Below are positions 1 to 64,000 of a stretch of 64,000 bases of DNA, one piece after another. This DNA comes from Octopus vulgaris (Eukaryota): positions 21,018,001-21,082,000 of the forward strand of contig OX597837.1 of assembly GCA_951406725.2 (NCBI GenBank), given 5' to 3'. The first letter of the stretch is position 1, and the number at the start of each line of letters is the position of its first letter. A program made the position numbers and the translations under genes. The notes beneath the pieces were generated by a model. The model was not told the origin of the DNA. It did not search any database and was given only the letters and a program-made list of their open reading frames with translations.

Positions 1-100
1 GTGCACGCTGTAGATTGGTTGGCATTAGGGAAGGGCTTCCAGCTGTAGAAACGGACAATTGGAGCATGGAAAACGGACGTTAAATGATGATGATGATGAG
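1..100 (+). mobile_element. 3' end of an RTE-type LINE/SINE with (GAT)n tail
   Basis: ggttggcattagggaagggc..ccagctgtagaaac...gcatggaaaacggacgttaaatgatgatg; reverse copies near 50230-50530, 53190-53395, 57115-57410 and 59845-60185. Confidence 0.7.
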
Positions 101-667
101 GAGGAGGAGGAGGAGGAGGAGGAGGAAGAAGAAGAAGAGGATGGTTGCATGTGTCAGTTGTTTTGTAATAAAGTTATTATACTGTATGACAGTGTACATC
201 ATGCACAGTTATACTCCCATACATGGTTATATTCCTATGTGCCTCTTGGGAATACATGTACCTCTAGTTGAGAATTTCAGGTCCAGTATACATTCGTCTT
301 AATGAAGACCATCCTTCTCTATCTAATGCATTATAATGCCTGGCAATAGATTGATGAGAAACTGTCCAATAAATATTTTCATTATTTACATTATTTACAT
401 TTATATATCTATAAAAATATAAAACTGTAATAGATATTTTGTAAATGTGTTGCTATTGATAAACTCTCTTCCTTTTCTACCAAGGCCTAATGTTACATTC
501 TTCTTAATGTTCTTCTTAACATTCATTTTGTATACGTTTGTGTACTGGAAATATTTCCTTAGTTCCCTTTGAATTTAACTTATTTTGGATCGCCTTGAAA
601 ACGTTGTATTACTCGTAACATGTATTTTCGGATATATTAATTTCAATGATTCTTTTTTATATCTAAC

Positions 668-1051
668 CTAGCAGTATCGCCCGGCGTTGCTCGGGTTTTG
701 TAAGGGAAATAACTATAAAGCATTTTTAGAGAGTTATAGCCAAAAAATGGAAAAAAATGGAAAAAAATTATGGTAAATTTTTTTGAGAGTTAAAAAGGTC
801 GAGTTGCGTCCCCTAGACAGTCTGTGGTTTGTGTTTCTGATTCTCGACCCCATGTCGAATTTATCGATTTTTTTCAGAACTGGGGGAACTTTTCAAAATT
901 TTCGCTGCGTTAGTTTTGAATTATGACATTGGGCTATGTGTGTGTCAAGTTTCATTAGAATCGGTTGAAAGCCATGGTCAGGGTGAGGGTACAACCTGAC
1001 AGACACACAGACACACAGACAGACAAACTGCCGTTTATATATAGAGAGAGA
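668..1051 (-). mobile_element. non-autonomous Helitron
   Basis: 5' TC; 3' cccgagcaacgccggg hairpin plus CTAG; same 3' end as at 4584 and 31970. Confidence 0.8.
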
Positions 1052-2947
1052 TTTTGATACAGGAGAGACGATTGTCGGTTTTGTGCAGTGAATTCTCTAT
1101 CCGTATTTTTGTTTTATAATATTCTGAATTTTTCAAAATTCTTCTAAATGATATTTGGATCTACTTGTCATATAGGAAGAATTATCTTGGATGTGTATTC
1201 TGCTTGCATTTATTGGTGTCTGATTGCTGGATATTGTTAACCAAATTCGTTTAAAACTGAGTGCTTTATTGATATCTGCCTGGACTTTTTAACCCCCTTT
1301 TGCTTTCAATGTGTGTGGGGGGGGTGTATGTGTGTATGTGTGTGCGTGCGCACGTGCGTATGTGTGAAATGTTAACGCCAAGGAGTGTTTAGGCATAAGC
1401 AAAATTTAGTTAAAATATGTTTGTGATATATTTCAACTACGGCAAATACACTGCCAACGTGGAGTGGAGAAAATATCTCTCTTATTGTAAAAGGTGTGAA
1501 AACAACCGGTCTGTTTAGTGTCACCATCTCTCAAGAATCCCAGCCATCGAGTTTATTGACCCTCGTCAATGGGATGCACCTAAGAGAGGCAATTCTGAAC
1601 AGACTTATAAAGCAATAGCTTTATGTATAATTCAGTCAACACGTTGACTGATTTGCGCCAGTAGATCACCTGATCGAGGAAAATCACGAAATGTTAGCAC
1701 TAAGTAGCGTTTAGGTATAAGCAAAATTTAGGTTAGTTAAAATATGTTTGTGAAATGGCGATATGAAATATAACCATGCCCAAATATAACAATATCTGTT
1801 TCAGCACATGATTTCAGATCAGGAGTCTGGCAAAACATATCCATAAACGTAACACTATTGCTTCTTTAATCAGAATTATTTAGATTTGAGAAAATTCTTT
1901 TATAAACTGTCTCCTCATTTCTGAATGACACTCAGAATCATCTCTTATGCTTTGGTAAAAGAAAAATTTGTTCCCACAAATTTGAAAATGTTCACTGAGA
2001 AGGATTTTCCTTAGTTCTGGAGTGGCATATTTCTTGTTGATGTATCCTCACTCTTTCACATAGAGATCTTCCGGGTTGGCCAATGTAATTTTTCTAACAA
2101 ACCGGAGCAAGTTATGTAAAATATGATGTCTCCGCATTTATCTTCATGGATCAACTGGGGTTTTTTGTTTGTTTTTAATTTTTTTCTTCGTAACCAGATT
2201 TTAAGTGGATGTAATTTTCACCACTGTGTACCCTACATCTGCTGAAAGGATGATCCAGAATATCATTTAGAAATGGAGAAACAAATTTCCCTAAAATAAG
2301 TCATTTTTCTTAAAGAAACAACGATGACCAAAAGAGAAAAAATTTGAAACCCTAAACCTTAAAAAGGGATTAAAGCACTAAACTTAAGTATTTTCCCATT
2401 GTTTTCAGTATTTTCTCTATTTTTTTTAATGAAAATATGAGAAAGCAAAATTATATTTTCATGCTTTTCTCTGACATATTTTCTCTATTTTTACAACATT
2501 TTTATTAATTCTATGGCATATATCTATGTGTTCGGAATTGCCAAAATTATGTTTGATACAGTTCTAATATTACTTACGCTAGATCTCTTCATAACTCTTA
2601 CTATCATTTTATTATTGTCCCTCTAGGTATTGCAGTTCCAACATTTAGATGTATGAGTTTCCTTTGGACAATCCGGTCGGCACATGTTATAAGAACGATC
2701 TTACTTCCACCGATAAGTTTGCCTCCCATCACTTCTCTTTCTACTCGTTTTCAAAATTATTTTAAGCATTAAAGAATTTCAAGAATAAAATATATTTTCA
2801 ATCAGTAATGAAATGTGTCATTCATAAAATCTTTAATTAACGAATTACAGGTTATATCATGCTGATGACTTCTAAAAACACTGAAACAGTACTACACAGC
2901 GTTACCACTGACTAGAAATGTAAAGAACATCATGGCGTATGCGTAAC

Positions 2948-3330
2948 GCAGGCGTGGTTGTGTGGTAAGAAGCTTGCTATCCAACTACATGGTTCGGGGT
3001 TCAGTCACACTGCGTGCCACTTTGAGCAAGTGTTTTCTACTATAGCCTCAGGTCGATTAACGTTTTGTGAGTGGATCTGGTTGACGGAAACTGAAAAGAA
3101 GCCTGTCGTGTGAGTGCATGTGTGTGTGTGCTGCGCATGTGTCTTTGTGTTTGTGTATGTCTATCCACCAGTGCTTGACAACAGGTATTGGTGTTTACGT
3201 CCCTGTAACTTAGCGGCTCGGCAAAAGGAAACGATAGAATGAGTACCAGGATTTAAAAAAGTAAGTACTGAGGTCGATTCATTTGACAAAAAATTTTTTA
3301 AGTGATGCCCCAGCATGGCCGGTAAAAGAA
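2948..3330 (+). mobile_element. OR2-like SINE
   Basis: same head, core and tail as 12661-13045. Confidence 0.82.
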
Positions 3331-3864
3331 TAAAAGAGTAAGTGAACCAAAAAAATGTGAATTCTGAGCATCTTTTTCTTTATAATTCTTTAACATCAAA
3401 TTTAAATTTTTAATCCAGCCAAATATCTTAAAGAAATGATTATCTCCCTTGTAATAATTGTGTCCAGTGGAGGGAAGATACGCGTTTAAAAAGATAATGC
3501 ATAAAGGTTTCATAAAAGTTTTGACATGAAATAAAACTGTATTCACATTCGCTTTATTTAATATGCTTTAATTAGATAAATGTAATTTAATTAGATATGA
3601 CATTTGTAATTAAAATACAGAAATAGCTCAATACACTAATGGTTTAAGTGCCGATCACAGAACATGAGTCACCTGACCACTATACACTCTATTCGAAAGA
3701 CAATTTCATTTCTTACATGAAAGGTAACTTTCAAGAAAGTCTGATGTTCACTTGCGCAAAGAATTTTGCTTCCAAACCACATGGTTCCAGGTTCAGTTCC
3801 ACTGCATGGCGCCATAGGCAAGTGTCTTCAAATATAGCCTCATATATGTATATGTATGTATATG

Positions 3865-3968
<104 letters not shown>

Positions 3969-4004
3969 AAAAAGGAGATGTGGAACACGAGTTGTGATAT
4001 ATAA

Positions 4005-4316
4005 AAAGGAAATGAAGAAAATGCTGACAAAATAATTTAAGTAATTTAAGTAATTTAATTAGGTGAAAGTTCTTTTTACCGGTTGCGCATTTGTTATGCT
4101 TATCAAAATATATGTTTTAAAGAGAGATTAGAGTTCCTTTTCTGATAGATTTTTTCCTCTAGAGGAAAAAATCTATCAGAAAAGGAACTCTAATCTCTCT
4201 TAAAAAAAAATATTTTGATAAGCATAACAAATGCGCAACCGGTAAAAAGAACTTTCACCTAATTAAATTACTTAAATTACTTAAATTATTTTGTCAGCAT
4301 TTTCTTCATTTCCTTT
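4005..4316. repeat. spacerless near-perfect palindrome, 156-bp arms
   Basis: symmetry centre ctct|agag at 4160/4161; only a few mismatches; between (TA)n tracts. Confidence 0.95.
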
Positions 4317-4340
4317 ATATATATATATATATATATTTTT

Positions 4341-4584
4341 ATGTATAAAACTAAAGTTGTGTGTCTGTCTGTCTACTCCGATTTAGATTCCTAACTACTC
4401 CCACATTTTGCGGTGCAGTTTAACCAAAAGCGGGTATCTTATAGTCGTGATTCATATCGAGCCCTTCTGGGTATTAGCGCGCGTCTACGATGAGTCTACG
4501 ATTTTTGAAAAAAATTACCTCTCTAAAAATGCTTATATAGTTATTTCCCTTAGAAATCCGAGCAACGCCGGGCGATACTGCTAG
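4341..4584 (+). mobile_element. non-autonomous Helitron
   Basis: tataaaactaaagttgt 5' region shared with 31615; ccgagcaacgccggg hairpin plus CTAG end. Confidence 0.8.
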
Positions 4585-4821
4585 CATATATATATATGTA
4601 TGTATGTATATTATTAGCATCATCCTGCGTTTGAGAATTTAAAATCACTTCTTTAACTTTCTAAGACATCTCAACGCTTCTAAAGCAAACTTCGTTTGTT
4701 TGTTTACGTTCATCATAATTTGAATCTATGTATGTATGTATGTATGTATGTATGTATGTATGTATGTATGTATGTATGTATGTATGTATAGAGAGAGATA
4801 GGGAGACAGGCAGACAGACAG

Positions 4822-4922
<101 letters not shown>

Positions 4923-6201
4923 TTGGGTTGTCCGGAAGTTCGTGCCGATTTTTAAAGGAATGAAAAAGGTCAATAAATTCTTGCCATTACATTTTTAATC
5001 AACCAAATATGAACAATTTTGTTGCACAATGCATCTCCATCTTCCCTTTTACTTGAAAATACCCTCTTCCCAGAATTGACGTGGTTTCATGGCAAAGAAT
5101 TCATCAAGGTATCTTTTTACGTCATCCAAGGAATTGAAATTTTTACCATTAAGACTATTTTGCAGAGACCTGAATAAGTGGAAATCCGAAGGAGCAATAT
5201 CTGGTAAATATGGAGGGTGGGGTAACACATCCCCGCCGAGCTGCAGCAACTTTTGTCTGGTTCCCAAAAAAACGCGCGGTCTTGCATCATCATGTTGGAA
5301 AACAACACCCTTCCTGTTGGCCAGTTCTCGACGTTTCACTTGAATTGCTGCTTTTAACTCGTCCAGTTGTGTGCAGTATTTCTCAGAATTAATTTTCTGG
5401 TTACTTGGGAGAAGCTCATAGTACAGAATTCCTTTCCAATCCCACCAGACAGAAAGCAAGACTTTTTTAGGGTGAAGACCCGCTTTTGGGGTGGCTAAGG
5501 GTGGTTAATGTCGCTTACTCCAGGATCGCTTTCTCTGAACATTTCGATAGATAATCCATTTCTCATCACCTGTCACAATTTGCTTTAAAAAAGGCGCGTT
5601 TTCATTCCGTTTATAAAGCGAATCACAGATGGAAATGCGATCCAAAAGGTTCTTCTCACCCAACTCATGTGGTACCCAAACATCGTAGCGATTTGTGTAA
5701 CCAAGCTTTACCAGGTGCTCATGAACGATGGATTTTGATAGGTTGAGGCTTTCTACCAATTCTCGGGTTGTGCAATGTGGGTTATTCTCAATTAATGACT
5801 TGATTTGGTCATCATCTGCAGTGGATGGTCTGCTTGATCGCTCTTTATCAATAAGGCTACAATCTCCAGCACGGAACCTTGCGAACCACTTCCGTACAGT
5901 TCTTTTGGATAAAGAATCATCACTGTAAACTGCGCATATTCCTTTGGTTGCTTGTGAGGCATTTTTCCTTTTAGAGAAAAAGAAAAGCATGAAGTGCCGA
6001 AAATGAACTTTATCTTCCATTTTAAAGGGTTACAGAATTGACACAGGTTATAGGAACATAAACCTTCTTCCACGAAAAGATAGCTTAAATTGTGCTCTAA
6101 ATGGAGGTGTAGTCAAATCCTATTTTATGGACTCAACCATGTTCTAAAATAAATCGAAAGGTGAGCTACTATAAATCGGCACGAACTTTCCGGACAACCC
6201 A

Positions 6202-6202
<1 letters not shown>
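4923..6202 (-). mobile_element. near full-length mariner (D,D34D) transposon, mellifera-like, defective
   Basis: TIRs ttgggttgtccgga(a)agttcgtgccgattt at both ends, TA target duplication; transposase from ATG 6020 with WVPHEL, GDEKW, HDDARP, PDIAPSDFHLF. Confidence 0.95.
5049..6020 (-). pseudogene. mariner transposase pseudogene
   Basis: ORFs 5505-6020 and 5049-5459 share one frame, split by a single TAA at 5507-5505; C-terminus ends early at GIFK*. Confidence 0.9.
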
Positions 6203-6258
<56 letters not shown>

Positions 6259-6259
6259 C

Positions 6260-6318
<59 letters not shown>

Positions 6319-6323
6319 CAGAC

Positions 6324-6412
<89 letters not shown>

Positions 6413-7119
6413 TGTATACTTATTTTATCAACCCTGAAAGGATTGAAAAGCGAAGTTAAGCTCGGCAGAACTTAAACTCAGGGCGTAAGGACGGATGAAA
6501 TGCCGCTAAGCATTTTGTCCGGCGTGCTAACGCTTCTGTCTGATCGCCGCCCTAAGGATTGGTTTAGTAATAAAACTGGGAAATACATTTAGGTAGGAAC
6601 GAGAAGCCATTTTTAGCATCCGTAGCGAAATTCGATTCTAAGAAGCATGCATCGATTCATTGTGGATTATGACGTTGCTGCTTCGTCAAATAACTGTTTT
6701 TAGGATTTTGAACTGAAGAATTTCGGAAGAAAATGGATCTTTAATTTCGCTTCTTGTCAATCACCATTTTTTTCAAGTAAGTATTACTAAAGGCATCAGT
6801 TACTAAACAAATGAATTATTCTTTTATTCTTCGATGTTTCTGTGTTTATCTGCTCTGCGGAATATTCTATTATTCCAATTCTCATTTAGTCTGTTTTCAA
6901 GTTTTTTCTTTCTTTATTTTCTTTTTTTTTTTTGCGATATTGTATACTGATTTTTCTTGTTTCTTAGTTTTATGTTAGCCTGAAATGATTATAATTATTA
7001 AACGATTTAAGTTCTAGGAGATTGTTGCTGAACTATGTTGGCAGTAATCAGTTCGATAGGGATTGAAAGTGGAAGTATTTTGGTATACTATGAAGAGTTG
7101 TAATAGTTTACGTAGCAAA

Positions 7120-7930
7120 GGCGGCGAGCTGGCAGAAACGTTAGCAAATAGCCCGCCGGGCGAAATGCTTTCGTCTGCTGCTACGTTCCGAGTTCAAATT
7201 CCGCCGGGGTCAACTTTGCCTTTCATCCTTTCGGGGTCGATAAATTAAATACCAGTTACGCACCGGGGTCGATATAATCGACTTAATCCGTTTGTCTTTC
7301 CTTGTTTGTCCTCTCTGTGAGTAGCCCCTTGTGGGTGGTAAAGAAATAGGTATTTCGTCTGCCGTTACGTTCTGAGTTCAAACTCCGCCGAGGTTGACTT
7401 TGCCTTTCATCCTCTCGGTGTCGATAAATTAAGTACTAGTTACGCACTGGAGTTGATGTAATCGACTTAATCCGTTTGTCTGTCCTTGTTTGTCCCCTCT
7501 ACGTTTAGCCCCTTGTGGGCAATAAAGAAATAAGAAGCATTAGCACGCCGGGCGAAATGCTTAGCGGTATTTCGTCTGCCGCTACATTCTGAGTTCAAAT
7601 TCCGCCGCGGTCGACTTTGACTTTCATCCTTTCGGGGTTGATAAATTAAGTACCAATTACGCACTGGGGTTCGATATAATCGACTTAATCCGTTTGTCTG
7701 TCCTTGTTTGAGCTCTATGTGTTTAGCCCCTTGTGTGTAGTAAAAAATAGGTATTTCGTCTACCACTACGTTCTGAGTTCAAATTCCGTCGAGGTTAACT
7801 TTGCCTTTCGTCCTTTTGGGGTCGATAAATTAATTACCAGTTGCGTACTGGGGATCGATCTAATCGACTGCCCCCTCCACCCCCCCCAAAAAAAATTTTC
7901 GGGCCTTGTGCCTAGAGTAGAAAAGAATAT
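7120..7930 (+). mobile_element. tandem cluster of about 4 tRNA-derived MetaSINE-type (octopus OR1-like) copies
   Basis: head ggcggcgagctggcagaaacgttagc, B-box-like gagttcaaattcc, core gcctttcatcctttcggggtcgataaattaagtaccag repeated head-to-tail. Confidence 0.85.
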
Positions 7931-8284
7931 TTCACGTACCAACGATAGAAAATTAAACGCCGTTCGAACCGTTAGATGTTTTTTATCAAGATAAATCAAA
8001 CTGGTTTTTTTTTCTTCTCATTTTAATGATTCCTTTTAATTAATTATAAATGACTTGTTTAATGGGAGAGGACAATAGTCATTGTCATTGTCTTTAAATT
8101 AATCGATTTCTTAAAGAAAAGTGAAATTCAATTTGATACTGTTAAACCTTGGTTTGACTTGTTATCATTTGTTTTCAAATGTTAAAAACTGCTAAAACTC
8201 AGAAAATATTCCCAGGTCATCCGCGAATTTTCCTTATGATAAATAGTATCACAGCTAGGATTGGTTTTATTTCTCATGTCTTAG

Positions 8285-8367
8285 GATGATGAGGATGATG
8301 AAAGTATAGCAAAGCCTCAACTCTTCTTGGTGTTCGTAACTTTAAACGACTCCATGTACAGGAAGGA
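8285..8367 (+). CDS. candidate upstream exon of the coiled-coil gene (DDEDDESIAKPQLFLVFVTLNDSMYRKE)
   Basis: gtcttag acceptor; weak gtaaaa donor in phase 2, compatible with exon 10211. Confidence 0.3.
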
Positions 8368-8492
8368 GTAAAAAAATGATTCTATAAATTTTAGCTATTT
8401 GAAAATTCATCTTTGTTAATGAATTCTTTTATGGCTTATTTGTAATTCTTTAAAATGCTTTATAACATCTGGGGCTTTCTTCTTTCTTTGAC

Positions 8493-8554
<62 letters not shown>

Positions 8555-8823
8555 TGTGTGTGTGTGTGTGTCTGTGTGTGCGAGCGCACATATATATGTA
8601 TATATGGTGTGTACCATTAGCGATTTTTTTTTCCTCCGTCTTCCCTTCTCTGGATCTTTCCTTTTCCTATGTTTCTGGCGAAGAGCTCCGCTCGAAACGT
8701 TAAACCCTCCTTCTTCCCTTCCTTCCTGAGCGTCCAATAATACTATACTTGTTCCACGTCCTCGCGTTGTTGTGTTTTCTCTTTGTGTTTTCATTTTTGG
8801 ATTAACTATATATCTATATATAT

Positions 8824-8970
8824 ACAAGAAAAAAGCAACAAGAATGGATTAGTTGTTCAGTACAATTGTTTCATACGAAGAACAGATTCTTTGCAGCTTT
8901 TAATAAATCTGTTCTTCGTATGAAACAATTGTACTGAACAACTAATCCATTCTTGTTGCTTTTTTCTTGT
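8824..8970. repeat. perfect inverted repeat, 65-bp arms, 17-nt loop
   Basis: 8824-8888 is the reverse complement of 8906-8970. Confidence 0.95.
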
Positions 8971-9496
8971 TTATAATCACCCCACATTATTTTATGGTTA
9001 ATACCATAAAGATTTCTGGTGCATCTAAGTTAAGTACCGCATTCATGTGAATTCATTGGAACTCACTTGAATCTTAATTGTTTTTACTGAAATTATATAT
9101 ATATATATATATAATCTGGATCATTTATAGAATTTATACATATCTGAATCATTTATAGAATTTTCCCGTTTAAGTAGATGATTGCTACTTAAGAAACATG
9201 GACAGGACGTACGCTTACACTAAAAGTTTGTGGGCAGATTTGCAAAATCAAGACATGTAAGTTGATGTTTCTTATTGTTTTACCTCCGTGAATTAGTTAA
9301 ATAATAAATGAGAATGGAAGAGGATTCACAGAAACTAGAGTAAGCCCATTAGAACCACACAACTATTTGGATATTAAATATGTTTATTGTTTCATTGAAA
9401 CTACAAATTGTTAAAACTGGGAAAAAAAATATATACAAATATGGATTCCGGAGTGACGCAGTTTTAGAGACGAGGATCAAGGCAGAGTGATTAGAG

Positions 9497-9772
9497 AAGT
9501 GGTTCTCAACCAGTTTTTATCCTTTAGACCTCTTTGGTTCCTATTTATCTCGGATGGAACCTCATAACTTTTAGGTGTTTAAAGAAATCATATATTTTCA
9601 TAATTAAATATTATTAGGAATTGTATAAAAAAGAATCGTTAAAATATTTTGTGCATTGCAGAAGGTATAAGCCAATATATTGCACACAAATTTTAAGAAC
9701 AAGATCTTATATGAACCCTCAAAGGTCATCTGGACCGCCAAGGGTCATATTGACCCCAGTTGAGAACCACTG
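9497..9772. mobile_element. non-autonomous hAT (Charlie-like) MITE
   Basis: TIRs agtggttctcaac / gttgagaaccactg; 8-bp TSD gattagag / gtttagag. Confidence 0.85.
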
Positions 9773-10210
9773 GTTTAGAGAAGTAAAGAAAGGAAGAAAA
9801 CTTTTAGTTTGAGACTCGTTGAATACAATTCCTCTTCTGAACTCATCCACGGGATGAGGTGAACCCAATACTGCAATTTACGAAGTTCTTGTGAAATTTA
9901 CAATATGAGAGCTGAGTGTCCTGCTCACAGACACCTATGGCAGAATATAAGATGCCAAGCTGTTCGGTATTCTGTCAACTCAGTCATTTGGTCTTTCACA
10001 TGAGATTGTACAAAGAATAAATTTTATTAATGCCTATAGAACTTTCCGACTTTTATCTGACTGAACTTTGGACTAAAAAGGATCCCAAGTTTGCAAAGAA
10101 AGCCATATTTTAACTGAATCAACAAAATAAACTTTGATGAAATAATATATTGGATTTCAAATGTTAAACTAAGTCGTAGTCTCCTCGCTTCAACTCCTTT
10201 TCTTTTTCAG

Positions 10211-10403
10211 ACTCCCATATGGTGGGGTTTTGATGACAGAGCATGAGGACGAATTACGAAAATTGATACAACACATAGAGATAAGAGTTAAGGCTCGGGA
10301 GGACACTCTGAAAGCACAACTTACGAAAATTTATAGACATTTGGAAATGAAAGTACAAGAATGCCAACAACAACAGACAATTATTGAAGATTCTAGCAAT
10401 AAG
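10211..10403 (+). CDS. CEP63: CEP63/DEUP1-like coiled-coil protein, exon (LPYGGVLMTEHEDELRKLIQHIEIRVKAREDTLKAQL...EDSSNK)
   Basis: ttttcag acceptor, gtcggt donor, open 193 nt; GGVLMTEHEDELRKLIQHIEIRV resembles the recalled CEP63 N-terminal [22 protein letters not shown]; family call is tentative. Confidence 0.65.
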
Positions 10404-10962
10404 GTCGGTCAATTTCATTTCGAAATTTTCATCTTGAAAGATTTTATTCTCGTCAAGAGGAGAGATAGATAGACCATCGACGCAAAGATTTGGGGATAAG
10501 GGAAAAGCTTTCTTGTTCTAAATTGTTTGATATCAAGAGTTTCTTTCGGCCATATTCTATCCCTATATCAGCAGAAAATGTATTTAAATCCAGCTGTTTC
10601 TCAGTATTGTAGATATTTCGAGTATAGATCTTTAAATTGTCCTGAAAGAAATTATGGGTTACATTAGTGTCCCTTGCTGTAGTAGACCGTAAAAAACACG
10701 ACAATAGATTCAATGCGAAAAATGCAGCCTAGACAGATTGTCCCCTTGGAGTATTTTCTTCGAAATATTTATTACATCAAAGTCAATCATCTCGCTTTCG
10801 TTTACAAATGTGAGGATTACAAACTAGATCTTCTTGGGCTTTTCAATGGCAGTGTCTAAGACAGCATACTTTTGCTAACTTTAGCTGCTTTAATAGTCAT
10901 GAGGGGCGAATGAATCGAATGACATTTTGTAATCGAGCTTTAATGTCAGTCAGAAGGTTTCT

Positions 10963-11370
10963 TATTTCTTTACTGCCCACAAGGGGCTACACACAGAGGG
11001 GATAAACAAGGACAGACAAACAGATTAAGTCGACCCCAGTGCGTAACTGGTACTTAATTTATCGACCTTGAAAGGATGAAAGGCAAAGTCGACCTCGGCG
11101 GAATTTGAACTCAGAACGTAGCGGCAGACGAAATACCTATTTCTTTATTACCCACAAGGAGCTAAACATAGAGGGGACAAACAAGGACAGACATAGGTAT
11201 TAAGTCGATTACATCGACCCCAGTGCGTAACTCGTACTTATTTAATCGACCCCGAAAGGATGAAAGGCAAAGTCGACCTCGGCGGAATTTGAACTCAGAA
11301 CGTAACGACAGACAAAATACCGTTAAGCATTTCGCCCGGCGTGCTAACGTTTCTGCCAGCTCGCCGCCTT
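10963..11370 (-). mobile_element. MetaSINE-type dimer
   Basis: two reverse copies of the same core; flanking repeat gtcagaagg(t/c)ttct. Confidence 0.85.
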
Positions 11371-12235
11371 GTTTTTGTCTGTCAGAAGGCTTCTAAGAAG
11401 TTTTATTACATTAGACATCGCAAGTTATTTATTAACTAAAAGCTATTTGGTGCATCTTCACACTTCTTTCCCCCTGCAATGGTCTTGGGGGAATTGGTTC
11501 AGACAGCTTGTATACAGTTTGAACAAAATGTTATGGCAGTGATTTCGTTCTTGGCTGCAAAATTTTTTCATACTATGGCAAGCCAGTTCACTATGTCAAT
11601 CAGACCTTCCGTAGTTCTTAGAAATACATGTGTAGGAGTGACTGTGTAAGAAGTTTGCTTTCCAACCACATTGTTTCGGGTTCAGTCCCACAGCGTGGCA
11701 CCTTGGTAAGTGTCACCTACTATAGCCACGGACCTCTCAAAACCTTGTGAGCGAATTTGATAGATGAAAATTGAAAGAAACCCGTCATGCGATGGAAACA
11801 TCTCAGACAGCATTTTTAACACGTCTGGTACCTTCACGCAATCCTCAAATTATACCCATATGTCATAACAAGCTAAAAGAGAACAAGAAAATGCGAGAAG
11901 TGAGTAAATGTAAAAGATGGAAGGTTGAAAAACCGGAAAACGAAAAAAAAAGTTACCTTATAAATCTACTCCCTTCTCGCCTTTTCTCGTTTTTTCTCAT
12001 CCTATCGTCCTATTTTAGATTCTTATGCCGTATGGGCATAGCCTGTGGATTGCATGTAGGCACCAAACGTGTTAAAAAATGCTGCCGGAGATGTTTTCAT
12101 TGCATGACATTATTAGTTACACGTAAAAATATATATTGTGTTCATTAAATAATTATTATCTCTCACCAGATGGAGTACTTTTTGTTAATCTCACCATCAC
12201 GAAACAGTACACTGTCGGTGTGTGTGTGTGTGTGT

Positions 12236-12300
<65 letters not shown>

Positions 12301-12660
12301 TGTGTGTGTGTGTGTGTACACCCAATTCTCATATTGCACGTTTTTGAAATAACACGGTCCTACAAAAAGAACCGATTATTTTTTTGTACCATTTTTTTTC
12401 TTTTTTACTTTAACACGGTTTAAACATTTATTGCAAGTGACAAACGATTAAGTTACATCAATCAATTATAATTTACAAAACACCGAAACTTTACGTAACA
12501 TGATTAAGTAACAATTTAGTGAAGTAAAAAGGAATCCAGTCTATTTTTTCCGTATAGTGATCCCCGACTCTCCGGTGTAGACGAGACCTCTGCACTGTAC
12601 AAACCTCTGGCTGCGTGTAACGCACCTATGATGATAGGTGCAAATGAAAATTCATAGCCA

Positions 12661-13045
12661 TAGGCGTAGTAGTGGGTGTGTGGTAAGTAGCTTGCTTACC
12701 AACCACATGGTTCCGGGTTCAGTCCCACTGCGTGGCATGTTGGGCAAATGTCTTCTACTATAGCCTCGGGCCGACCAAAGCCTTGTGAGTGGATTTGGTA
12801 GACGGAAACTGAAAGAGGCCCGTCGTATATATGTATATATATGTATATATATGTATGTGTATGTGTTTGTGTGTCTGTGTTTGTCCTCGCTTGACAACCG
12901 ATGCTGCTGTATTTACATCCCCGTCACTTAGCGCTTCGTCAAAAGAGACCGATAGAATAAGTACTAGGCTTACAAAGAATAAGTCCTGGGGTCGATTTGC
13001 TCGACTAAAGGCCACAGTCAATGACTGAAACAAGTAAAAGAGTAA
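12661..13045 (+). mobile_element. tRNA-derived CORE-type SINE (octopus OR2-like) with internal microsatellite
   Basis: gtgtggtaag..ggttccgggttcagtccc head, tgggcaa core, tail aatgactgaaacaagtaaaagag. Confidence 0.85.
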
Positions 13046-13046
13046 G

Positions 13047-13440
13047 GTATGTATGTATGTATGTATGTATGTATGTATGTATGTATGTATGTATGTATGT
13101 ATGTATGTATGTATGTATGTATGTATGTATGTATGTATGTATGTATGTATGTATGTATGTATGTATGTATGTATGTATGTATGTATGTATGTATGTATGT
13201 ATGTATGTATGTATGTATGTATGTATGTATGTATGTATGTATGTATGTATGTATGTATGTATGTATGTATGTATGTATGTATGTATGTATGTATGTATGT
13301 ATGTATGTATGTATGTATGTATGTATGTATGTATGTATGTATGTATGTATGTATGTATGTATGTATGTATGTATGTATGTATGTATGTATGTATGTATGT
13401 ATGTATGTATGTATGTATGTATGTATGTATGTATGTATGT
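13047..13440. repeat. long pure (GTAT)n microsatellite
   Basis: about 390 bp uninterrupted. Confidence 0.98.
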
Positions 13441-13709
13441 GTGTGTGTGTGTATGTGTGTATGTATGTATGTATGTGTGTGTGTATGTATGTGTATGCGT
13501 ATTTGCATGTTTGTGTTAACACCAGTTAAAAATTGGTGTTTATGTTGTCTCATTTTGCCCTGTAACTTAACGTTTCAACAAATAAAGATCGATAAAACAC
13601 TAAGATTGATTGCTTAGACCCTTCAAAGTGATAGTCTAGCATGCTTGCCACCTAGTCACTGAAAATTAAGTAAAAGAATGAAATGAATTGTTTTTAATTG
13701 ATTTGTCAG

Positions 13710-13805
13710 ATACTTTTACTTCGAGAGAAAATAAACCACATAATTGAAAGGAAACAGAAGACTGATATCAACTATGATGAACGACTCGATAAATTCATGT
13801 CACAG
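13710..13805 (+). CDS. CEP63/DEUP1-like coiled-coil protein, exon (ILLLREKINHIIERKQKTDINYDERLDKFMSQ)
   Basis: tgtcag acceptor, gtaaag donor, 96 nt, phase 0/0, heptad-like. Confidence 0.75.
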
Positions 13806-13927
13806 GTAAAGAAATCGGGTTGAATTCATTTTTCAATTTTATTTCCATCTCGCGAACTTACTCATCTACTCACCCTATCCAAACACTATTTACACTGGAA
13901 TATACGCTCCGTCACGTCTTCACAACT

Positions 13928-14000
<73 letters not shown>

Positions 14001-14351
14001 GCTGGGGTGACCATGTATCTCCTCTGCAATAAGATACCTATTTCTGTCCTCTATTCATACTTTAACTTCTAACCTGGCAGAAAGCCGCTTCCCTCAATAC
14101 TACCGCCTACTGAGTTTTGGTGACTTCACTGATGCTGGTGCCACGTAAAAAGCACTCAGTACAACTCTGTAAAGTGGTTGACGTTAGGATGGGCATCCAG
14201 CTGTAGAAATTATGGCAAAGTGAAGTGGAGCAACGTGAAATAAAGTGTCTTGCTCAAGAACACAACACACAACCTGGTCTGGGAATGACTGTGAGTCCAA
14301 CGCTCTAAGCACTGGCTCATTTCCAATTCTCCTATTGACTCTGCAGCAACC

Positions 14352-15074
14352 GAACTCGGGTTTAGGGAAGGTTTTCGGTGCTTCATTTTGGTCCGACCAC
14401 TGCGAAGAACGTTTTTTATTATTGTACAGAATCCACTTTTCATCGCAAGTTACAATATGGTCATAAAATGGATCGGTCTGGTTACGGAGAAGAAGCAACG
14501 AGAAAATTTTGTATCTGCGCATTTACTGATTTTCATTCAAATCATGTGGTACCCATTAATCGAGCTATTTTGATCTTCCGATCGCATGCAAGTGGTTGGT
14601 GGCTAGTTTTCTGGCTAACTTGTGGGTATTTTGCCAGTTATCGAGTGGTTTTACATAGATCTTTCTCAATGACGGTCTTTAATTGACTGTCATCGATGAC
14701 AGATGGGCGCCCACTACACTCACGATCTTCAAGGCCCTGGTCTCCACTGCGAAATCGTTTAAACTATTTTCGAGCTGACCACTCACTGGTCATTTCCTCG
14801 CTAAACGTTTCGTTGATATCGCCAGCAATTTCAGCTGCTTTACGTCCTTTTTTGAAGCTGAACAGGAAAATTGCTCGAATATCGCGCCATTTCAGATGAT
14901 TATAACAACGGTGAGAAAAATATTAATGTTAATTTATTGATGCATTTGGGCAGGTCTATGCCTGTGTTATCAGACAAATGCAAAAACAAATTGTTTAAAA
15001 AATTCAAAACTCTGCAAAAATCCGGTACAAATTCTTCATAGTTCAAAACGTTGCTTACTTTTTGCTGAACCTGA
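14352..15074 (-). mobile_element. degenerate mariner 5' part (cecropia/Hsmar1-like)
   Basis: TIR-like tcaggttcagcaaaaagtaagc next to TA; IRAIFLFSFKKGRKAAE, WVPH and IVTCDEKWILYNN remnants. Confidence 0.8.
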
Positions 15075-15896
15075 TAGAAAACTTATGAAGTATTCTAAAG
15101 CAACGAGTTTGCAAGAATGGACGCTACTTAAGGAGTAAGAATGAACTGTGGCAGGCAATAGTGGATGTATCTCGTAGTATCAGTGAAGATGTATCGGAGG
15201 AGATCCGAAAACTAGCATGTTCTGTGGACCAGCACCTTTTCCAACTTATTTCAAACAAATATCCCTTACTAATCAGCTCACTTCTCATTTTTGAACGTTC
15301 TTTATTTGTTAATTTCTATTTCTTCCCATGTTTATGACTGTATGTGTTCAGTTCAGTCTGCTTCAAACAATTAAATTGGTATTTTCTTGTTTGCATGAGT
15401 TTTACTTACACTTCGTTAATAATTTGAAACAATGAAAGTTTACGGAAATTTGGTAAATGGCCGTAGTTTCTGTGTTGTTTTACGGAACCTCAGGGTTTTT
15501 CACACACCTCGCGTATATAACTGTTGCCCTAATACTGAAACAATTTCGTTGAATTCCAACGAGTAATTTTTAAATAAAATAAAAAATGTTACGTCGTTAA
15601 TAATATGAAACACAGAGTATATTACACGGTGAGAAAAAATTGCCAACAAACCAGTGTTATCAAACAAGAATACTTTTTAATTTTTATTCTGCATGCGTCG
15701 CATGCGCATTATATCGGAAAGGCAGTGGACTAAAGATCAAACTAGCAGAAAGCTTTAAGCAATAATGCCGTTGATTACAAAATACATGATTGATTGATTG
15801 AGTGCGTGAGTGAGTGATTGTCTACTTTTCCATTATAAAAAAAAATACAATTCTGCTTTGTTCTTCTTCTGGTTTTCTTCTATTTAATTATTTCAG

Positions 15897-16022
15897 TCAA
15901 ATAAACTGAAAGAAGTGTACGAACGTCTTCACGAAAAATACTTGATGAAGATGAATGACTTGCAGAAAGGGAACAAGGAACAGCAAAGACAGTTAATCGA
16001 ACGACATTCAAAAAACAAAAAG
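15897..16022 (+). CDS. CEP63/DEUP1-like coiled-coil protein, exon (SNKLKEVYERLHEKYLMKMNDLQKGNKEQQRQLIERHSKNKK)
   Basis: long pyrimidine tract plus tttcag, donor aag/gttgcc, 126 nt, phase 0/0; LKEVYERLHEK resembles CEP63 LKRSYEKLQKK. Confidence 0.72.
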
Positions 16023-16118
16023 GTTGCCATTTGTGTTTTGTCAAAGCAAAATTCATGCTCCCACTCCATTCTCTCTCCCTCTCCCCTCTTTCTTTCTCTC
16101 TCCCCTTCTCTCCCTCCC

Positions 16119-16157
<39 letters not shown>

Positions 16158-16522
16158 AAACTTGAGACAGTTCTCTAACAAACACTTATGCTGTTTACAT
16201 GTGTATATATTTTTTATCCTTTACTTGTTTCAGTCATTAGACTGCGGCCATGTTGGGGCACTGCCTTGAGGAATTTTTGGTCGAGGGAATCAACCCCAGT
16301 GCTTATTTTATAAAAGCCTGGTAGTTATTTTATCGGTCTATTATGCCGAACTAGTGACGAAAAAGTTACGAATAAGTTACGGCTGCATAAACAAACTCTC
16401 ACCAGTTATCAAGTGATGGTAATGGGTGGGAGGACAAACACACACACACACACATACATACATATTCAAATGTGTAAAACATAATATCATGAATTGCGAT
16501 AGCGAAACCGGTCGATATATTA

Positions 16523-16553
<31 letters not shown>

Positions 16554-16659
16554 ACATTTAAATAATGAGGGAGATAAATTGAATATTAATTTAATTAATA
16601 TCAATTTAAAACCAGTAGCCTAGCATATAAAAAATATGAAAAATCAGAAAAAATTTCAA

Positions 16660-17177
16660 TACATGTGTATATTTAGGGCTAAAAAACCACTAGGTGGATA
16701 GCCATATGCTAGAAGAAGATCACATACAATCTAACTACAAAGAAAGAATGTTCTCCAGAGAAAATTTAGCGAACACCAGAACATAGGCTGGCAAGACAGA
16801 TGAAAATTATATAAAAATCAAGAATTAATCGTATACCGGTTTCTTCTTATTACCGAATAAATTACTTACGTAATCCTTCGTCCGTAGATTCATCAGTACG
16901 ATCGTTCCACATTCAATATAATTTGCAAAACTAAACACTAGTTTTCTATATAAAACCGGACACGTGCTTAGTTTTACCGATTACATTGGGATTATTTTCA
17001 AATGTCTGAGCTCTGGCGCGCTAAATTCCGGAAGCAGTTCTGCAGCAGATAATTTACTGCAGTTAATGTTCGCTGAATTTTCTCTGGAGAACATTCTTTC
17101 TTTGTAGTTAGATCGTATGTGATCTTCTTCTAGCATATGGCTATCCACCTAGTGGTTTTTTAGCCCTAAATATACAC

Positions 17178-17182
<5 letters not shown>
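16660..17182. repeat. inverted repeat, 116-bp arms, enclosing a hammerhead motif
   Basis: 16660-16775 versus 17067-17182 with about 2 mismatches. Confidence 0.93.
16828..16902 (-). ncRNA. type I hammerhead ribozyme motif
   Basis: minus strand aucgua-CUGAUGA-(stem II)-GAAAC-cg-GUA-uacgau; 6-bp stem I, intact core. Confidence 0.65.
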
Positions 17183-17501
<319 letters not shown>

Positions 17502-17654
17502 CTATATATATGCGACATGCTTCTTTCAGTTTCCATCTACCAAATCTACTCACAAGCCTTGGTCGACCTAAGGCTATTGTATAAGACACCTGCCCAAGGT
17601 GCCACGCAGCGGGACTGAACCCGGAACCATGTGGTTGGGAAGCAAGCTTCTTAC

Positions 17655-17983
17655 TGAATAGCATGAGGAACATTCTCGTGAAGTTAAACATCTCATCTGG
17701 CCAGCACAGTCCCCAGATATCAATATCATAAAATGCACATTTATGCGGCATTTTAGAAAAACCAAGTAAGGAGTCAAAATCCTCCAGCATCATCTCTACA
17801 AGAACTGGAGACTGTTTCAGCTGAAGAATGGGCAAAAATTCCTTTCTTAACAATTCAAACTTTGTATGAGTCCATGCCTCGTAGAATTCAAGCTGTAATT
17901 ACTGCCAAAGGCGGTCCTACCTCATATTAAAATAAATTTGTTTTGAAATTGTAAGGTGTTTCCATTATTTTGTCCAACCCCTT
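17655..17983 (+). mobile_element. Tc1-like transposon 3' fragment, same family as 61380-61850
   Basis: [11 protein letters not shown] and [22 protein letters not shown] followed by TIR gtttccattattttgtccaacccct. Confidence 0.85.
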
Positions 17984-18015
<32 letters not shown>

Positions 18016-18402
18016 TGTATGTATGTATGTATGTATGTGTGTATGTATGTGTGTGTGTCTGTGTGTATGTATGTATGTATGTATGTATGTATGTGTGTGT
18101 ATGTATGTATGTATGTATGTATGTATGTACGTATTCATGTGTGTGTGTCTTTGTCTCTGCACCCAACCATTGCTTGACAACTGATGTTGGTGTGTTTATG
18201 TCTCCGTAACTTAGCGGTTCGGCAAAAGAGACCGATAGGATAAGTATTAGGCTTACAATGAATAAATCCTGGAGTCGATTTCTTCGATTTAAAAAAAAAA
18301 AACCTATAAGGCAATGCTCCAGCATGGCTGCAGTTAAAATGACAAAATAAATGAAATTATGCTTTGTGAGATATTCTAAAATATTGATGTATGTGATTTC
18401 AG

Positions 18403-18527
18403 CGTTTGCTAACAACGATTAAGAGACTGAAAAGTAAGTTTCAGGCATCTAAAACAAAGCAGAGAGAAGATGAAGAGGATATTCGCGAACTTGTAGATTT
18501 GGTTAGAATCCAAGATAATGAACTGAT
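18403..18527 (+). CDS. coiled-coil protein exon (RLLTTIKRLKSKFQASKTKQREDEEDIRELVDLVRIQDNEL)
   Basis: tttcag acceptor, gtaagt donor, 125 nt, phase 0/2 matching the next exon. Confidence 0.75.
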
Positions 18528-18540
18528 GTAAGTATAAATA

Positions 18541-19095
18541 TTGGGTTGTCCGGAAAGTTCGTGCCGATTTATAGCAGCTTACCTTTCGACTTATTTTAGA
18601 ACATGGTTGAGTCCATAAAATAGGATTTGACTACACCTCCATTTAGAGCACAGTTTATGCTATCTTTTCGTCGAAGAAGGTTTATGTTCCTATAACCTGT
18701 GTTAATTCTGTTACCCTTTAAAATGGAAGATAAGAAAGTTCATTTTCGGCACTTGATGCTTTGGGAACTAGACAAAAATTGCTGCAGCTCGGCTTGGATC
18801 TGTTATCCCACCCTCCATATTCACCAGATATTGCTCCTTCGGATTTCCACTTATTCAGGTCTCTGCAGAATAGTCTTAATGGTAAAAATTTGAATTCCTT
18901 GGATGACGTAAAAAGATACCTTGATGAATTCTTTGCCATGAAACCACCTCAATTATGGGAAGAGGGTATTTTCAAGATGGAGACGCATTGTGCAGGAAAA
19001 TGGTTCATATTTGGTTGATTAAAAATGTAATGGCAAGTATTTATTGACCATTTTTATTCTTTTAAAAATCGGCACGAACTTTCCGGACAACCCAA
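18541..19095 (+). mobile_element. internally deleted copy of the same mariner family (555 bp)
   Basis: same TIRs, TA duplications at 18539-40 and 19096-97; MEDKKVHFRHLML joined directly to GTRQKLLQLG...YSPDIAPSDFHLF. Confidence 0.95.
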
Positions 19096-19152
19096 TATTA
19101 TTGGGTAAGGCTTCCATTAGTCAATATTGAACATTCAGTTGCACATAGGTTC

Positions 19153-19590
19153 AGGCGTGGCTGCGTAGAAAGAAGCTTGCTTCCCAACCACATGGTTCCG
19201 GGTTCAGTCCCACTGCATGGCACCTTGGGCAAGTATCTTCAACTACAGCCTCAAGGATGACCAAAGCTTTATGAGTGTATTTGAAAGATCGAAACTGAAA
19301 GAATCTTGTTGTATATATGTGGGTATGTATGTTTGTGCGTATACGTATATATATGTATATCTATGTGTGTGTGTCTATATGACTGTGTTTGTCCACCACC
19401 ACCTCCTGACAAATGGTGTTGGTGTGTTTATGTCCCCATAACTTAGTGATTCGGCAAAAGAGACCAATGGAATAGTACCAGGCTTTAAAAACTTAAAGTA
19501 CAGGGGTCAATTTGTTCGACTAAAATTCTTCAAGGCAATGCTCCAGCATGGGCGCATTCTAATGACTGAAACAAGCAGAAGATAAAAAAT
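19153..19590 (+). mobile_element. OR2-like SINE
   Basis: same family, diverged full-length copy. Confidence 0.82.
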
Positions 19591-20129
19591 AAAGTTACAT
19601 ATGAAAGCCTGGGGAAAATGTTTTGAATGAAGTTAATAGTTGCCCATGGGTGCAAGTTTTCCTTTTCCACACTGTTAATTTTTATTCAAAGACAAGCCGG
19701 TACCAGTGTTGTCAAAACATAAAGAGCTGGAGCCAACAAAACCACAAGGCAGCTCTTCTAATCCTCTAACAGTTCTGCTAATCCCTCCATCCTCAGTTGC
19801 TACTTTTTATATCAACCCTGTACAGCACTGGATTCGATCCCGCGTTTTGCCACATAGAAATCGCAATTCAATCATGCTCGCTACCAAGCTTCTTTATTTT
19901 ATCAAATTTTCCATAAAGGTAGTACATAGAGTAAGAAAGCTTGCGGGCTGGACACGGACATTAATGAGATAAATGATGATACAAGGATGATAAGGATGGG
20001 AGAAGACGAAAAGCGCCCGCCGACTTTTGCTTCTCTAAAACATTGCCACACAGCAACTCCTTCGCCTGCACGTCCACCTTTTCTTTTCAATATAATAGTA
20101 TGTGTTTCTAACTCTTCTCTTTTCCTTCA

Positions 20130-20500
20130 TCTTTTACTTGTTTCAGTCATTAGGCTGTGGCCATGCTGAGGGAGCAAACATGAAGGGCTTACTGAAACGG
20201 TGCATTTTTTTTAAGGCTCTTACGGTCCTTATCTCATCAGTCTCTTTTGCTTTACTGCTAAGTTGTGAGGATGCAAACACTCCAACACCGTTGCTGGCAG
20301 TTTAGCAGGAAGAGATCACAACCACAAACACACAAGCGTGCGCGCGCATGCACACACACACACACATGTCAAGGGCTTCGTTCAATTTCCGTCAACCAAA
20401 TACACTCACAAGTCTCTGGTCAGCCCGAGGATAAAGTAGAAGACACTTTCCCAAGATACCATGCAGTGAAACTGAACCCAGAACCATGTGGTTGGGAAAT
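20130..20500 (-). mobile_element. OR2-like SINE
   Basis: diverged reverse copy. Confidence 0.75.
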
Positions 20501-20649
20501 AAAGACAGGATACTCATACTTTGACCATTGGTCCGATGGATCGAGCCTGACCTCAGACTAAGCAACAACAAACTCATTTGCTGGTTTTACTGTTCTGAAG
20601 CCTACCATCACAGGCTTCCATTCATTTGTAAATTCTGATTTCATTACAG

Positions 20650-20788
20650 TAATGCTGATAACGCTGATAACCTCCTGAAGAGAGCTATAGCTGCGTTGAG
20701 GACAAATTTGGAGGCGAAAAGCGTTTACATCTCTGACTTGGAGTTGGAACTCGCACAGACTAAAAGAACTGAAGAAAACAGAAAGAAG
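20650..20788 (+). CDS. coiled-coil protein exon (NADNADNLLKRAIAALRTNLEAKSVYISDLELELAQTKRTEENRKK)
   Basis: ttacag acceptor, aag/gtttgt donor, 139 nt, phase 2/0. Confidence 0.75.
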
Positions 20789-20820
20789 GTTTGTAGTTAA
20801 TAGATGTATATATGTACGTA

Positions 20821-20861
<41 letters not shown>

Positions 20862-22584
20862 TGTTCTCTTTCTCTATTTAGAGTAAATTTTGACCAACTT
20901 CCTACTTGGTAGCAAGGTTATGAAAAAGGTATTTTGTTTTAACTATCATCCTTTAAATCTTAAGAAGGTCTTGCAGATTGTTTTAATCCCAGATATCGTG
21001 GTATGTATGTATGTATGTATGTATGTATGTATGTATGTATGTATGTATGTATGTATGTATGTATGTATGTATGTATGCATGCATGTATGCATGTATGTAT
21101 GTTTTTCTCTTGTTTTTAATTTAGAGTAAATTTTGGTCGGCCACCTTTTTGCTAGCCAGGTTGTGAAGAAAAGTGCCTTGATATAAACCATCATCGTTTA
21201 AATCTTAAGAAGGTCTAACAGATTTTTATAGTTCCAGATATCGTGATCATTTGTAGCATATGAATTAAGGATTTGCATTCTCTCCCCAAGATCCTAAGTT
21301 CAACCATACTTATCCCCAGTCGGGCCGGTACTTACTCTGTTACTCCAATAATTACGGGTATGAAGCTGAAAGCATATTCAGGGTACTGGATTTGCAAACT
21401 TGTTATTAATTGTCTATAGATGTCCTCTTTCTTTTGTACGTACATATGTATGTATGTTTGACAGCTGATGTTGGTTTGTTCATGTTGCCATAATCTAGCG
21501 GTTCTTCAAAAGAAACTGATAGAAAAAATACCAGCCTTAAAAATGAGATCATTTTGTTTGACTAAAACTCTTAAAGATGCTACCCTAGCATAGCTACAGT
21601 CCAATGACCAAAACAAAAAGATCTTTTTTATTCATGCTATTTCATCTTTCTGTTTGCCACAATATCCAAAATATTTCTCCCTTTGCAACATAGTAGCATG
21701 TCATTTTAAAAAGACCCATTAACAATAGCAGCCAATTTTTGTTTTTTTTAATGAAGTTGATTTTGTAAGTTTGGCTCGACCAGACGTTTTACCACACAAA
21801 AATCACTAGTTGACTGTGCACAAAATCCAATTTTGGTTTAATCAACAGCTGCTGTTCATGTGATTAGTTTGGCAGCATGACTAGAACCAGGCATGTGTCG
21901 TCAGTAATTACTCAGGGTTGGCAGCTGGTAACCTTTATGTACTAAAACACACAAAAATAAGCATAACACAGACGCGCGATTGAGTTGTAGGCAGATTTAA
22001 ATCTGCCTTTATAGCACGTAAAGAAAACGTTCTTGTAGGAATGTACGCGACACGTGTGCTACAGCATTATTGTGCATAGCTTAAATACTGAGACTGAAAT
22101 GCAGGGACGAATTATGCCTACCTAATCTATAAAAAGATAAAATATTTTGCATTTTATGCATAGTAGACAGAGTAACCTTCATAATTTTATTGAATTAGGT
22201 GCATATTTTGCCATGAAAGGAGAATGTTGCTATCGATCTATTTTATTCCAGGTAGGCACTGCCTATCATGCCTGCCTAGACGGCACGTCCCTGACTGGAG
22301 CCTTCCGTGAACACAGCCCACAAATACAGCTCAATTAAGTACCAAAACACCACGGCAACAAGAATATATGTTGATGTGTAAAAATTAACCCAAATGTTGA
22401 ATTTCCGACGATGATTTTCTGCACTTGTCATATACATCTTTTCATCTGAGTGTTCCTTTTCTTGTATTGCTTTTCTTGTAATACTTTCTATATTAATGTA
22501 ATAATAGATTTCATTCATAAATATAAAGCAACCTCCTTCCGACCATATTACAATTTCTTATATATTTCTTACTTCTAATTACAG

Positions 22585-22707
22585 CTTGACCACGCCCAAA
22601 TACAAAGCCTACTGGCTGCAAAGGCACATCTTGAGAAAGACGTGGCACGATACAAAGAGAATTCTAGAGACTGCTTCTACTTGCAAGAGCAAGTAAAGAA
22701 ATTAAAA
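22585..22707 (+). CDS. coiled-coil protein exon (LDHAQIQSLLAAKAHLEKDVARYKENSRDCFYLQEQVKKLK)
   Basis: ttacag acceptor, gtaagt donor, 123 nt, phase 0/0. Confidence 0.75.
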
Positions 22708-22802
22708 GTAAGTAAATACCAGCCATAACAAACAACCTCCCATATATACTACTGATCTAATGTTGAGTGTTTCTTTTTAGGACATATGAAATACTGACCG
22801 AT

Positions 22803-22860
<58 letters not shown>

Positions 22861-22964
22861 GGGGGAATCAAAATAGAAAATGCTAAAATAATTTTATAAT
22901 TTTATAAAAAACATTTCCGTACCGGTTTCAGTCATTGAGACTTTTTCAACTGTAAGTATGGAAA

Positions 22965-23364
<400 letters not shown>

Positions 23365-23755
23365 TATGCGTCAACTCGTAGACGAGTATGAACATCACAT
23401 TGCACCAGTCCACAATTCCATCCTGGAGATCAACTACTTGACAAAGATGAGCATCAAAACTGTCGTCCTTCGTCCTCCCTACACTCCAGAACTTGCTCCC
23501 GGTGTCATTTAATTGCTTGTCAAGATGAAGAACCTTAGGGGCAGTCGTTTTGAGGATATTGAGATGAAAGAGGTTGTGACAAGGGTTCTGGACATCTTCG
23601 CTTTAGACTTCCAAGGGACCTTCACAAAGCGACACAAGTGCTAAAACTGCATTGAAGTCAGAAGATCCTACTTTGAAGAATTTTATTGTTTTGTACTTCT
23701 TTGAAATTAATAAATGTCTTTCCTGAAACAGTCTTAAAACTCCTGGAATTTACTT
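23365..23755 (+). mobile_element. highly decayed mariner 3' fragment
   Basis: remnant PPYTPELAP (YSPDLAP-like) and [11 protein letters not shown]; boundaries approximate. Confidence 0.6.
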
Positions 23756-23795
23756 TGTCCACACATTCATACATACGTTCATATCTTTTGTTCAG

Positions 23796-23837
23796 GCCAG
23801 AAATGCTGAATTGGGGGACGATATGATTGATGAATAA
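23796..23837 (+). CDS. probable stop-containing exon of the coiled-coil gene (ARNAELGDDMIDE*)
   Basis: ttttgttcag acceptor in phase 0, TAA at 23835-23837; exon apparently continues to a donor at 23905/23906. Confidence 0.55.
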   Translation, partial: ARNAELGDDMIDE

Positions 23838-25164
23838 TCCTAAGTGGATATAACAGGTGGATTAAGCGAAAAGATATCTTGAAAGGCTTGGACTCCATAG
23901 GAAAGGTAGGCAAAATTTAGCCAGTTTCTCACTGCTTACAGCAAGCAAGATCATTTGAGTTTTTTTAAGTCCTTCTGCTTACGTCATGTAAATTTAGAAA
24001 ATTCAAGAGACATAAAATGAGTAGTTGCTTCCCAACCACATGGTTCCGGGTTCAGTTTCACTACGTGGTACCTTGGGCAAGCGTCTTTTTCTATTCTTTT
24101 TTACTAAAACTCTTCAAGGGTTTGGCCGCAATCCAACGACTGAAATAACTAAAAGATAAAAGATAGTTATTTGAATGGCTTAGCTGTTGTTTGCATTTTG
24201 TTTCTTTGTTTTCTTCCTTTTTTTTAATATAAGTATGTTCAGCAAGGTTCTGTTTTCTTACCATCATTAATTATAGTGAGTTTGAAGAGATCGCATCAAA
24301 TCTAGAGTCCAGATGAACAATTAGAAAATACAGAGTTAGCAAAGGATATCACGTTTAAAGGAAAACGTTGGCTTACTAATCGTCCTGACTGAGGCTCTTT
24401 ACCAACAGTTGGTCATTAATGTAAGTAGGGCAGTAAGTGCTTTTGACTCTCTTTCTTTCATTGCATATGTATATAGTGTAGTCACGAGCTTATTTGCTGT
24501 CGCTTGAATTGAGCTGGTCAATGAAAACATATTTCGTTGATTGAGTGAATCATAACTGAAGCAAACTCACGAACGCTTAATTTGATATTTATTGTCGGAT
24601 ATAATGGTTTTCCGTGTTGATAAATTACAATGAACAATATTGATCATTGCTGATTGGGAAAGAGAAAAACCGCACCATGTCAGTAAAAGTTGAGACATTG
24701 TATGAATGTCTGGATCTATCTGACCGAGAACCTGGAATTGTCAGTGTAAAATATACAGAACCGACTGCACGACAAGATTGGATATGCGAGTCGGTCAGTT
24801 ACCTTCAACACTCAGCAATTAATGAAGCACCAAAAATGTTTTTTATAAAAAGCAAGAAGTCAAAAAGATAGAACTTTCGAGAAAAACATGTCACGCCACA
24901 GCCTCGCGCTTATTGGTCGATTTATTGACCGATTACATGAAGTTGCAGTGATTCACTCATGATATGTGACCGAGTGTCTAGCGATTAGGTTTTGAATCCC
25001 CGCTACAAGTAGTCCTCTCCCAGTTCTTTACATGAAACCATAAAAAAAGACGAAATAATAAAACAGAGAGCTTGCATAAAAATACAATGGGCCAACACAA
25101 GTAGAAAAAAAACAAGAATCAATGCTGAAAGAATTTTTATGTAACAATGATAAGTCCGTAAGAT

Positions 25165-26110
25165 ATGCAAAGTTCTGGAGTTAAGTATTGGTGGTCGACC
25201 CTATCAAAGGCTTTCGACTGATCCAAATTGATAGGGGTCCCACCAATTTTAGGTTCTTTAGCCACCGTATCTCCGATGTATCGGCATGAGGTGGATAGAT
25301 CTGATTGAGGTTGCGCATATTTGCACATCACCAATCAAACTCTCGATCAAAATCTGCTAAATCTATCACATGAGCCCATCGAGCAGCTTTCGTCCCCGCA
25401 TGTCTTAGAATACATGCCTCAAATCTGACAATGCAATCTTCATACATCGCATTCATGAAATGGTAGAAAGCCAATCTCGCTGCAAGAACGTCAGTTGCGA
25501 TGTCTTTCCTAAGCGACTTCTTCGAAGTTTCTAACTACGTTTCCCTCTATTCTATTTCTTTCTATTGTTACAACCATACTAAACTTAATTGGTTCTAGTC
25601 TAATTGCCCTTTTTAGAGCAAACCATTTCCTGCTGGCGATTGATGCCGTTAACGTCTGCTTAATTCACTGATCCAATCTCTATAGACTTGGCATACCAGG
25701 ACTGATGCATTCAGCTTCCAGTAACTGGGTCCCTATCTACAAAACCTATCTCGGTCAATCGTACATATTACAAATTTGTGGTCTGTGCAACAGACGATAT
25801 TAAAAAGTGGACAACCTATGCTATTCTTTTCTACTCGGTTACTGAATGCTCTATCTAGATACGACTAGTTGACTAGATGTGTCTTGTTCATGTCTACACT
25901 GACACATTCGGAAATCCAGTTGGCGCGTCAGATAATTGGAAATGTGTGAGAAACTTTGCAAGGGCTTTGCACTCCTCTCTTATATCAGTCCTACACAATC
26001 CAAAGATGCCTACAAGATGGACTTTCATTCACCCACTAGTACTAAAGATTAGGACGTTCCCAGGAAAACATCTAGACTCCTTGTAGCTACTAGTCGGAAG
26101 GCACCCCTTT
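25165..26110 (-). mobile_element. decayed L1/Tx1-like LINE ORF2 fragment
   Basis: INLDQSKAFDRVDHQYL RT motif; upstream endonuclease-like remnants (SDHKFV, PSYWKLNAS). Confidence 0.75.
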
Positions 26111-26311
26111 CGCTCTTGTTCACATCAAGGACGAAATGCTTAGCGGTATTTCGCCTGTCGCTACGTTCTGAGTTCAAATTCCGCCGAGGTCGACTTTGCC
26201 TTTCATCCTTTCGGGGTCGATAAATTGAGTACCAGTGAAACACTGGGGTCGATGCAATCGACTATTCCCCTCCCCCAAAATATCATGCCTTGTGCCTTTA
26301 GTAGAAAGGCT

Positions 26312-26350
<39 letters not shown>

Positions 26351-26376
26351 CACGCACACACGCACACACACGCGCA

Positions 26377-26428
<52 letters not shown>

Positions 26429-26589
26429 CTTTCTATCTCTCTCTGTCACACACACGCATGCACACACAACCACATACCTTTTCTCTCTCTCTCTCTCTCT
26501 TTCTCTCGCTCTCTCTCTCACACACAATACACTACACTGCATTCCTCTTGTGCCTGTCTCTTAGTCTTTAACGAATTATTTCATTTCAG

Positions 26590-26700
26590 ATGTACAACGG
26601 AATCATTTGTAAGACTTTACATGAAGAACAAAGGCAGGAAGAGATTGGGCGGGCAATTTCTCCAAAGAACTACTCTACATTCGGCACAACACCCAAATAA
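26590..26700 (+). CDS. candidate distal terminal exon of the coiled-coil gene (MYNGIICKTLHEEQRQEEIGRAISPKNYSTFGTTPK*), or 3' UTR exon
   Basis: tttcatttcag acceptor followed by unique sequence that is open in phase 0 for 36 codons. Confidence 0.35.
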   Translation: MYNGIICKTLHEEQRQEEIGRAISPKNYSTFGTTPK

Positions 26701-26830
26701 CCATTCAACGATATATTAACAGTCTGTAAATGGTCATAGTAATATGATGGTGACATCTTTAATGAATGAAAAAATATAGAATAATCGAATATGCATTTAT
26801 TTATTTGTGTAAGTGTATGTGCGTATGTAG

Positions 26831-27130
26831 TGGAGGCACATGGCCTAGTGGTTAGAGCAGCGGACTCGAGGTCGAGGAATCGCGGGTTCGAATCTCAGAC
26901 CGGGTGATGTGTGTGTTTATGAGCGAAACACCCAAGCTCCACGTGGCACCGGCGGAAGGTAATGGCGAACTTCTGCTGACTCTTTCGCCACAACTTTCTC
27001 TCACTCTTTCCTCATGCATCTTGTAGCTCACCTGCGACGAATCGGTGTCCCGTCCAGGTGGGGAACCTATACGCGAAGGAAACCGGGAAACCGGCCCTTA
27101 TGAGCCAGGCATGATTCGAGAAGGAACAAA
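26831..27130 (+). mobile_element. tRNA-derived SINE with V-domain-like segment
   Basis: A box tggcctagtgg, B box ggttcgaatct; cctgcgacg...tcccgtccagg segment. Confidence 0.7.
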
Positions 27131-27419
27131 CATGTGTGTGCGTAAAGAAATGAAACTGAAAATGCACCTGGAGTCTTTAAGAAGATTTAAAAACATTGAC
27201 TTTACCGTTTTACTTCAAACGTAATATTAATGTTTTGAGTTCAAATTCTGCTGAGGTGAAACTTTGCCTTTTATACATATATATATGCGCGCGCGCGCGT
27301 GTGTGTACAATGGAAATGGGATGGTAATGTTCAACCCTGAAAATGTGTGAGTCTTTGTATGTATGTGTGTGCGTGTACAAGAGAACTATGTAAAACTTTA
27401 CATCTACTTGTAAAGTAAA

Positions 27420-27870
27420 AACAATCGGAAAAATAATCCAGAATCCTTGTTTGGGACCAGATCAATTCCAAAATCTAATGAGATCAAGTCAGTCACAAGG
27501 CCAAAAATCCCTGAAAGTTTCATCCGAATCCATCCAGTGATTCTTGAGATATCTTGTCCATGGACAAACAAACAAACACAACTGAAAACAATACCTATTT
27601 CTTTATTGCCCACAAGGGGCTAAACACAGAGGGGACAAACAAGGACAGACATAGGTATTAAGTCGATTACATCGACCCCAGTGCGTAACTGGTACTTAAT
27701 TAATCGACCCCGAAAGGATGAAAGGAAAAGTCGACCGCGGCGGAATTTGAACTCAGAACGTAACGGCAGACGAAATACGGCTACGCAATTCGTCCGACGT
27801 GCTAACGTTTCTGCCAGCTCGCTGGCACAACTGAAAACAATACCTCCACCTTCACTAAGGCGGAAGTAAT
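27420..27870 (-). mobile_element. Helentron-associated (HINE/DINE-like) element interrupted by a SINE
   Basis: terminal hairpin tacttccgcc..ggtggaggta followed by (TTTG)n and the typical gatatctcaaga...gatgaaacttt body; left boundary approximate. Confidence 0.55.
27597..27825 (-). mobile_element. young MetaSINE-type copy with 20-bp TSD
   Basis: cacaactgaaaacaatacct at 27577-27596 and 27826-27845. Confidence 0.9.
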
Positions 27871-27984
27871 TATTACAGAGAAATTGTCAATGAATACAAA
27901 ACGCCGACAAAACTCAAAATAGTTTTTAGACTCGATTGATAGAATTCACAGCACTCAGTGGTAGAAACCAGATGTGGGAAACCA

Positions 27985-28217
27985 GCAGCGAGCTGGCAGA
28001 AACGTTAGCACGCCAAGCGAAATGCTTAGCCGTATTTCGTCTGCTGCTACGTTCTGAGTTCAAATTCCGCCGAGGTCGACTTTGCCTTTCATCCTTTCGG
28101 GGTCGATAAATTAAGTACTAGTTACGCACTGGGGTCGACATAATCGACTTAATCCTTTTGTCTGTCCTTGTTTGTCTCCTCTGTGTGTAGCTTCTCTTTG
28201 TGGGCATTAAAGAAATA
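27985..28217 (+). mobile_element. young MetaSINE-type copy with TSD
   Basis: agaaaccagatgtgg on both sides; full head and core. Confidence 0.88.
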
Positions 28218-29415
28218 AGAAACCAGATGTGGAAAACCGAAGAAAGGCTTTCGTACAACTAATTTCCAATACATGTTCAAGTCCTCTCAAAGGGTTGAAA
28301 ATATAGGTGCAGGCGTGGCATATAGGTGCAGGTATGGCGATGTTGTAAGAAGTGTGCTTCCCCACAACATGGCTCTGGGTTCAGTGTTACTGCTTTGTTC
28401 CTTAGGGAAGTAACTTCTGCTACAGCCTCGGGCCGACTTAAGCTTTCTGAATGGATTTGTTGGACGGAAACTGAATAAAATCCTGTCGTATGTGTGTGTC
28501 TTTGTGCTTGTGTCTGTCCCACATCACTGCTTGACAACAGGTGTTGGTTTGTTTACGACCCCATATCTTAGCAGTTTGGCATATGTCTGTATATAGCAGA
28601 GTTGAAAAAATTGATGTAACCACGATGTTCTGTTGGTCTGAAGATTTAGCCTTCTATATTTCCATTGATTTCTAAATGGACGGTAGTACTATCCAATGTA
28701 CAGCATGTATATTGGTGCAGAAATGTAGAATACTATACACTAGAATAAGAATTATCATTACATGATGAAGGCCGCGAAACGGCCGTCACCCTATGGATGT
28801 CAAATGGTGAAATAAATATAGTCATCTTTCATACCTTCTGGTTTTTTATATTCTATTCCTCTTTATTGCTCATGAAATAATTTCATAGATCGGATCTGCT
28901 GTATTTCAACTGTATAGGATTCTGCGTTATACTCCTCCATGTTAGATTACTATGTGCTATGTTGCCGGGTCCACTAAAGGAGCTTTTTTGCGATTGTCAC
29001 AGGATTCTATGGCTCCATGTATTGCACATTAAATTTATATATATAAATACATTTCGAAGAGAGATTATAGGCCACCGGCCATTAAAGTCTGACGTGACGT
29101 ATATAAAGCCAAGCGCTTTATGGATGCGAGACCATATATATATATATATATATACATACATAGAGAGAGAGAGAAAGATAGGGAGAGAGTGAGAGAGACA
29201 GAAAAGAGAGAGAGTGAATATGAACACTGACCTTTGAAATTTGTTCTCTTGGTTATACATATATATATATATATATATAGGTTTAAGACACAGAACCTCC
29301 TTCAAGCTACTCAATCAACATTGAACGACATTATCTATGATAAAGATATATAAGATTAAATTTTATCAAAATTAATATCTACAATTCTTATTCTGAATAC
29401 TATATTAAATTATAT

Positions 29416-29517
29416 AGGCTACGCGCGTTTCATGACAATATATCTATCGGTATTGCTGAAATAGGTCTCGAAATTCAATACCATATCAATCCGACTATAC
29501 TGCCAATCATCAGGTCT
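29416..29517 (-). ncRNA. type I hammerhead ribozyme motif with long stem II
   Basis: minus strand gac-CUGAUGA-uuggcaguaua...uauauugucau-GAAAC-gcgc-GUA-gcc. Confidence 0.6.
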
Positions 29518-29697
29518 GGATTATATAAAACTATTTTACTATTTACATCCAATATAAAGACATGACAATCAAAATTATTCAACTAGAAATCGGCGAAATA
29601 ATTTTTCATTACTAAATGAGGAATAAAAAATAAGAAAAATAAGAAAAAGGAAAAGAAATGTTAACTTATCTTTTTGGTAATAAATAATCGACAAGCA

Positions 29698-30455
29698 TCT
29701 CTTATTATAAAGGCAGATTTTATCTGCCTCCCTTTGTCACTTATAGAAATCTACAATATAGGATTTCTTCAATTACAATTTACCTAGCATTTTTAAGAGT
29801 AGAATGCATCGGGTCATGCCAGGTCCAGTTTTTTAAATTTAAACTCCAATTAAGCAAAATTTACAGAAAACTCACATTCTGGTGTGTATGTCAAATGCTT
29901 TTCTTAATGTGGTTTACACCACACGCACACGCACACACACAGTGTGCAACGAATAAAGTGAAAGTAATTCACTATGTGTGTGTTGACAGGTAGACAATAG
30001 AATGCGATGGCGATGTAATATTTGTTTCTGTCTATCACGCTGATAGATACATGAGTAAAATGTATGGCAAGCTAAGAGATAAGAGTGAGTGAAAATGTTC
30101 TTGGAAGAGAGTAAATAGCGACAGAGTGATTTGAGGAAGACTAAACTGAAAGTATTTCTATAAAACGGATCACTCATGCTATCAACATAATTTCTCCCAC
30201 TTTCTCTTTGCAAGTGTACCTTAAACCACTACTCAAAAAATAAAAAAACACAGCAAACAGAAACAAATAAATACATAACGATTTACTCCTCACACAATTT
30301 CTTCAATTAGAGTTTACCTAAGATTTTTCAAAGTACTCCATTCGGTCATGCCATAACAAATTTCTTTCAATTTCACCCCCAATTAAGACAAAATTCGAGA
30401 AAACTCAATATTTTAACATTTCACTCCGAAAGCATTGATGTACATGTGTGCGTGC

Positions 30456-30502
<47 letters not shown>

Positions 30503-31970
30503 ATGGGTTGTGCGACACAGAAAGTGTGGTGTGTAAGTGAAGTGCTTTTGTTAGTGTGTGTAAAGAGACAGAGAGAGTGAAAGACAGAAATAACTGAACT
30601 TTTTTTATTCACTTTTTGTAGTGAGTGTCTGAGAGAGAAAAGAGAGAGAGAGGTTATGTATGTATATATGTATGTATGGCTTCAGCGACACACACACACA
30701 AAAACACATACCTACGTACACCTAAAGCACGCACACACACACACACACACAAGCGGAGCGCGAACTTCAAAATTTTGGTAGTATTAATTTGCGAGCGTAC
30801 TTCTAAGCGCGCGTAATTGAAAGTTTTCACTATGATATCATCACGTGCGAAAAAATTCGAAGGCTTTTGAACAATTGAGATACAGATGTCACGCCTGTAT
30901 TGAAACCATTGCTAAGCTGCCGTAATTGCTTAATTAAGACTTTGTTTAAATTGAAAGGGGCAAATATGTGACGAGGTTGAAAAAAAATACCCCAGAAAAA
31001 AAAATGTACTGCTGGTATTTATATAATTCACTACTATTTTGCTACAATGTCATGAAAAAGAAAAAATTTAGGTATGTACAACATATATTATACATTTTTT
31101 CTATTCATTCAACGAAAATTAAAAAATCGAATTCGCCACCCCCTTTTCCCCGTTCGCGTGTGTAAAAAAAAATTATTATTTAAGTTTTTAAAATTATTTA
31201 CTTTGTTCAAAAAATATTAATATTTATTAATTTTCAAGAATTATTTAATTTTATTCTGTAAAATAGTAATTAATTAATTTATCTGTAAATCCGCGAGGTT
31301 GTTACTCAGGCACCTAGAAATAGCAGCCAGATTTTTATATTCTAAATAATTTGCAATTTCAAAAAATATATTAATTTTGCGTTATTTAATTTGATAAATT
31401 CTACGGAATAATTTTGCGCGTTATATACGTTCGCGTTTCTGTAAAAAAAAGTAATTATTTAAGGGCGATCGAGTATCGAGTACCTACGTCTGGCTCGCAC
31501 GCGCGAATCCGCGTGTGCGCAACCGGGACCACTCTGCGATACAAGTACCCATATATACATCCATACATACATGTGTGTGTGTGTCTATGTATGTGTATTA
31601 ATGTGTGTGTGTTATCTCTATATAAAGCTAAAGTTGTCTGTGTGCGCCACGTTTGGTAACCTTCAACTAACATTATCTCCTCCGAGACCCTGCGGCGCAA
31701 GTTGACCAAAATTGAGAGTATCATAGAAGGGTTGCTCTTCCTTCCGTAGAACATAAAATTCAAATCGGACCATGTTAACACCAAAAATTATTTACATCAA
31801 AAAGATGCTTTTTTTCTATGAAAATCCCTATTTTTTACGATTTTTTCACTGCTGTGTCGCCACTTTTCGGTGTATTTCGACCAGAAAAATGTTCACAAAA
31901 TTTTTATTTTTCAAAATTACAATTCCAGCGGGTCGAAACAAACCCGAGCAACGCCGGGCAATACTGCTAG
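29698..31970 (+). mobile_element. composite non-autonomous Helitron (2273 bp) with an internal second 5' end at 31615
   Basis: A|TC start, hairpin plus CTAG|T end; the joined flanks match the uninterrupted inverted arm at 32026-32058. Confidence 0.85.
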
Positions 31971-32144
31971 TTTAACAATATTTCTTAAAATAAAAATATA
32001 ACTTGTCTTGTCGAAGGATTTTCGCTTGAAATATTGTTAAATGCTTTTCGATTATTTATAGTTAATACACGTATTTGATAATTAGTATAAGTTAAGATAA
32101 GTGCATTTATTCTATTATTTCTTACCTTTTATCATTTATTATCT

Positions 32145-32265
32145 TAGACCTGATGAGTGACTATATTTTTAAATAGAATTAATTTTAGTTCGATTTAATT
32201 TTAAATCGAATTGATTTTATTATTATTATCTATTTGAAAATATAGCCATGAAACGTGCGTAGTCT
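32145..32265 (+). ncRNA. type I hammerhead ribozyme motif with long stem II
   Basis: agac-CUGAUGA-gugacuauauuuuuaaauaga...ucuauuugaaaauauagccau-GAAAC-gugc-GUA-gucu. Confidence 0.65.
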
Positions 32266-35200
32266 TTTTAGTACTATTTACTATTTATTGTACTTTATTG
32301 ATTTTTAAAATAAGGTTTTTTATCGTATGCTTTCTATATGGTGCGAATAACATCTTTATTGAGTGGTTAATTAGAGGTTTTTTTATCTAAATTACATACA
32401 TACATATATATATATACCTTTTCGATATCATTTCAAAAAATACATGTTATTTAAAAAATGCATATCATTTTTTAAAATACATTATGGACTTCTGGTATAC
32501 TTGTGCAATGATATGCAGTAACCTCTTTTATACTGTTCCTGGCCAGAGTGAAGTGCTTATGACCAGACTACAGTTTATGCACATACACAAATACAACTAA
32601 CCTCCCATTTGAATTTCTATTTGGCCAGCATCGTATTTTTGAATATCCCTACAACTTCATTTGCTATTTGTGTGTCATTTAAGCCACGCAAAAATCTTCA
32701 TTGCTTTCTTCTTACAGATTATCATTAATGTGTGTTTACTTCCTGCTTCATTAATGCTTGTCCCGCCAACATCGCTTGACAACCAATGGTGGTGGGTTTA
32801 CGTCCCCGTAACTTAGCGGTTTGGCAAAAGAGAATCAATAAAATAAGTACTAGGCTTAAAAAGAATAAGTCCTGGGTTTGATTTGCTAGACTAAAGGCGG
32901 TGCTCCAGCATGGCCAAAGTCAAATGACTGAAACAAGTAAAAAAGGGAAAGAGTAAAATTTTTTAAAAGAATATACCATATTTTAACATGTATAAGGAAT
33001 CCCCTACTTTGGGGGGCTTAAAATATGGAAAAAAGGTTTTGTAAGGGATTATAAATACTATCCATGCATAAACTCCCATATTTTTTAAACCTAATTTTTG
33101 ACAAAAAAGGGTTCCTTATACATGTAAAAATACAGCAATTAATTTTTTTTTTTTTTTTGGATATTTAAATACAAATGTAAAAACTAAATAAAATGAGACA
33201 ACAACAAAAAAGACATTTAAGAAAAAATTTGATTTTGTTTTAAATAATATATTTGTCAGCATTAGAAAATAAAATTACAGGCCGAACAATCAGCACCATT
33301 TCAACTGAACAGGTACTGATTTGGTTTTGGTTTCACTTCCTTCATTTTCACTTGAAGCAACAGTCAATATTTCACAGTTTTGTTTTATTTTATTTGTTCT
33401 TTTCCCTATATTTTTCTTTCATGCAAGTTTTGTATTTTTGTAACTTTCTTTCTTTACAATTTATTTCTTTATTTCTTTATTTTTTTTTAAATATCTTTTA
33501 TGGAAATAACTGGTGAGGAAGAGGAGGAGAGGGGGAGGAAAAAAAGCAAAGAAAATTTCTCAGGTGGAGAAAAATCAATCCTTTGTTTATTTTATTTTTT
33601 TTGCGTAGCTTTTTTTTAATCTTCCTATTTGGTTTCTTTTTTTTTTTTTTTTGGTTATTTTTATTTATTGTCAAAGTCACTGATGACAATACAGCAACAA
33701 CACCACCAATGACACATGCCTGAAAATGTAACCATTCCCCACTTTACAAGATAAATTTCCCCAGACATCATCACGCCATGCCAACCTCCTTGCACAGCAA
33801 AATACTCTAAAGAAGAGAATATTCATTTCTTTTTAGCTTTTTCCCTAACGGGAGGAGAGAGAGAGACAGGAATAGAGAGAGAGAAGAGGAGAGAGGAGAG
33901 AGAGAGAGAGAGAGAGAGCAGTTTCAACATATTTTGTTTATTATTTTAATTATCATTACTAAGAAAAAATCAAGAAATCAGTACCATTATATTAATCAAC
34001 ATTATCATTTCAATTATTATTATTTTGATATTCAAATCCCATAAAGGTTCATTTTGCCTTTTATATTTTTGGGGTCAGTAAATTAAGTACCAGCTGCGTA
34101 CTGGAGTTGACGTAATCAACTATCACCTCCCCCAACATTCAGGCCTCCTACCTATAATAGGAAGGATTAATATTATTATTATTATTATTATTATTATTGA
34201 AAAGAAAAATAATACTACTAATCATTTCTACTAAAGGAACAAGCCCTGAAATCTTTGAGGAAGGGACTGGTACTTAATTTATTGACCTCAGTGGAATTTG
34301 AACTCAGAACATGAAGACAGACTAAATGCTGCTAAGCATTTTGCCCAGTGTGCTAACAATTCTGCCATCTCACTGCCTTGAAATAGTCATAATAAAAATG
34401 ATTAATATAATAATAATTAAAATAATTTTTTTCCTTTTTTAAATCCTCTCTGTCAAACACTCATATGCCAAAACCGACAAGAGTAACCATTATTATCATT
34501 CATTTTATTATAATGTTGATTTTGATGTGACATTTAAATTTTTTTTTGCACACACCCCTTGAAGTCCATGAGGATCTATAACAATCCAGTGTCATTTACA
34601 AAAATATATATAAAAACAAAGTTTTTATATATGCATTTACATACACACACTCATACACACAGACAAAGGTTATCATCATCATCATTATTATAATAATAAA
34701 TATACAATTATAACAGTTTCTAATTTAGGCACAAGGCCAGCAATTCTGAGGTGACAGCGGGGAGGTTACACTTGCTATCATCAATGCCAGTAACTGACTG
34801 GTTCTTTATTTTATTGGCCCTGGAGAGATGAAAGGCAAAGTTGACCTCGGCAGGAGTGCTTCTTCTGAACGTTAACTCAAAGCGGATGATTTCAGTGAAG
34901 AGACCTCACTCATTAATTCGGACATCCAATAGATGGCAAAACACTGGACCTGTATTGAGGGAGCCAACTGCACAAAAGAACTTGCACAGCAGAAACACTG
35001 GTGCCGTGAAGATCTCAATTCTGACTGTCTGTGATGACCATTTACAGAATGTGTGAGCAAGAGAGGGAGTGTTGGTGTATCATCATCAGGACAGACATGC
35101 AACGATAGCAGCAGAAGTCAGATGCATTTCCACAGGAACAGTAATGATGCATCTCAGGTTTGTGGAAGATGTCTATGCATATGTGCATATTTGTGTGTGT

Positions 35201-36209
35201 GTGTGCATATAAATATCTGTAAGTATGCCTCACATACATTCATATATTAAGTATATGTGTGTATGTGTATGCATTATCTGCACAGATGAATGTCTGTGAG
35301 CATGCCTATCTATATTAAGTGTGTGTACTTGTGCATATGACTGTATGCATATTCATATGAAATACGTGTATGTTGTGCACACATGTATATTTATGGATAT
35401 ATATATGTGTGTGTGCATGTGTGGATATATATATATATATGGATATATATGTGTATGTATATATATGTATATATATATATATATGTATGGATGGATATGT
35501 ATTTATATATATATATTATGGATATATATGTATGAATATTTATATATGTATGTATAAATATATATATATATGTCTATGTATAAGTACATATATATATATA
35601 TGTATAAATATATATATGGATATATAGATAGATAGATAGATAGATATATATATAGGTATAAATGTGCATTGTGTACATATGCATATAAATCTGTGTGCAC
35701 ATCTGATTATGCATACACATGTGCAATCATCTATATGAGAATGCCTGAGTGAATACAAGTACCTGTGTGAACACACACCCACACAGCATCAACCTGTACA
35801 GTATCACAGAAGGTAACGATGAAACCAGTTCAGTTCTTTACACAGGTAAAAGCAATCTTTCTGTGGTACCAATAAAAAGCCTTCTCACTTGGAAAAGTCT
35901 TTTGATTAGGGGCAAACCCTGCAGATAAACACAACTGCAAATGTGAGCAGCGCATGAACGGGGAATGGAGAGAGAGAGAGAGAAGCAAAGAGAGAGAGAT
36001 AAGGAGGTTGCGATAAAGACATCTGGTCAAAATTTTCGACAAGTGCTTGACCAAAATGAAGCAAAATTAAAGTCGAAAGCTTGATTCTATTATTGTTCAT
36101 GGTGTTGTTGTTGCTGTAGTGGTATTATTATTTTGTTCATTTATTCTGCTTTTCTTTTAAATATATTTTCAACAGTCAGCTTAGCAGTTTTTCAACAGTA
36201 GTGAGGACA

Positions 36210-36344
36210 TCATGACTTCTGAACTAAATGGTTGGGAGCATCAGCAAACATATACTTCAGCTTAAATGCCTCAGCCAATAACTCGCCAATTTCTTCGTTC
36301 TGCCAGTGGTGAGTGGGAAGGTTTTGGAGAAACATCAGAATACC
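36210..36344 (-). CDS. TBC1D22: TBC1D22 terminal coding exon (GILMFLQNLPTHHWQNEEIGELLAEAFKLKYMFADAPNHLVQKS*)
   Basis: ttttag acceptor, TGA at 36212-36210; LQNLPT.HW...LLAEA..LKYMFADAPNH C-terminal signature. Confidence 0.96.
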   Translation of the reverse strand, partial: GILMFLQNLPTHHWQNEEIGELLAEAFKLKYMFADAPNHLVQKS

Positions 36345-36444
36345 CTAAAAAGAGAGAGAATAATAATAATAATTATCAATTATCAAGAGACATTTGAACA
36401 CTACAAACAGGTGTTTATATATATATAAATCACACACACATACT

Positions 36445-36822
36445 CTTTTACTCTTGTTTCAGTCATTTGACTGTGGCCATGCTGGAGCACCGCCTTTTAG
36501 TCGAGCAAATCAACCCCAGGACTTATACTTTGTAAGCCTAGTGCTTATTCTATCAGTCTCTTTTGCCAAACCACTAAGTTACAGAGACGTAAACAAGCGA
36601 TGTTGGGAGGACAGACACACAAACATACACACATATATATATACATATATACATATATACGATGGGCTTCTTTCAGTTTACGTCTACCAAATCCACTCAC
36701 AAGGCTCTGGTCAGCCCAAGGCTATAGTAGAAGACACTTGCCCAAGGTGCCATGCAGTGGGACTGAACCCGGAACCATGTGGTTGGTAAGCAAGCTACTT
36801 ACCACACAGCCACTCCTATGCC
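36445..36822 (-). mobile_element. OR2-like SINE
   Basis: reverse full-length copy. Confidence 0.85.
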
Positions 36823-37495
36823 TATGTATATGTATACAAACATAATATATAAGTTGCTGAGCTGCTAGAAATAGCAGCCAAATCCTCATCAAATCACACC
36901 CTACTGTCTTAAAACTGGAAAGGGCATTAAGATAACATAGTTCTAGGCACTTGTGAATAAACAGGTGATCATGTCTGGAATACCTGACCTTCAATTAGGG
37001 TTGGCCTGGAAACTAAATAACAAGAACGAACAAAGAGACAGAGACAGACAGACACAGATGTGCAGAAAAACAGATGTAAAAAAAAGCACAGTGAACACAC
37101 TTGAAACAGTCTTAAATCAAAATCACTGTCTCTCAATCATACAACATGCCCTGCTGAGTTGTTGAAAACAAAATTTGGTGCATGCAACTTAAAGAGCTTC
37201 AAGTTAAAATTGCCATCTGTGTATCATACTAAATGTATACACAGTTAAAAGACAACCTTTTGTTGATGTAATTAATGCACTTGCCACATTGAATGTATTA
37301 GTACTTACTTTACTATCAAAAACAGTAAAGTGAGCACTAACCCATTCAATGTGGCAGAATAGTTTGTATTAAAATATATAAAAATCTGGTAAAAATGAAT
37401 AATATAAAATATGACACTTCAGTGTACACACACACACACACACACAACAGATAATAGTTAGCACCTAGAGAAGGAAGTAAATTATATAAACAAAC

Positions 37496-37591
37496 CTGAA
37501 AATCTTTTTCTCGTTGAATATCAATGGAAAATCGTGTAAGAAATGCAGCACAGAGATAAAGGTGGAAATTTGCAAAACCATTTATTTCTGC
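37496..37591 (-). CDS. TBC1D22: TBC1D22 exon (AEINGFANFHLYLCAAFLTRFSIDIQREKDFQ)
   Basis: ttctag acceptor, gtttgt donor, 96 nt, phase 0/0; GF..FHLY.CAAFL. Confidence 0.95.
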
Positions 37592-37884
37592 CTAGAAATT
37601 TAGACATAAAAAGAAAAAGTGAGATGAATTCAAACAAACAGAATATGTGTCTTGGTCAAAAAAAAAGAACAAAAAAAGTTACAAGATTTCACTAATAATC
37701 ACTAGTCTCTTATCATCTTCAGTGATACAATGATTTCATAATTGTCTTGACTATGATGACAACAGTTTCTTCATGACTGAAGATCAGAAGGAAGAGCAGC
37801 ATGCCCTCACATGACTAAACCAATCCTTGATGCTGCAGGGTTTTTCTTCCTTCCTGTTCCCAGTAGTTGTAAAGTGAGAATCAA

Positions 37885-38685
37885 TCCACAAAACCCAATC
37901 CCACTTTTTAGTGGCTCAGAGGACTAAGATGGCTGTGGTGACCAGCAAGCTGTGGCTTTTAAATCGGTAGTAGCTTTCTCCTAGGTGAATTGCCTCAAGG
38001 GGCCGGGGAGCTCCACCTACTCTGGAATTGCCAGAATGGTGTCAAAGTGGGTACTGAGCAACCCAAAAGACTTCACTCCTTGATTTGATGTCAAGGTTGA
38101 CTCCCCTCAACATTTTCTTTCCCATGGCACTGACAAGACCGAGGGTTTATGCTTGTAGTTTTTTCAATAACATGCTAATTAACCCATAGCAATCCAATCC
38201 CACTTTTCACACTTGGAGGTCTGACCTCAGAGGGTCAGAGGGCTACGATGGCTGTGGTGACCAACAGGCTGTAGATTTTATATCAGAGTAGCTTTCTCCT
38301 ATGTTTCATTGGTTTATGGAGCTGAAGAGCTCTACTTACCCTGGAGTTGCTGGAAGGCTGTCAAAGAGGGCACTGGACCACCTCAGGGACTCCAATCCTT
38401 GACTTGCTTTCACTTGCCTTTTTCATTCCCAATGCACTGACAATGCTGAGGCAGTGAGGGTTTGTGCTTGGAGTTTCTTTCACAATATGCTAATTAAGCC
38501 ACAGCAACCCAGTCCCACACTTCAGATTTGAAGGTATGACCTCAGTGGTACAGAGGGAGAGGATGGCTGTAGTGACCAGAATGCTGTAGGTTTTACACTG
38601 GAGTCTCTTGTGTTAACTGGCTCACAGAGCTGAAGAGCTCCACCTAAACTGGAGAAGCCAGAAGGCTGTCAAAGATGGTATTATG
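37885..38685. repeat. diverged tandem repeat, about 2.5 units of roughly 300-320 bp
   Basis: recurring ccaatcccac...gatggctgtggtgacca...gagctccaccta...ggctgtcaaag blocks near 37895, 38195 and 38508. Confidence 0.85.
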
Positions 38686-39120
38686 GTGCACTCTTGTCTT
38701 GACATCATGTGACAGCTGTGAATGAGCATCACTCTCAATGAAAATGATAATGTTCATTTCCAATCTTTCACGAAAAATTTGTCTGGTCAGGGGAGAATGC
38801 TTAGAATCTTGCTTAGAAATAACTAAGAGTTGGTGACAGGAAAAGCATCCAGCCATAGAAAATCTGCCTCAACAACATCTGTCTGACCCATGCAAGCATG
38901 GAAAAGTGGACACTAAAACAATGATGATGATGACCAAAGAGTTAAGACAACAGAGAGAGATGCGGTTACTATTTCTGGTATGTAAAATAACCACATAGAG
39001 ATAGGTTTTCATGTTGGTGTGTCACAAGTAGAATTAATATGGCTTGGCTACATCAATGGAATTCCATGACTGTAATACGAGGTGAAATGGTCAGAGATTT
39101 CACGGAGTCTCCTAGCTTAC

Positions 39121-39248
39121 CTGATAAGTGTCCCACAAACGAATGGTACAGCGCAAAGGAATTTCTCTCATCAGCAAGTTGTTCATCCATCGGAAGGCAA
39201 ATTGGAGAAATTCTACATTATGTTTTTCTAAATGTTTATATAATGGAA
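39121..39248 (-). CDS. TBC1D22: TBC1D22 exon (VPLYKHLEKHNVEFLQFAFRWMNNLLMREIPLRCTIRLWDTYQ)
   Basis: tttcag acceptor, gtaagc donor, 128 nt; QFAFRWMNNLLMRE signature. Confidence 0.97.
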
Positions 39249-39394
39249 CTGAAAGGCAGAGTAGTACATACGTTTACTGTAAACAATAATAATGATGATT
39301 TCTTTATTAACCACTAAGGGTTTACAAACATATCGAGGACAGTACAAAACAATACAATATGATATGGGGTTACATGACGGCGTGCTGGTAAAAT

Positions 39395-39620
39395 GAATCC
39401 CTGTAGTCATAGGTGCATTAGGGAACTATCCCTAAAGATTTGAACAAATGGATAGCAGAAATAAACAAAAAACCTAGTCTAAGGTAGACTCAGAAAACAG
39501 TATTATTAGGGACAACTAGGATACTTAGGAAGGTTCTTGGCATCTAAGGTTGCTTGTTGTAGCCCAATGTTATAATTTTTCTATTTCCAACAGTCTAATC
39601 TGTTGTGCATATATGAAATA
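39395..39620 (+). mobile_element. 3' end of an R4/Dong-like (RLE) non-LTR retrotransposon
   Basis: IPVVIGALGTIPKDLNKWI and QKTVLLGTTRILRKVLGI* remnants, then (AAT)-rich tail. Confidence 0.7.
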
Positions 39621-40287
39621 ATGATAATTATGGTTTTGAATGTTGCCACTAGGGCAGCTTTTTTGGGGAGGGGATGAGTCAATTACATCGACCCCAGTAT
39701 TCAACTGGTGCTTAATTTATCAACCCCGAAAGGATGAAAGGCAAAGTTGACCTTGGCAGCATTTGAAATTGGAACACAGAGACGGGCGAAATACTGCTAA
39801 GCATTTCACACTAACGATTCTGCCAGTTCACCACTTTAATAATAATAATAATAATAATAATAGTTTCAAATTTTGGCACAAGGCCGGCAAGTTCAGGGGG
39901 AGCAGGGTAAGTTGATTACATTAACCCCAGAACTCAACTGGTACTCATTTTATCGACCTCGAAGGAATGAATGCTAAAGTTAATTTTGGCAGAATTTGAA
40001 CTCCGAACATGAAGATGGATAAAATGCAGCAGCAGCAGCCGCCACCGTCTGCCAGACAGATAGAAGAGCATTGTAGAAAATGAAAGACAGTATATTTTAG
40101 ATTAAAAGAATTTTATCTTAATTTTGAAAAATAAAAGAAGTATAAAAGAACCACATTGTTTATGGGATGACCCCAATATATATATATATACACACATACA
40201 ATATTTTATGTTCAAATCCCACCTATAAAATCAAATACTAGGGACAATACAATCAATTATTTCAAACCTTTTCTACATAGGAAACAG

Positions 40288-40330
<43 letters not shown>

Positions 40331-41269
40331 GATAAACATCTATTGTCCATGCTGGTATAGGTTGGACTATATATATACACACATATAATATATGTGATGA
40401 GAATAGAGGGATAAATCATCCAGACAAGTACCATACGAGCAATCAGGTATAGTCTGGGTTCAGGCCAACTGCACCAAGTAGTAATGAGCACCTAAGATTA
40501 CCTAGGGCAAGCAATACCACTGTATTTCATCCAATGAGTAAATCCTGGTTTTGCTTCACTGGATTATGAATATTTTCGGGTGTGTAAATCAAAAACAATC
40601 ACAACAAATACAGAGCCTGGTACAGCTGCCTATTTTTTTTAAATTTTTATTTTTACAGTTAATTAGACAGCATAATTGTTTTAGATATGACCAACATGTT
40701 TCTATTGCATATATAATTAGTAGTTGTATTTGAAGCCAACTGCTTTCAACTATGTACCTTTATTCAAGGTCTGTCTATATAAGTGGTCCAAAGCAAACTG
40801 AGTTTATTTATGTGTGGCTAACACATTTTACTAGGTTACTTTGGTTTTAGATAGAAGAAAGAAAGTGGAGGGGGGGATTTAGAAACTTGATATGGCTATA
40901 AAAATTACTTCATATTTGACTTCATCACAACCTTAGGGTTAAAAGGACAAAACTGTGAGCCCAAGACCATAAAGTAGGTCAAGGTTTATTTCTCAGTGTT
41001 TTGTACAACAGCTGGGTACTAAATGAGATGAAATAACTTAAATTCTGTCAGATTAAATTATATATGTGTGGTATAAGGAACTTATTTAGGATGTCAATAT
41101 GAAAATTTCTCTGAGTTTTAGTTTCTATGTCCTCTATGTATTGCTATGATTTATAAAAAAGATATTTCAATGCATGGCTGCAGTCCATTGAATGAAAAGA
41201 ATAGGTGTGGTCAGTTTATTTATAATCTAAATTCAATCCTGGTCAGCAATACTTCACTAATGTACTTAC

Positions 41270-41452
41270 CATCTATCCGTTTCACTAACTCTTTCAAAGC
41301 ATTCACTTTCATCTGAATACCAGGTTGAGCAAATGTGTAGTTGTCTTGGATACCATCCAGTAATCTCGTTGTACACCAGAAACTGTCGGCTTCGATGATG
41401 TTTAATGTGTCAATTGAGAGTTTGCTTAAGTCACAGTTCTCCACTTCTATAT
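41270..41452 (-). CDS. TBC1D22: TBC1D22 exon (DIEVENCDL...EADSFWCTTRLLDGIQDNYTFAQPGIQMKVNALKELVKRID)
   Basis: ttcag acceptor, gtaagt donor, 183 nt, phase 1/1; EADSFWC..LLDGIQDNYTFAQPGIQ signature. Confidence 0.97.
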
Positions 41453-41784
41453 CTGAAGAAAAAAAAAAAGAAACAATAATACCAATTTGCAGTGTCAAAG
41501 ACCGGGTTGCAGTTGTGTGCCAAAATGTTAACACCCCACGAAATAAATTTGAAGTGAATTAAAACAACTTTGTGTTTTATTACTAATTTACTCATCTACC
41601 ATGTTAATTGCTTCGGTGTAAAAACACAGACTCAGACAAATCATTGGCTGAACAATTACAATTACACACACAAGGAGTTCTTTCAGTTTCCATCAACCAA
41701 ATCCATTCACAAAGCTTTGCTCAGCTTGGGGTTATAGTAGAACACCTGCCCATGGTGCCACGCAGTGGGACTGATTGTGATGAT

Positions 41785-42102
41785 GGGAGACCCCTTCGGT
41801 CATGACTGAAAGTTACCCTCCGAGGTACAAGTCCAGGAAAGGTTGTTTATGGAAGGCCAGTAGTCGCCCATGCATACCAGCCTCCCCTCTCCAAACCACT
41901 GATGTTATCCAAGGGAAAGGCAAAGGTCGATACAGTTTGGCACCTGTGATGTCACAACTCATTTCTACAGCTGAGTGAACTGGAGCAACATGAAATAAAG
42001 TGTCTTGCTCAAGAACACAACACGCAGCCCGGTCCGGAAATCAAACTCACAACCTCACGATCGTAAGCTCGATGCTCTAACCACTGAGCCATGTGCCTTC
42101 AC
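41785..42102 (-). mobile_element. tRNA-derived SINE with 12-bp TSD
   Basis: head gaaggcacatggctcagtggttagagc; gattgtgatgat at 41773-41784 and 42103-42114. Confidence 0.85.
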
Positions 42103-42642
42103 GATTGTGATGATAGGTATGCTTAATCAGCATTGACATAGAGCTGTGCAGTATAGTAGTAAAATAGGTCAGTTCAACAACTCATCTGTCTATATTAAAT
42201 ATCAATCTACCATCATACAGTTATAATCAAATTGGTGAGATGCAATGTAAAGGAGGAGTCTTTTGTCACACAGCACCATCTGGTTCATGGGTCCATTATT
42301 CAACTGTATTGCTCTGTAGATTGTAACATCAGTGACTAGGTTGTAAATGTACATAACACATCTTTGTAAAATAAAATGATAATTTCCAGTACTAACACAA
42401 CTACAAACAATTTGTGTGTGTGTGGGGGGGTTATAATTAACTAGGTCATTATCCATTGCTATACTGTCAGTAAAAACATTTATTAACCATGCGTGTACCT
42501 TCATAAACTTTTCAAAGTAATTTTTTTTTTTTGAAATCCAAGTTGCATTGTCTGTTGTTTATGTGTTGAAAGACAAAGAGAACCCCCGACCCCATCCAAA
42601 AACAACTGAAAAAAATAACTATATGAATTTATACATACAAAC

Positions 42643-42693
<51 letters not shown>

Positions 42694-43674
42694 GTCTGCT
42701 TTTTTTCTTAAGTCTATGTAGCATTGTGTTCACAGATTTGCACTTAAATTTCCGAGTTTTTAATCAAAACCTGTTAGTTACTAAAGCAACAACACCACCT
42801 ATTTATCTTCCACATTCTCTCTCTCTCTCTCTCAACAACTTTTTCTCCTCCCCTTCTTCCCTCTCTCTGTACAGATGTTGTTATGGGCAAAAATGATGAA
42901 AATCAGCTTCTCTTTTGTAATATAAGATTGAATCAGCCTCACTGCTTGATTAGTATTTTATTTTTATCAACACTTACTCTCAACATTGTACTCAGAAGTT
43001 AGACCAGTGGTTCCCAAAACCATGCGCTGCAAGATGTGACTAGGTGCACCTCAAAAAAAGTACGATTATATTCCAAAATAAGAAAATTACAAACCATAAT
43101 TCACTAGAAAGTTCATATATAAGTGACTAACAGGCAAAAAACTAAATACTAAGTTCTAAACTAAGAATGAGAGGTGGTTGTGTCATTCAATTCATTTAGG
43201 CTAATTATGGTATGAGAGTGTTATTCAATTTTGAATCTGAAATTTCATAAAGATAAGAACTAAATTAGCATCAGTCTATCCTTGAAATTGACATCTTATG
43301 AACATATTCAGAGCACGACTATGTTTTAGTTTATTTCGGTCGCAGCCTCACCAGTTTTCATTTCAATAATAAGCGTAAAAAACAAACTACTGAACTACAA
43401 TATACGATGTTGAGTTAAATCTTTTTAATACATTCTCACATATTATTGTGACTGAATTTCAATGCTTTTCATTCATATAGCAGCAAGAATGTTTGTCTTT
43501 TCAATTGATTTTGAAAGGCTTCTCAAATGAGTCCGATAATAAGTAACACAAAGCCACTTTTCACAGCTCACTGGTCACTTGTCTCAGTCTCAGTTTGACT
43601 GTTAGTAATCTGTGTTCTTTGTGCAAGAGGATTCATATTAACAGATTCAAACAAAATGGATAAGTTTATTAAAA

Positions 43675-43790
43675 GAAGATGAAATGCAGTTTGAGTTTGT
43701 TCCGGGGAAAAGCACCACTGATGCTATATTTCTGGTAAGACAGCTGCGGGAGAAATACCGAGCCAAAGATAAAGCTCTGTACCTGGATTT
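43675..43790 (+). mobile_element. RTE-clade LINE reverse transcriptase fragment
   Basis: MQFEFVPGKSTTDAIFLVRQLREKY matches the QFGF.PG.STTDAIF..RQL.EK RT motif. Confidence 0.85.
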
Positions 43791-44179
43791 TGAAGTTAAT
43801 CGGAAACCTCGACGCTTTCTTCGATTAATATTTAATGTAAAGGATGCGAGCTGCACCCATCCAGTGCAGGAATCTCTCATCCTGTTACAAATACATGAAC
43901 CCTTTAGCATTCAGATTTTTCTGTCAAATATAATGTTTATTAACATTGTTTTGAATTAACCATGCATTATCTTTTTTGTGTTGAGATTTCAATGATGTGC
44001 TTGTTTATATTTAGTATGACATTGTAGGGTAGGTGTATGAGGCTGAGTATGACCAGTCTATACATAAAACAGGCATATTTGGACCAGATATGACCAGATA
44101 TGGCTGGTTGAAATGCTAAAGGGTTGAAAAGAAAGTGACTGATACTCAACTGACATCAGTGGAATCAGAAAAGTGGGCG

Positions 44180-44549
44180 TAGTTCCGAGTTCAGTCCCAC
44201 TGCGTGGCACCTTAGGCAAGTGTCTTCTACTATAGCCTCGGGCCGATCAAAGCCTTGTGAGTGGATCTGGTAGACGGAAACTGAAAGAAGCCCATCCTAT
44301 ACATGTATATATATGTATGTATGTATGTGTGTGTATATGTTTCTATGTCTGTGTTTGAGCCCCCAAACATCGTTTGACAACCGATGCTGGTGTGTTTATG
44401 TCCCCGTAACTTAGCAGTTTGGCAAAAGAGACCAATAGAATAAGTACTAGGCTTACAAAGAATAAGTCCTGGGGTCATTTTGTTCGACTAAAGACGGTGC
44501 TCCAGCATGGCCACAGTTAAATGACTGAAACAAGTAAAAGAGTAAAGAG
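44180..44549 (+). mobile_element. OR2-like SINE, 5'-truncated, ending about 10 nt from a TBC1D22 donor site
   Basis: gttcagtcccactgcgtggcacc...atgactgaaacaagtaaaagag. Confidence 0.85.
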
Positions 44550-44559
44550 TAATACATAC

Positions 44560-44680
44560 CATTGCTAATGTACTCAGAAAGATAGACAACAAAAAACGGC
44601 GTCACAAGATCATTAATTCCTTGTACATAACCACTGGCTGGATGGCGGATAGCCCATATATACAGGATTCTTTCAAATAT
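44560..44680 (-). CDS. TBC1D22: TBC1D22 glutamine-finger exon (IFERILYIWAIRHPASGYVQGINDLVTPFFVVYLSEYISN)
   Basis: ttttag acceptor, gtatgt donor, 121 nt; YxQ motif (GYVQGIND). Confidence 0.97.
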
Positions 44681-46130
44681 CTAAAAGAATGAAGAAAATA
44701 AAAAAAAAATTTTAGCATGTTTAAAAAAATAACCAAAATAATAATTTTCCATATAGACACAAAGACATCAATTTTGAAGGGAAGTGGGTAAGTCACTACT
44801 GAGAATCCCAGTACATGACTGGTATTTCATTTTATCAATCTTGGAGGCAAAGTTGACCATGGCAGAATTTGAATTTAAAACAAAGTCCAAGAATGTATTT
44901 TTTTTGATACTCTTCTGATTCTGCCAATTCATTGCCTTAATAATAACGAGGTTGTTTGCCACAAGGGAAAATGATGAAAGGGACAATACAAAAACAGGCA
45001 TAAAGTTTACATAAAACATAAGAATACATGGTAAATGGCATTAAAAAAGATGAAGAAACTGCAATCCTCCAAATACAGGAGGACATCTAGGATCAATCGA
45101 GAAATCACATCATTAAACATTTTGCCAAACGCTAAGAACAATTGCCCTCTCCACTTGCTCTGCTCCAATTTACAGGCATGGTCTGATCCACTCCACTACC
45201 CTCATCCACCTTTCAATAAATATTAGCAGTCTACACCTCCCTCTCCATCGTCACCATTTTCAAGTGAAACTTTAAAAATATCAATGATGAATAGAGATTT
45301 TTTTTTTTCAACCAATCAAAAATATTCTTTGGGGTTGGATAACTTGCTAGAAAATGTAACCAAATCTGCAAATCACACTATCACCATCTTAAAAAAAAGT
45401 GAAGGATACACTAGATTATTTAACCCTAAAAAATACAAGAGAGTCACTAAAGAAATACCTTTGATCTTAGTTCTTCTAAATTGGCATTGGTCCTGGAGCT
45501 AAACTATAACTAATTGGTGGAGGAGAATGAATCTTTCTACCAACTCCAAGGATCTTTGCATCTTAGTTCTGACTCTCCATTTTTTTAGAGCTTACAAGTT
45601 AAACTAAAAGAAAAGACAAGTCTTCACACAAGACAGGATTACAATCTACCACTAAATAATACTGGCCATAACTTCACCCCTCACACTCGGCAACATAATA
45701 AGGATAATACTCAATTTTGTATGTATGTGTCAATTAGACCATCATTACCCCCATTTTAACATTCATTTTTGCATGCTGGCACAGGTCAGACAAATTTCAC
45801 TGCAACAGAGTTTCTGCTGCTGAATGCTCTTCAGGTCAGCTCTCACCCGTTTGCAAGCAAGTTAATACTTCCTCTCCCACCAAGTCCTTTCAATCCAAAC
45901 AGCTCAATGGCCAGACAAGCTTTCAGGAAAACTGCAAACAAATGACACCATCTTTGTATGAGCAGTAACTGTTCATACAATCAGTGCATTATGCCAACAC
46001 ACACACACACACTGGGGACATTTCAGTTTCTATCTTAGATGAAGAACAACCACTGTTAGCTGCAGGAGTTTCAAACAGACCAGTTACTGAGTCACTGCAG
46101 TTCTTAAAGTGAAAGCGACAAGGGAGTGTT

Positions 46131-46162
<32 letters not shown>

Positions 46163-46320
46163 CAGCAAAGTTTTATCAGTGAACAGGTCACAGTTTCAAA
46201 GCAACAAAAATATTTTGACACAAATTAAATTTAAATGTTGAAGTGAATTTAAAGTTTTATGTTTTTTTATGTGTGTGAGAGTTCTTAAATGGCTTATAAA
46301 CATCTTCCATGCTACAATTG

Positions 46321-46361
<41 letters not shown>

Positions 46362-48094
46362 CTAGCAGGGAGATGAGTCACTGCTATCTCCAGCAGTCAA
46401 GCATCCATCGTTGATGAAACCAAAGAAGGCCAAAATCATGTGATCTGGTGGTCTCAGCGCTGGGGGTGGCAAGGATTAATCTCCCCTCTAGTGACATAAA
46501 CAAGAGTGCATCTTACACCAAAAGCCAATATGTGAGTTTCTCTCATGGTATCTACCCGCAGTATAGTTAGTTCTAACAGAACATACATATCTAAGTGGGG
46601 ATAAAAATTACCTCTCGCTAAAGTGATAATTATAATGATGTCCCTGCACTACAGGCTGCAGCTTCCTGGGTCAAGCATTCATGCCCCAGTTACACATACG
46701 TGCAACCAACTTTGCTGCATGAAGTCATCTACTGCCACCTGCTTCTGCATCAACCCTTCAATGCTCAACTCCGCACAATGGTCAAAATACTTCATTTTAT
46801 CTTGCTGGTATGTCAGAGCCAACTTCAAACTGCTAATGTACAATATCACACGTGCACATGCATTCTATGAGCTGCAGTTAGTTTATTCAGAGAAAGATGG
46901 AATCTCTTTGCTGCATGTAGGGGTAAGGGCTAACAGAATATTTTCAAATGCATTCCTATTTTAACTATTATGTTTTTTGGGACACCGATTTCCATTGCTG
47001 AACATACATATTTACATGATGGGCTTCTTCAAAGTTTCAATCAAATTTCTATTCATGATGCATTTGGTTAGCCTAATGCTACAACAAAGAACAGTAGCTC
47101 AAGGAGCCATGCAGCATAAATCAACTCTAGAACCCAATGGTTGCAAAACAAAACTTCTCAATCATAGGACCATACCTGCAATATATTTTCATGCATTCAG
47201 ACATTATGCTTTTAGGCTTCAAAGTTAGTGGCAAGTTTCTAGACTAATTTAAAACAAAGGAAGTTAGTAAAAATATATACATATTTATATGTAACTCCAT
47301 GATGCATTTCGGCTTGACCAAGATTAAGGTTAGTTTAATCGCAGGATGGACACCCACCTACCCACCCCACCTCCACAAAACAAGGATGCTCAAACCATGC
47401 AGTTATTTCAACCAAATAAACATGCATCCACATTAGGCTTCACAACTGTCTAAAAAGAACAAAAAAATTTCCAACAAGATGCAAGACTCAGTCTCCAACC
47501 ATTTCCTTTCCAACAATCATAATCATTGGTTTCTTGTTTTACCACAAAGACTATTTCGTCTAATTCTTTTATATTCGTTAAGCCTTTTCAGGCAAAACTG
47601 TTCTTTATAATATGACGCTATTTTCCTGTTTTAAAATTATTTAAATTAAAACTTCCCACTGAAATTTCATGTTAATTTATGATCCAAACAATGACAAAGT
47701 TATTTTACCAAATTCTTCATCATGTTTTCAAAATTAATTGAAAGAAAAACAATGCATTTCAACAGAAATATGACAATAAAAAGATTAAACAGACAAGAAT
47801 TCAAAATGATGCTTTTGTTACCTATTTACCAAAGTACAAAATGGCAGCTAAGTCCCTAAGCGCTAAATAGTTGTGATTAACGAATCTGGTAAGGCTTTAA
47901 CTCAGAAACATTATGAAACTGGAAACCACGGATTGTTTCATCTTGATCACACTCTTCCTACTATTCTTACAAAGAAACAAAGTCTTTCATTTATTGTGTA
48001 TGGACATAATTGACTGTCCCTCAGTATATTACAGGTATCTAAGAGAAAAATGAAAGGCGGATAAGAAATGAGTTGGCATCAAGATTTAATAATA

Positions 48095-49745
48095 ATGGTT
48101 ACAAATTTTGGCACAAGGCCAGCAATTTTCAGGGAGTGGGTAAGTTGATTACATCAACCCCAGTGTTCAACTGGTACTTATTTTACCGACCTCAAAAGGA
48201 TGAAAGGTAAAGTTGATCATGGCCACATTTGAACTCAGAATGTTCAGGGTCAGAAGAAATGCAGCTAAGAATTTTTTTTCCCCGGTATGCTAACGATTCT
48301 GCCAGCTCGTTGCCTTAATAATAATAAGAATAATCCTTTCTGCTAAAGGCATAAGGCTTGAAATTTTGGAGGAGGGGACTAGTCGATTACATTGACCCTC
48401 ACTGGTGCCTAATTTATCGACCCTGAAAGGATGAAAGGCAAAGTCGACCTAGTAATTTGAACTCAGAACATGAAGACAGACAAAATGCTGCTAAGCATGG
48501 TAGCATTTCTGCCAGCTCACTGCCAGAAGAATAATAATACCTGAAACAGAGCCAGGGCATGTTTCTGATTGGTAAATCATCTTTCCAGGATACAATATTG
48601 GTTTCATCACTGGTGAAAGAGGTGGAGTCAGGCAGAGAGATGCAATCTGGTACTTAAGATTAGCCACTAGGACTTAGCTCTCGTGTTTTACACTGATTAA
48701 AGGCTTATGAGTTGTACTGTATTAATGGAGATCCTAAAATCTCTCGGAGCCAATCCTTTCAGCTGTGAGGAAAGGTGATACAATTCACCATTGTAGTCAG
48801 AGGATGCAAGGTATGATTGGCAACCATTTTCTCATTGGCCACAACTGTCACTGTCACCACCACCACCACCACCACCACAGGATCAGGAAAGAAGCACTGA
48901 AAAGCTACACCCTTCTATCTAACCTATAAGATGGACATCTCTATCCCACCACTGTCCTCCAATTAAGGTAAAAGGAAATAGCGACCCACTTTTAATTAAC
49001 ACATGAAAATAGGGAAAATAAAACAAATCAGCCTAATTATCATACTTTATGAGACATGGATTTTCTTCTCTTTTATTTTTTGCTAACATATTTGATGACA
49101 ATAAAAAAAAAGTTTACCTCAAACCAAAATATATAAATATGAATAGTAATAGGATTTCAAAGCTTCCTTTGTGTAACACAATACAATGAAGAATTCTTTA
49201 ACTTACCTGCCAGAAGTTATTGTGAAAAAAGATGATTAAACAAACAAAACTGGTTGACATATTAGATAAATATTTTGGCACAAAGCCAGTAATTTCAAGG
49301 GCAGATGTGGAAGTCAATTACATCAAACTTGCCAGTGCTCAATTGGTGCTTATTTTATCAAACCCACAAGGATGAAAGGCAAAGTCGACCTCAGTGCAAT
49401 TTGAACTCAGGACAAAATGCTGCTAAGCATTTTGTCCAGCATGCTAATGATTCTGCCAGCTCACTGCCTTAGATTGGATAAATATATTGAATGATCTTAT
49501 GAAATAGGTTAAAAGCCAAATAACATTGGTTTCAAATTTTGGTAAAAGGTCAGCAATTCCAGGGAAGGGATTAAGTTGATTACATCAACCCCAGTGCTTG
49601 ACTGGTAGTTGTTTAATTAAACTTGCAAGGATGAAAGGCAAAGTTGACTTTGGTGGAATTTGAACTCAAAATGTAAAGACAGACAAAATGCTGCTAAGCA
49701 TTTTGCCTGGTGTTTTAATGATTCTGCCAGCTCACCACCTTAGAT
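48095..49745 (-). mobile_element. cluster of older MetaSINE-type copies
   Basis: four reverse copies with ggcacaaggcc...ggatgaaaggcaaagt...tctgccagctc. Confidence 0.75.
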
Positions 49746-51901
49746 TAGATAAATATGTTGATAGAATGAATGAAATAGATTAGATAAAAGCCAAGTAATA
49801 TTGAGACAGAAGGAGTCAAGGAAAGAGAGAGAAAAGAAATAGTGCAAAGAGTATAAAAAACAAAACTAATTGTAACTCTGACCCTGATGCCATTCTAAAG
49901 GAATCGATTTTGTAATCTAAGCCAATAAGAGGTTCATATATTATCTCTATTCAAAAAAGGGCAACTTTTCAAAATGTTAGACTCCTTCACTACTCACTAG
50001 AAGTCAACTTGTTGAATTCTTCTACAAACTCCCCCATCACTCTTAAACAGCAAACATCATCGATTGTTGCTTCATTACAGAACACTGGATATCATCAACT
50101 GATGTGTATTTGCAGAATGCAGGAGTTTCAAATGAATTTTATGCTCAATGCCAGATGCAAAGGAAAGTGAATATTTAACAGCACTTTTCAATGAGATTGT
50201 CAATTTTATTGTGCAAGAGACTAAAAATTTATCATCATCATTTATCATCCGTTTTCCATGCTGACATAGACTGGGGACTGGCAAGCCAGAAGGCTGCACC
50301 AGGCTCCAATCTGATCTGGTAAGGTTTCTGCAGCTGGATGCCCTTCCTAACGCCAACCACTCCAAGAGTGTAGTGGGTGCTTTTTACATGCCACCAGTAC
50401 AGGGGCCAGTCAGGTGGCACTGGCATTAACCACATTCAAGTGGTGCTTTTTTATGTGCCACTGGCACAGGAGCCAGTCGGGGAGGGACTGGCATCGACCA
50501 CATTTGGATGGTGCTTTTTACGTGCCACCAGCAGATTTTGGGGGTTTTTTTGCTTGCTTAGGGTTTTTTTTTGTTTGCCTACTTACACATTCATGCATTC
50601 CTTTTCTTCTGTTTAAAGGCTAAATACTGTCAGAAACAGAATAAAACATGGCAGTTGAACCAGTAAAGGAGCCTCTGCAGGGCCATTCAACAAGCTAGGA
50701 ATAGCAACTAAGTTTCTCTCAACTAGAACAATAGCTTTAAAAAGGACACATTGGACAATCTAATCATAGGAATAATAGCTGGAACAATAAGGATGGTCAT
50801 GGCTGGAATGCCTTCAAATGTTAATCAAAATAATTTCATTTCAGCCTAATTTAATTACTGGAAATAACTCTCAAAAATTCATCATCAATACAATTTACAT
50901 CAGTTTTTGCAGGCTTCAACTGGCTTTTGCAGAGGTTTGCTCTTACAGAACAAACATTCACTTTGTAGGCACTGAAGTCACTTTTGCCAGTGTTTCTAGC
51001 TAGACTGCTTTGACTGAGGACAAAACCAGAAACTCTTCCTATTATCCATGCCCAAGAAATATTTTTACCAGACTTTGTGGCCTGTAGTCATATAATCAAA
51101 AGACTGGCCTTCCTTTAGAGCCTTTTATAGACTCAGTTGCTTGTTCTTAACATTAAGCATTCAACCATGAAGCGAGAGTGACTCCCTATATTTAAACTAG
51201 GTTAGTCAAAGGATAAGTAATTTGTCAAGAGCCACAAGGTACTGCAAAATGAGATTTAACCATTTAACATTTAAACCAGCCATATCCAGTCCAAATCTTA
51301 TGGTCAAACCAACCAGATCTGGCCTCACACTTACTCTACAGTCACATCATCAAAATCTCAAAGCTAAGAAATAATGCAGGATTAATTCAAAACCATGTGA
51401 ATAAACAAACATTACATTTGACAGGGTAATCTGAATGATTAAACTTATGCTGATTATTATGGGGTTTTTTTTATTATAAAACTGTCTTTAAAAGAGATGA
51501 CGCAATCAGAAAATAAAGAACATTGATTTAAAAAAAAAATAAACAGCTAAATTTCTTTGATTATTTAAGATGTTAAGAGAAATAAAGAGATAATGAAAGG
51601 TTGGCTTTCCTTAACCTTTCCATCAGTTCTAGGGATAAATAATGATATATATTGGCAGCATGACAGAGTTGCTGGTTTTTCTTCTAAACAACTGTCTCCA
51701 TTGAATGAGTATATTAAAGAACAACCAAAAAAGAAACAGGTGGAAAGAAAGGGTGAGATAGACAGACAGAAACAGGTGAAAATTTTCTGGTCCGTTTGCA
51801 GAGCTGGATGTGAAGTCAAGTGAAAGAAACAGGTAAGAAAATATATTTAAAAAAAGATGAATAAGAGATGGCAGCTGTAAAGTTGACTAACTGATACTCA
51901 C

Positions 51902-51967
51902 TTCCTGCACGGCATTCTGCTGGAACAAGTGTGCAACAGAAGTCATTCGAGGGATATCTTTAAGAAT
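51902..51967 (-). CDS. TBC1D22: TBC1D22 arginine-finger exon, copy B (ILKDIPRMTSVAHLFQQNAVQE), putative mutually exclusive alternative
   Basis: tttttgcag acceptor, gtgagt donor, 66 nt, phase 0/0, no stop; colinear with copy A (I..DIPRM.....LFQ...VQE). Confidence 0.85.
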
Positions 51968-54005
51968 CTGCAAAAACAGGGAGCAGGGTGTTTTTGAAGA
52001 AGACAGTAATCTACTACTAACCATCAAAGAGCTACGGTGTTACACTCGTTGAGTAGGAGTGAAGTCAACATGGAAACGACAAACCAGACTAAAACTTACA
52101 AAATTAGAAAATATTTTGTTATTATTTATTTGGGAAAGAAAGGTTTGTTTGCTTGCTGTTTTTTTTTTAAATAATTTTTTTTAAGAATTTCTTTTTTTAC
52201 GAACATTTTAAAAAACAATTCATTCCTCATTTGTATATCAACATAGGTTAGATAAATCTAAAAATCCACACATCTGCACAAATTACAGTGGAAGCCTGCT
52301 CTTTGAAACGAGTAGCCACAGATAAAATTATAGAGCATGACATGGAATGATGTACAAGCTGAAGAAGTATCAGCGTATTGATTTATAACAATGTGTTTTT
52401 AAAAGTTTACATCAACAAATTTAAGGACCAATTATTAGTCTTGACGAATGATTAATTAATCATAAGCATATATAAATCACCAGTGCTAAACAGCTACATT
52501 CAATTTCCAGTATTATGCTAGCTGTAACAACATACATAAACTGTAAAATATTTACAGCTCTGTTAATCAATACCAAAAGATGGAAAGGTGTTACTAACAA
52601 TATCAGGGGTAACAGATAATTTTTTTAAAAACCAAAATCTGATTCTAAGTTTAGACAAAGCCCGTCTGGTTTCTCGAAAATGTTAACTTTTCTCATATGG
52701 CCTGAAAAAAAGACAAACACATGTTAGTTATTAAGAGAGAAGATAAAACAAAGCCCCAGCAATGAAAAACAAAAATTAAAACAACAGAAAAAGCCAACAA
52801 AATACACCCAAATATAAATGTTAAAATGTCAAAAGAAATTGCACAGCCACCTTGATTCAAATGTAGCATCTGAACTAGCAAGGGCAGGGTGCTAAGACAT
52901 CCATAGTGCAGCATGCTGGGTAGGGATCAAGGGGTACAGCAGAAAAATATTTAGCTAGTTAGACAGCAAAATGCAGCAACTTGTGTCTTTCCCTTCAACC
53001 AAATTCTACCAAAGTAACATCTTAACTGGGTTTTCATTTATACACAGTTTCATATCAACTTGAAAAAAAAAAATACACATTAAAATTAAAAGCTAAAATC
53101 AAACAGGAATTTAGTTGATCAAAATTAATGTTTTTATTATTTTACTTAAAATATTTTTGTAAGTGAATTTCCAGTGAATAGCTGTCACAACATCATCGTT
53201 TAACATCCATTTTCCATGCTGGCATGTGTTGGACAGTTTGACAGAAGCTGGCAGGCTAGAGCTGCACCAGGTCCCAGTTGTCCATTTTGGCATGGTTTCT
53301 ACAGCTGGATGGCCCTTCCTAACATCAATCACTTTACAGAGTGTGTTGGGTGCTTTATATGGCCCCAGCATGGGTGCTTTTTATGTGATGCCAGCATGTA
53401 ACACTTTAGTTAAAAATAAAAATGTTCTAAAACTATTTTCAGTATAGCTAATATGGTACAAAATGACTAAGAGATATATTAAGATATATTTTTTTTAAAA
53501 AGTGAGAAGGGCAACGTTCTTCCCTGTAGCTAAATTACTCCAGGAATTCTTTCTGAGTATATTCATAAATATCTACACCTATATTCACCTCAACATCATT
53601 CCATGAGATTAATTCCGAAATTGATTCAATATAGAAATAACAAACTTTTTTTAAAATTCTGTTGACTAGCTTTCCTCGATTTCAGCACAATGTATTTCTG
53701 TAGTGGGACGATTTAAAAGTCCGTTATCAGCATATTGGCATGGAACTAATTTTCTTTTGCCCTTGTTTATAAGTTGTTTATAATTTTAAACTTTAAAGGT
53801 ATTCTAATACGCTGCCACTTTTTGATGAAATTTTTTTCTGTAAAAAAACTTCATCCTATATTAGTAGTATATATAATACCGGAGTAAAGACATAAATGTG
53901 AAACAAGGTGGAAAAAAGGTGGAATTTTAACAAAACTGTCCGACGAATGGGAACGTGAAACTCCGAGTAACAGGTTTTGTTGAATTTCTGCTGCTTTGAA
54001 ATAAA

Positions 54006-54059
<54 letters not shown>

Positions 54060-54471
54060 AAGAGAGGAAGAAAAAAGTATGATAAACACACATGATGCAG
54101 TTTACCATACTTTTTCTAATATTTCCTCTGTATATCATAACTAATAATACCACTAAGTTCAGTAGCAACCATGTCGCATTTCTGGCAGTTGACTGGGGGC
54201 TGATAGTCTATGTGGAACCGTAAATACACATGCAGCTGTTGTACGTCTAACCTTGTGTGTGTGTAGCATAACAAAAAGCCCTGAAACTTCAATATTTCAG
54301 TAACAAAGAAACTGGAAATTCAAGCTTGCTGTGTAAATATTTAGCTGCTTTTTTATTAGACTTTTACTAAACTATTGAACTTGCTTGTCTACAGACCTGG
54401 TGAAAATATGATTGAAAGGCCCCAAATTGCTGCATTTTGTTGAACTGGCTCTTTGTTGGGGGCATACTTAC

Positions 54472-54537
54472 TTCCTGAACTACCTTCAGTTGAAACAGAG
54501 GGACTAAAGGGTTCATTCGGGGAATGTCTATGTGAAT
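54472..54537 (-). CDS. TBC1D22: TBC1D22 arginine-finger exon, copy A (IHIDIPRMNPLVPLFQLKVVQE)
   Basis: ttttag acceptor, gtaagt donor, 66 nt, phase 0/0; IxxDxxR motif in the canonical IHIDIPR form. Confidence 0.95.
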
Positions 54538-54699
54538 CTAAAATCAGGAACATTGAAGAGAAAGAAAACAAAACAAAAACAAAATAAAGACTTTACTTCC
54601 AAAGATGCAGCACATCAAAAATGGTGCAAATATAGACAGATGTAAAAGTATTTTAAATTTCAACATAAAATAAAACTTACATACTTAACATATACAAGC

Positions 54700-54766
<67 letters not shown>

Positions 54767-54979
54767 TCTTAACTGATTGGAAGTGTTATCATGTACATTG
54801 TTTTGTCTTGGTATAAAAGATGGGCTACACCAAATATTCTGCTCAATACCACAGATTTACTTGTCACTTGTTTGACCTTAACCAGCTGACAATGTCCCTT
54901 AGTGGCTGATGATATGTGCATCTCTGATCATGAGCAGAAGTAGTGGGGGAGCATCATAGCCATGTGTTGAAAGGAATTC

Positions 54980-56566
54980 TTATTTCATTGACACCAAAAG
55001 GATGAAACGCAGATTCAACCTTGGTTGATTTGAATCTAGAACATGGTTGAAATGCCGCTAAGCATTTTTGCCCAGCATGCAAATAATTCTACTAGCATAC
55101 TGCCTTAATAATAATAATAATCTTTTCTACTAAAGATACAAGGCCTGAATTTTGGGGTGAGGGGACTAGTCGATTACATCAACCCCAGTGCATAACTGGT
55201 ACTTATTTCATCGACCCCAAAAGGAAGAAAGGCAAATTTGACCTCAGCGGAATTTGAACTAACATAGCAATGGACGAAATATCGCTAAGCATTTTGCCCA
55301 GCCTGCTAACAATTCTGCCAGCTCACAACCTTAATAATAATAATTCTTTCTATTATAGACACAAGGCCCGAAATTTTGTGGGAAGAAGCTAGTTTATTTC
55401 AATGGACTCAATGCTCAACAGGTACTTATTCTATCAACCTCAAAAGGATGAAAATTAAAGTCAATCTCAGAGGAATTTGAACTCAGAATGTAAAGAGTCA
55501 AGAGAAATGCTACAAAGCATTTGGTCTGGTGTGAGCATGATTCTGCCAGCTCACTGTTCCTAATTCAGGTACAAGGTCTACAATTTTGGAAGGGAAGGAT
55601 TCTGTCAGCTCACCGCCTCAGTAGTAATAATCCTTTCTACTAAAAGCACAAGGCCTGATAGTTAAAGGGAAGGGACACTACACCAACCCTGAAATGATGA
55701 AAGGCAAAGCAGACTTTGGTGGAATTTGGACTAAGAACATAGACACAGAAGAAATGCCTCTAAAGCTTTATAATAATATGTTTCCTCTTGGTGTAAATGA
55801 TGGGCTATAGCAAACACTTTGCTCAATACCACAGATTTATTTGTCAGCTGTTTCACCTTAAATAGTTGAGCATGTTTCTTAGTGGCTAACAAAATGTGCA
55901 TCTCTGATCACAAACAGGTGGGGTCATTATAGCCATGTGTTGATAGGCATTGAGGTTTGAATAATTCACCTCTAGAAACATGGGTGTATCATTCATCACC
56001 TTAAACAACTCTTATTCAGGGACCTTTTGAATGGGATAGGCTACTCAACCTGAAGAAAATTCGAACTGGGCCCCACCTGCAAAGCCATGCACTGTTTATC
56101 TCAATATGTGATCACTATGTTGCATGCATGTATGGCTGTGATGCATGTACTTGATGTATCCTTAATCAGACAGGTAGTCATGATGGGTATATTAGGCTTC
56201 ATATGTTCGTATCTCAGTGTCACTTTGATGGAATGCACTGCTCTCTCACCCAATAACCCTTTCTACCAATTGGTGGAATTTGAACTTAAAACATAAGGGG
56301 AGACGAAAAACTGTTCAGCATTTTGCCTTCAGTGCTACCAATTCTGCCAACTTGCTGCCTTAATAATAATCCTTTCTACTATAGGCACAAGACCTGAAAT
56401 TTAGTGGGAGGGAACTAGTTGATTACATCGACCCCAGTATTTCACTGGTACTTAATTTATCAACCCCAAAAGACAAAGCTGACCTTGGTGCAATTTGAAC
56501 ATAAGGGCAGATGAAATGCCACTAAGCATTTTGCCTTCTGTGCTAAGGATTCTGCCAGCTTGCTGC

Positions 56567-56600
<34 letters not shown>

Positions 56601-58050
56601 GGGAATGCATACAATGAGCTTCTCTGACCCAGGTGTATGGAAAACACTCAGCGAGAAAATCAAGAAAAGTTTAAGAAAGAAGAAAAATAAAGAAAATAAT
56701 AATAATAATAATAATGATAATAATAATAATAATGATAATAATAATAATAATAATAAACAACAGCAAAAATAATAATGGAAATAATGCTAAAAACATCATA
56801 GTGACAACAATTAAAAAAACAAGACTCATTGAAAGCAAATACAAACAGCTACAACATCCACAACAATCTTGTAAAGCAGTGTAATTAACAATATCAATTA
56901 ATTAAAATATTTCTCCAAATAAAACTGACATTTACACATTGTCATTATACTATTTCACAACTAGAATACTGTAAATACTAGTACAGAATTCCATACTAAT
57001 AGCATAGTAAATTTTGGTGATAACTAAAAGACAGTGGTATCCTAAGTAAGCTAGGAGAAACACCAGATTTCTATAAAAAAAAATTCTGGAGTTCTGCAAG
57101 ACAAAATGTCTTTTCATCATCATCATCATCGTTTAACATCCGTTCTCCATGCTAGCATGGGTTGGACGGTTCGACTGGGGATCTGGGAAGCCAGGAGGCT
57201 GCACCAGGCTCCGGTCTTATCTGGCAATGTTTCTACAGCTGGATGCCATTCCTAACGCCAACCACTCCGTGAGTGTAGTAGGTGCTTTTTACGTGCCACC
57301 TGCACTGGTGCCAGGCGAGGCTGGCATCAGCCATGGTCGGATTGGTGCATTTTACGTGCCACCTGCACGGAAGCCAGTCGAGGCGGCACTGGCTTCGGCC
57401 ACGATTCGGATGCAAGACAAAAGTGTCTTTTATTAAAATTTAATCACTATTTTCAAAATAAGTAATAATGGTTTTAAATTCTGGCACAAGGCCAGCAATG
57501 TTGGGGGTGGGGTTAAGTCAATTACATCAACCCCAGCGTTCATCTGATAGTTATTTTCTCAACCTCAAAAGGATAAATGGCAAAGTTGATATTGGTGAAA
57601 TTTGCTCAAAATAATAATCCTTTCTGCTATAGGCACAAGGCCTGAAATTTGTGGGGAGGGGGACTAACTGATTACATTGATCCCTGTGTTTCACTGGTAC
57701 TTTTTTTATTGACCTCAAAAGGATGAAAGACAAAGTTGACCCCAGCAGAATTTGAACTCAGAACGTAAGGATAGACAAAATGTTAAACATTTTGCTCAGC
57801 ATGCTAATGATTCTGCCAACTTGCTGCCTTAATAATAATCCTTTCTACTATAGGCACAATGCCTGAAATTTGGGGGAGGGGACTAGTGGATTACTTGAAA
57901 ACCAGTATTTCACTGGTACTTAATTTATCAACCCTGAAAGGATGAAAGGCAAAGTCAACCTCAGTGGAATTTGAACTCAAAATGTAAAGTCATGAAATAC
58001 TGCTAAACTTTCTGTCTGGTATACTAACAATTCTGCCAGCTACCCACTTT
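54980..58050 (-). mobile_element. dense array of older MetaSINE-type copies separated by (AAT)n, with other repeats interleaved
   Basis: many reverse copies starting cctttctactataggcacaaggcctgaaattt. Confidence 0.75.
57115..57412 (-). mobile_element. RTE-tail repeat with internal acgtgccacc subrepeats
   Basis: (CAT)n followed by gtttaacatccgttctccatgctagcatgggttggacgg. Confidence 0.75.
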
Positions 58051-58486
58051 AATAATAATAATGACATACATACATACATATACATATAAATTCTATATCT
58101 GAAACAGTTTTGTTGCATTTAATGTCTTACCAAAATTATGGTGGGAAGCAGTCTATAAAATTTATGGTGTGGGTTCTGCAATTTCTGGAAAATCATGTAA
58201 AATTTTCCTCAATGAAATAACTCAGTTAACCATTGTTCTATTACTCTCTATCCATCTTCACCCACTGCTCTTGAGAGGGTAGAGTCTTCAGGCACTTCCT
58301 CCTTAAGATCCTATCAGGAGTAACCACCATTACACTCTCTGGCTGGAATCCCAAAGATGACCAACTGTGACTATGGACGTTGACCAGCCATTTCAATCTT
58401 GGTCTACCCTCAGGTCTCTTGCTGCTTAGCTAAGTTTGAAGAATCCATTTTGGCAATTCTTTCTTGTGACATTCTAATCACATATC

Positions 58487-58965
58487 TTATTTCTTTATTG
58501 TCCACAAGGGGCCACACACAGAGGGGACAAACAAGAACAGACAAATGGATTAAGTCGATTATATTGCCCCCAGTGTGTAACTGGTACTTATTTAAAGGTG
58601 GTGAGCTGGCAGAACCATTAGCACACCGGGCAAAATGCTTAGCGGTTTTTCGTCTGCCGTTTCATTGTGAGTTCAAATTCCGCTGAGGTCGACTTTGCTT
58701 TTCATCCTTTCGGGGTTGATAAATTAAGCACCAGTTACGCACTGGGGTCGATGTAATCGACTTAATACCTATATCTGTCCTTGTTTGTCTCCTCTATGTT
58801 TAGCCCCTTATGGGTAATAAAGAAATAGGTACTTATTTAATCGACCCCGAAAGGATGAAAGGCAAAGTCAACCTCAGCGGAATTTGAACTCAAAACATAG
58901 CGGCAGACAAAATACTGCTAAGCATTTCGCCCGGTGTGTTAAAGTTTCTGCCAGCTCGCCACCTT
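58487..58965. mobile_element. nested MetaSINE-type copies in opposite orientation
   Basis: plus copy 58596-58827 inside a minus copy; TSD ggtacttatttaa at 58583-58595 and 58828-58840. Confidence 0.88.
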
Positions 58966-59126
58966 AATCTAATCACATATCTGTAGTGCTAGAGATATGA
59001 TTATGACTGTTCAATACAGAGAAGCCACTATTTTACACACATTTTTCACTAAAACATATAACTATATAATTTTCAAGCTTTCCTTTCTTTGTGTGTATGG
59101 AGTTTATTTTGTAAACTGAAACTGAC

Positions 59127-59255
59127 CTGTCGAAATGTATCTTGATGTTCAACTTGATGTCGTGTCCCATAATACTGTTCAACAAAACTGAAATATTCCT
59201 TCCGCTTTCGTTCTAAAGTGGGTTGCCTCCGATCACAGTCTACAGGAAGATAACC
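59127..59255 (-). CDS. TBC1D22: TBC1D22 exon (GYLPVDCDRRQPTLERKRKEYFSFVEQYYGTRHQVEHQDTFRQ)
   Basis: ttcag acceptor, gtcagt donor, 129 nt, phase 0/0; GYLP...RKR.EY..F..QYY. Confidence 0.95.
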
Positions 59256-60236
59256 CTGAAGAAAAAAAAAGAAAATCATGCATATATGATCAAGAGGAAG
59301 GGCAGTTTGCATGTGTCTATGTGGGACATAATGTCACCATTACTGAGGTGGTATCGAGGCAAAAAACACACATATCCATCCACAGACACACACGAGCTTC
59401 TTTACAGTTTTCATCGATACTGAGGTTCTTTATCCACTAGAAGTATAAAGAAGACAGTTAGAAATTGACAATTTCTGATGAAATTGCTAGAAACAGTGTA
59501 GACATAAATATTGTAAATATGCACTGTAAGTTGGAAAATTATCTTATTAACAACAACTCTTCTCAAATATTAAGACATTTTTATTTCAACTTTAGTTGAA
59601 GATGGTTTCAACATTGAGGATTCAGTCGTTTAATCAACTTAATTCTGCCCCTGAACTAACATATAAGTGACTGGGTATTTTACAGACACATGTACTCTTA
59701 ACACTTAACCATTTAATCCATCCATATCTGGCCCAAATATTCTATTTGTTTTATGTACATATATATTTATATATTATTTGTTTTATGTTAAAACTGACCA
59801 GATCCACCTCTCACATGATTGGGAAGCAAGCCACACATCATCACCATCATCACTGAGCAACCATTTTCCATGCTAGCATGAGTAAGACAGTTTGACTGGA
59901 ACTGGTCAGCTGAAGAGCTGCACCGGGCTCCAGTCTGTTTTGACTTGGTTTCTATAGCTGGATGCTCTCCCTAATGCCAGCCACTCCATAGAGTGTACTG
60001 AGTGCCTTTTATGTGTCACCAGCATGGGTACCTTTCATGTGTCACCGGCACAGTTGTCTTTTATGTGTCACCAGCACGGGTACCTTTCATGTGTCACTGG
60101 CACTGACCCTGACTACAATTTCACTTAGCTTGATGTATCTTCTCAAGCAGAGCAACTCACCAAAAGTCTCAGTCACTTGTCATCACCTCATATTAAAAAT
60201 GCTTTATAAAGAAAAAGAATGCAAAGTTTCACTTAC

Positions 60237-60307
60237 AGATAAAATTTTCCATGCTGTGGGTCTCACTGATTTTGGGATGCCAGACCAACTGAGTTTACGT
60301 AATTTTT
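60237..60307 (-). CDS. TBC1D22: TBC1D22 exon (EKLRKLSWSGIPKSVRPTAWKILS), start of TBC domain
   Basis: tttag acceptor, gtaagt donor, 71 nt; LSWSGIP..R..W motif. Confidence 0.95.
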
Positions 60308-60380
60308 CTAAATAACAAAAGAAAAAATATATATGTACAGTCAGAATCAGAGTGATTTATATCATAGGCACAAAGTCAAG

Positions 60381-60423
<43 letters not shown>

Positions 60424-60710
60424 GTATATCACTCATCTTAGTCATTTCATATCCATTTTCCATACAGGTACCGGGTTGGATGGGTTGCCAAGGTTGGAGT
60501 TGGCACTTATTCAGGAGGTAGTGGTCACTAGCTGGGCTGGAGAACCACATCTTAGTCGCATTTCACTTCTGGCTTGGATTCTATGTTTGGCTTCCAGTTA
60601 CAAACCACTTTACAAAATACTGATTACATTCATAGTTGTGTAATTTAGAAGAGCACTTTTGAACAAGGTCGAAATTTGGTAGACAGAAACTAAAAAAAAA
60701 ATGCTCATCA

Positions 60711-60744
<34 letters not shown>

Positions 60745-60754
60745 CTCTCTTAAT

Positions 60755-60979
60755 CTTTTACTTGTTTCAGTCATTTGACTGCGGCCATGCTGGAGCACAG
60801 CCTTTAGTCGAGAAAATTGACCCCGGGACTTATTCTTTGTAAGCCCAGTACTTATTTTATCGGTCTCTTTTGCCGAACCGCTAAGTGACAGGGACGTAAA
60901 CACACCAGCATCGGTTGTCAAGCAATGCTAGGGGGACAAACACAGACACACAAACACACACACATACATACATACATAT

Positions 60980-61012
<33 letters not shown>

Positions 61013-61176
61013 CGACAGGCTTCTTTCAGTTTCCGTCTACCAAATCCACTCACAAGGCATTGGTCGGCCCGGGGCTCTAGCAGAAGACACTTGCCCAAGA
61101 TGCCACGCAGTGGGACTGAACCCGGAACCATGTGGTTGGTTAGCAAGCTACTTACCACACAGCCACTCCTGTGCCT
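60755..61176 (-). mobile_element. OR2-like SINE
   Basis: reverse full-length, well-preserved copy. Confidence 0.87.
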
Positions 61177-61310
61177 GTATATATATACATATATATAATT
61201 TCTATATAAATAAGGACAAGATCTTAATTTTAAATAGCAATCAAATGAAGTGGCAGCATGGAAAGAAAAAATCTTATAGGTTATAATAATTATCAAAATT
61301 ATAAATAAGA

Positions 61311-61364
61311 GTATCTAAGAGATACCACCATGCTTGAAATAGCATGGTGGTATCTCTTAGATAC
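61311..61364. repeat. perfect 24-bp hairpin
   Basis: gtatctaagagataccaccatgct-tgaaat-agcatggtggtatctcttagatac. Confidence 0.95.
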
Positions 61365-61379
61365 CCTTCAATAGATATA

Positions 61380-61850
61380 CAGGGGTTGGACAAAATAATG
61401 GAAACGCCTTAAAATTTCAAACAAACTTATTTTAATATGGGATAGGACTGCCTTTGGCAGAAATTACAGCTTGAATTCTACGAAGTATGGACTCACAGAA
61501 AGTTTGAATTGCTTCCAAAGGAATTTTTGTCCATTCTTCAGCTAAAACAGTCTCCAGTTCTTGTAGTGATGATGGTGTAGGATATCAACACCTTACTTGT
61601 TTTTCTAAAATGCACCATAAATGTTCAGTAATATTGAGATCTGGGGACTGTGGTGGCCAGATAAACTTCACTAGAATGTTCCTCATGCCATTCAGTAACA
61701 AACTTTAGCTGAGTGAATTGGTGCATTGTCATCCTGAAAGATTGTGGTTCCCTCCGGTAACAGTTCCACAACCACAGGATGCATTTGATCAGATACAATG
61801 CTTAAATAGTCTTGACTATTAATTCTGCCATGAAGGGAAACCATTGGGCT
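61380..61850 (-). mobile_element. Tc1-like transposon 3' fragment
   Basis: TA plus TIR caggggttggacaaaataatggaaac; minus-strand FQDDNAPIH and WPPQSPDLNITEHLW remnants. Confidence 0.85.
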
Positions 61851-61854
61851 CACA

Positions 61855-62022
61855 GGTTAATGTAATCATAGACATACACAATGACTCAAAGGGCTCACTG
61901 GTTAATGTAATCATAGCATACACACTGTGTCTGAAAGAGACTAGTTAATGTAATCAAACAATACACACTGTCTGAAAAAGACACACTGGATAATGTAATC
62001 ATAGACATACACTGTATCTCAA
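61855..62022. repeat. minisatellite, about 43-bp unit x4
   Basis: repeated ggttaatgtaatcatagacatacac. Confidence 0.85.
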
Positions 62023-62186
62023 AAGAAAGACCAGATTGTGATAAATAGAACATTTTTAAATCATAGACAGATCTGCTCTATCAGGGATAACCTGGGGTTA
62101 ACATCAAACTACAGAAGAACAAAACAAAATAATAAAAATAGTAATGATAATAATAAAGTGAATATTAATTTGAGAATCCTTCTCAC

Positions 62187-62387
62187 CTAAACCTGCATTT
62201 GATGATGTTAGTGATGTTAGTAAAGTGTGAAATTTTTCTAATTTAGCAGATTCCCGATCTGGCACTGATGGCTGACCAAACCGCAAAGGCGTAATTCTAG
62301 GAGGCTGCCAGTGACTGTTGAGACGCACACCTACACCCGGTCCAGCACCTAAAGAAATTGCTGACGGAATTGCAGTCATGTGACATC
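62187..62387 (-). CDS. TBC1D22: TBC1D22 exon (GCHMTAIP...DRESAKLEKFHTLLTSLTSSNAGL)
   Basis: cccacag acceptor, gtgag donor, 201 nt, phase 1/1; RE..KLEKF..LL matches the pre-TBC helix. Confidence 0.88.
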
Positions 62388-62599
62388 CTGTGGGAAAGAA
62401 AAGAAGAGAAATCAAATGAAAGAAAGAAACGAAATTATTTAAGAAAGATACGGAAATCTAAACAAAAGCCAAAGATAAAGACATGAGTTCATTCCCAGCC
62501 TGAGCTGATCAAGTTAATAAATGAAAACATTTTCTATCAGCATTTTTTGTCACCAGTCACAAGTCTATCCAAAAAGGGTGAAATGAGTTTGCAAGAATG

Positions 62600-63191
62600 G
62601 AGAGAAGAGCAGATGTCAACTTGGGATTTGTGGTTGCTTTCAGACAATTCATGAGGCACCCATTTTCAAAGTTTAGGAACCTTTCCAAGTTGTTGAAGAT
62701 GACGATGAACAATTGTATGGTTTGAACTAAGCTTTATTGCTAATTTTTCAACTGATAATGCAGGATTTTCTTCAAGTAATCCCTCAAGGAGCTTATCATC
62801 AAACTCAACTGGACGTCCTGTTCAATCTTCATCTTCAAGGCTGAAATCTCCATTTCTGAATTTTGCAAACCATCTTCTGTAAGTTCTTTCATTCAAGCAT
62901 TCTTTCCCATAAACTGAGTGTATGTTTCGAGTCGCTTCAGCTGCAGAGTTTCCTTTTTTGTACTCATAAAGCATTATGTGCCTCAAATGCACTTTGGATA
63001 CTTCCATGTTAGAAAGGGTTTTAATCAAAGAAATTTTAATTCCCTTATTCTGTAAAATAATATTTAATTAGTTTAAATGTACACAAATGCATAAAAATAA
63101 TTTTTAATTCCATTAGGCATTCTAAAATACTATTAAATTTCATTCAATTCTTAAAAAGGTAAACTCAGACAGAACTTATGGGATGACCTGA
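62600..63191 (-). mobile_element. degenerate mariner 5' part
   Basis: TIR-like tcaggtcatcccataagttctg next to TA; MEVSKVHLRHIMLYEYKKGNSAAEATRNI...RRWFAKFRNGDFSLED, WVPHEL remnant; left boundary approximate. Confidence 0.85.
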
Positions 63192-63280
63192 TACATACAC
63201 ATAATTGATCTATTAATAAAATTAGTCTAAAACTATAAATAAAATTGGTCTAAAAGCAAAAATTGTGCAGAAGCACCAAC

Positions 63281-63525
63281 CTGATGGGGATTTGACTGGA
63301 GATCCCTGTGAGGTACCGTTAAGAGCTTGGAACTGTTTACTGTGATTGTCAAGTACAGCACGTGCAGTCGACTGGACATCCTTTAAGGACATTTGAACAG
63401 TGGCCATCAATATTAGATCATCATCGCCATCGTCCCAAGCATCTGATGTCTCATTTTCAAAGTCCCGGAAGGAGTCCTTCGTCTTGTTTTTTAGCTTGTC
63501 ATCTTTCTTTGGTGTTCCTGGGTTA
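63281..63525 (-). CDS. TBC1D22: TBC1D22-family Rab-GAP, internal N-terminal exon (NPGTPKKDDKLKNKTKDSFRDFENETSDAWDDGDDDLILMATVQ...SPVKSPS)
   Basis: AG/GT-bounded 245-nt open exon; the SFxxFExxTSDAWD motif is characteristic of the TBC1D22A/B N-terminus; its phase joins the next exon; the start exon lies beyond the window end. Confidence 0.9.
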
Positions 63526-64000
63526 CTAAATTAGGAAAACAAAAGAGGCAAAATATAAAAAATATCAACAAGAAGTAGGCATCCATGCATGGATGTGTGT
63601 GTGTGTGTATCTAAAAAAAACAAAACAAGGTTTCTGAAAAAATAAAAATAACAAAAAAATTAAATAGTGGTATACATGATTACCACTGACTAGAAATTTT
63701 ATGAAATTTTCAATAAGCAAACTAAAAAAACAATTAAGAAAAATGGAATGTTTATATTCTATGAATCTTTCTTTCCTTAATTTCAAATCCAAATCACACC
63801 TATCATGAAGACATTATTATCTCCCTTGTAATAACAGTCAGCTCAGTGACACACACACAAAAACACACACTCACAGATAGTGTGAGAGAGAGCGGGGGAG
63901 GAATATAAATACTAAAGACAAAACAACTTAGGACAGACAATAATATTGGAAAAGGTTAGGGCAGCAAGCTGACAGAATCATTAGCAAGATGGGCAAAATT

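Follow-up and report, generated by a model that had tools for sequence, protein, structure and literature searches.

Can a single gene supply two versions of the catalytic arginine finger of a Rab GTPase-activating protein (GAP) by choosing between two exons? This question is raised by a TBC1D22 gene in the window, by which we mean the whole stretch of 64,000 nucleotides of Octopus vulgaris DNA that was analysed. A preliminary description of the window proposed that two tandemly duplicated and probably mutually exclusive exons of this gene exchange the arginine-finger segment of the protein. To our knowledge, the choice of Rab by TBC GAPs is poorly understood.

The gene lies on the minus strand, where a tblastn search with octopus models mapped exons from 63525 down to the stop codon at 36210. 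The mapped exons agree almost letter for letter with the models of Octopus vulgaris and O. sinensis, and the solved structures closest to the gene product are human TBC1D22B (6D0S), human TBC1D22A (2QFZ) and yeast Gyp1. The mapped exons are as follows, with the basis of each in brackets.

63281..63525, minus strand: TBC1D22 coding exon of the N-terminal region; more 5' exons are situated past the end of the window (tblastn of octopus models; splice sites)
62187..62387, minus strand: coding exon running into the TBC domain (tblastn of octopus models; splice sites)
60237..60307, minus strand: coding exon, EKLRKLSWSGIP... (tblastn of octopus models; splice sites)
59127..59255, minus strand: exon U, upstream constitutive exon of 129 nt, phase 0, ending ...QDTFRQ (splice sites; RNA-type contigs X12 record 8 and X7 record 25)
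54472..54537, minus strand: exon A, arginine-finger exon of the ancestral type, IHIDIPRMNPLVPLFQLKVVQE (A-only models P0124, P0008 and P0128; type of human TBC1D22B and yeast Gyp1)
51902..51967, minus strand: exon B, derived arginine-finger exon, ILKDIPRMTSVAHLFQQNAVQE (B-only models P0126, P0121 and P0009; kept in 15 mollusc genera)
44560..44680, minus strand: exon D, downstream constitutive exon, IFERIL...YVQG, with the glutamine finger (splice sites; contigs)
41270..41452, minus strand: coding exon, TBC domain (tblastn of octopus models; splice sites)
39121..39248, minus strand: coding exon, TBC domain (tblastn of octopus models; splice sites)
37496..37591, minus strand: coding exon, TBC domain (tblastn of octopus models; splice sites)
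36210..36344, minus strand: last coding exon, to the stop codon (tblastn of octopus models; splice sites)

The introns around the pair measure 4,589 nt (U to A), 2,504 nt (A to B) and 7,221 nt (B to D). Exon D finds a single match in the octopus's own genome (four candidates were scored), and A and B consequently belong to one gene rather than to two paralogs. The Rab genes of the octopus were located as well.

The preliminary description gave A and B as two exons of 66 nt, both of phase 0/0 and with canonical AG/GT sites, and their coordinates, strand and translations are all correct. Exon A is bounded by TTTTAG and GTAAGT, exon B by TTGCAG and GTGAGT. The two exons are identical at 43 of 66 nucleotides and 12 of 22 residues, and seven of the 12 shared residues are written with different codons, one more than the six listed earlier. 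As a control for chance, 94 stop-free windows of the form AG-66 nt-GT were collected from both strands of the 64-kb window; the start I..D.xR is found in two of them, which are A and B. The proposed tandem duplication is supported by two neighbouring homologous exons that agree in length (66 and 66 nt) and phase within a single-copy gene. At the six positions that we call diagnostic, the octopus exons differ, from A to B, by H2L, I3K, N9T, P10S, V12A and P13H.

That this exon carries the arginine finger is supported by its geometry. Both A and B contain I-x-x-D-x-x-R, and the arginine precedes the glutamine of YVQG by 35 residues in both forms, as in human TBC1D22B and Gyp1, for which the literature gives the catalytic pairs R274/Q309 (PMC12631847) and R343/Q378 (PMC3676764, PMC5902221), respectively. 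The TBC family model PF00566 scores the A form at 153.8 bits and the B form at 154.6 bits (cut-off 25.2). An AlphaFold model of the B form superposes on 2QFZ with an rmsd of 1.8 A and a target TM of 0.95, and on 2G77 with an rmsd of 2.4 A, and the B form is predicted to fold as a normal, Gyp1-like TBC domain. In this model residues 241-262 run from the end of helix 232-250 through a short helix into the first part of helix 258-274, with pLDDT of 71-78. The diagnostic positions are placed on both sides of the arginine, with 2 and 3 on the catalytic helix and the other four downstream in the predicted loop. The structure predicted for a form with both exons is of low confidence, and its stretch 248-272, which surrounds the second arginine, has pLDDT values below 50.

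How the two exons are used can be read from contigs and from gene models. Four contig sets, labelled RNA by our guess and consisting of contigs rather than reads, were compared with 44500-59300. Repeats dominate the table of joints (15 rows listed, 1,223 further ones), and it is the contig pieces that are informative, in two of the four runs. In run X12 the contig over U extends 4 nt beyond U, and the contig over D starts 6 nt ahead of D. These are the lengths of the prefix (4 nt) and suffix (6 nt) shared by A and B, while the expected overhangs are 2 and 0 nt for a skipped form and 0 and 0 for retained introns. An assembly graph breaks at shared letters when both exons join both neighbours; consequently, the X12 break points imply the junctions U-A, U-B, A-D and B-D, and a junction from A to B is also compatible with them. 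In run X7 one contig spans U to D with exactly 66 nt between them, so that one exon, A or B, was dominant in that run. For runs X2 and X6, no exon records appear among the matches listed.

We read 88 named mollusc models, a count in which one gene can appear in more than one database version; two are partial, and the 86 complete ones contain A only in 25 cases, B only in 40, both in 16 and neither in 5, i.e., exactly one exon in 65 of 86. The models with both exons come from Octopus sinensis, cuttlefish, Biomphalaria, Gigantopelta, oysters, Mytilus and Pomacea, and those with neither, which have no arginine finger, from Octopus, Dreissena, Aplysia, Mercenaria and Pomacea. A further 33 transcript-assembly proteins, a hand-picked molluscan set gathered partly with B queries and therefore biased towards B (three are also among the named models), comprise 29 with B, 3 with A and one fragment, with no case of both exons and none of neither; B is commoner than A in this biased sample. 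Either/or junctions in RNA are thus indicated, indirectly, by the break points of X12, by the single 66-nt exon of X7 and by the A-only and B-only assembly proteins, and constitutive inclusion of both exons is largely refuted by the single exon in 65 of 86 models and 32 of 33 assembly proteins. The exclusivity put forward in the preliminary description stands as the main pattern but not as an absolute one, since double inclusion occurs in 16 and skipping in 5 of the 86 complete models. Exclusion thus appears to be the rule, yet a leaky one. We are highly confident that the exon pair is conserved and mostly mutually exclusive.

No mechanism that would enforce exclusion (short intron, frame shift or competing RNA pairing) was found in the octopus gene. 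The intron between A and B is not short, both exons are in frame, and the introns adjoining U, A, B and D contain no exact complementary stretch longer than 12 nt in a search for exact matches. Scanning the sequence yielded two other elements.

52702..52850, minus strand: AG-free U-rich zone of 149 nt within the A-B intron, TAACTAAC with CAG ending at 52702 (sequence scan)
51732..51834, minus strand: three ACCTGTTTCT motifs shortly 3' of B, with no further copy in the window (sequence scan)

The U-rich zone is a possible cryptic or poison acceptor, and no junction to the acceptor at 52702 is found among the contig matches listed. The three copies of ACCTGTTTCT are a candidate splicing element. 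YCAY is the NOVA-type motif, and an excess of it downstream of B was considered and rejected: eight copies were counted, and 28% of 2,000 shuffles reach eight. A scan of the octopus introns by splice sites and peptide did not find the bivalve microexon.

Conservation was assessed with one A/B model pair per genus in 15 mollusc genera from three classes (cephalopods, gastropods and bivalves). In 14 of the 15 the A-only and B-only proteins are equal in length and identical outside the exon; in the remaining genus, a cuttlefish, the named B-bearing model has both exons and B-only assemblies are found in the same cluster. Over the 15 genera, mean pairwise identity reaches 0.84 in A and 0.81 in B, compared with 0.70 in the 22 residues directly upstream and 0.54 between A and B within species. 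Exon B is therefore about as conserved as A, and it is neither absent nor disrupted in the relatives but kept in all 15 genera; purifying selection on both copies, suggested earlier from the differing codons, is borne out at the protein level. The two exons also remain distinct. At columns 2, 3, 9, 10, 12 and 13 A and B have no residue in common in any of the 15 genera, positions 1-8 of B are almost invariant among them, and the aspartate and arginine of the motif are retained in 15 of 15 B exons. Proline 10 occurs in all 159 stored 22-residue exons other than B; of 123 parsed representatives from farther out in the family, 106 have it, and none of the 15 B exons does. These patterns strongly suggest that selection keeps exon B as a distinct form. 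Because A resembles Gyp1, TBC1D22B and the single exon of nematode, arthropod, priapulid, hemichordate and cnidarian models, the comparison identifies A as the ancestral exon type and B as the derived one. The pair is far older than the cephalopods.

Second copies of this exon are found beyond the molluscs. Two nemerteans have a second exon of 19 residues that starts IQKDLCRM, and in the Tubulanus model with both exons it follows A, as in molluscs. Its scores are 20-27 against mollusc B and 7-21 against A, so B fits only slightly better. In Lineus a 6-residue insert lies ahead of the second exon, and scallops and oysters have a 6-7-residue insert upstream of A, found only in B-containing models (10 of 10); this likeness suggests a single origin of the mollusc and nemertean pairs, against which counts that exon B was not seen in the two chiton models read. 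The annelid Owenia has a second exon of 20 residues, starting IEKDINRM and placed before A, which is likely to be a separate duplication. All three derived exons, those of molluscs, nemerteans and Owenia, have lysine at position 3 and no proline 10, and those of nemerteans and Owenia are 2-3 residues short, with an Arg-Gln spacing of 32-33. A second exon was not seen in the models, which can miss exons, of chitons (2), Ptychodera (3), horseshoe crabs (4), Schistocerca (3), filarial nematodes (11), vestimentiferans (3), Capitella (1), Paralvinella (1) and Priapulus (1).

Among vertebrates, the X1 and X2 gene models of the lampreys Petromyzon and Lampetra are identical except for an exon of 22 or 21 residues. 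The 22-residue exon matches human TBC1D22B at 21 of 22 positions; the 21-residue exon aligns with human TBC1D22A without gaps at 11 of 21 positions (counted by eye), with a one-residue deletion in common. The latter scores 37-41 against A and 26-31 against mollusc B; being nearer to A, it probably arose independently. We infer from these cases that the same exon was duplicated at least two times and probably three (molluscs together with nemerteans, Owenia, and vertebrates).

The human PDB constructs contain one exon type each, 22 residues in TBC1D22B and 21 in TBC1D22A. A tree of the TBC domain without this exon, built from 304 columns with poorly matching blocks blanked and with many fragmentary rows, places the lamprey genes outside those of jawed vertebrates (91.9/95) and recovers clades of TBC1D22B (98/99) and of 21-residue TBC1D22A (96/99). 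Fish-like sequences with TBC1D22A signatures in the body of the protein carry the 22-residue exon; they join the 21-residue clade weakly in this tree (50/72; one row 0/62) and with a support of 91 in a quick tree, flawed in that masking took out the upstream exon as well in 7 of 33 rows. In the simplest reading of these gene models, the vertebrate ancestor spliced both exons, TBC1D22B kept the 22-residue copy, and the two exons were sorted later in the TBC1D22A lineages. A pair like that of the lampreys was thus likely divided at a later stage, one exon going to each of the two human TBC1D22 genes. According to PMC12631847, human TBC1D22B is a GAP for RAB1B and binds RAB1B-GTPgammaS, binding by TBC1D22A is negligible, and TBC1D22B has a link with the prognosis of breast cancer. 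Because the human paralogs also diverge at many positions outside this exon, the RAB1B difference need not stem from it. One cancer paper (PMC12886300) lists a human "TBC1D22A ME" SpliceSeq event without exon names and another (PMC8590485) an exon-skip event; one or the other might concern this exon.

What, then, does the choice of exon do? The preliminary description held that one gene makes two GAPs that differ only around the Rab-contacting catalytic helix and loop. The A-only and B-only proteins do differ only in this segment; the changed residues would contact the Rab. We propose that TBC1D22 transcripts mostly take either A or B, which would probably give two Rab-GAPs, both putatively active, with different Rab preferences or rates. 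In the model, the exon covers the end of the arginine helix, the next loop and the start of the following helix. Since the fixed differences between A and B flank the catalytic arginine, they may alter the presentation of the arginine finger or the fit to the Rab surface; the diagnostic positions would face or position the Rab, and exon choice would thereby shift substrate or speed. The pair would then act as an ancient switch at the level of splicing that adjusts the catalytic helix and loop facing the Rab. We lean towards the view that exon choice changes Rab preference or rate, with due reserve, because TBC GAPs are described as promiscuous in PMC12631847 and a change of ten residues may leave specificity unaltered. 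A broader proposal, tentative and in our judgement rather doubtful, is that the arginine-finger exon is a modular Rab selector that has been repeatedly duplicated and splice-switched in animals, with the human paralogs as its fixed outcome, so that the segment of 21 or 22 residues would decide why RAB1B is bound and inactivated by TBC1D22B and not by TBC1D22A.

Other explanations would account for the same pair. The B form could act on the same Rabs as a weaker GAP, or mainly as a Rab binder, with the both-exon and no-exon forms as further off states, so that splicing would set the amount of GAP activity. Loss in B of the near-invariant proline after the arginine would fit this, as would the models without an arginine finger in Octopus, Dreissena, Aplysia, Mercenaria and Pomacea, the low pLDDT (<50 at 248-272) near the second arginine of the both-exon form, and the second exons of nemerteans and Owenia, which are 2-3 residues short (Arg-Gln 32-33). 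We nevertheless regard it as unlikely, given that aspartate and arginine are retained in all 15 B exons and that B, present in 29 of 33 assembly proteins of the B-biased sample, fits the main working enzyme. It is improbable that the changed residues serve a surface other than that for the Rab, such as one for self-association, a scaffold partner or a regulator: according to PMC13090580 a dimer interface of TBC1D17 adjoins the IxxDxxR and YxQ motifs, and four of the six diagnostic positions lie downstream of the arginine in the loop, but positions 2 and 3 are on the catalytic helix itself and this segment of TBC1D22 is not known to have a partner.

A and B might also work alike, each being kept for use in some cells, and the presence of all catalytic residues in both, together with the similar Pfam scores (153.8 and 154.6 bits), is consistent with this. 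Interchangeable copies are, however, expected to drift or vanish, whereas six residues specific to each exon class have stayed fixed in the three classes of molluscs, and residues 1-8 of B barely vary, which makes redundancy quite improbable. Finally, the both-exon models in the seven mollusc groups named above could mean that A and B are normally included together, or that B is a pseudo-exon or an artefact of annotation. This is largely refuted and very improbable: the X12 breaks require junctions of U to A, U to B, A to D and B to D, X7 has a single exon of 66 nt, and exactly one exon is present in 65 of the 86 complete models and in 32 of the 33 assembly proteins, of which the remaining one is a fragment. 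The preferred reading remains a splice switch between two Rab-GAPs.

The A and B isoforms are already present as automatic RefSeq and GenBank models, and we found no account of them in the literature. In the literature searched, which left most subscription papers outside its scope, no TBC GAP is reported to have its arginine-finger exon in two versions. The human tables of homologous exclusive exons in PMC5740500 (10 supplement files) list TBC1D19 only and not TBC1D22, and the PMC8373072 table contains the CALU control and no TBC1D entry. The gene is likewise absent from one small file of PMC9741552, from the text of PMC4417111, and from the PMC4494069 table in the two files searched, a table that started from human genes still holding both exons. 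The second copies of the same exon that sequence comparison indicates in two nemerteans, Owenia and lampreys are new. The A/B pairs are natural pairs of GAPs, identical save for about 10 residues around the catalytic arginine and kept apart since the mollusc classes split, and they are ready test pairs for the residues that set Rab preference or rate. Through the lamprey pair, the exon switch may be connected with the difference in RAB1B binding between human TBC1D22A and TBC1D22B. Separate origins would make the repeated duplication of one exon across phyla a clear example of convergence in splicing at a catalytic site.

The octopus protein shares its family, fold, dual-finger motifs and Arg-Gln spacing of 35 with TBC1D22A/B and yeast Gyp1p (PF00566; PDB 2QFZ, 6D0S, 1FKM, 2G77), and it differs from them in that its arginine-finger segment exists in two versions within one gene. 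Homologous mutually exclusive exons at the core of an enzyme are a known kind of arrangement, of which the TBC1D22 pair is a new case with an unusual spread. According to PMC7434440, exons 6a and 6e of coq-2 in helminths, annelids and molluscs are, like A and B, homologous exons of equal length, one ancestral and one derived, that are swapped near the active site, and their spread across phyla is patchy and perhaps of repeated origin, as for the TBC1D22 pair. The coq-2 exons measure 134 nt, compared with 66 nt in TBC1D22, whose substrate is a protein (a Rab) and for which the effect of the swap is proposed here; inclusion of both coq-2 exons consequently shifts the frame, whereas the TBC1D22 exons are in frame and forms with both exons or no exon therefore occur. 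The duplicated exon of oyster AOX (PMC5589949) falls in the same class of tandem homologous exons in an enzyme core. The separation of splice isoforms in teleost CALU (PMC4494069) provides the parallel for vertebrates: there, too, an outgroup (for TBC1D22 the lamprey, judging by its gene models) splices both exons, and later paralogs use one each, as the human TBC1D22 paralogs appear to do. Compared with CALU, the separation in TBC1D22 looks staggered, with fish-like TBC1D22A still on the 22-residue exon.

The 2,504-nt intron of the minus-strand TBC1D22 gene that separates exon A, the ancestral-type arginine-finger exon, from exon B, its derived and mostly alternative counterpart, contains one zone with the features of a splice acceptor, and a short repeated motif lies beyond exon B:

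52850-52702, minus strand, AG-free zone with acceptor-like site, A-B intron of TBC1D22
51834, minus strand, ACCTGTTTCT, downstream of exon B
51777, minus strand, ACCTGTTTCT, downstream of exon B
51741, minus strand, ACCTGTTTCT, downstream of exon B

The AG-free zone extends over 149 nt, ranking second in length among the gene's 1,581 AG sites, and contains, ahead of CAG, TAACTAAC and a pyrimidine run. Judged by these sequence features, the acceptor-like site at its end is strong. Phase-0 reading from this site gives Ala-Ile-stop, which makes it a candidate that could mark the start of a poison or terminal exon. The 170 nt that follow exon B hold all three copies of ACCTGTTTCT present in the window.

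The bivalve TBC1D22 models P0037, P0136, P0138, P0177, P0178, P0097, P0342 and P0345 carry a microexon-like insert of 6-7 residues immediately upstream of the arginine-finger exon (GLGLGA/T, QQLGLGT or QHLGLGT), and the nemertean Lineus model P0242 has SSGLDT; in both groups the insert falls midway along the catalytic helix. The insert is confined to models that contain exon B (10 of 10 mollusc models). A splice-site and peptide scan of the octopus TBC1D22 introns found no bivalve-type insert.

Two other loci were noted. Two open frames at window positions 6029-5052 (minus strand) resemble a mariner-type transposase. L009 and L010 (G000:C11:5110299-5115177) are two nearly identical coding exons for a Rho-type C-terminus, separated by 4.5 kb; a single N-terminal exon is listed upstream of them. 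They may represent alternative last exons that arose by duplication within one RhoA-like gene, or else two genes in tandem.

In human TBC1D22A, a mutually exclusive SpliceSeq event (62725) has the top coefficient in an AML ME risk model (PMC12886300), where the exons involved are left unnamed. In the fish-like TBC1D22A model P0360, a predicted intron-derived stretch ahead of the 22-aa exon includes SQASVT, which matches the last residues of the lamprey 21-aa exon, but lacks the catalytic D and R; the stretch may be a decayed second exon copy or a chance match. Molluscan assemblies P0175 and P0335-P0339 have a divergent B exon (ILKDLQRMP...), which, like the nemertean second exon, has no proline before the arginine.

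Follow-up and report, generated by a model that had tools for sequence, protein, structure and literature searches.

The window analysed here, a stretch of 64,000 nucleotides of the Octopus vulgaris genome, harbors on its minus strand a gene which was identified by exon matches as the octopus TBC1D22 gene, encoding a RabGAP. Its full protein matches the structures of human TBC1D22A and TBC1D22B and of yeast Gyp1 (PDB 2qfz, 6d0s, 1fkm, 2g77). Between two constitutive exons, this gene contains two exons, A and B, which are tandem homologues of equal length (66 nt), lie in phase 0, possess AG/GT sites and have DIPRM and FQ..VQE in common. Both align to the IHIDIPR segment of the TBC1D22A/TBC1D22B/Gyp1 family and carry the sequence IxxDxxR, which we take to be the arginine-finger motif of TBC domains. 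The octopus gene belongs to the same family as TBC1D22A/B and yeast Gyp1, from which the molluscs differ by a second exon of the ILKDIPRM type. Exons A and B are separated by an intron of 2504 nt (54471-51968), and it is this intron that contains the long-range duplex which is the main subject of our analysis (Table 1).

Table 1. Features of the TBC1D22 locus, given in window positions and listed in the direction of transcription.
Feature	Position	Strand	Basis
Constitutive exon upstream of the pair (GYLPVDCDRR...HQDTFRQ)	59130..59255	-	100% identity to O. sinensis TBC1D22B
Exon A, 66 nt, IHIDIPRMNPLVPLFQLKVVQE, family-typical arginine-finger motif IxxDxxR	54472..54537	-	AG/GT sites; spliced RNA contigs
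Arm 1 of the long-range duplex, holds A54440 opposite C	54397..54450	-	Pairing, energy, fold; single copy
Local hairpin in the loop, upper stem of 17-21 bp plus 7 bp, beside a TA microsatellite	54063..54129	-	Shuffles, global fold
Arm 2 of the long-range duplex, holds A52956 (UAG) opposite C54447	52953..53012	-	Pairing, energy, fold; single copy
Distal single-copy segment which the stem would bring to the donor of exon A	52738..52952	-	Single-copy search, motifs, fold
Acceptor-like site (UAACUAAC, pyrimidine run, AG at 52703-52702)	52702..52733	-	Sequence
Exon B, 66 nt, ILKDIPRMTSVAHLFQQNAVQE, alternative arginine-finger exon	51902..51967	-	RNA contigs; annotated isoforms
Constitutive exon downstream of the pair (IFERILYIWAIRHPASGYVQGINDL), RabGAP-TBC domain	44560..44680	-	Pfam PF00566, E 2e-9; loose ends of A and B contigs

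The use of the two exons was followed in RNA contigs of four runs (X9, X12, X18 and X20) from four studies; the RNA type is presumed, the spliced contigs showing mRNA. The 3′ end of the upstream constitutive exon is the loose end that was found joined to exon A as well as to exon B. Splicing from the upstream exon via A to the downstream exon was seen in three of the four runs (X9, X20 and X18), the respective path via B in one (X20), together with an upstream-B join in X9, while X12 yielded only unspliced pieces at the A/B cluster. A joint between A and B is listed in none of the four runs, with contigs dropping rare forms. In all three runs with spliced contigs exon A was the commoner one (A:B 35.5:21.8, 47.4:20.7 and 116.7:none), contig depth being a poor measure of such ratios. 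Isoforms containing either only A or only B are annotated for O. sinensis, O. bimaculoides, O. vulgaris, cuttlefish, oysters and mussels, and B-type TBC1D22 proteins also occur in gastropods. A and B are a mutually exclusive exon pair, which is kept across three mollusc classes (gastropods, bivalves and cephalopods). On the other hand, annotated models exist in which A and B are joined (P0006, P0009, P0016 and P0161), and others skip both exons. Exclusivity may be leaky, or these models may be artefacts. A search of the literature, judged by titles and the beginnings of abstracts and with most subscription papers outside its reach, gave no account of mutually exclusive splicing of TBC1D22; an account of a second exon among exon isoforms of TBC1D22A was absent from the matches listed, and no paper on TBC1D22B splice variants was found.

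An alternative arginine-finger exon is present in many TBC1D22 lineages. It has the form ILKDIPRM and the downstream position in molluscs, IEKDINRM and the upstream position in Owenia, and reads IQKDLCRM in Lineus and ICIDVPRM in lampreys. Fish TBC1D22A has it as well, with two IHIDIPR segments in 63 of the 137 proteins of one protein listing, and the listed members from chiton, crab, scorpion and starfish have a single form only. Comparison of these sequences suggests that the same catalytic exon of TBC1D22 may have been duplicated repeatedly, or else very long ago. We found no paper on alternative copies of this exon across lineages. The copies in molluscs, an annelid, a nemertean, lampreys and fish TBC1D22A may outweigh the stem described below in importance.

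Simple causes of mutually exclusive splicing are decay of the double product after a frame shift and steric hindrance, as stated in PMC5740500. Since exons A and B both comprise 66 nt and lie 2504 nt apart, neither of these causes can enforce their exclusivity and, thus, active control is needed. The initial annotation had described a duplex of 28 positions within the A-B intron (54450-54423 and 52983-52953), whose sequences and coordinates proved to be exact. Twenty-five positions are Watson-Crick pairs and one is a U-G pair (54426:52980); the remaining two are A.C mismatches, C54447:A52956, with the A in a UAG, and A54440:C52966, and three nucleotides bulge out (52961-52963). The first arm begins 21 nt after the donor of exon A, in agreement with the roughly 20 nt given before. 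However, the duplex does not end with the 28-mer, as 54422-54397 pairs with 52985-53012 by an 11-bp helix (54419-54409:52991-53001) and two shorter helices. In its entirety (54450-54397:53012-52953) it includes approximately 55 bases, about twice the noted length, encloses a loop of 1384 nt and reaches -53.8 kcal/mol, compared to -29.1 kcal/mol for the 28-mer. On the transcribed strand, the extended stem contains five G-U pairs along with two A.C mismatches, and it is stronger there than on the other strand (-48.4 kcal/mol), whereas the 28-mer alone is stronger on the non-transcribed strand (-33.8 kcal/mol).

As a complementarity, the duplex is real. Paired with the shuffled rest of the intron, arm 1 gave no duplex as good in 150 trials (mean -32.4, sd 2.7; the arm was chosen post hoc). 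With a distance of 100 nt or more required between the arms, the best gapped duplex in the entire intron was equalled by one of 1000 dinucleotide shuffles. Five of 300 shuffles equalled the ungapped core alone. No better non-repeat duplex exists in the 4-kb cluster region (19,503 window pairs), and comparison with 100 repeat-masked 2.5-kb segment-strands from the window revealed a single duplex with a higher score, formed by a young inverted repeat of 117 bp. The suspicion that the arms might belong to a dispersed repeat could be dismissed, each arm matching only itself in the 2.8-Gb genome by a search to which a caveat for common words applies. The core 17-mer occurs five times in the genome (four to nine occurrences are expected), twice in the arms and three times without flanking similarity. 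Parts of the loop are filled by repeats, for which the DNA contig depth rises up to 3.5 million, compared to 44-82 near arm 2. Searches of Rfam gave no match up to an E value of 1, a metagenome scan for the locus in relatives revealed nothing above 67% identity and contributed no sequence to the analysis, and a search for read-through peptides returned exon matches only. Holes in the cover at 52876-52979 are also present in a DNA run and carry no meaning. A DNA run of organism B contains five differences at 50900-51284; none is listed near arm 2, over most of which this run has a hole, and it therefore carries no weight here.

The arms might nevertheless be what is left of the termini of an ancient inverted duplication or transposon near the donor, and may still pair but have no effect on splicing. 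We regard such a neutral origin as rather unlikely, though it has several points in its favor. Inverted repeats of the element type do exist in the window (117 bp, 98% alike, 16659-16775 and 17067-17183), the loop itself contains a strong local hairpin, the stem excludes no exon and its strand bias is mixed. Moreover, the finding was picked from more than 1000 genome windows, so that a 1-in-1000 result is to be expected somewhere. By contrast, signs of terminal inverted repeats of a transposon were not detected: neither the arms nor their inner flanks have a further copy in the genome, and no target-site duplication was found at the three end positions tested. A very old element could have lost both its copies and the target-site duplication, but a relic would also have to lie, by coincidence, only 21 nt from the regulated donor of an ancient exon pair.

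The reading which we tentatively prefer, giving it a little less than an even chance, is that the arms form an RNA bridge, which would loop out 1.4 kb of the intron, place the segment 52952-52700 beside the donor of exon A and bias the choice between A and B. It is favored by a complementarity beyond chance, by the single-copy state of both arms, by the position of one of them 21 nt from the donor of an anciently kept pair whose exons are used in an either-or fashion, and by the higher stability of the extended stem on the transcribed strand. The structure obtained in silico is a stable long-range stem within one intron, one arm of which is close to a regulated site. Bridges with the same layout are described for ENAH, KIF21A and SF1 in PMC10790352, and conserved complementary regions tend toward intron interiors near splice sites (bioRxiv 2020.05.05.076927). 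Formation of the stem in vivo is inferred, and so is an action of the distal segment on the ratio of A to B. Arms 1 and 2 would pair as soon as arm 2 has been transcribed, whereby the distal segment would be brought to the donor of exon A. There, its YGCY, ACUAAC and U-rich motifs may bind splicing factors, or else the segment may cover the donor by base pairing. Exon A might be dampened after arm 2 has been made, and exon B be let in. The direction of this effect is weak; we lean to a dampening of exon A because the helix covering its donor was the lowest in all six folding settings. However, a stable stem blocking exon A sits badly with the observation that A was the commoner exon in all three spliced runs. 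In addition, as the stem shortens the distance between the A donor and the B acceptor from 2504 to about 1000 nt, it does not explain exclusivity alone. Further points against the bridge are the preference of the 28-mer alone for the non-transcribed strand, the annotated A+B models, the donor masking at chance level and the post hoc tally of YGCY motifs described below, as well as the fact that octopus introns hold inverted repeats which arose by chance or from elements, such as the 117-bp pair at 16659-17183 and the hairpin in the same loop. The proposal of the initial annotation that the stem is the scaffold of an exon switch is hypothetical. It is supported in so far as the exon pair is truly mutually exclusive, the arms are not dispersed repeats and a role in splicing is the most likely reading, but not in the likeness to Dscam and 14-3-3zeta on which it drew (see below). 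The stem cannot be the ancestral mechanism of the switch unless its arms are conserved.

Folding of 2 kb of the transcript gave pair probabilities of 0.8-1.0 for the core (54439-54398), which was also kept in a fold including exon B. The outer helix (54450-54443:52953-52960), which contains the UAG with the A.C mismatch, reached a probability of 0.12 or less in the global fold. Instead, 54475-54445, including the donor of exon A, is predicted to pair with 52797-52738 (element D) rather than with the tail of arm 2, while in transcripts ending before 52797 the outer UAG helix forms. In six settings of parameters and temperature, the donor-covering state of the unedited sequence was ahead by 1.4-6.3 kcal/mol. 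Masking of the donor by element D did not exceed chance, as 26 of 300 shuffles in one test and 17 of 100 in another reached its energy. When the U-rich segment was shuffled, 69 of 135 sequences masked five of the six donor bases equally, and eight of 135 formed as many pairs. Hence, these shuffles make donor masking a lead rather than evidence. The 155 nt from 52952 to 52798 contain five YGCY motifs, compared to about 1.6 expected from a background of 10 per kb, a count made post hoc. The segment 52952-52700 has, in addition, one GCAUG, one ACUAAC and the acceptor-like site, but no UGCAUG; the sole UGCAUG of the A-B intron (54234) is located inside the loop. Joining of the acceptor-like site to exon A would lead to an in-frame stop two codons later. 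An RNA contig of X20 ends exactly at 52702, and a contig of X12 reads through. From its sequence, this site is possibly a decoy or poison acceptor.

The hairpin in the loop had a z value of -5.7 and was equalled by none of 200 shuffles, the region having been chosen post hoc; its probability in the global fold was 0.84. With about 67 nt, -29.6 kcal/mol for a region of 101 nt and no Rfam match, it loosely resembles a pre-miRNA in shape.

A different use of arm 2 is conceivable if it served as a middle element pairing with arm 1 in one state and with exon B, over its 3′ half and donor, in the other, so that one exon at a time would be hidden, and ATE1 employs such an element (PMC7797038). The core of arm 2 can indeed pair with exon B: for 51930-51904, -20.6 kcal/mol were calculated, which none of 200 exon shuffles attained, and positions 51922-51912 are able to pair with the arm 2 core. 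However, in wider windows nine and 12 of 200 shuffles were as good. Moreover, the pairing with exon B is 15-30 kcal/mol weaker than that between the arms, would involve a segment transcribed later and did not appear when the whole region was folded, and the codons involved (QQNA) read QQTD or QQTG in decapodiform-type proteins. We therefore consider a switch of this type very unlikely. Upstream of exon A, positions 54620-54600 in the region of the A acceptor seemed to pair with arm 1, but were rejected as a chance match, since 43 and 29 of 200 shuffles were as good.

The A.C mismatches raise the question of RNA editing. UAG is the preferred ADAR context, and ADAR activity depends on temperature in cephalopods. 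An A opposite a C favors editing (PMC9479739). A duplex of at least 20 bp with an A opposite a C is predicted here, though the helix with A52956 is predicted to be disfavored once 52797-52738 has been transcribed. The two sites, 54440 and 52956, are each covered by one contig, in which they were unedited. The contig over arm 1 stems from X12 (54399-54635, depth 5) and that over arm 2 from X10 (52861-53066, depth 4.1); neither differs from the genome, and contigs drop rare variants. A 256-nt contig of X20 aligns to 52702-52955, its last two letters being clipped from 52956 on. It must therefore differ at 52956, the letter itself being hidden. Two contigs of X12 leave a hole of one base at A54398, which lies in a CAG context in the inner stem. 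The clip and the hole hint at editing, with which they are compatible, but an error or a polymorphism fits too. It is thus conceivable, but unlikely, that the stem forms and is edited like many cephalopod duplexes while proteins elsewhere set the exon choice. About 50 bp with A.C mismatches suit ADAR, and the clip at 52956 and the hole at A54398 would accord with it. On the other hand, there are the contigs of X10 and X12 that span the arms without any difference, and besides the hidden letter of the X20 clip, a different contig of X10 likewise lost one letter by clipping, at an unrelated position. In addition, comparable stems of ATE1 proved to be unedited (PMC7797038).

Within the bridge reading, of which it is a subset, editing might also gate the switch. 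In this model the core stem would be fixed, while the outer end would flip between the tail of arm 2 and the donor-covering element. Deamination of A52956 would close the A.C mismatch and tip the flip, and ADAR would thereby set the ratio of A to B. In silico, a G at 52956 put the donor-covering state behind by 2.8-3.5 kcal/mol in all six settings, G overstating the effect of inosine. We regard this model as a long shot.

At 52776, which is unpaired in the model, contigs of X12 and X20 carry a T>C difference (A>G on the gene strand) at full share, which is either a SNP or an edit. SINE-like copies of opposite orientation in the intron before exon A (58458-58938) can pair with many copies at 55039-58053 and 48129-49759 with up to -104 kcal/mol. 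These copies lie on both sides of the A/B cluster and are likelier ADAR targets than the stem. Pairs spanning both exons could favor skipping of both, a form that is annotated in O. vulgaris (P0011). Elsewhere in the window, the two 117-bp repeats, 98% alike, are the terminal inverted repeats of a MITE-like element of 525 nt (16659-17183), of which the window contains no second copy. Reading frames at 5052-6029 on the minus strand and fragments near 14187-14522 and 18734-19015 are broken by stops and, judged by their motifs, presumably represent mariner-like transposases.

Structure-guided mutually exclusive splicing has been described in arthropods and vertebrates. If confirmed, the octopus stem would extend it to molluscs, for which no such case was found in the literature, most subscription papers lying outside the search. 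In the exon pair concerned, it is the arginine-finger segment of a Golgi RabGAP that is exchanged, and the pair has been preserved in gastropods, bivalves and cephalopods. The activity of ADAR is high in the nerve of cephalopods. Tuning of the stem by editing, if it took place, would directly connect the extensive editing of coleoids to an exon choice, at a single base.

Among known systems, FGFR2 with its exons IIIb and IIIc likewise has a stem between mutually exclusive exons which reportedly works by approximating intronic control elements. That stem is reportedly shorter, spans about 0.7 kb and activates the upstream exon. FGFR2 transcripts including both exons are, in addition, eliminated by decay, a route that is not open to two exons of 66 nt, and there is no sequence relation between the stems. 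The likeness to Dscam and 14-3-3zeta that had been suggested for the octopus stem did not hold, because the stem is located entirely within the A-B intron, without an exon in its loop or a docking partner outside. As in Dscam exon 6, 14-3-3zeta and srp, the cluster consists of duplicated exons used in a mutually exclusive manner and contains a long-range intronic duplex. In those systems, however, the pairings join different introns and loop out exons (PMC6071210 and PMC4691838), whereas the octopus stem is confined to a single intron. In six tests of the arms against flanking introns, 13, 19, 7, 5, 22 and 3 of 25 shuffles were as good. A docker-selector arrangement as in Dscam and 14-3-3zeta was thus rejected, both arms being inside the intron 54471-51968 and a docking site outside of it missing. 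Bidirectional pairing of the srp type was rejected as well (13/25 and 19/25 for arm 1 with the intron after B, 7/25 and 5/25 for arm 2 with the intron before A). ATE1 with exons 7a and 7b also has a two-exon cluster in which alternative pairings (R1R3 versus R3R4) hide splice sites. According to PMC7797038, its element R3 is contested by R1 and R4, both of which overlap splice sites, whereas the octopus arm 2 and the B acceptor are 985 nt apart and the rival partner of arm 2 pairs weakly. In the ENAH, KIF21A (RBFOX sites) and SF1 bridges (PMC10790352), long-range pairing within an intron likewise places a distant element beside an alternative splice site, and no exon is looped out. Those bridges are conserved and tested, while the octopus stem is a prediction, the sole UGCAUG of its intron lies inside the loop and its target is a mutually exclusive pair. 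Judged by its modelled structure, the stem in octopus TBC1D22 is a plausible new candidate of a known kind of structure.
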